A stretch of DNA of 12,406 nucleotides from Fimbriimonadia bacterium. Lineage in GTDB: Bacteria > Armatimonadota > Fimbriimonadia > Fimbriimonadales > Fimbriimonadaceae. The DNA lies in contig JALGYA010000076.1 of the NCBI GenBank assembly GCA_029824475.1, forward strand, positions 1 through 12,406. The letters are read 5' to 3'. The notes beneath the pieces were generated by a model. The model had not been told where the DNA came from and did no database searches. It saw only the letters and a program-made list of their open reading frames with translations. This document shows, piece by piece, positions 1 to 12,406 of this stretch. A program made the translations under genes and the position numbers. Each line of letters starts with the position of its first letter. Position 1 is the stretch's first letter.

Positions 1-1875
1 ATCAAGAACCCATGGCGCCTCGTCGATCGTGATGACCTGGCGTGTCGGATATCCGGCCGCCGTTTCCGTACGGATGCGTAGGTGGAACAGGTCGGAGACG
101 AGATCGAAGGCAAGCTGATCACAGCCAATAAGGGCGTGGCCAAGTTGGGCCACGCTACATTCACCACGCCCACGGCGGGCATCGAAACTCAAGGTGTGGG
201 TCGCATACCTCAGAAGAGCTACCCGGTAGACGACCCAGTCCTCGTCCTGCTTGAGGGAGAAACATGCCTTCCGAATCCTTCGCACAGTCTCAAGCATCAT
301 CCGGAACCTAAGATCCCAACGCACGAACGACAAGGTCTCGGGAATAGCTTCGACTGCCGCTGGCACCCGCTGGTTGACCAAGTACTCCTCAAAAGCACGC
401 AGGCGTGGAAAATCCTCCAGCCCAAGCGACTTCATCATGACGAACTTCGCATCATTCTCCATCTTCGCGAAGTCGAGCTCTATTGCGGCTCGTCCACAGT
501 GAGTCCAGTCAATGAACCAAACGTTATCCCCTTCGTCGCAGATGACATTGGCGAAGTTCAGGTCACCATGCGCTAGGCATGTATCGCCCTCCAGGCCGGC
601 CTGGTTCGCAGTCACAACCCGAAAAATCCTGAGCAATTGCTTCAGGTTGACCCCAATGTCTTCCACTTCCTCTTCCTCGAGGTAGCCAAGGATGACGCCC
701 GCATTCTCCTCCAGCCAATTTGCCTGCTGTTCGACATGCAAGCCGAAATCCCGGTAGGGAACGACGTGATCACGCTCGATCGTATTCGAATACAGACGCT
801 TCACGAGAAGGTCGAGCGTCTTATCGAGCCGGAGGAGGAAATGCTGCAGGTCGCCGTCATTGTGGATGTCCTCATATGTGTCCTGCTCGGTCTGCGGCGC
901 ACCTTCCATCGCGGCGAGTTCCATCCCTACGCCGATCCATTCACCCTTTGTCACTGGATAACCCAACGCCGGAACATGCTTACCGAGAAAATCCTTCACC
1001 TGGTAATAGCCGGCCAGCTCACGGCGCATCTGATCGAATGCATCGACCTTTAACACCATCGGCTCGGTCCGCGCGTTGTCCTTCCAACCCTCCGCCAGAA
1101 ATAATAGGCTCCCGCTGAAGCCGCCCGCTAGAGGTCGCAAGTGCGTGCGCGTCCAGTGCATGCAGAGGAGTTCGACAATCCGTTTTGGGTCGCTCCCTAA
1201 CTCTTCTTCGACCTCAGCCGGCTCGATCGCGCAGGCACCGGGAACCTGGCCAGGAAAATCCAGAGGAAGGCCAGCAAACGCTGCTGTCTCATCCATATCC
1301 AACAGCACCTGGACGCCGAGACCAGGAAGCGTGTGCCGCAGCACGGCAAGGTGAGCCTCCTTGGTGACACTCCCCACGAGATGCGCCGCTACAGCGACGT
1401 CATCGCATCGGAACACTCGCCGAAGGAACACAGAAAGCGCGAGGATACGCTCTTCCGTATGACAGCCGACGACAAGGAAGCGAAGCATCCCCCGCGCATC
1501 AGGATCGAGGGGGTCTACCCCTGTCAAATCCCGGACTGCAGCCTGCAACCCCTCTGCGGGAATACGCCCCGGTGAAGTGTCCAGGATACGGGCACCCTCA
1601 AGCCGCTGGTCAAAGGGAGGGGCAAGACCCTCACCCTCCTCTTGGACTTCATTGATCACGAGCAATCCAACAGACGACGTGGAAGTGCGCGCATGGTCCA
1701 GGAACCGTGGCAAAGGACCAGCACCGAACCCACGACCGCGACCGATGAGGCGCTCAATCTCACGTTCGCCAACACTGCCACGACCTCCAAGGAATCGGGC
1801 TTCGGGGCTTACTGTAGATGAGTCCAGCCCCGCCGCAACGACTACTGTGAATGGGCGCTCGCGAGAAATGGTCAA
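1..1875 (-). CDS. Phosphotransferase-family protein (APH / choline-kinase-like fold) with an unassigned N-terminal domain of about 230 aa. 3'-truncated: the C-terminus lies beyond the window start.
   Basis: I translated the minus strand by hand; this frame is open from 1908 down to position 1 with no stop. It is absent from the ORF track, probably because it has no stop in the window. Kinase-fold motifs: Gly-rich loop 'PLAGGFSGSLLFLAEG...MVLKV' at about 1040-1130, Brenner catalytic motif 'LAHGDLNFANVICDEG' at about 560-610, and 'WFIDWTHCG' (the DxD/IDW metal-binding motif). The G-loop to HGD spacing of about 183 aa is typical of APH/ChoK enzymes. Start: TTG at 1875..1873 overlaps the kef stop TGA (1874..1872) as TTGA, and the SD-like GAGGAG (plus 1884..1889) sits 8 nt upstream. 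The N-terminal 230 aa ('PFTVVVAAGLDSSTVSPEARFLGGRGSVGEREIERLIG...') could not be assigned to a family. Confidence 0.7.
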   Translation of the reverse strand, partial: MTISRERPFTVVVAAGLDSSTVSPEARFLGGRGSVGEREIERLIGRGRGFGAGPLPRFLDHARTSTSSVGLLVINEVQEEGEGLAPPFDQRLEGARILDTSPGRIPAEGLQAAVRDLTGVDPLDPDARGMLRFLVVGCHTEERILALSVFLRRVFRCDDVAVAAHLVGSVTKEAHLAVLRHTLPGLGVQVLLDMDETAAFAGLPLDFPGQVPGACAIEPAEVEEELGSDPKRIVELLCMHWTRTHLRPLAGGFSGSLLFLAEGWKDNARTEPMVLKVDAFDQMRRELAGYYQVKDFLGKHVPALGYPVTKGEWIGVGMELAAMEGAPQTEQDTYEDIHNDGDLQHFLLRLDKTLDLLVKRLYSNTIERDHVVPYRDFGLHVEQQANWLEENAGVILGYLEEEEVEDIGVNLKQLLRIFRVVTANQAGLEGDTCLAHGDLNFANVICDEGDNVWFIDWTHCGRAAIELDFAKMENDAKFVMMKSLGLEDFPRLRAFEEYLVNQRVPAAVEAIPETLSFVRWDLRFRMMLETVRRIRKACFSLKQDEDWVVYRVALLRYATHTLSFDARRGRGECSVAQLGHALIGCDQLAFDLVSDLFHLRIRTETAAGYPTRQVITIDEAPWVLD

Positions 1876-4133
1876 GTTGCTGTCTCCTCGCGGACCAGGC
1901 CGCGGTAATTATGGCCGACCGCCCCAAACAGAGCCCGAAGTCGGTCTACGTGAGAAGTCACTGAAAGAAGCTGCCGTTTAAGGTCTGTATCCAAGCCGGT
2001 TTCCCCGAGATAGCGCTCTCGAATCCGAGCGAGCCCGCTGTTATCGGCAGAGGTCATCGCGCGCAGCAATGCGAAGTCGGTCTCGTTCGGTTCCTCCGCA
2101 AGCTCCCGAAGGCTGTGCAGGATCGCATCCAGCGCCTCCACGACGACACCAGCGAGGGTGCGGGTCCTGTCATCCTGCTCAAGCTTTTTTAGCTCAAATC
2201 CCAGCCGCTCCAACTCTGAATTCATTGCCTCAAGACGCCGTTCATTATCTTGAAGAAGCCCAATCCGTTCATATTGCTCAGGCGAGAGGGAACCAGCCGT
2301 GGTGAGACGGTCGAGTGCATCACTGATAATCATCCCCAGCGCCTGGAATGAGCTGTGCAGGGCCTTGATCGACATCACGTCGTTGCCCTCCCGGTACCGC
2401 TCAAAAAGATCGGAGTGAATCTGAAGGAGCCGACCCTGCTCCAAGCGGATGAGGTCGATACTCCTTTCCGGATCGCCCGATGCCTCGATTTCATGGAGAT
2501 AGCGAAGCGCGCTCGTCTGCTCAGCAAGTCGACGCGACTGCGAGATCTGCTCGACGAGAGACTCAGCAACCTGGCTGTTCCCATCCAAAAGCAGTTGATT
2601 GTTCGCACCATCCATATCCTTGAGCTCTTCCTCACTCGAGACGCGCGCGATCACCTTGATCTTCGGATCAATCTGCTCGAGTGCGGCCGTCGTCCGGGCA
2701 ACGGTACTGCTGTCGTCTAAAGCGAGCACAACACCCATTGCCTTGCGAACGGCGAGCCGCTCAAGAAGGATTCGGTCAGACGGATCTCCAAAGACGGCTG
2801 CTTGGGCATCCCCCCGCGCCGCGACAAAATCCGCAGTGCTGGCAGCAACTACCACATGGCGGATGCCGGCCGCTTCCAGGCGCTTCGCGACGGCGCGGCC
2901 AAAAGCACCATAGCCGCAAAGCACCACGTGGTCGCCCAATCGCTCGTCCACTTCATCCGCTTTGGAACCGACGGCACCGCGGGTCACCGCCCGGATGATC
3001 GTGTCGGATCTCTGGATTAGGAAAGGTGTCGCAATCATCGAGACGACGACCGCGGCGACCAACAACTGGGAGACTTCATCGTCGAGCATTCCGTGCCCGA
3101 TCAACAACGAAAGCACGACCAGCGAGAATTCGCCTACCTGAGCAAGACTCAGTGCAGTCTTGAGTGAAACTTCTTTGCCGACCGACCGCGTGAGCAGAAG
3201 AAAGATGCAGGCAGCCTTGAACAGCATCATGCCTGCGGCGAGCAGTAGGATCCAATGGCCGCTGTCCGCGATGAAACCGTGTTCAATCCGAAAGCCCACC
3301 GTCACGAAGAAGACACCCAGGAGAAGATCCCGGAAAGGAATCAGGTCTGCTTCTACCTGATGCCTGTGAATGCTGTCGGCAATGAGATGACCTGCGAGAA
3401 ACGCACCCAGGGAATAAGGAAAGCCGAAGGCGTGAGTCAGCCATGATGCACCGATCACGACCACAAATATGGCCCCCATGAAAATCTCCTTCGAGTTCGC
3501 GCCTGCGACAGCCTCGAAGAACAGGCGAAGCAGTCGCCGGCCGACGAGCAGCAACATAGCCAGCACAATCACAGCATTGCGCCCCGTCTCCAAAAGGAGC
3601 TCCCCCATCCCCCCTTCCTGGCTGGTGAACACAGTCACCATGAGCAGGATGGGGATCACCGCGATGTCCTGAAAGACCAGGATTCCGACTGCTGAGCGCC
3701 CGTACTCAGACTTCATCTGTCCGGCCTCGTTCAGTAGCTTAAGGACGATGGCCGTTGACGAGAGAGCGAGGCCACCACCGAGTACCGAAGCCGCACGACC
3801 GTCGATCCCGAAGACACCCCAAGCAATCAATGCCATCAGCACGCCGGTTACGACCACCTGAGCGCCACCGAAACGCAGGACCTCACGACGCATCTCCTTC
3901 AGATGGGCGACGGAAAATTCCAACCCGATGGTAAACATCAGGAAGACAACGCCGAACTCCGCAATGTGCTCCAGCTCCTCGCTGTGCAACGCCTTCTCAC
4001 CGACCACCGGCCCCAGAGCCGCGCCGGTGAGGATGTAGCCAATAACCGTTGGAATCCCAACACGCTTCAGGAGCACATTCAGGATCGTCGCAATGGCGAT
4101 CGCGAGGATCAATAGCGGAAGCAACTCGTGCAT
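1872..4133 (-). CDS. Kef-type monovalent cation:proton antiporter (CPA2 family, K+ efflux) with a cytoplasmic RCK_N/TrkA-N regulatory domain. The RCK_N domain is followed by an atypical coiled-coil-rich C-terminal extension of about 230 aa.
   Basis: 753-aa ORF with an ATG start. The N-terminal 380 aa are polytopic membrane sequence typical of Kef/NapA ('MHELLPLLILAIAIATILNVLLKRVGIPTVIGYILTGAALGP', 'GLEFS', multiple TM helices). It has a Rossmann GxGxxG motif, 'VVLCGYGAFGRAVAKRLEAAGIRHVVV', and an RCK_N ending '...KIKVIARVSSEEELKDMDGANNQLLL'. The last 230 aa are charged and helical ('LRYLHEIEASGDPERSIDLIRLEQGRLLQIHSDLFERYREG...') and do not look like RCK_C. Confidence 0.85.
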   Translation of the reverse strand: MHELLPLLILAIAIATILNVLLKRVGIPTVIGYILTGAALGPVVGEKALHSEELEHIAEFGVVFLMFTIGLEFSVAHLKEMRREVLRFGGAQVVVTGVLMALIAWGVFGIDGRAASVLGGGLALSSTAIVLKLLNEAGQMKSEYGRSAVGILVFQDIAVIPILLMVTVFTSQEGGMGELLLETGRNAVIVLAMLLLVGRRLLRLFFEAVAGANSKEIFMGAIFVVVIGASWLTHAFGFPYSLGAFLAGHLIADSIHRHQVEADLIPFRDLLLGVFFVTVGFRIEHGFIADSGHWILLLAAGMMLFKAACIFLLLTRSVGKEVSLKTALSLAQVGEFSLVVLSLLIGHGMLDDEVSQLLVAAVVVSMIATPFLIQRSDTIIRAVTRGAVGSKADEVDERLGDHVVLCGYGAFGRAVAKRLEAAGIRHVVVAASTADFVAARGDAQAAVFGDPSDRILLERLAVRKAMGVVLALDDSSTVARTTAALEQIDPKIKVIARVSSEEELKDMDGANNQLLLDGNSQVAESLVEQISQSRRLAEQTSALRYLHEIEASGDPERSIDLIRLEQGRLLQIHSDLFERYREGNDVMSIKALHSSFQALGMIISDALDRLTTAGSLSPEQYERIGLLQDNERRLEAMNSELERLGFELKKLEQDDRTRTLAGVVVEALDAILHSLRELAEEPNETDFALLRAMTSADNSGLARIRERYLGETGLDTDLKRQLLSVTSHVDRLRALFGAVGHNYRGLVREETAT

Positions 4134-4161
4134 CAGTTCAGGCGGAGGGTCGCTCGATGGA

Positions 4162-4494
4162 TCAAAAGCCCTTCATTGCTTCGTCCTCGTTGTCATAGAC
4201 ACCGAGAATCGAGCTGAATCCACTCATATCGAAGACCTCGCGCACGGTCTCGTTCAGGCTGCAGACCCGGAGCTCGCCATTGGATGCACCAAGTTGCTTG
4301 GCGGTCCACAGCAGGATACGCAGTCCGGCACTACTGATGTAGTCCAAAGCGCGAAAGTCGGCGAGCATTCGCCCAGCGCCATCGGAGATGAGCGCAGCGA
4401 TCTTCTCCTCTGCTTCTGGAGCGGTATTCGTATCGAGGTTTCCCTCGAAGCGGACCACGCAGACGTCGTCAATTCTTTCGATGGTGAGTTGCAT
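4162..4494 (-). CDS. STAS-domain anti-sigma-factor antagonist (RsbV/SpoIIAA-like anti-anti-sigma).
   Basis: 110-aa single STAS domain with an ATG start. It has a conserved phosphorylatable-serine motif, 'DFRALDYISSAGLRILL' (compare SpoIIAA/RsbV 'DLSFMDSSGLGVIL'). It lies 5 nt downstream of the HATPase_c kinase gene and 28 nt upstream of kef. Confidence 0.9.
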   Translation of the reverse strand: MQLTIERIDDVCVVRFEGNLDTNTAPEAEEKIAALISDGAGRMLADFRALDYISSAGLRILLWTAKQLGASNGELRVCSLNETVREVFDMSGFSSILGVYDNEDEAMKGF

Positions 4495-4499
4495 TGGTT

Positions 4500-6191
4500 C
4501 TATTCAGATTCGATGGGGCCTTCGCCCTGGTTCAGGAACTTCACGACCGTCACGATGTTACGGTCAATTTTTCTGGTGTAGTGGGTCTCGTCCATCATTG
4601 ATTCGACGAGGTGGATGCCGAGGCCACCAATCTTTCGCTCGGCGATCGGCAGTGATGTATCCGGCGAGACGTGTGCGAACGGGTTGAAAGGAACTCCTTC
4701 GTCCTCAACCGTGAGGACCAGACGGGTTGGGGTTAGGTCAAAACGAACCCCAATGGAATGCTCTGCGTCGTCGGGACCATCGACGAATGCGTACGAAATC
4801 ACATTGTTCAGCAACTCGTCAAACGCCATCGCGGTCGTCCTCCGGACCTTATCCTCGACACCGTTATCCGCTGCGAACTCCTGGAACCGCTCCAGGACCA
4901 CTGCGATCTCCTCGAGCCGGCTTGCAATCCGAAACTCAAGCACTCCCATGGTTGCAGGGTCCGATGCGCCCGCGAATGAGAGCGCCATCACAGTGATGTC
5001 ATCCGCCTGCTCAGCCTTGCCCTGGAACTCCCAGACGCGCGACACGACATCATCGACCATCCCCTTGACCGCGGCCGGCCCGCCCTTCAGGCAATCCACC
5101 AGCGGTTCCTCCCCATACAGATGACCCTTCTCATTCATCGCTTCGGTGATGCCGTCGGTGTAGACCAACAGCCGGTCACCTCGAGTCATCTCCTGCTCGC
5201 TCTCACCATAGGTCATGCCGGGCACCGCAGCAACGATCGGTCCATGAAGCTCAGCGAGCCGGCGTGGGGGATCCTCTTCGTGGAGCAGGAATGGCGGGTT
5301 GTGGCCTGCATTGGTGAACCGCAACTTTCCAGTGTTCAAGTCAAGGATCCCCAGCCATACAGTCACGAACATGCACGAATCATTGCTGTGCCCGAGTTCA
5401 TCGTTGACATGAGTCAGGATGCTCGCCGGAGACACATCATTCGTCGCCCGCGACTTAATCAGGGTCTTGGTCATCGCCATGAACAGGGCGGCTGGAACAC
5501 CCTTGCCCGAGACGTCACCCACGCAGATGCAAAGACGCTCTTCCCCAATCAGGAAGAAGTCGTAGAAGTCGCCTCCGACCTCGCGTGCTGGATGCAGTGC
5601 TGCGTGGATGAGGAACTCAGTTCGATGGGAGTAGGCATCAAAGTCCTCCGGCAGCATGCTCATCTGGATATCGCGGCCGATGGTGAGCTCGCCCTCCATG
5701 CGCTCCTTTGCCGTCGTCGTCCGCTGGAGGTCCTCAATCGACTTTCGAAGCTCAGCGTTACTAGCCGTCAGGTCTGACATGAGCTCATCCCGGGACCTCT
5801 GCAGCAGCACGGCTCGCACCTCTGCAACGGTCCGCTCATCCGATGCACAGGCACCGTGAATCCCAAAATATGCAGTTGCGATCGCCTCGCCCGGCGCATG
5901 GGAGCCTTGAAACTCAATGAACTCGGCGAGCGCCTCAGGCACCGATTCCAACTTGAACGCTGGGAACGTGAGAACGATCACCCACTTGGCTCCGCGGTTT
6001 TCCAGTGCCAACTCAATTTGGCCGCTGTCGCATGACGAACGAAGACCTCGAGCGAGTACTGAAACAGCCGTACCGAATCGCGCTGCTGCAACTCGGTCGC
6101 CGCAAATGAGTTCACAGGCCATTCGAGCCTTGCTTCGTGAAGCGACAACGGAGTCAATCCCGAGGAAGGACAATGCGCCGAGAGGAATCAT
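4500..6191 (-). CDS. Fusion protein: N-terminal domain of unknown type (about 140 aa), coiled-coil, PP2C/SpoIIE-type serine phosphatase (RsbU/RsbP-like), then a C-terminal RsbW/SpoIIAB-like HATPase_c anti-sigma-type serine kinase.
   Basis: The ORF track gives 4500..6200, which starts at a GTG. The preferred start is the ATG at 6191..6189: it forms an ATGA overlap with the upstream gene's TGA stop, and the SD-like GAGGTG sits 6 nt upstream. PP2C motifs match B. subtilis RsbU: 'GELTIGRDIQMSMLP', 'REVGGDFYDFF', 'ICVGDVSGKGVPAALFMAMTKTLI', 'LLVYTDGITEA', 'ADDITVMAL'. The C-terminal HATPase_c resembles RsbW: 'AFDELLNNVISYAF', 'LVLTVEDEGVPFNP', 'GGLGIHLVESMMDE'. Confidence 0.88.
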   Translation of the reverse strand: MIPLGALSFLGIDSVVASRSKARMACELICGDRVAAARFGTAVSVLARGLRSSCDSGQIELALENRGAKWVIVLTFPAFKLESVPEALAEFIEFQGSHAPGEAIATAYFGIHGACASDERTVAEVRAVLLQRSRDELMSDLTASNAELRKSIEDLQRTTTAKERMEGELTIGRDIQMSMLPEDFDAYSHRTEFLIHAALHPAREVGGDFYDFFLIGEERLCICVGDVSGKGVPAALFMAMTKTLIKSRATNDVSPASILTHVNDELGHSNDSCMFVTVWLGILDLNTGKLRFTNAGHNPPFLLHEEDPPRRLAELHGPIVAAVPGMTYGESEQEMTRGDRLLVYTDGITEAMNEKGHLYGEEPLVDCLKGGPAAVKGMVDDVVSRVWEFQGKAEQADDITVMALSFAGASDPATMGVLEFRIASRLEEIAVVLERFQEFAADNGVEDKVRRTTAMAFDELLNNVISYAFVDGPDDAEHSIGVRFDLTPTRLVLTVEDEGVPFNPFAHVSPDTSLPIAERKIGGLGIHLVESMMDETHYTRKIDRNIVTVVKFLNQGEGPIESE

Positions 6192-7264
6192 CGCACGCAC
6201 CTCAACACGATGCAGCTGGCGTCATCATGAGACTTGCCATACTTCTCCACAATCGCCCGCGCGAAGTCCTGGGGCTTCTGGAACCGAGTATCAGAAGCGG
6301 GAATTCTGGCGAGCCGGTCGCTTACCCCATCAGAATGCATCACGACAAGGTCCGTCGGCCCCATGACCATTGACTGGATGGTCGGCGTGCGCATGCGCCC
6401 GCCAAGAACCCCCTCGGCATAGTGAAACGAAATGGCTCGCCCGCCAAGGTGCCGAAGCGACACATTGCCGACCCCTGCGAACTCCAGCGTGCGCTCCTCC
6501 GCGCGAAAATACACCACCGCAGCGGCAGCCCCCAGACTCCCTTTAAGGCCGTGACCAAGCCGTTCAACTGCTCGCACAGGATCGACATCAAATTCCTCTG
6601 CCAGCAAACGACGAGCTCGCATGGCAACTTCGTACGCACCCATTCCATGCCCGAGCCCATCGATCAAGGCAGCTCGCTGAACTTGCTCGGAATGATCGAA
6701 GAAGACCTGATCTCCACTGAATCTTTCACCTAGGCTGGGGCGAATGAAAAACCCGCATTGAATTCCGAACTGATCTTCCGCTCCTCGCGCAACTCCTCCA
6801 AAGCCTCTGCCATCGACGGCCCCCAAGGACTTACCACCCTCCAGTGAGATGGAGCCTGAATCGCGCGTGATGCCCCTGCGACAGTGAATAGCAATCCGTA
6901 CCAGTGTTCCAGTTCCTACCTCGGATTCCAGCTCAAACTCATCCACCATCCGCTTTATCCCTGGAAGGCCAAGCCCAAGTGTTCCACTGGAACTGAAATG
7001 ATCCTCGAGCGCCTTCTCGATATCAGGTATCCCAGGACCCTGATCCCGCGCGATTGCCTGACAACCTGGGGCATTCGTATTCAGAACTTGGAATTCGATC
7101 TCCCCAGACTCCGCGTACTTCAAGATATTACGGCCAAGTTCCGAGACCGAAGTCGCGAACTTGTTGACTTCCGGCAATGCAAGTCCCGCCCTCTTCGCGA
7201 TCTGGGTCGCCATAAGCACGGCTCGCGTGAGTGAGCCTTCGGAGTCGACACGCGCCTTATCCAT
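6188..7264 (-). CDS. rsbT: Fusion protein: RsbT-like HATPase_c serine kinase (stressosome kinase) at the N-terminus and an RsbX-like PP2C feedback phosphatase at the C-terminus.
   Basis: The ORF track gives 6188..7279, which starts at a GTG. The ATG at 7264..7262 is better supported: the SD GGAGG sits 3 nt upstream, and it overlaps the rsbS stop by 8 nt. The N-terminal half closely matches B. subtilis RsbT: '[19 protein letters not shown]' versus 'ISELARNIFLYAGKGQIGI', and '[55 protein letters not shown]' versus '[56 protein letters not shown]'. The C-terminal half has RsbX-like PP2C motifs: 'SGDQVFFD', '[14 protein letters not shown]', 'FAGVGNVSL', 'LVVMHSDGV', '[10 protein letters not shown]'. 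Confidence 0.88.
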   Translation of the reverse strand: [358 protein letters not shown]

Positions 7265-7727
7265 CTTCCTCCAAGCCACCCTCTCCGCCTTCCTCTGGAC
7301 CCAGCTCGTCGAGCTCGGCCTCAGTCAGATCAGCGGTGCTATCGCCCCGATTGCCATCCTTGTGCGCCTGCATGGCTCGAAAAGCGTCATCCAGGTCGAG
7401 CACCGCATCGATCGATCGCACGTCTGCTGCCAAGTCAATCAATGAGGAAACGACTCCGGGACGCAGACCTGCTACCAGACATCGAGCACCAAGGAGCTTG
7501 GCCATGTCGAGCGTCTTCCGTAATGCATCGAAGTCCGTCAAGTCCAGGATTTCGACACCTGCCACGTCAAGGATCACTCCACGGGCACCTGTCCGGTGAA
7601 GTAGCGCGAGCAGGTCCTCTCGAAGGTCAGCAACGCGTTTTTCATCCAGGTCTCCCTGGATTGAGGCCACGATGCAACCTTGGGTGAGCTGCAGCGGTAC
7701 GGCTCCGGCTCTCGATTCCAAGCTCAA
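7257..7727 (-). CDS. rsbS: RsbS-like single-STAS-domain stressosome scaffold protein.
   Basis: 156 aa. 'VPLQLTQGCIVASIQGDLDEKRVADLREDLLALLHRTGARGVILDVAGVEILD...' is collinear with B. subtilis RsbS '[53 protein letters not shown]...'. The start is TTG at 7727..7725, which forms a TTGA overlap with the rsbR stop. The C-terminal tail is acidic, 'ELDELGPEEGGEGGLEEDG'. Confidence 0.85.
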   Translation of the reverse strand: MSLESRAGAVPLQLTQGCIVASIQGDLDEKRVADLREDLLALLHRTGARGVILDVAGVEILDLTDFDALRKTLDMAKLLGARCLVAGLRPGVVSSLIDLAADVRSIDAVLDLDDAFRAMQAHKDGNRGDSTADLTEAELDELGPEEGGEGGLEEDG

Positions 7728-8629
7728 CGCTTCACGCGCTTCGTGCTGATTTCCATTCCCGAGCGTTGGAAAGCGTCAGAGAGTGCATCCTTCATCGTGG
7801 CCGTCGTCTTGATGCTGCCGACGTCAATGCCCAGGTCGACGATGGTCTGCGCGATCGCAGGCGAAAGGCCCGAGATGGTGCACTCACAACCCATCAGCCG
7901 GGTTGCACTGGTGATTTTAATGAGGTTGTTTGCGACTGCAGTATCCACTACACCGACACCACTGATGTCGAGGATGAAGATCTGCGCCTGCGTCTCGGCG
8001 ATCTTGGCGAGAGTCGCATTCATGATGTCTCCCGCACGGTGCGAGTCGATGATGCCGACAATGGGAAGCAGCAGGATCCCTTCCCAAATCTGCGTCACGG
8101 GCGTCGACATCTCCATCAGCGCCTTCGACTGGGAAGTGAGCATGTCCTCAACAACCGCGTTGTACGAGTCAACAATGATCGCGGCATCCAGGTGCGCTAC
8201 TTTCGTAATCGCGCCCTGAACCGCGACGACCTCCTCTTGAGGCAACTCCTGAGTAAGAAGCTGACAGATAATCTCCAGGAAGGTGTTCACGCCGGACCAG
8301 TACGAACTGAGCTGCAGGCCGATCCGCGCGTGAGTCTGCCCGACGCGAAACCTAGTCGCGACATAGGCCTCGTCAATCTCGGCCGTGAAGAGTTGACGCC
8401 AGAACTCTACCTGTCGCGCCTGGGCACTCTCCAGAAGATCTGCGTCAGAGAAGAATTGAGTGAACTCGGGCCGGGTCTCCATCCAATCGTAGAAACGAGT
8501 GAGGAGCTCCGGGAGGCGCGCCTCCAACTTGGGAGCAGCACTGCGGACCAGATCAAGATCTGAGTCAGACACCAGGAACTGGGTCTTCAATTCCTCGGGG
8601 TTATTCGAACTGTGGTTGTACTGGGTCAT
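7724..8629 (-). CDS. rsbR: RsbR-like stressosome sensor: N-terminal globin-coupled-sensor-type (non-haem or haem globin) domain plus a C-terminal STAS domain.
   Basis: 301 aa with an ATG start. The C-terminus closely matches the B. subtilis RsbR STAS domain, including both phospho-threonines: 'FILDISGVGVVDTAVANNLIKITSATRLMGCECTISGLSPAIAQTIVDLGIDVGSIKTTATMKDAL' versus 'ILDITGVPVVDTMVAHHIIQASEAVRLVGCQAMLVGIRPEIAQTIVNLGIELDQIITTNTMKKGM'. The N-terminal 170 aa have sensor-globin features: 'FYDWMETRPEFTQFF...VEFWRQLFTAEIDEAYVATRFRVGQTHARIGL'. Confidence 0.88.
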   Translation of the reverse strand: MTQYNHSSNNPEELKTQFLVSDSDLDLVRSAAPKLEARLPELLTRFYDWMETRPEFTQFFSDADLLESAQARQVEFWRQLFTAEIDEAYVATRFRVGQTHARIGLQLSSYWSGVNTFLEIICQLLTQELPQEEVVAVQGAITKVAHLDAAIIVDSYNAVVEDMLTSQSKALMEMSTPVTQIWEGILLLPIVGIIDSHRAGDIMNATLAKIAETQAQIFILDISGVGVVDTAVANNLIKITSATRLMGCECTISGLSPAIAQTIVDLGIDVGSIKTTATMKDALSDAFQRSGMEISTKRVKR

Positions 8630-8637
8630 GACTAGCC

Positions 8638-10458
8638 CTATTTGCTCAGTTGAAGGACGACCTCAATGCCGTCCTGAAGTGTACGCTCCGTGCGGATACC
8701 CTCGAGTGCTAGATCGAGGTCCACAATCGTGCGCGCGGCGTCCGCTTGAACGCCGGTAATGACGACCTCCGCACCGAGGAGCCGCGCGGACCTCGCGGCG
8801 CGCGCCAACCCGGTCGCGACAGTTTCATCGAGGCGGGGCAATCCGGTGAGGTCAAGAATCGCCGCGCGCGCGCCACGCTTATGGAGACCCTCCACAAGCA
8901 TTTCACGGACATGCTCGATTCGCCGTTCGTCCATCTCACCCACAAGCGGCATGACGACGACGTCTTCTTGCAGGGAGATCAAAGGTGTTGAAAGCGCATC
9001 GATCGCCTCATTCTGCTTGGCAACCATCTGTTCAAGTGAGGCACGCATCGTCTCCAAACTCGCTCCCAATGCACCGAGTTCATCCCTGCGCGTGACCTCG
9101 ACTGGTTTATCCAGGTCGCCCTTAGCAAGTGAGGCAGCTACACCTGAAAGCCGCTCAATGGGACGTGTCAGGGAGCGAGCGAAGAACACTGCTCCGGCCA
9201 CAATCAGCGCCATGATTCCAATTTGCTCCAGGATGATCTGATTCCGCAACTCCTTCGCTGGTCCGAGTGCTTCAGCCTCATCGATCTCAGCCAACAGCGC
9301 CCAATCAATGCCAGGCAGGTCGAGTGGTCGATAACTCGAGAGCACTGGAACACCTCGGTAGTCCTCGAAGACTCCACGACCCGTATCTCCAGCCTGTACA
9401 GCCCTGACACCGGCAGTATCGACCACCTGCAGGCCGATCGCGCTCCCTTGAGCCTCAATTGAAGCAATCACTGAGGAGTCCTGACCGTGGCGCCGCAGGG
9501 TGCTGAGGTAGGACTCGCCATCCTCGACAAGGAACCTCGACTCGTTCCGCAGTGTACGGTCGGCGCCCACGATGTAGCACTCACCTGAGGCGCCAAGCCC
9601 GACATCCTCCCAACGGCCGCCGGTCGTCATGATGTCATCAATCCGATCGATCGGCACTTGAAAGGCAAGTACGCCTACCTGCTCGTCCCCATCGAAGATT
9701 GGCGACGCAATGAACGAGGCGCTCGCACCGTACGAAGGGAGATACGGCGAATAGTCCACCAGCTCCACACTCCCGGAAGTCGTTGCTGATGCCACCGCCT
9801 CGAAGCATGTCGCGAGGTTGGACTCACGATGGGGTCCTGATTTCAGCGACGTGCCAAAGTCCATCTCCTTAGAGGCACTGTAGACGACATTACCCGTCCT
9901 GGAATCGATCAGGAATACGTCGTAGTAACCGAACCGCTCAAGGAAGGAGCGAAACAATGGATGGTAGCGCGCATGAGCATCCGCATAACTGCTGCCATCT
10001 CCAGGATCGTCGAGCAGTGCGCGGGAACCCAATGAAAACGGACTCCGCGCGAGGAAAAGGCGCTGGAGTTCCTGTCCCATTCGATTCTGCGGAATGAGGT
10101 CTGCAAGCGGGGGAGTGCCAGGCAAGGCCTCAAGCCGCGGCAGCACCTCCGACTCATAATGCAGGCGCAATTCAAGATCGTCGTCTCCAGATGGCTCGAC
10201 CCTGGCGAATGCCTCGGAGAATTCGCGCATCGCGCCGATCACCATCAGACTTTCCGAGAGAGTCAGGACTTGCCCCTCGACTGCCTGAAAGTAGGTGTGA
10301 ATTTGCTCCGCCTTTGTTTCCCTGACAACCGTCAACTTCTGAAACGCACCATCCAGCAAGGACTTTCTCGCCTGCCTATACGCCGTGTGCGCAGTCAGTC
10401 CCGACGCCGCGACCCCCACGAGCACGAGCAAAATCAGGGTTCGGATGCGGATGGACAT
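8638..10458 (-). CDS. Membrane-anchored STAS-domain sensor: signal-anchor/TM1, periplasmic double-Cache (dCache_1-like) domain, TM2, HAMP domain, cytoplasmic STAS domain. RsbR-paralogue-like stressosome input protein.
   Basis: 606 aa with an ATG start. TM1 is 'IRTLILLVLVGVAASGL'. The 330-aa extracytoplasmic region has dCache hallmarks: 'YYDVFLIDSRTGNVVYSASKE', 'VGVLAFQVPIDRIDDIM', 'GASGECYIVGADRTLRNESRF'. TM2 is 'IGIMALIVAGAVFFA'. The HAMP-like segment is 'RSLTRPIERLSGVAASLAKGDLDKPVEVTRRDELGALGASLETMRASLEQM'. The C-terminal STAS is 'VVMPLVGEMDERRIEHVREMLVEGLHKRGARAAILDLTGLPRLDETVATGLARAARSARLLGAEVVITGVQADAARTIVDL'. Confidence 0.85.
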   Translation of the reverse strand: MSIRIRTLILLVLVGVAASGLTAHTAYRQARKSLLDGAFQKLTVVRETKAEQIHTYFQAVEGQVLTLSESLMVIGAMREFSEAFARVEPSGDDDLELRLHYESEVLPRLEALPGTPPLADLIPQNRMGQELQRLFLARSPFSLGSRALLDDPGDGSSYADAHARYHPLFRSFLERFGYYDVFLIDSRTGNVVYSASKEMDFGTSLKSGPHRESNLATCFEAVASATTSGSVELVDYSPYLPSYGASASFIASPIFDGDEQVGVLAFQVPIDRIDDIMTTGGRWEDVGLGASGECYIVGADRTLRNESRFLVEDGESYLSTLRRHGQDSSVIASIEAQGSAIGLQVVDTAGVRAVQAGDTGRGVFEDYRGVPVLSSYRPLDLPGIDWALLAEIDEAEALGPAKELRNQIILEQIGIMALIVAGAVFFARSLTRPIERLSGVAASLAKGDLDKPVEVTRRDELGALGASLETMRASLEQMVAKQNEAIDALSTPLISLQEDVVVMPLVGEMDERRIEHVREMLVEGLHKRGARAAILDLTGLPRLDETVATGLARAARSARLLGAEVVITGVQADAARTIVDLDLALEGIRTERTLQDGIEVVLQLSK

Positions 10459-10548
10459 GAGATTAGAGTCAGGAAGTCGCCGACAAAGCGATTGTGCCCG
10501 ATAATACTCGGTCAGCCCTTGAATCGCGACCCGGGAGATCCCTTGAGT
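10459..10548 (-). promoter_or_regulatory. Intergenic region between flotillin and the sensor gene. Candidate promoter for the partner-switching operon: a -10-like TATTAT lies at 10506..10501 on the minus strand.
   Basis: This is the only intergenic gap of 30 nt or more upstream of the eight-gene array. The minus strand reads '...tcgcgattcaagggctgaccgagTATTATcgggcacaatcg...ATG'. The -10-like hexamer sits 42 nt upstream of the ATG, but I found no convincing -35. Confidence 0.25.
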
Positions 10549-11754
10549 TCATTTCAGCTCCGGCGGGAGCGAGGAATCTCCTTGCTGAACCTTGTTGGCA
10601 AGTTTAGCGATGTCGATGCCTGTCGCGTTTTTCAACTGCTCCAGCATGGCCACTGCTGATCCAGCTACGTTCCGCACATGCCCTGGCAAGGCTCCCCCTT
10701 CTCCCCCATCGACAATCGTCAGCTTATCAATCCTGAGGTTATCAGCAACCGTGCGAGTGACTTGCTCCATCAAGGTGGGTAGGAGCTGGATTAGGAATAG
10801 ATCCTTTGCGTCCTCACCTACCCATTGACCGCGAAGCAGCTCAAGCGCCTCGGCAGTGGCACGCCCTTCTTCGCGGATACGCGCCGAGCTACCCTCGGCG
10901 CTTAGCAATCCGGCATCACGAGCAGCTTCGGCTGGAACAACGACGTCTGCCTGAGTCCGTTTGCGAGCAAGCTCAATCCGGCGCTCCTCAAGCGCGACTT
11001 CCTCTTCTGCACGAGCGATCGCACCAGCGACTGATGCACGCTCTTCCGCCCGGCTCTCCTCACCGGCAAGTTCAGCACGACGGACCTTGAGAGCGTTCTC
11101 TTCTCCGATCACGGACTGCTCAGATGAGATCTCCGCAATCCGAGCAAATTTGTCCTGCTCTGCAGCGACGCTCCGCGCTTCGGCGTCAGCAGTAGCCTCT
11201 GCTACTCGCGCATCTCGCTGCACAGCGGAATTACGCTGGCGGCCGATTGCCGTGAGATAACCAGCCTCGTCCGAGATATCTTGCACCTGAAAATAATCAA
11301 GCACGATGCCAAGGTCTCGCAAAAGCGCCCGCGAACGTTCGGTGACCTGTTGAGCCAGGTCGAGTCGCTCAGAGTTGGCATTCTCAGGTGACATCGTCGC
11401 CAACACGCCACGCAGGACGCCGCTGACCGCCTGCTTGGCTGCCTTGATCACCGCATCTTCCCCCTTGCCAAGAAAACGCTCAATGGCTGCATCCAATCCG
11501 TCCTCCTCGCGGCCAGCGAGCTTAACGCTGGCACGCGCATCGACATTGACCGGGATCATCCCCGCGCACATGGCCTTTCCCACCTGCAGATCGAGCCCTA
11601 TTGAGGTCAACGGAAGTCGCGCCACAGACTCAACGAGTGGCATTTTGAAGCCACGCCCACCTCGGATCACACGATAGCCTCTTGTATCGCCACCCCCCGT
11701 TTGCTTCCGGCGCGCCAAGTAGACGTTTGAGAATAGCCGCGTAGGAATACCCAA
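10549..11754 (-). CDS. Flotillin / SPFH (band-7) family protein, FloT/YqiK-like: the SPFH-domain body plus an EA-rich coiled coil. Its N-terminal membrane segment lies in a different frame (see 11630..12058).
   Basis: 'GYRVIRGGRGFKMPLVESV' matches FloT 'RIKIVRGGGTFVLPVFQ'. The coiled coil is long and Glu/Ala-rich ('AEATADAEARSVAAEQDKFARIAE...EERRIELARKR'), and the C-terminus has the flotillin motif 'LFLIQLLPTLMEQVTRTVADNLRIDKLTIVDGG'. The nominal start at 11754 is a TTG picked by the ORF tool; the true N-terminus is upstream in another frame. Confidence 0.85.
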   Translation of the reverse strand: MGIPTRLFSNVYLARRKQTGGGDTRGYRVIRGGRGFKMPLVESVARLPLTSIGLDLQVGKAMCAGMIPVNVDARASVKLAGREEDGLDAAIERFLGKGEDAVIKAAKQAVSGVLRGVLATMSPENANSERLDLAQQVTERSRALLRDLGIVLDYFQVQDISDEAGYLTAIGRQRNSAVQRDARVAEATADAEARSVAAEQDKFARIAEISSEQSVIGEENALKVRRAELAGEESRAEERASVAGAIARAEEEVALEERRIELARKRTQADVVVPAEAARDAGLLSAEGSSARIREEGRATAEALELLRGQWVGEDAKDLFLIQLLPTLMEQVTRTVADNLRIDKLTIVDGGEGGALPGHVRNVAGSAVAMLEQLKNATGIDIAKLANKVQQGDSSLPPELK

Positions 11755-12058
11755 AATAGCTGCCCATTGCTATCAGGACGTAGGGCCAGAAACGAATCGC
11801 AAGGACAATGATGCCTCCTCGCCCCCCACGCCTCCCGGAAGCCTTCCCGAGTTCGGCTGAATCAACAGCAGCAAACGGATCTTCCCAGCCCGATAGCAGG
11901 AAGATGCCAGCAGCCAAACAGTAAAGTGATGCGACTAGGCCGCCAACGGCAGCTGCCTTTGCTGCAGCATCCCAGCCGCGCTTGTCCACAGCTACAAGGG
12001 CATGAATGGTCACGAATGAGCCGACGAAGGCGATGAAAATGAAAGAGGCCTGGAACAT
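11630..12058 (-). CDS. N-terminal membrane portion of the same flotillin gene, in the -1 frame relative to the body, with 2-3 hydrophobic helices. The frameshift is probably at the C6 tract at 11693..11698, so this is either a pseudogene or a homopolymer sequencing error.
   Basis: ATG at 12058..12056. It has hydrophobic segments 'ASFIFIAFVGSFVTIHALVAV', 'AAAVGGLVASLYCLAAGIFLL' and 'GGIIVLAIRFWPYVLIAMGSYFGYSYAAIL'. The end of this frame, '...AAILKRLLGAPEANGG', joins collinearly to the body frame, 'GDTRGYRVIRGG...', if one G is removed from the G6 run on the coding strand. Compare FloT 'KYRTAGPDEALIVTGSYLGN...RIKIVRGGG'. Confidence 0.6.
   Translation of the reverse strand: MFQASFIFIAFVGSFVTIHALVAVDKRGWDAAAKAAAVGGLVASLYCLAAGIFLLSGWEDPFAAVDSAELGKASGRRGGRGGIIVLAIRFWPYVLIAMGSYFGYSYAAILKRLLGAPEANGGWRYKRLSCDPRWAWLQNATR
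11693..11698. repeat. C6/G6 homopolymer inside the flotillin gene, at the point where the reading frame changes.
   Basis: Plus strand 11691..11700 is 'caccccccgt'. Frame A (the N-terminal membrane part) and frame B (the SPFH body) both read through this run. Confidence 0.6.
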
Positions 12059-12219
12059 GAATTAGCTTTTCATGGTGCTTAACGGGATTGCCGTTCAGCT
12101 GACGCCGGGTCGCGAAGCGGTCCGGTGGTCGGCTGCAACGGCTGGTTAGAAAGCCTACAGAAATGTTTTGGTCCTTATTCAAAAACAACCGCGCATCAGG
12201 ATCCTTCATAACGCTCAAC

Positions 12220-12406
12220 TCATAGAAATAGCGCCAAGAGATATATCCAGAAGGAGCCTATCAAAAGAGTCAGAGCACCAAGGATGAGGGTTTCCAACTT
12301 TGCCTTCTTCCGACGTTTGGCGTGGAAAAAAAGACCAAAGCTGGCCGCAAAACCAAGCCCAATCCCTGCAATAAACACGCAGAACAGCCAAGCACTATCC
12401 ACTCCA
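12220..12406 (-). CDS. Hypothetical small 2-TM membrane protein. It may continue past the window end, and it may be spurious.
   Basis: The ORF 12220..12402 begins with GTG, and the frame stays open to the window edge. It has two hydrophobic helices flanking 'HAKRRKKAKLE'. It lies in the AT-richer, roughly 50% GC segment, and its codon usage differs from the neighbouring genes. Confidence 0.3.
   Translation of the reverse strand, partial: GVDSAWLFCVFIAGIGLGFAASFGLFFHAKRRKKAKLETLILGALTLLIGSFWIYLLALFL

Follow-up and report, generated by a model that had tools for sequence, protein, structure and literature searches.

A stressosome-type phosphorylation switch joined to a K+/H+ antiporter gene in a planctomycete operon

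The stretch of DNA analysed here (the window, 12,406 nucleotides) was confirmed to carry a complete stress-sensing phosphorylation switch joined to a K+/H+ antiporter in a planctomycete operon. Stress-sensing phosphorylation switches of this kind normally control a sigma factor. Two RsbR-type sensors, RsbS and an RsbT::RsbX fusion lie directly upstream of a fused PP2C::RsbW-like kinase and an RsbV-like STAS protein, and the gene immediately after the RsbV-like gene encodes a K+ transport protein, in the window a Kef antiporter. The eight genes are closely packed and all lie on the minus strand; strong Pfam matches bear out the coordinates given for them by an earlier, sequence-only reading. 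The junctions in the sequence also agree with that description. Four pairs of genes overlap at their start and stop codons (RsbR/RsbS, TTGA; RsbS/RsbT, ATGGATAA; RsbT/fusion, ATGA; Kef/TCAD9, TTGA) and the remaining gaps are 8, 5 and 28 nt, a packing that is operon-like. Flanking genes were read on contig JBTYED010000006.1 (GCA_054870265.1, a Planctomycetota MAG), to which the window is 99.96% identical over positions 1-11717.

The stressosome part

The membrane-anchored RsbR-type sensor (8638..10458, minus strand, 606 aa; Pfam HAMP 1.2e-17, STAS 9.5e-13, dCache_1 4e-9) consists of a dCache domain flanked by two hydrophobic segments, followed by a HAMP domain and a C-terminal STAS domain. Its dCache_1 match of 36.8 bits lies under Pfam's 45-bit gathering score. 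This sensor is kept at 47-61% identity in four relatives (L082, L083, L086 and L091). The second sensor is a globin-coupled RsbR of 301 aa (7724..8629, minus strand; Pfam Protoglobin 8.6e-30, STAS 2.9e-14), with the Protoglobin domain at about 8159-8590 and the STAS domain at about 7784-8101; it is present in every stressosome-type relative and shares its architecture with the RsbR of the Vibrio haem stressosome (PMC9237108, PMC4976288). Both proteins have the RsbR arrangement of an N-terminal sensor and a C-terminal STAS domain (Protoglobin and dCache-HAMP, respectively), and in both the STAS region matches RsbR/YtvA-type STAS in NCBIfam.

Beside them lies a single-domain STAS protein of the RsbS type (7257..7727, minus strand; Pfam STAS 1.3e-8), which has 156 aa when read from TTG 7727, overlapping the rsbR stop, and is 46-57% identical to its relatives. 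The NCBI call gives it 154 aa. The RsbT::RsbX fusion (6188..7279, minus strand; Pfam HATPase_c_2 1.3e-10, SpoIIE 1.1e-8) combines a GHKL Ser kinase (about 6893-7234) and a PP2C phosphatase (about 6200-6676) within one protein of 358-363 aa; the start is likely ATG 7264, which gives 358 aa. The fusion is common to all relatives.

The switch enzyme, the antiporter and the downstream genes

The switch enzyme (4500..6191, minus strand, 563 aa; Pfam SpoIIE 2e-48, HATPase_c_2 1e-21) begins with a degenerate GHKL domain of the RsbW/RsbT type (5802-6191) and ends in an RsbW-like Ser kinase (4539-4925); between them lie a long linker helix (5658-5792) and then a PP2C phosphatase (4974-5543). Its start at ATG 6191, in a reading frame spanning 4500-6200, is supported by a conserved MIxLG N-terminus; the NCBI start lies 23 codons further inward. 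The enzyme had been labelled RsbU-like, a name that does not fit its N-terminus: RsbU_N was considered there and rejected in favour of the extra degenerate GHKL domain. Pfam finds no Response_reg domain, and hence no HsbR-type receiver, in the window's enzyme. Pfam and NCBIfam both place the C-terminal kinase domain squarely in the RsbW/SpoIIAB type.

The RsbV-like STAS antagonist (4162..4494, minus strand, 110 aa; Pfam STAS 1.2e-20) matches the NCBIfam anti-sigma factor antagonist model above its cut-off (3.2e-25). Ser55 (codon 4330-4332) lies in the sequence I-S-S-A-G-L-R, and the [SA]-S-A-G-L-R motif, with an invariant Ser, recurs among the 10 transporter-linked STAS proteins compared. The PP2C phosphatase, GHKL kinase and STAS protein with a conserved phospho-serine are those of an RsbU/RsbV/RsbW-type switch, and the catalytic residues are invariant.

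The Kef-type CPA2 K+/H+ antiporter (1872..4133, minus strand, 753 aa; Pfam Na_H_Exchanger 2.5e-53, TrkA_N 1.3e-16) has the CPA2 membrane domain (3018-4100) and KTN/RCK nucleotide-binding domain (2613-2927, with the motif GYGAFG) of KefB and KefC. It stays below equivalog level for either (KefC, 306.8 bits against a cut-off of 752; KefB, 276.7 against 804; NCBIfam), and the cluster contains no KefF/KefG-type gene. Its C-terminal domain (1896-2519), previously described as novel, is in fact PhoU-like: it has the six-helix PhoU fold of two three-helix bundles, though Pfam PhoU gives no match to it even at E<=1. The domain is located on a K+/H+ antiporter and not in a role with a phosphate transporter. 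By sequence its relatives are the C-termini of a Na/Pi-cotransporter subfamily, which account for 81 of the 96 matches scanned (picked mostly for length), and the C-terminus of a Halieaceae-type Na/Pi cotransporter is 35-36% identical to it.

The last gene of the cluster had been read as an APH-like kinase. A kinase-like gene is indeed there, and lies downstream in all four planctomycete-type clusters; the product is better described as a TCAD9 kinase with a NUDT9-H-like domain. The window holds the first 625 of its 853 aa (1..1875, minus strand; Pfam TCAD9 1.9e-25, APH 4.7e-7), starting at TTG 1875, the sole start upstream of the conserved N-terminus, and the gene extends 686 nt past the window. 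The protein has three parts: a conserved N-terminal domain with no assigned fold, spanning about residues 1-225, the TCAD9/APH protein-kinase-like domain with the motifs HGDLNFAN and FIDW, and, at the end, a NUDT9/TRPM2 NUDT9-H-like domain. Homology of the last part to NUDT9, covering the N-terminal region and the Nudix fold, is indicated by a PDB sequence search (1q33, 5.8e-16; TRPM2 NUDT9-H, 2e-12) and a precomputed NUDT9_N match. The consensus of the catalytic Nudix box is REUxEE. Judged by eye against this consensus, the box is degenerate: the region is unaligned to 1q33, and in four of four homologues it reads RV.. or is absent. An inositol-monophosphatase-family gene always comes next after the TCAD9-NUDT9 gene. 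We infer that the two products form a lineage-specific accessory pair, which probably binds or converts an ADP-ribose-like nucleotide.

Gene neighbourhoods and the output of the switch

On the source contig, the genes up to 10 kb away on each side match no sigma-factor Pfam family, and none of 12 related loci with called genes contains a sigma factor. The claim that the cascade lacks one stands within these limits, and the sigma factor that serves as kinase partner in RsbUVW-type operons does not occur in the surveyed loci. A gene-neighbourhood analysis, set as a test beforehand, came out favourably: the link to K+ transport and the kinase-like gene are conserved, and the sigma factor is absent from these loci. 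The linkage as originally proposed, with Kef itself, needs amending, since the nearest relatives carry a K+ channel instead.

The three closest full-length relatives retain the order dCache-HAMP-STAS, globin-RsbR, RsbS, RsbT::X, fusion, RsbV, ion channel, TCAD9-NUDT9, IMPase, with switch-enzyme fusions that are merely 49-56% identical. Their channel is a K+-selective cyclic-nucleotide-gated channel with the filter TTVGYGD, so that the Kef slot is filled by a non-homologous K+ protein; in L082, L083 and L086 the TCAD9-NUDT9 gene stays 3' of the channel gene. In L098, L101 and L117 a dCache-HAMP-PP2C::kinase and RsbV are joined to a K+ channel, and in Halieaceae-type clusters an Na/Pi cotransporter gene abuts RsbV (gap, -1 nt). 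Kef+PhoU homologues (~50% identical) adjoin STAS, RsbW-like kinase and PP2C genes in 4/4 readable contigs, with unrelated inputs (phosphorelay, CHASE2, dCache/HAMP). In one locus Kef follows STAS, and the RsbW and CHASE2-PP2C genes are divergent; another has STAS, RsbW, dCache and HAMP-PP2C before Kef, and two have a hybrid histidine kinase-Hpt, REC-PP2C-kinase, STAS and Kef.

Could the adjacency be inherited synteny or chance, without functional meaning? The three closest relatives also share the upstream amtB-glnK-glnA-flotillin genes, so part of the conserved order reflects common descent. Against this, Kef+PhoU homologues in Gammaproteobacteria and Desulfuromonadaceae keep the STAS/kinase/PP2C set amid different flanking genes, the slot has been refilled by different K+ proteins, and of 80 distant PP2C::kinase loci a single one has a Kef gene within 10 kb. 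We therefore disfavour synteny or chance as very improbable.

Direct post-translational gating of K+ flux best explains these neighbourhoods, and we lean towards a stressosome-fed Ser/Thr partner switch with potassium transport, not a sigma factor, as its output. The sensors would set the share of active switch enzyme through its N-terminal RsbT/RsbW-like pseudo-kinase domain and coiled-coil linker, and the enzyme, whose phosphatase and kinase work in opposite directions, would set the phosphorylation of RsbV Ser55. RsbV in one of its states, or the kinase domain that RsbV displaces, may then bind the transporter's cytoplasmic regulatory region (for Kef and the Na/Pi cotransporters, the PhoU-like domain) and open or close K+ flux without new transcription. 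Gating of transport by a protein in a phosphorylation-dependent way has precedents: besides PtsN and YcgO, compared below, the STAS protein MlaB regulates the ABC ATPase MlaF (PMC7367683), and the phospho-states of HsbA have differing non-sigma partners (PMC5085249). Two observations complicate direct gating. The K+ channels of channel-linked clusters lack the PhoU-like domain, so no one docking domain covers all cases. The RsbV of the window shares 50-60% identity with RsbVs linked to channels or NaPi, against 25-42% with other Kef-linked STAS proteins; its similarity tracks the upstream module rather than the transporter type, which counts against direct gating because a direct RsbV-transporter interface would have had to be re-established at transporter swaps.

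The switch might instead govern a sigma factor or transcription regulator encoded elsewhere, with the transporter, kinase-like protein and phosphatase as co-transcribed cargo for the same stress. HsbR, a related fused REC-PP2C-kinase, acts with its STAS partner HsbA on RpoS and FlgM, whose genes are not its neighbours (PMC6482189, PMC5085249); the kinase domain of the window is of the genuine RsbW/SpoIIAB type, and our inspection covered 21.6 kb around the cluster, out of a 56 kb contig in an incomplete MAG. However, whichever of five input architectures is present, and across three phyla or more, the transporter stays beside the STAS gene, and no regulator is ever co-conserved with the clusters compared. 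In lineage P0351 transposase genes lie upstream of the Kef unit in both contigs (L172 and L173, the latter stopping right after Kef) and also downstream in L172, where the unit so enclosed holds solely a binding protein, histidine kinase, REC-PP2C-kinase, STAS and Kef. Nor would co-expression account for a PhoU-like domain common to two unrelated transporters in the slot. We consider a regulator elsewhere fairly unlikely.

PhoU reports PstSCAB activity to PhoR. By analogy, the transporter could be an input, its PhoU-like domain reporting transport activity or ion status to a switch with some other target. Every cluster already has sensors (globin, dCache, CHASE2, or a hybrid histidine kinase with a periplasmic binding protein), so that this arrangement would have many inputs and zero output, and the channel-linked clusters lack the domain; we regard it as improbable. 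The evidence for transport as output is gene order in metagenome-derived contigs from about ten independent lineages, a small number.

Comparison with known systems and implications

The cluster has the same domains, in the same logical order (RsbR/S/T, RsbX, RsbU, RsbV, RsbW), as the Bacillus subtilis sigma-B cascade: STAS scaffolds, the GHKL kinase RsbT, a PP2C feedback phosphatase, a PP2C output phosphatase with a helical linker, a phospho-serine STAS antagonist and an RsbW-type kinase. Unlike that cascade, the window lacks sigB and has a K+ transporter gene in its place; RsbT and RsbX form one fused protein, as do PP2C and the RsbW-like kinase. In RsbU, the four-helix bundle RsbU_N binds RsbT (PMC12143880), whereas the window PP2C carries a degenerate GHKL domain in its place.

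The haem-globin RsbR, the minimal rsbRSTX-type module without sigB and the Gram-negative-type organism recall the stressosome of Vibrio vulnificus and V. brasiliensis (PMC9237108, PMC4976288). There, two-component proteins are encoded downstream and RsbU/V/W are absent (PMC9237108); the window, in contrast, has the full PP2C/kinase/STAS switch, an ion transporter and a second, membrane-anchored RsbR paralogue. As in Pseudomonas HptB-HsbR-HsbA, PP2C and an RsbW-like kinase share one polypeptide, which acts on a small STAS protein, and non-sigma outputs are included (PMC5085249, PMC6482189). The Kef-linked modules in L172-L175 have the exact HsbR domain order, REC-PP2C-HATPase_c_2; the window enzyme differs in lacking a receiver domain and being stressosome-fed. 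HsbA is known to work through FlgM, RpoS control and a diguanylate cyclase; no transporter is among its known partners.

Functionally, the mechanism proposed here comes nearest to the control of YcgO by PtsN (EIIA-Ntr) in E. coli: YcgO is a K+/H+ antiporter, and PtsN binds its extra C-terminal domain when not phosphorylated (PMC11808508). The likeness is that the phosphorylation state of a small protein decides binding to an extra cytoplasmic domain after the antiporter RCK (PMC11808508). The proteins come from unrelated families (the small protein is a PTS EIIA there and a STAS protein in the window; the antiporter is a CPA1 member with a CorC domain there and a CPA2 member with a PhoU-like domain in the window), and PtsN is phosphorylated on His by a phosphorelay, where in the window a GHKL kinase would phosphorylate Ser. 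Glutathione-gated KefC/KefB, the best NCBIfam matches, share the CPA2 membrane domain and the KTN/RCK with GxGxxG; the window antiporter differs in its low score (307 versus 752 bits for the equivalog), the extra PhoU-like domain of ~215 aa and the lack of a KefF/KefG partner gene.

The recurrence of a switch-to-ion-transporter link in unrelated bacteria suggests a largely undescribed direct control of ion flux. More broadly, and with a little less confidence than we would need to call it probable, ion transport proteins may be a previously unrecognised output class of bacterial Ser/Thr partner switches: Kef and Na/Pi transporters would offer the STAS protein or its kinase a dedicated PhoU-like receiver domain to bind, cyclic-nucleotide-gated K+ channels would be further targets, and planctomycetes would add an ADP-ribose-type nucleotide handled by the TCAD9 kinase/NUDT9-H protein. 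If so, a stressosome, phosphorelay or CHASE2/dCache sensor could alter the flux of K+, H+ or phosphate in a matter of seconds, without transcription. TRPM2 is gated by ADP-ribose, and the pairing of an ADP-ribose-type nucleotide with TCAD9 kinase/NUDT9-H in planctomycetes would echo that gating.

Gene content and surroundings of the cluster

Eight genes, all on the minus strand, occupy positions 1-10458 of the window, as established by ORF listing, translation, and Pfam and NCBIfam scans. They encode a dCache-HAMP-STAS membrane protein (606 residues), RsbR (Protoglobin-STAS, 301 residues), an RsbS-like STAS protein (156 residues), RsbT::RsbX (HATPase_c_2 and PP2C domains, 363 residues), an RsbU::RsbW-like fusion of PP2C and HATPase_c_2 domains (4500-6191), a STAS protein of the anti-sigma-factor-antagonist type (RsbV, 4162-4494, 110 residues), a CPA2 antiporter with a TrkA_N/RCK domain (Kef, 1872-4133, 753 residues), and a kinase-like TCAD9/APH protein (1-1875) that extends past the window edge. 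Four start/stop overlaps were read from the sequence (RsbR/RsbS, TTGA; RsbS/RsbT, ATGGATAA; RsbT/fusion, ATGA; Kef/TCAD9, TTGA), together with intergenic gaps of 8, 5 and 28 nt, so the tight packing described in the sequence-only reading is accurate. A scan of the window for consensus promoters and terminators gave counts equal to those of shuffled controls, with every site intragenic, and no Rfam or tRNA features are present. It is therefore their packing that argues for probable co-transcription of the eight genes.

The fusion protein is identical to one in a Planctomycetota metagenome-assembled genome (MAG), where it is encoded on a 56-kb contig (GCA_054870265.1, JBTYED010000006.1; referred to as L001). 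The window matches this contig with 99.96% identity over positions 1-11717 and diverges completely from 11718 onward, within a Band_7 gene. Because collinearity stops there, we regard the window as coming from a slightly different assembly. In the non-collinear segment (11718-12406), the Band_7/flotillin gene lacks its native N-terminus (METAELIG...) from position ~11717, where it is joined to unrelated sequence with a 142-residue hydrophobic ORF (11630-12058). Four substitutions separate the two records (3362, 6887, 8438 and 8461), the first being a His/Tyr change in Kef. The divergence and substitutions represent an assembly variant or a rearrangement.

On L001, the cluster is preceded by amtB, glnK (P-II), glnA and the flotillin-like Band_7 gene. 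At the other end, the kinase-like gene reaches a length of 853 residues; an inositol-monophosphatase (IMPase)-family gene comes next, and after it genes on the opposite strand. Within 10 kb of the cluster in both directions, L001 has no gene with a listed sigma-factor domain, in keeping with the earlier claim that the cascade lacks a sigma factor. The amtB-glnK-glnA-Band_7 set lies directly upstream in three lineages (L001 1190-5574; L083 476-4906; L086 38-4426), with fusions that share only about 50% identity. Either this adjacency is inherited synteny or K+ control is linked to nitrogen assimilation.

The switch enzyme and the kinase-like protein

Homologues of the fusion share the N-terminal sequence MIxLGxI, which places the true start at the ATG at 6191, where ATGA is shared with the stop of the preceding gene; the start annotated by NCBI lies 23 codons further into the gene. 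The N-terminal domain (5802-6191) has no Pfam family at E<=1. In a consensus of 20 homologues, examined by eye, it has neither the N-box asparagine nor the DxGxG box, and we therefore treat it as a pseudo-kinase. It is an RsbW/SpoIIAB-like GHKL fold devoid of the ATP-binding boxes, so that two GHKL-type domains flank the PP2C domain in one protein. Its nearest relative within the window is the RsbT domain (E 4e-4), compared with E 0.46 for the fusion's own C-terminal kinase domain. The catalytic residues of the PP2C and kinase domains are invariant in 26 homologues. The label RsbU-like, given to the fusion from sequence alone, does not hold for its N-terminus, which is the degenerate GHKL-like domain and not the four-helix bundle RsbU_N. 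In stressosome systems that have been characterised, RsbT acts through this bundle to activate its targets, namely RsbU, diguanylate cyclases and histidine kinases (PMC12143880). The long helix of the fusion is consistent with the coiled-coil linker described in the same paper.

The last gene of the window had been described as an APH-like kinase. The kinase motifs HGDLNFAN and FIDW are indeed conserved in the TCAD9 homologues, but the label is incomplete, as this TCAD9 protein has a C-terminal part whose homologues include human NUDT9 (1q33, E 5.8e-16) and the NUDT9-H domain of TRPM2 channels (E 2e-12). This domain is encoded at L001 15990-16809, beyond window position 1. The alignment to 1q33 leaves out the Nudix-box region, which looks degenerate by eye in each of the four homologues; this suggests that the domain binds a ligand and does not hydrolyse one. 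The N-terminal ~225 residues (window 1176-1875) are also conserved in all four (e.g. GRGRGxGxGPLP and LVVGCHTE), and no Pfam family was found at E<=1 for the N-terminal 230 residues; the NCBI gene model starts 72 codons late and drops part of this conserved region. The name TCAD9 prompts a reading as a defence system, but this is unsupported, given that the window has no PADLOC, plasmid-collection, Rfam or tRNA matches. The NUDT9-H-like domain and the kinase-like enzyme are parts of one protein, whose gene adjoins that of an ion channel or antiporter. The TRPM2 cation channel of animals is gated by ADP-ribose through its NUDT9-H domain. The IMPase-family gene is followed by a 428-residue TrkA_N (RCK) protein in one relative (L083 16724-18010) and by a GAF-PP2C phosphatase in another (L086 16185-17456), so that these neighbourhoods hold additional PP2C and K+-regulatory components.

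Ion transporters beside the partner switch

The PP2C::kinase family is large (7,976 matches at E<=1e-10). Among the matches listed, we took as background 80 distant loci from genomes, 33-49% identical to the fusion and with the N-terminal domain unmatched. These usually have an RsbV-like gene nearby; Kef lies within 10 kb in only one of the 80, and RsbR, RsbS, RsbT or TCAD9 in none. The transporter link is therefore not general to the family. Alignment of the N-terminal domain to metagenomes returned, among the matches listed, mostly generic PP2C linkers and five short true matches.

The full cluster order is kept in three metagenome lineages (L082, L083/84 and L086; fusions 49-56% identical), which encode dCache-HAMP-STAS, globin-RsbR, RsbS, RsbT::X, the fusion and RsbV, followed by a channel of ~460 residues (Ion_trans and cNMP_binding), TCAD9/NUDT9 and the IMPase-family gene. 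The channels carry the K+ selectivity signature TTVGYGD, indicating that the Kef slot is filled by a non-homologous K+ protein. Of the proposed adjacency to Kef and an APH-like gene, what is retained in these relatives is a K+ transport protein and TCAD9, but the transporter is a channel, not Kef. In Halieaceae-type relatives (44% identical; L087, taken from a 4.8-Mb contig, and L088/89), the genes for globin-RsbR, RsbS, RsbT::X, the fusion and RsbV precede one for a 529-residue Na/Pi cotransporter, whose start abuts the RsbV stop. In three further metagenome loci (L098, L101 and L117), a K+ channel gene comes immediately after those for a dCache-HAMP-PP2C::kinase and RsbV. In L117 (3901-6120), a SulP transporter with its own STAS and a cyclic-nucleotide-binding domain follows the PP2C::kinase, RsbV and channel genes as a second ion transporter; the channel filter of this locus is SVGFGD rather than TVGYGD. 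Four looser relatives (L002, L003, L028 and L168) have no transporter after RsbV.

The reciprocal view was obtained from Kef. Full-length homologues of ~750 residues that include the C-terminal extension are common, with over 120 clusters at ~50% identity; their hosts include Gammaproteobacteria, Cycloclasticus, Desulfuromonadaceae and a Verrucomicrobiaceae isolate. Homologues were chosen solely for the extent of their surrounding DNA, and in all four whose surroundings could be read, STAS, RsbW-like kinase and PP2C genes adjoin Kef with no sigma factor, which bears out the proposed linkage from this side. In Cycloclasticus (L170), the STAS gene is directly upstream of Kef, and the genes for an RsbW-like kinase and a CHASE2-PP2C protein are both divergent on the other side. 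The Desulfuromonadaceae locus (L171) encodes, on one strand, STAS, an RsbW-like kinase, a nitroreductase, dCache, HAMP-PP2C, three further genes and Kef. The remaining two (L172/173 and L174/175) have a periplasmic binding protein or domain, a hybrid histidine kinase with Hpt, REC-PP2C-HATPase_c_2, STAS and Kef. The unit of L172 (1-12128) has five genes, for the binding protein, hybrid histidine kinase-Hpt, REC-PP2C-kinase, STAS and Kef with its PhoU-like domain. It is flanked on each side by transposase genes (rve, HTH_Tnp_1), which suggests that it can move as a self-contained module. Counting all transporter-linked STAS proteins, the serine of the [SA]-S-A-G-L-R motif is kept in 10 of 10. 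The gene contexts were all read from MAGs or metagenome contigs, and only about ten independent lineages are represented. That the adjacency arose by chance or inherited synteny is unlikely, given this reciprocal result and the background of one in 80 among the matches listed.

The Kef-linked enzymes of L172/173 and L174/175 have the same domain order as HsbR of Pseudomonas. HsbR-type enzymes control RpoS, which is encoded elsewhere (PMC6482189), and the main rival to a transporter output is that the switch targets a distant sigma factor and the transporter is merely co-expressed; we consider this possible but rather doubtful.

The C-terminal domain of Kef has no Pfam family at E<=1; it aligns to the last 207 residues of the Halieaceae Na/Pi cotransporter with 36% identity (E 5e-31). 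One specific PhoU-like domain is therefore common to two unrelated transporters that are encoded directly after RsbV. It is also present in all four Kef homologues (42-45% identity, E ~1e-52) but absent from the K+ channels and from the SulP protein. A word-indexed search with this domain matched one fragment; a profile run against 1.84 billion representative proteins found only 299 relatives at E<=1e-3. Of 96 scanned, picked mostly for length, 81 are Na/Pi cotransporters and two are CPA2 antiporters; in two others, a eukaryotic-type Pkinase domain takes the place of the transporter. NptA-type transporters bearing PhoU-like domains have already been described (PMC13170248). The PhoU fold would also allow signalling in the reverse direction, the transporter reporting to the switch, but we think this improbable.

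A transporter as the proposed output of the switch

Five input architectures reach the PP2C, RsbW-like kinase and STAS components across the loci (stressosome, phosphorelay, CHASE2, separate dCache/HAMP proteins, and fused dCache-HAMP), and an ion transport protein is the sole other gene class that stays with them. The simplest reading of these gene contexts is that the transporter is the output of the partner switch. Control would be post-translational, since the module switches by protein phosphorylation and contains no component that binds DNA. The RsbT::RsbX enzyme may write and erase stressosome phosphorylation, and the RsbT-like pseudo-kinase domain of the fusion may dock on the STAS scaffold or pair with released RsbT, passing its signal through the linker helix. 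One phosphorylation state of the STAS protein, or the kinase domain that it releases, would then bind the transporter at its cytoplasmic regulatory region. In Kef and the Na/Pi cotransporters, the PhoU-like domain suggests itself as a candidate receiver.

Such gating has its closest functional parallel in E. coli, where unphosphorylated PtsN inhibits YcgO, a K+/H+ antiporter to which it binds at an extra domain located after RCK (PMC11808508). The STAS protein MlaB, which acts on the MlaF ATPase (PMC7367683), and HsbA, which has phospho-state-specific, non-sigma partners (PMC5085249), are further precedents. The RsbV of the window is 50-60% identical to the channel- and Na/Pi-linked RsbVs, whereas it is 25-42% identical to other Kef-linked STAS proteins. 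Thus, the STAS protein follows its enzyme while the transporter is swapped, and a direct STAS-transporter interface would need re-tuning each time.

The components all belong to known families and the signalling logic is that of a known partner switch; the output class and the Kef-RCK-PhoU architecture appear to be new. In the part of the full-text literature covered, no paper was found that connects partner switching, or STAS proteins of a single domain, with Kef, with K+ channels or with the PhoU-like domains of antiporters, and a review of STAS-only proteins names no cation transporter or K+ target. Stressosomes are widespread outside Bacillales and partner switches are usually regarded as controllers of transcription. 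To our knowledge, few stressosome outputs have been characterised: sigma B, a diguanylate cyclase and two-component proteins. If the proposed output is correct, it would offer a simple testable system, combining STAS phospho-mimics with a transport assay. A function would be assigned to the widespread ~750-residue Kef subfamily and its PhoU-like domain, and the coupling of transporters to signalling proteins by PhoU-type domains would reach beyond phosphate. The stressosome itself would gain a direct physiological output: the control of ions, pH and turgor through K+ antiporters, K+ channels and Na/Pi cotransporters.

Follow-up and report, generated by a model that had tools for sequence, protein, structure and literature searches.

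A stressosome operon in which an RsbT-type kinase and an RsbX-type phosphatase are joined in one polypeptide

The window, a stretch of 12 406 nucleotides from a Fimbriimonadia bacterium (contig JALGYA010000076.1), contains an operon in the order dCache-HAMP-STAS, globin-RsbR, RsbS, a fusion of RsbT and RsbX (T::X), PP2C-kinase, RsbV-like STAS and transporter. The intergenic gaps from the dCache gene through to the transporter lie between −13 and +28 nt, and T::X is the sole rsbT and the sole rsbX of this translationally coupled operon, which has two RsbR-type proteins together with RsbS. The features are as follows.

8638..10458, minus strand: membrane RsbR paralogue, 606 aa (Pfam dCache_1, HAMP and STAS)
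7724..8629, minus strand: globin-coupled RsbR, 301 aa, presumed sensor and main substrate (Pfam Protoglobin and STAS)
7257..7727, minus strand: RsbS-like single STAS protein, 156 aa, presumed scaffold and substrate (PDB sequence matches)
6188..7264, minus strand: RsbT::RsbX fusion gene, 358 aa (ATG at 7264, stop at 6188-6190)
6875..7264, minus strand: RsbT-like GHKL Ser/Thr kinase domain (T domain), aa 1-130
6755..6874, minus strand: inter-domain linker, about aa 131-170, Gly/Ser/Arg-rich
6191..6754, minus strand: RsbX-type compact PP2C domain (X domain), about aa 171-358
4500..6191, minus strand: PP2C-kinase effector, 563 aa (Pfam SpoIIE 1.9e-48 and HATPase_c_2 1.3e-21)
4162..4494, minus strand: RsbV-like anti-sigma-factor antagonist, 110 aa (STAS, with the usual Ser-Ser at 54/55)

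The globin-coupled RsbR matches V. vulnificus RsbR (7o0i_B) with E = 1.9e-87. It keeps both canonical phospho-acceptor residues: Ser196 lines up with Ser199 of VvRsbR and Thr230 with its Thr233, the counterparts of Thr171 and Thr205 in B. subtilis RsbR (PMC9237108). The STAS domain of the dCache paralogue is 30% identical to that of RsbR in an ungapped alignment, and a dCache-HAMP-STAS gene is also found in the loci L001, L004, L006, L012 and L081. The RsbS gene overlaps the start of T::X by 8 nt, and its product matches the RsbS proteins of Listeria, B. subtilis and V. vulnificus in the PDB (E = 2e-18 to 4e-17; VvRsbS 4e-17). The canonical phospho-serine is missing, however; Leu63 occupies the position of B. 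subtilis Ser59, and is followed by Thr64. It is therefore uncertain whether RsbS is phosphorylated here, a step on which the Bacillus model hinges, and equally so in Vibrio (PMC4976288). The RsbV-like protein scores 88 bits against TIGR00377 (cut-off 53) and also matches Pfam STAS. With a haem-globin RsbR, RsbS, T and X in order, and T and X fused, the T::X gene belongs to an rsbR-S-T-X module of the Vibrio type, in which RsbR is globin-coupled.

The fusion gene is a single ORF on the minus strand, without internal stop or frameshift in the ORF list and its translation. An alternative start, GTG at 7279, would give 363 aa; a protein identical to the 358-aa form is present in public collections (P0001). 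Both Pfam domains score above their gathering cut-offs, HATPase_c_2 at aa 16-129 (41.8 bits against 27.4) and SpoIIE/PP2C (PF07228) at aa 202-360 (35.7 bits against 25), numbered on the 363-aa form. With two domains in 358 aa the protein is neither a single-domain RsbT (~133 aa) nor a stand-alone RsbX. It reaches no RsbT or RsbX model in NCBIfam, only SpoIIAB and RsbA below threshold, and a REC domain is absent from the Pfam and NCBIfam profile searches. The AlphaFold model has a pLDDT of 86.6, while its pTM of 0.60 means that the mutual placement of the T and X domains is not reliably given. The linker is disordered in the model (pLDDT <50 at aa 131-151) and is the most variable stretch of the homologue alignment A1. 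In the family of fused homologues its length ranges from 0 to 65 aa with a median of 35, compared with ~40 here, and an RG[WFH]GG motif within it is common only to the window protein and the closest fused homologues. The split loci have no such linker; there X begins 10-15 aa ahead of strand beta1.

The T domain is 45% identical to B. subtilis RsbT (P0264, an exact match to the RSBT_BACSU entry) over 127 of its 133 residues, with E = 1e-31 and two gaps of one residue each. The alignment covers SELxRNIxxYA, a stretch of nine residues (letters not shown) and GLPGxKRxxDEF. Identity rises to 53% with P0240, a stand-alone RsbT of 138 aa. The GHKL motifs are present as the N box (E42/N46), G1 (D74-G76-G78) and G2 (G97-G99-G102). 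No RsbT chain was detectable in a PDB sequence search with the fusion protein, and in fold the T domain of the AlphaFold model matches SpoIIAB in the PDB with a TM of about 0.75. Like RsbT, it is encoded directly 3′ of rsbR and rsbS, with overlaps of 4-8 nt. An RsbW-type anti-sigma factor was considered for this half and rejected, as gene context and trees place it with RsbT.

The X half finds two RsbX proteins as its top PDB matches both by sequence (3zt9, Moorella MtX, E = 2e-11; 3w40, B. subtilis RsbX, E = 1.5e-7) and by fold (target TM-scores of 0.90 and 0.79, respectively). Its PP2C motifs, in the 358-aa numbering, are GDQVF (D185), DGLGHG (D202), VGNV (N267), HSDG (D312) and HDDAS (D347, D348). 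The metal-ligand motifs among these, G184-D185, D202-G203 with G205-H206-G207, D312-G313 and D347-D348, were matched by motif order rather than by direct alignment to the SpoIIE ligands Asp610, Asp628/Gly629, Asp746 and Asp795 (PMC3517971). Every one is intact, and a degenerate pseudo-phosphatase is rejected. The metal-ligand motifs of X and the kinase motifs of T are alike invariant in 30 homologues, and in 244 fused homologues their conservation is at least 99%. On this pattern of conservation we judge that strong purifying selection acts on the catalytic motifs throughout a family at 30-50% identity. The initial annotation had proposed an RsbT kinase and an RsbX-type phosphatase in one polypeptide, and this is borne out by the single ORF with both Pfam domains. 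Its near-canonical RsbT agrees with the identity and motifs of the T half, and each RsbX-like motif that it listed was found. The two checks that it suggested on the C-terminal half also come out in its favour: the metal-binding aspartates are intact, and the profile search and the best PDB sequence and fold matches agree on RsbX.

The gene that follows has its ATG overlapping the stop codon of T::X (ATGA). It encodes an effector composed of an RsbT-like pseudokinase N-domain (aa 1-133), a helical linker, a PP2C domain (about 217-406) and an RsbW-like kinase (about 423-551), and the best fold match of the full-length model is 3ke6, the RsbU and RsbW domains of Rv1364c. It had been described as an RsbU-like PP2C::kinase fusion. 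The fusion is confirmed, but the likeness to RsbU extends to the PP2C only, since a profile search reveals no RsbU_N even at E <= 10, and the N-domain has no Pfam match. This N-domain is predicted to be alpha/beta, with an order of secondary structure that mirrors the T domain. Profile-profile comparison with the T-domain family gives a probability of 90-94% and E = 1e-6 to 1e-7, for a homology that spans only about 60-74 columns at 16-18% identity. Its HMM also matches genuine RsbT proteins, while hmmsearch of its profile against the PDB returned chance-level matches only. Whatever the type of output, the HMM matches the N-terminus of the gene directly after X in 57 of 75 loci. In the class-B loci HATPase_c_2 N-domains are found on the X protein as well as on the His kinase downstream, besides a separate RsbT. 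Effectors bearing the pseudokinase are found with split T and X too, and the domain therefore does not explain the fusion. Because the effector lacks RsbU_N and begins with a degenerate RsbT-like domain, the canonical step from released RsbT to RsbU_N cannot be assumed.

How widespread is the fusion? Fused T::X proteins form at least 117 clusters at 50% identity, more than 120 homologues share the two-domain architecture at full length, and more than 240 fused homologues lie at 30-50% identity, including those of complete genomes (L082) and of Aeromonas type strains. They occur in Aeromonas, Synechococcus, Planctomycetota, Gemmatimonadota and other taxa, interleaved with split rsbT-rsbX. Of 80 species loci retrieved, 39 are fused, 38 split and 3 incomplete, although 39:38 is not an unbiased frequency because the loci were chosen by T-domain peptide patterns and ranked against the fused query. 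The same operon with fused T::X is present in L001, L003, L004, L006, L012 and L082, while in Aeromonas and other taxa the fused protein is accompanied by different outputs. A separately recorded 56-kb contig of a Planctomycetota MAG, which may derive from the same or a related sample, has the same operon with a 358-aa fused protein at least 90% identical. Our survey of architectures thus does not bear out the implication of the initial annotation that the fusion is unusual. It is less exceptional than that, being a large family over many phyla that already has a name in databases ('ATP-binding SpoIIE family protein phosphatase' at NCBI). A full-text literature search found no description of an RsbT-RsbX fusion; an earlier mention in stressosome surveys is possible.

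The fusion is derived from an ancestral adjacent rsbT-rsbX pair, and probably arose more than once. In a neighbour-joining tree the T domain groups with the stand-alone RsbT of split RSTX loci, and the closest species-level loci, L034 and L048, have split genes; the trees suggest repeated fusion but, resting on short domains and lacking support values, are used only for the interleaving of fused and split forms. The stop codon of rsbT overlaps the start codon of rsbX in the split loci, so that a small change can fuse the two genes.

We consider it likely that the fusion is a bifunctional stressosome enzyme, in which an RsbT-type switch kinase and an RsbX-type feedback phosphatase, connected by a flexible linker, act on RsbR and RsbS. 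The T domain would dock on the STAS core of RsbR/RsbS and phosphorylate it, and the tethered X domain would take the same phosphates off again. Fusion would set kinase and phosphatase at 1:1, with the eraser always where the writer is, so that phosphorylation of the core would reflect sensor input rather than enzyme levels. The inputs would be the O2 or haem state of the globin and a ligand that the dCache paralogue binds in the periplasm. The system would be self-resetting, with the reset plausibly built into the switch, and the output would be handed to the adjacent partner switch of PP2C-kinase and RsbV-like protein. Against this stands the futile cycle that an unregulated kinase and phosphatase tethered on one substrate would set up, wasting ATP; in the fusion protein no element is seen that could regulate the two, as the REC domain does in SypE. 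Moreover, the effector has no RsbU_N domain for a released RsbT, and RsbS is without the canonical phospho-serine.

Other explanations have to be weighed. A frameshift or a lost stop might have joined separate rsbT and rsbX genes artefactually. The species-level loci nearest in the T tree (L034, L048) are indeed split, and frameshifts do occur in MAG contigs, as in L038 where one has broken the fused gene. Yet the second contig preserves the length of 358 aa at 90% identity or more, the fused homologues at 30-50% identity number over 240 with complete genomes and Aeromonas type strains among them, and the linker motif is common to the closest of them. An artefact of frameshift or assembly is effectively refuted by these observations, and we give it next to no credence. 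It is also improbable that the phosphatase half acts on some other phosphoprotein, such as a T domain that has phosphorylated itself or the RsbV-like STAS protein, instead of resetting RsbR/RsbS. The RsbT of V. brasiliensis has been reported to autophosphorylate (PMC4976288), and the second gene downstream encodes an RsbV-like STAS protein that has the usual Ser. However, the X half is nearest in sequence and fold to two RsbX proteins of stressosome modules and occupies the conserved R-S-T-X gene order, and the effector has its own PP2C beside the kinase for RsbV.

The effector provides the material for a further alternative, to which we assign a rather small likelihood. T::X could be resident at the stressosome, or cycle locally there, and set only the phosphorylation of the STAS core, while the effector itself is sequestered and released. 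The pseudokinase N-domain of the effector would then either pair with the T domain or compete for the surface of RsbR/RsbS to which RsbT binds. This is consistent with an N-domain that has neither a Pfam match nor RsbU_N, that mirrors the order of elements in the T domain, that matches the T-domain family with a profile-profile probability of 90-94%, and whose HMM matches RsbT proteins and the gene after X (57/75 loci). The HATPase_c_2 N-domains of X protein and His kinase beside a separate RsbT in class B point the same way, as does a V. vulnificus study in which RsbT and the protein encoded downstream were not seen to interact (PMC9237108). On the other hand the homology is short (about 60-74 columns, 16-18% identity), pseudokinase effectors accompany split T and X as well, and the helical linker between N-domain and PP2C fits an RsbU-like partner-binding model equally well (PMC12143880). 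It is similarly doubtful that across these widespread loci the Bacillus model of RsbT release and RsbU is inapplicable, with outputs controlled by RsbT mimicry instead. PP2C-kinases, PP2Cs and hybrid histidine kinases, each with an RsbT-derived pseudokinase N-domain, may in that case be captured and released by the stressosome. Such mimicry would explain how signalling could survive the fusion of RsbT to RsbX.

The bifunctional writer and eraser that we prefer bears on a signalling mechanism about which debate continues. According to the Bacillus model, RsbU is activated only by RsbT that has left the complex, and the slow reset is the task of a separate enzyme, RsbX. A single chain with a fixed 1:1 ratio, kept across many phyla, is a natural experiment on whether RsbT has to be set free and also on the balance of kinase and phosphatase, and culturable bacteria such as Aeromonas salmonicida that have the fusion are tractable hosts. 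To our knowledge published work has not found RsbU_N in most Gram-negative stressosome outputs; the RsbT-like N-domain of the effector may be the missing connection between these stressosomes and their outputs. Since the fusion is common and already named in databases, what has been found is not a novel type of system but a gap in what has been characterised.

Among the closest known systems are rsbR-S-T-X modules. Those of Vibrio vulnificus and V. brasiliensis (PMC9237108, PMC4976288) have the same gene order, with X directly after T. They share the haem-globin RsbR with the same two phospho-acceptor positions, an RsbS likewise without the Bacillus Ser59, the absence of sigB, and a variable downstream output module. 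In contrast to the single polypeptide of T and X described here, the Vibrio PP2C is a separate, single-domain protein (PMC9237108). The window also adds the membrane dCache-HAMP-STAS paralogue of RsbR, and its output is a partner switch of PP2C-kinase and RsbV-like protein, not a two-component or c-di-GMP module. MtX of Moorella thermoacetica (3zt9), the RsbX of an R-S-T-X module, superimposes on the X half with an rmsd of 1.9 Å over 192 columns (TM 0.90), but is a stand-alone protein of 192 aa, whereas the X half is preceded by a kinase and a linker. In the sigma-B pathway of B. subtilis the likeness is to RsbT (45% identity) and to RsbX (the same compact fold and metal-ligand motifs), yet there each is a protein of its own, and their genes lie five genes apart. 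RsbT in that pathway leaves the stressosome and binds the four-helix bundle of RsbU_N, which has no counterpart here, and Ser59 of its RsbS is not conserved in that of the window.

Chains that combine a GHKL kinase with a PP2C phosphatase have precedents elsewhere. SypE of Vibrio fischeri has an N-terminal GHKL Ser kinase and a C-terminal PP2C, two opposing activities directed at a single STAS-domain protein (PMC3610818). It differs in that a central REC domain switches between the activities, whereas a disordered linker is all that the window protein has at this place, and in that the target of SypE is the single-domain SypA of biofilm control and not a stressosome (PMC3610818). Rv1364c of Mycobacterium tuberculosis (3ke6) and the PP2C-RsbW fusions similarly unite PP2C and GHKL kinase covalently in proteins of the partner-switching type. 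In Rv1364c, however, the order is reversed, phosphatase preceding kinase, and the domains are of the RsbU/RsbW type and lie outside rsbR-rsbS modules.

A series of co-oriented genes in the window overlap or are separated by very short gaps:
11630-12058, minus strand, small membrane protein without a Pfam match
10549-11754, minus strand, flotillin/Band_7 protein
8638-10458, minus strand, dCache_1-HAMP-STAS protein, a membrane RsbR paralogue
7724-8629, minus strand, protoglobin-STAS protein, RsbR
7257-7727, minus strand, single STAS protein, RsbS
6188-7264, minus strand, RsbT::RsbX fusion, HATPase_c_2 plus SpoIIE/PP2C
4500-6191, minus strand, SpoIIE-HATPase_c_2 effector
4162-4494, minus strand, 110-aa anti-sigma-antagonist STAS protein, RsbV-like
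1872-4133, minus strand, CPA2/TrkA_N transporter

The reading frame of the fusion is uninterrupted; with the ATG at 7264 as start codon, as in public gene annotations, it encodes 358 aa (P0001, a public protein of identical sequence). Two Pfam families score above their gathering thresholds, HATPase_c_2 over the N-terminal third and SpoIIE/PP2C over the C-terminal half. Residues 1-130 align end to end with B. subtilis RsbT (RSBT_BACSU) with two one-residue gaps (45% identity, E = 1e-31), and this half is 53% identical to a stand-alone RsbT of 138 aa. The top PDB sequence matches of the C-terminal half are Moorella MtX (3zt9, E = 2e-11) and B. subtilis RsbX (3w40, E = 1.5e-7). An AlphaFold2 model made from 30 homologues has a pLDDT of 86.6, with residues 131-151 disordered; its pTM of 0.60 is as expected for two loosely tethered domains. 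Foldseek searches with the model return 3zt9 at rank 1 (target TM 0.90, rmsd 1.9 Å) and 3w40 at rank 2 (TM 0.79), while the N-terminal domain matches SpoIIAB with a TM of ∼0.75. Since 3zt9 and 3w40 are the best fold matches, the phosphatase belongs to the short RsbX type and not to those of RsbU, SpoIIE or PstP. The division into an RsbT-like and an RsbX-like half proposed in the initial annotation is thus borne out, and all the motifs it cited are found in the sequence. In sequence, motifs, fold and context the protein fits both RsbT and RsbX; it departs from each in not being a stand-alone, single-domain protein.

Both active sites are strongly conserved. Across 30 aligned fused homologues (32-50% identity) the invariant kinase columns are E42 and N46 of the N box, D74, G76 and G78 of G1, and G97 and G99 of G2; those of the PP2C domain are G184-D185, D202, G205-H206-G207, G266-N267, D312-G313 and D347-D348. 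Each of these residues is at least 99% conserved among 244 fused proteins of 300-470 aa. The PP2C residues were matched by motif order to the metal ligands of SpoIIE, Asp610, Asp628/Gly629, Asp746 and Asp795 (PMC3517971). The phosphatase half is therefore intact and not degenerate, a point that had been left for checking.

How general is the fusion? The same operon, with a fusion protein of equal length and at least 90% identity, is present on a 56-kb metagenome contig that was recorded separately and carries the annotation of a Planctomycetota MAG. A word-indexed search gave more than 120 full-length homologues of this architecture; together with the protein of the 56-kb contig these rule out an artefact. 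The architecture is common: among 1.84 billion cluster representatives, searched exhaustively, 117 match at E ≤ 1e-30, nearly all of them 320-390 aa long and spanning both halves. Stand-alone RsbT proteins (54-55% identical) and stand-alone RsbX proteins (37-39% identical) are also found among matches to the fusion. NCBI already has a name for the fused proteins, 'ATP-binding SpoIIE family protein phosphatase'. We further scanned one genome per GTDB species for related stressosome loci, and sorted the best 80 by ORF and phmmer analysis.

Gene order in the 80 stressosome loci; the sample is biased by retrieval and is not an estimate of frequency
Class A: 28 loci and the window; RsbR-RsbS-[RsbT::RsbX], no second RsbT gene (L038 still counted as split)
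Class B: 10 loci (L043, L050, L055, L057, L062, L065, L069, L074, L076, L080); RsbR-RsbS-RsbT-[RsbT′::RsbX]-[HATPase_c_2-HisKA-HATPase_c]
Split: 39 loci, including L038; ordinary RsbR-RsbS-RsbT-RsbX
Incomplete: 3 loci; no class assignable

In locus L038 (3179-4272) the RsbT frame runs into the start of the RsbX domain (LQVAHVNRP) and then shifts. This is a fused gene interrupted by a frameshift, which reflects an assembly error or marks a pseudogene. With L038 counted as fused, 39 of the 80 loci are fused and 38 are split. Class A loci come from, among others, Aeromonas salmonicida, A. sobria, A. dhakensis, Synechococcus, Singulisphaera, Rhodoferax, Caulobacteraceae, Gemmatimonadota and Polyangiales; among the sources of class B are Pyrinomonadaceae, Actinomadura, Leptospiraceae and Methylococcales. 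The class B loci encode RsbR, RsbS, a stand-alone RsbT and a second kinase-like domain (RsbT′) fused to an RsbX-type PP2C, and their histidine kinase carries HATPase_c_2 at its N-terminus. The kinase motifs are kept in all RsbT-like domains, including RsbT′. In neighbour-joining trees, which carry no support values, most class A proteins form one clade, while the window protein and those of five other loci (L001, L003, L004, L006 and L012) are scattered among the split systems. Where the two genes are split, the stop codon of rsbT overlaps the start of rsbX or lies right next to it, and RsbX has just 10-15 residues ahead of its first strand; thus the fused forms contain extra linker. The locus of A. 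salmonicida ATCC 33658 (L008, 4258-10749) encodes a PAS-PAS-STAS RsbR, RsbS and the fusion, with a hybrid histidine kinase (HisKA-HATPase-REC-Hpt) and a REC-HD-GYP protein as outputs. This culturable type strain would provide a tractable host in which to study the fusion.

The likely substrates are encoded immediately upstream. The window RsbR matches that of V. vulnificus with E = 1.9e-87, and its Ser196 and Thr230 fall at the positions of VvRsbR Ser199 and Thr233, which have been equated with the two phospho-threonines of B. subtilis RsbR (PMC9237108). RsbS aligns without gaps with the B. subtilis, Listeria and Vibrio proteins, and has Leu63 at the position of the phosphorylated B. subtilis Ser59, followed by Thr64. 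V. vulnificus RsbS has glycine in this column, and V. brasiliensis RsbS is reported to lack the equivalent serine too (PMC4976288). The STAS domain of the membrane paralogue aligns gap-free with that of RsbR, placing Glu511 and Glu545 at both acceptor positions, where they may act as phosphate mimics. Genes for dCache_1-HAMP-STAS proteins also occur in eight related loci (L001, L004, L006, L012, L034, L038, L048 and L081).

Both active sites are intact, the tether between them is flexible, the gene lies in a stressosome operon and the acceptor residues of RsbR are conserved; the best-supported reading is that RsbT::RsbX is a bifunctional writer and eraser of phosphorylation on RsbR, and perhaps also on RsbS. 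The protein would dock on the STAS core, with both halves acting on the same sites, and fusion would confer fixed stoichiometry, co-localization and self-reset. The main weakness of this model is that nothing visible in the protein would prevent a futile cycle.

The output side suggests another possibility. The next gene had been described as an RsbU-like PP2C::kinase fusion; its 563-aa product does carry a PP2C and, after it, an RsbW-like kinase (top fold match Rv1364c, 3ke6), but RsbU_N was not found even at E ≤ 10. Residues 1-133 (5793-6191, minus strand) have no Pfam match. They are predicted to be alpha/beta with the element order of the RsbT domain, match an RsbT-domain profile with an hhalign probability of 90-94% (E = 1e-6 to 1e-7), and share with it a helix motif (ATRxATxVSELxR vs vaTaVSELarN). 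Neither the N-box Asn nor the two G boxes are present. These features indicate a putative RsbT-derived pseudokinase. Of 75 loci with at least 450 nt of sequence beyond RsbX, 57 have a match to an HMM of this domain at the N-terminus of the gene directly following RsbX, with PP2C-kinase, PP2C and ∼900-aa hybrid histidine kinase outputs alike; the HMM also matches genuine RsbT proteins. Such a domain would fit a scheme in which RsbT mimicry lets the stressosome hold the outputs, or the outputs pair with RsbT, so that RsbT::RsbX sets the phosphorylation state only. We consider this unlikely, and favour the writer and eraser of RsbR phosphorylation.

The flanking genes recur in part. The flotillin/Band_7 gene and the small membrane gene are the next genes upstream of the stressosome genes, 90 nt away. 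A flotillin gene adjoins the module in locus L081 and is found within a few kb of it in L004, and both loci have amt and glnA nearby. In every checked locus of this operon type a transporter or channel gene follows the RsbV-like STAS gene: CPA2/TrkA_N in the window and L081, a Na/Pi cotransporter in L003 (5864-7528) and L082 (11111-12700), Amt in L004 (5526-6863) and a cNMP-gated channel in L006 (7457-9115). The window CPA2 protein has a helical C-terminal extension of ∼210 aa (aa 538-746) that has no Pfam match and is homologous to the C-terminus of the L003 cotransporter (E = 8.6e-28). The partner switch may act through this extension, as a regulatory module common to both transporters.

The RsbT::RsbX fusion is thus well represented in databases, yet uncharacterized. 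No mention of it was found in the papers covered by full-text search, PMC9237108 among them. The locus is of the Vibrio rsbRSTX type, but with RsbT and RsbX fused, whereas Vibrio RsbX is described as a single-domain PP2C (PMC9237108). It departs from canonical RsbT also in that the partner gene lacks RsbU_N. The precedent for a kinase and a PP2C in one chain is SypE, where a REC switch with no visible counterpart in RsbT::RsbX lies between the halves, and where a covalent GHKL kinase and PP2C acting on one STAS protein have been characterized (PMC3610818).

Follow-up and report, generated by a model that had tools for sequence, protein, structure and literature searches.

The window, that is, the whole stretch of DNA analysed (12,406 nucleotides), contains an ATG-initiated gene for a 606-aa protein at 8638-10458, where no longer ORF exists. 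This gene, the target of this study, is followed on the same strand by genes for a Protoglobin-STAS protein (RsbR), a STAS protein (RsbS), and a protein combining HATPase_c_2 and SpoIIE domains (RsbT fused to RsbX). All features given with coordinates lie on the minus strand. The gap between the target gene and rsbR is 8 nt, an operon-like spacing. On the evidence of the ORF, Pfam, homologues, and an AlphaFold2 (AF2) model, the whole gene encodes a membrane receptor with dCache, HAMP, and RsbR-type STAS domains, in the order TM1, extracytoplasmic double-Cache, TM2, HAMP, fixed-length helix, and RsbR-type STAS. An identical (100%) database protein, P0001, comes from a Planctomycetota MAG, and other homologues show up to 81% identity. 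The family comprises more than 1,200 clusters at 90% identity, the best 120 of which have the same architecture, and is annotated only as 'HAMP domain-containing protein', 'anti-anti-sigma factor', or 'MCP'. MCP identity, the name in some JGI annotations, was rejected for the target since Pfam gave no match to MCPsignal (PF00015).

RsbR (7724-8629, 301 aa) consists of a heme-type globin (Protoglobin) and a STAS domain according to Pfam and matches RsbR of Vibrio vulnificus (7o0i_B) over its full length (E 1.9e-87). It retains Ser ('GIIDSHRA') and Thr ('VVDT') at the two phosphosites. RsbS (7257-7727) is a single STAS domain with an acidic C-terminal tail and matches RsbS chains of the PDB at 2e-18 to 4e-17. 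In the window RsbS, the phospho-serine S59 is replaced by Leu, and this canonical phospho-serine is missing in RsbS of the clade (nine orthologues aligned). In the product of the third gene (6188-7279), an RsbT-like kinase (residues 16-130; Pfam HATPase_c_2) is fused to an RsbX-like PP2C (ca. 173-360; Pfam SpoIIE). Its C-terminal half matches Moorella MtX (3zt9, 2e-11) and B. subtilis RsbX (3w40, 1.5e-7), and the RsbT and RsbX parts are separate genes in loci L002, L005, and L084.

The output enzyme (4500-6200) consists of a ca. 150-aa N-terminal domain, a PP2C phosphatase (SpoIIE, 165 bits), and an RsbW-like kinase (HATPase_c_2, 77 bits), with RssB, Rv1364c, and RsbW as PDB matches. No family match was obtained for the N-terminal ca. 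150 aa, which presumably form the RsbT-receiving domain. A single-domain STAS protein of the RsbV-like type (4162-4494; Pfam STAS, 73.7 bits; NCBIfam anti-sigma factor antagonist) is presumed to be the substrate and partner of the PP2C-kinase. Neither a sigma factor nor another final target is encoded in the window. A sigma-70 promoter scan found nothing and terminator-like sites occurred at chance level, both results being uninformative for this organism.

Topology and extracytoplasmic domain of the target

Hydropathy analysis gave exactly two strong transmembrane peaks in the target. TM1, a signal anchor at residues 5-25 (IRTLILLVLVGVAASGLTAHT; 10384-10446; Kyte-Doolittle peak 2.03), is helical in the AF2 model, and TM2 at residues 408-427 (9178-9237; peak 2.29) lies within a continuous helix of the model (399-445). 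HAMP (residues 425-477; 9028-9186) was matched over the full length of the Pfam profile (PF00672, 64.4 bits; cut-off 25) and by PDB HAMP chains such as Af1503. Because HAMP directly follows TM2, the C-terminus of the target is placed in the cytoplasm. The STAS domain (residues 497-596; 8671-8970) scored 48.3 bits in Pfam (cut-off 22.6). The signal anchor, the second transmembrane segment, and the order of HAMP and C-terminal STAS, all proposed in a first-pass annotation of this DNA, are confirmed by these results. The AF2 model has a mean pLDDT of 88, with a second continuous helix at 460-490, and Foldseek searches with it retrieved dCache ligand-binding domains, full-length dCache chemoreceptor models, and stressosome STAS proteins.

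The extracytoplasmic sensor (residues 27-407; 9238-10380) comprises a long helix, a helical insert of ca. 100 aa (69-176), a membrane-distal Cache module (ca. 177-290), and a membrane-proximal Cache module (ca. 291-398). AF2 secondary structure delimits two alpha/beta modules at 180-267 and 293-393, and AF2, Foldseek, and hydropathy together reveal a double PAS-like (Cache) fold on a long N-terminal helix between the two TM helices. The solved ligand-binding domains of PctA, CtaA, McpH, DctB, and Mlp24 were matched by Foldseek at E of ca. 1e-7 and probability 1.0. Pfam dCache_1 (PF02743) scored 36.8 bits at residues 177-389, below its cut-off of 45, a value reached by certain homologous sensors (those of L025, L045, and L076, 47-51 bits). 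The Cache assignment holds despite this sub-threshold score because AF2 and Foldseek independently support the fold. As for the dCache-like domain of ca. 330 aa proposed earlier, the fold stands and the size does not, the domain covering ca. 380 aa. It is ca. 100 aa larger than solved dCache domains because of the helical insert. A phmmer search of the PDB found no sequence similarity of the sensor to any solved structure, and no PAS/LOV match was found in the N-terminal part of the target, which is made up of TM1, dCache, TM2, and HAMP.

The most conserved region of the target family is the distal Cache module. The invariant residues of the sensor include Y101, Q132, H162, H166, K197, E198, D200, T203, D235, Y239, and S242, as well as Q267, R304, R308, and D366-Y367-R368. 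Inspection of the distal module ('VYSVFKEVDFGTSL..GPY') by eye, without a structure-based alignment, gave no R-x-W type amino-acid motif of PctA-type sensors.

Linker helix, STAS domain, and phosphosite columns

A linker helix at residues 478-496 (8971-9027) carries the RsbR-type motif 'AIDALSTPLISL' and is continuous with HAMP helix AS2 according to the alignments and the AF2 model, in which it corresponds to helix 460-490. This '(L/M)STP'-type motif aligns with 'ALQELSAPLLPI' of Listeria RsbR and 'ALMEMSTPVTQI' of the window RsbR. From TM2 to the end of the STAS domain, all 118 family members examined (118/118) are free of indels.

Pfam, PDB RsbR chains, Foldseek, and NCBIfam assign the STAS domain to the RsbR/YtvA type. 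When the STAS domain and preceding helix were searched against the PDB with phmmer, Listeria and Bacillus RsbR were matched at 3e-20 to 2e-19 and V. vulnificus RsbR at 1e-17, the RsbR match extending over the linker helix. Weaker matches were obtained to RsbS (1e-12), YtvA (3e-11), and SpoIIAA (1e-4). Among the proteins of the window, its own RsbR was matched without gaps over 131 aa (E 1.5e-21, 31% identity) and RsbS at 7e-15, and the RsbV-like protein was not matched, so that the RsbR-type STAS claimed in the first-pass annotation is borne out. Foldseek superposed the STAS domain on RsbS (6jhk) with a TM-score of 0.92 and an rmsd of 1.2 A. The top NCBIfam match of the target was YtvA_fam with 82 bits, confined to the STAS part and far under the 250-bit equivalog cut-off.

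E511 (8926-8928) and E545 (8824-8826) of the target occupy the columns of T171 and T205 of B. subtilis RsbRA, respectively, and T175 and T209 of Listeria RsbR align with the same residues. These columns were fixed by the chain numbering of Listeria RsbR and by the V. vulnificus paper. Two other placements were rejected: the 'AQT' column as the T205 site, since no known site lies there and T205/T209 aligns with E545, and 'VVDT' as the T171 site, since T171/T175 aligns with E511. Phosphorylatable Thr or Ser is absent from the target at the RsbRA T171 and T205 positions, with Glu at both. YtvA, an accepted member of the RsbR family, also has Glu in these columns (E168 and E202), so that the phosphosite criterion is a subgroup feature; phospho-Thr/Ser therefore mark the co-antagonist subgroup (RsbRA-RD) and not the whole RsbR family. 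Within the target family, Ser or Thr occurs at either column in only 16 of 118 members, and Pro occurs in 28/118 and 11/118 sequences, respectively. As judged from the alignment, the two positions can safely be read as non-phosphorylatable. A 'phosphomimetic' reading of the Glu residues would be too strong, Pro being common at both columns in the family.

The STAS domain might instead act as a membrane-bound anti-anti-sigma module of the RsbV/SpoIIAA-like type, serving as a direct partner or substrate of the RsbW-like kinase or another anti-sigma factor independently of RsbR, RsbS, and RsbT. Such a role would agree with the common STAS fold, with the JGI name 'anti-anti-sigma regulatory factor', and with a low-scoring hit to the NCBIfam anti-sigma factor antagonist superfamily (26 bits; cut-off 53). 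However, the domain is far nearer to RsbR than to SpoIIAA in the PDB search, shows no detectable similarity to the RsbV-like protein of the operon, and has Glu, not a phosphorylatable Ser, at the kinase-target position. With a dedicated RsbV-like protein already encoded beside the PP2C-kinase, we regard this role as highly improbable.

Synteny and alternative outputs of the sensor

The genes for the sensor-STAS protein, globin-RsbR, RsbS, and RsbT(-X) occur in the same order in 11 of 11 loci examined, which represent at least five phyla; the position directly upstream of rsbR-rsbS-rsbT noted in the first-pass annotation holds in the window and in every one of these loci. They come from Planctomycetota, Chloroflexota, Gemmatimonadota (Longimicrobiales), Acidobacteriota, Ignavibacteria, and unassigned metagenome contigs, and several belong to one related metagenome set (JGI 33000410xx) and are not fully independent. 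The PP2C-kinase is present in 10 of the 11 loci and the RsbV-like gene in nine; L002 lacks both, and the contig of L004 ends inside the PP2C-kinase. In all nine aligned loci (9/9), a canonical globin RsbR with Ser and Thr kept adjoins the target gene. A flotillin gene lies immediately upstream in 4/11 loci, and in one more locus a single small ORF intervenes.

The upstream neighbours are amt-glnK-glnA-flotillin, and an antiporter, an ion channel, OpuAC, and an inositol monophosphatase are found downstream. Such a setting may point to a link with nitrogen, ion, or osmotic physiology, although a good number of the loci are related to one another. The published survey of globin RSTX modules for V. 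vulnificus covered downstream genes only (PMC9237108). No description of a Cache, HAMP, or transmembrane RsbR was found in the literature searched, which lay mostly outside subscription journals, and a prior mention is possible.

The sensor alone retrieved 3,137 representatives at E<=1e-30. The unit of sensor, TM2, and HAMP (ca. 480 aa, 37-48% identity) is fused elsewhere to MCP, hybrid histidine kinase, adenylate/guanylate cyclase, and PP2C outputs, true MCP versions being found in L034 and L076. Photobacterium sp. Ph5 and Agaribacter flavus are cultured bacteria with such an MCP version. In L007, L008, and L009, the sensor-HAMP unit and a PP2C-kinase sharing 47-52% identity with that of the window form one protein, which may or may not also contain PAS domains, and an RsbV-like protein 40-52% identical to the one in the window follows. 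A Kef antiporter (47% identical) precedes the fusion in L007. By Rosetta-stone reasoning, these three fusions place the sensor and the PP2C-kinase output in one pathway, connected directly or via the stressosome. Given its alternative outputs, the sensor is a genuine input module.

These fusions bear on the view that the target only tethers or scaffolds the stressosome at the membrane, in the manner of Prli42, with no ligand signal coming from the periplasmic domain. Prli42 anchors Listeria RsbR without a clear stress-sensing role (PMC9840623), and the flotillin gene next to or near the target gene in 5/11 loci would also suit a tether. However, a plain anchor would not need a sensor whose homologues drive chemoreceptor, kinase, and cyclase outputs elsewhere, nor an invariant HAMP and linker length, nor a distal Cache module conserved above all other parts of the protein and rich in invariant polar and aromatic residues. 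A role as tether only is very improbable.

Proposed signalling route and comparison with known systems

The target is a membrane-spanning receptor with a chemical-sensing domain outside and a stressosome-building module inside, and it probably lets the stressosome read an external signal. We lean towards the reading that it is an accessory RsbR paralogue of the YtvA class in which a transmembrane receptor front end stands in for the usual cytoplasmic sensor, and that it passes a ligand signal from the periplasm to a globin-type stressosome while also serving as its membrane anchor. Each element of the first-pass interpretation that was open to checking was supported. The architecture, topology, fold, RsbR-type STAS, Glu phosphosites, invariant linker length, synteny, and alternative sensor fusions are demonstrated here. 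From these we infer its assembly and ligand, namely dimerisation, ligand binding, co-assembly, and membrane tethering of the complex, together with the direction of regulation and the final output.

The receptor would form a homodimer in the inner membrane, and a small ligand would bind the periplasmic double-Cache in its strongly conserved membrane-distal module. The signal could then pass through TM2 to the HAMP four-helix bundle and along the rigid, invariant-length helix continuous with the RsbR linker, shifting the pose of the STAS dimer. This dimer would take RsbR positions in a STAS core built mainly of globin RsbR and RsbS, so that the complex would dock at the membrane and an extracellular cue would join the cytoplasmic O2/heme cue. 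Freed RsbT would activate the downstream PP2C-kinase, which would set the phosphorylation of the RsbV-like STAS protein, a partner switch comparable to HsbR/HsbA or Rv1364c. With Glu at both canonical phosphosites, the receptor itself would stand outside the RsbT/RsbX phosphorylation feedback and signal by conformation only. The constant presence of a canonical globin RsbR with both phosphosites beside the target is consistent with the requirement of YtvA for other RsbR proteins. Since RsbS of this clade lacks the canonical phospho-serine, the release mechanism of Bacillus may not transfer directly. The STAS domain shares only 31% identity with the partner RsbR, which speaks against this reading, and the geometry of a closed STAS cage would admit receptor dimers only at a few membrane-facing turrets.

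That limit does not apply if the receptor is a stand-alone membrane unit, whose STAS dimer would bind RsbS and/or RsbT-X in a small complex and act as a parallel site of RsbT sequestration or as a competitor of the stressosome. The RsbR-type STAS and the synteny serve this alternative equally, and no membrane protein in a closed cage is needed. For B. subtilis, stress sensing that requires RsbT but not the stressosome has recently been reported (PMC11821858), and Listeria RsbR1 occurs in membrane-bound, protomer, and clustered states (PMC9840623). In contrast, YtvA, the closest analogue by phosphosites and NCBIfam score, is a positive regulator that is reported to be a permanent component of stressosomes and to be incapable of complex formation when RsbS is its only partner (PMC3944199). 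The co-occurrence of a canonical RsbR in 11/11 loci is also a better fit to co-assembly. We consider a stand-alone unit unlikely, if credible. Returning to the YtvA-class reading, its fullest form is a hybrid membrane-docked stressosome in which a few receptor dimers share one STAS core with heme-globin RsbR dimers, extracellular chemical and cytoplasmic O2/redox cues are integrated without receptor phosphorylation, and the complex is perhaps organised by flotillin. We put this forward tentatively, as a possibility that falls somewhat short of probable.

The stressosome is normally a cytoplasmic stress-signalling complex, and its inputs are a long-standing question; to our knowledge, the only defined inputs are light (YtvA) and O2 (the Vibrio globin RsbR). 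Whether the Bacillus RsbR proteins sense stress has been questioned recently (PMC11821858). An RsbR paralogue with a periplasmic double-Cache input would offer a tractable entry to what stressosomes sense. Thermal-shift screens are in routine use for finding the ligands of orphan Cache domains, and the chemoreceptor versions of the same sensor would make the ligand readable as chemotaxis. The target would also raise the structural puzzle of how a closed STAS cage accommodates membrane-embedded subunits. If the hybrid docked complex is true, it would be the first case of a stressosome receiving an extracytoplasmic input with an identifiable ligand.

Among known systems, YtvA of B. subtilis (LOV-STAS, PDB 2mwg) resembles the target in having a C-terminal RsbR-type STAS after a helical linker with an 'LSTP' motif, in having Glu at both RsbRA phospho-threonine positions (E168/E202 vs. 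E511/E545), and in being an accessory sensor alongside canonical RsbR proteins (PMC3944199). YtvA is soluble and senses blue light via LOV, whereas the target is embedded in the membrane and has HAMP in addition to a periplasmic double-Cache. In B. subtilis, ytvA lies apart from the rsb operon, whereas the target gene is the first gene of its rsb module. Having no LOV domain, the target is not an orthologue of YtvA and shares only its functional class.

The globin RSTX stressosome of V. vulnificus and V. brasiliensis (PDB 7o0i; PMC9237108, PMC4976288) has rsbR, rsbS, rsbT, and rsbX orthologous to those of the window. RsbS of the window matches that of V. vulnificus at 4e-17, and both are without Ser at the aligned S59 column. 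Unlike the window, V. vulnificus has no RsbR paralogue (PMC9237108) and no membrane component, RsbT and RsbX are not fused, and the output is a two-component/c-di-GMP module instead of the PP2C-kinase and RsbV-like pair.

The anchoring of the Listeria stressosome by Prli42 (PMC9840623) resembles the role proposed for the target in that RsbR/stressosome components are placed at the cytoplasmic membrane. However, Prli42 is a miniprotein of its own, without a sensor domain, and its binding to RsbR1 is non-covalent, whereas the target combines anchor, sensor, and STAS in one polypeptide and would be a built-in counterpart of the Prli42 tether. The chemoreceptors PctA, CtaA, McpH, and Mlp24 and the kinase DctB share the topology of the target (TM1, periplasmic double-Cache, TM2, and HAMP), and Chlamydia RsbU is a periplasmic sensor-PP2C. 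The dCache-HAMP receptors differ in output, which is an enzymatic or chemotaxis domain, whereas that of the target is an RsbR-type STAS for a multi-subunit scaffold. PP2C-kinases paired with STAS proteins form partner switches in HsbR/HsbA of P. aeruginosa and SypE/SypA of V. fischeri. Rv1364c of M. tuberculosis (PDB 3ke6) likewise resembles the output pair of the window, where one protein unites PP2C with an RsbW-like kinase and a single-domain STAS protein is encoded after it.

Domain architecture and STAS type of the receptor

The 606-aa protein encoded at 8638..10458 (minus strand; hereafter the receptor) contained HAMP at residues 425–477 (64 bits) and STAS at residues 497–596 (48 bits), both above the Pfam threshold. 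Hydropathy analysis gave only two strong transmembrane (TM) segments, 5–25 and 408–427. The AlphaFold2 model built on 118 homologues (mean pLDDT 88) comprised a long N-terminal helix, four extra helices (71–176), two alpha/beta modules (180–267 and 293–393), an unbroken helix 399–445 (TM2 plus HAMP AS1), another unbroken helix 460–490 (AS2 plus linker), and a STAS fold. In Foldseek searches against PDB, it matched models of full-length dCache chemoreceptors, numerous solved dCache ligand-binding domains (PctA, CtaA, McpH, DctB, and Mlp24; E about 1e-7, probability 1.0), and, among STAS proteins of the stressosome, B. subtilis RsbS (TM 0.92, rmsd 1.2 Å) and Listeria RsbR. Pfam, hydropathy, AlphaFold2, and Foldseek thus bear out the domain order and topology claimed in the first-pass annotation (anchor, extracytoplasmic sensor, second TM, HAMP, and STAS). 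Its dCache-like fold held, but the extracytoplasmic part measures about 380 aa rather than about 330 aa, and calling it Cache depends on the structural evidence, as dCache_1 (residues 177–389) reached only 36.8 bits, under the 45-bit cut-off. Unlike solved dCache domains, the sensor has about 100 additional helical residues (69–176; window 9931..10257, minus strand) separating its long N-terminal helix from the first Cache module; this insert carries the family-invariant Y101, P123, Q132, H162, and H166 (H-x3-H motif).

Against all PDB sequences, residues 474–604 were closest to Listeria and Bacillus RsbR (E 3e-20 to 2e-19, with the linker helix included in the alignment), followed by V. vulnificus RsbR (1e-17), RsbS (1e-12), YtvA (3e-11), and SpoIIAA (just 1e-4). 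Among the window's own proteins, the STAS fragment aligned with the globin RsbR gap-free over 131 residues (31% identity, E 1.5e-21) and more weakly with RsbS (E 7e-15); no alignment with the RsbV-like protein was obtained. These comparisons agree with the RsbR-type C-terminus proposed earlier. An RsbV-like role for the receptor fits the data poorly and is very improbable.

Phosphosite columns were assigned through Listeria RsbR numbering in the PDB alignment. E511 and E545 occupy the columns of Listeria T175 and T209 (B. subtilis T171 and T205), exactly where YtvA has E168 and E202. Among the 118 family members, column 511 held Glu in 42, Pro in 28, Asp in 16, Ala and Gln in 9 each, Ser in 4, and Thr in 3, and column 545 held Glu in 57, Pro in 11, Ser and Asp in 10 each, Ala in 9, and Gln in 7; just 16 of the 118 had Ser/Thr at either column. 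The top NCBIfam match was the STAS part of the YtvA family model, and the RsbR family features examined were all found except the phospho-threonines, which are also missing in YtvA. Judged by sequence, the STAS domain is of the RsbR type, specifically YtvA-like.

Gene cluster and its conservation

ORF and Pfam analyses showed that a single long minus-strand gene cluster runs through the window. Flotillin (Band_7; 10549..11754) and the receptor gene are followed by genes for a Protoglobin-STAS protein (RsbR; 7724..8629), a single-domain STAS protein (RsbS; 7257..7727), an HATPase_c_2+SpoIIE fusion (RsbT-like kinase and RsbX-like PP2C; 6188..7279), a SpoIIE+HATPase_c_2 protein (PP2C-kinase; 4500..6200), a second single-domain STAS protein (RsbV-like; 4162..4494), a Na+/H+-exchanger/TrkA_N protein (1872..4133), and the first 555 codons of an APH/TCAD9 protein running off the window end (1..1665). 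Intergenic gaps or overlaps from 10458 to 4162 did not exceed 13–23 nt.

A protein identical to the receptor is recorded in a Planctomycetota MAG and a 56-kb JGI contig (L001). Window 1..11717 matches this contig except for four SNPs (3362, 6887, 8438, and 8461) and one extra G at 11714, and 11718..12406 is unrelated to it. Because of this divergence, 38 codons are missing from the start of the flotillin gene, among them those for the N-terminal membrane hairpin (L001: 'METAELIGIIIGVAALAVLLLIVF...'), and the gene abuts a 142-aa ORF (11630..12058) with no family match. Possible explanations of the truncation are a rearrangement in this strain, a pseudogene, and a chimeric assembly.

A word-indexed search returned 1,220 homologues of the receptor at E<=1e-5. 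The best 120 (46–81% identity, 566–660 aa) nearly all carried precomputed dCache_1, HAMP, and STAS domains, with the Cache match missing in two and STAS in one, and were named only 'HAMP domain-containing protein', 'anti-anti-sigma regulatory factor', or 'methyl-accepting chemotaxis protein'. We compared 11 loci, from Planctomycetota (L001), a complete Chloroflexota genome (L002), Longimicrobiales (L003), Acidobacteriota (L004), Ignavibacteria (L005), and six with no taxon assigned (L083–L088). In all 11, Protoglobin-STAS, STAS, and HATPase_c_2 genes (the last with or without SpoIIE) came after the sensor-STAS gene, so that the position directly upstream of rsbR-rsbS-rsbT noted in the first reading, across an 8-nt gap in the window, is conserved. 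A SpoIIE+HATPase_c_2 gene came next in 10/11 and an RsbV-like STAS gene in 9/11; both are absent from L002, and in L004 the contig stops within the PP2C-kinase gene. Five loci (L001, L083, L085, L087, and L088) share a wider upstream flank (ammonium transporter, P-II, glutamine synthetase, and flotillin) and a downstream flank encoding an APH/TCAD9/NUDT9_N(/NUDIX) protein of about 780–870 aa and inositol monophosphatase; in some of them, a cNMP-gated ion channel or OpuAC is also present.

The window's RsbR matched V. vulnificus RsbR (7o0i_B) over its full length (E 1.9e-87) and retains the proximal-His motif plus Ser and Thr at the two phosphosites. RsbS matched solved RsbS proteins at about 1e-18, and the PP2C half of the RsbT-like fusion matched Moorella MtX and B. 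subtilis RsbX. The receptor's neighbours are therefore a Vibrio-type globin stressosome module. The kinase and phosphatase are fused (358–363 aa) in the window, L003, L004, L083, and L085–L088 and separate in L002, L005, and L084; to our knowledge, covalent joining of a switch kinase to its own feedback phosphatase is unusual. L005 encodes an extra RsbR-like STAS protein (10283–11143) downstream of the PP2C-kinase, and therefore some modules carry three RsbR-type inputs.

RsbT-dependent phosphorylation of RsbS is central to the Bacillus stressosome model. The canonical phospho-serine (B. subtilis S59/Listeria S56) is missing in the window's clade: the S59 column reads L, L, A, G, A, A, T, A, and L in nine RsbS orthologues (L001–L005 and L083–L086) and G in V. 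vulnificus. Such phosphorylation may be absent from these globin-type modules. RsbS of this clade also has acidic C-terminal tails of 30–45 aa.

Shared sensor and output pair

At least 595 loci were recovered when species-representative genomes were scanned with periplasmic-domain motifs. Of the 80 best, 77 coupled the sensor-TM2-HAMP unit (37–48% identity over about 480 aa) to a non-STAS output: hybrid histidine kinase (L006 and L064), adenylate/guanylate cyclase (cyanobacteria; L025 and L045), MCP signalling domain (L034 and L076), PP2C (L010), or PAS-PP2C-HATPase_c_2 (L007–L009). The sensor alone gave 3,137 cluster representatives at E<=1e-30 among 1.84 billion proteins; since most are far longer than 620 aa, STAS output is in the minority. 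The sensor is thus a widespread, promiscuous input module.

The fusions lie in L007:2127-6002, L008:84-2954, and L009:6986-10870, each with an RsbV-like gene after it. Their PP2C-kinase parts were 47–52% identical to the window's separate PP2C-kinase, and the RsbV-like proteins 40–52% identical to the window's. Therefore, sensor and output are wired either directly or, as in the window, via RsbR/RsbS/RsbT. The N-terminal domain (about 150 aa) of the window's PP2C-kinase had no Pfam match; it is conserved only in stressosome-wired loci (L003 and L005; weakly L004) and is replaced by the sensor-HAMP(-PAS) module in L007–L009. From this distribution, it is a candidate for docking RsbT, by analogy with RsbU_N.

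The PP2C-kinase and RsbV-like protein are predicted to act as a partner switch akin to RssB/HsbR- and Rv1364c-type proteins. No sigma factor gene is encoded near this pair. The Kef/NhaP-type cation/proton antiporter (TrkA_N; 1872..4133) may be one target of the switch. The antiporter's C-terminus is extended by about 240 aa that matched no family; an orthologue (L007:28-2043; 47% identical including the extension) adjoins the fusion in a Myxococcales MAG, and in L085, too, an Na_H_Exchanger gene lies close to the module.

Proposed signalling and comparison with known systems

Across the 118 family sequences, the distal Cache module was the most conserved region, and there were zero indels from TM2 through the STAS end. 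A pure membrane tether fits the data poorly and is improbable. Instead, a receptor dimer would bind a periplasmic ligand in the distal Cache module and relay a conformational change to the STAS dimer by way of TM2, HAMP, and the AS2-linker helix of fixed length. This dimer would fill RsbR sites in a core that consists chiefly of globin-RsbR and RsbS, thereby docking the complex at the membrane, where it could integrate an outside cue with an O2/heme cue. Release of RsbT(-X) would then activate the PP2C-kinase, which would act on the RsbV-like protein. Because both phosphosites are Glu, the receptor would stand outside the phospho-feedback loop; phosphorylation-independent signalling inside stressosomes has precedent (PMC3944199). 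YtvA itself enters the stressosome, although with RsbS alone it formed none, and is a positive regulator (PMC3944199). The main rival, a stand-alone membrane complex binding RsbS or RsbT without entering the cage, is less likely but deserves serious weight. For the preferred co-assembly, we infer receptor dimerization, ligand binding, cage entry, the sign of regulation, and the final target.

Full-text literature searches, with incomplete coverage of subscription journals, turned up no account of a Cache/HAMP/transmembrane RsbR-type protein. V. vulnificus has no RsbR paralogue, and the published survey of globin rsbR-rsbS-rsbT-rsbX modules covered downstream genes only (PMC9237108). The receptor is clearly unexpected to a specialist and, with co-assembly itself putative, puts the question of what stressosomes sense within experimental reach. 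It resembles Listeria Prli42 in membrane anchoring, here built into a single polypeptide (PMC9840623). Like YtvA, it is an accessory, non-phosphorylatable RsbR paralogue; unlike YtvA, it has a transmembrane chemoreceptor-type front end.
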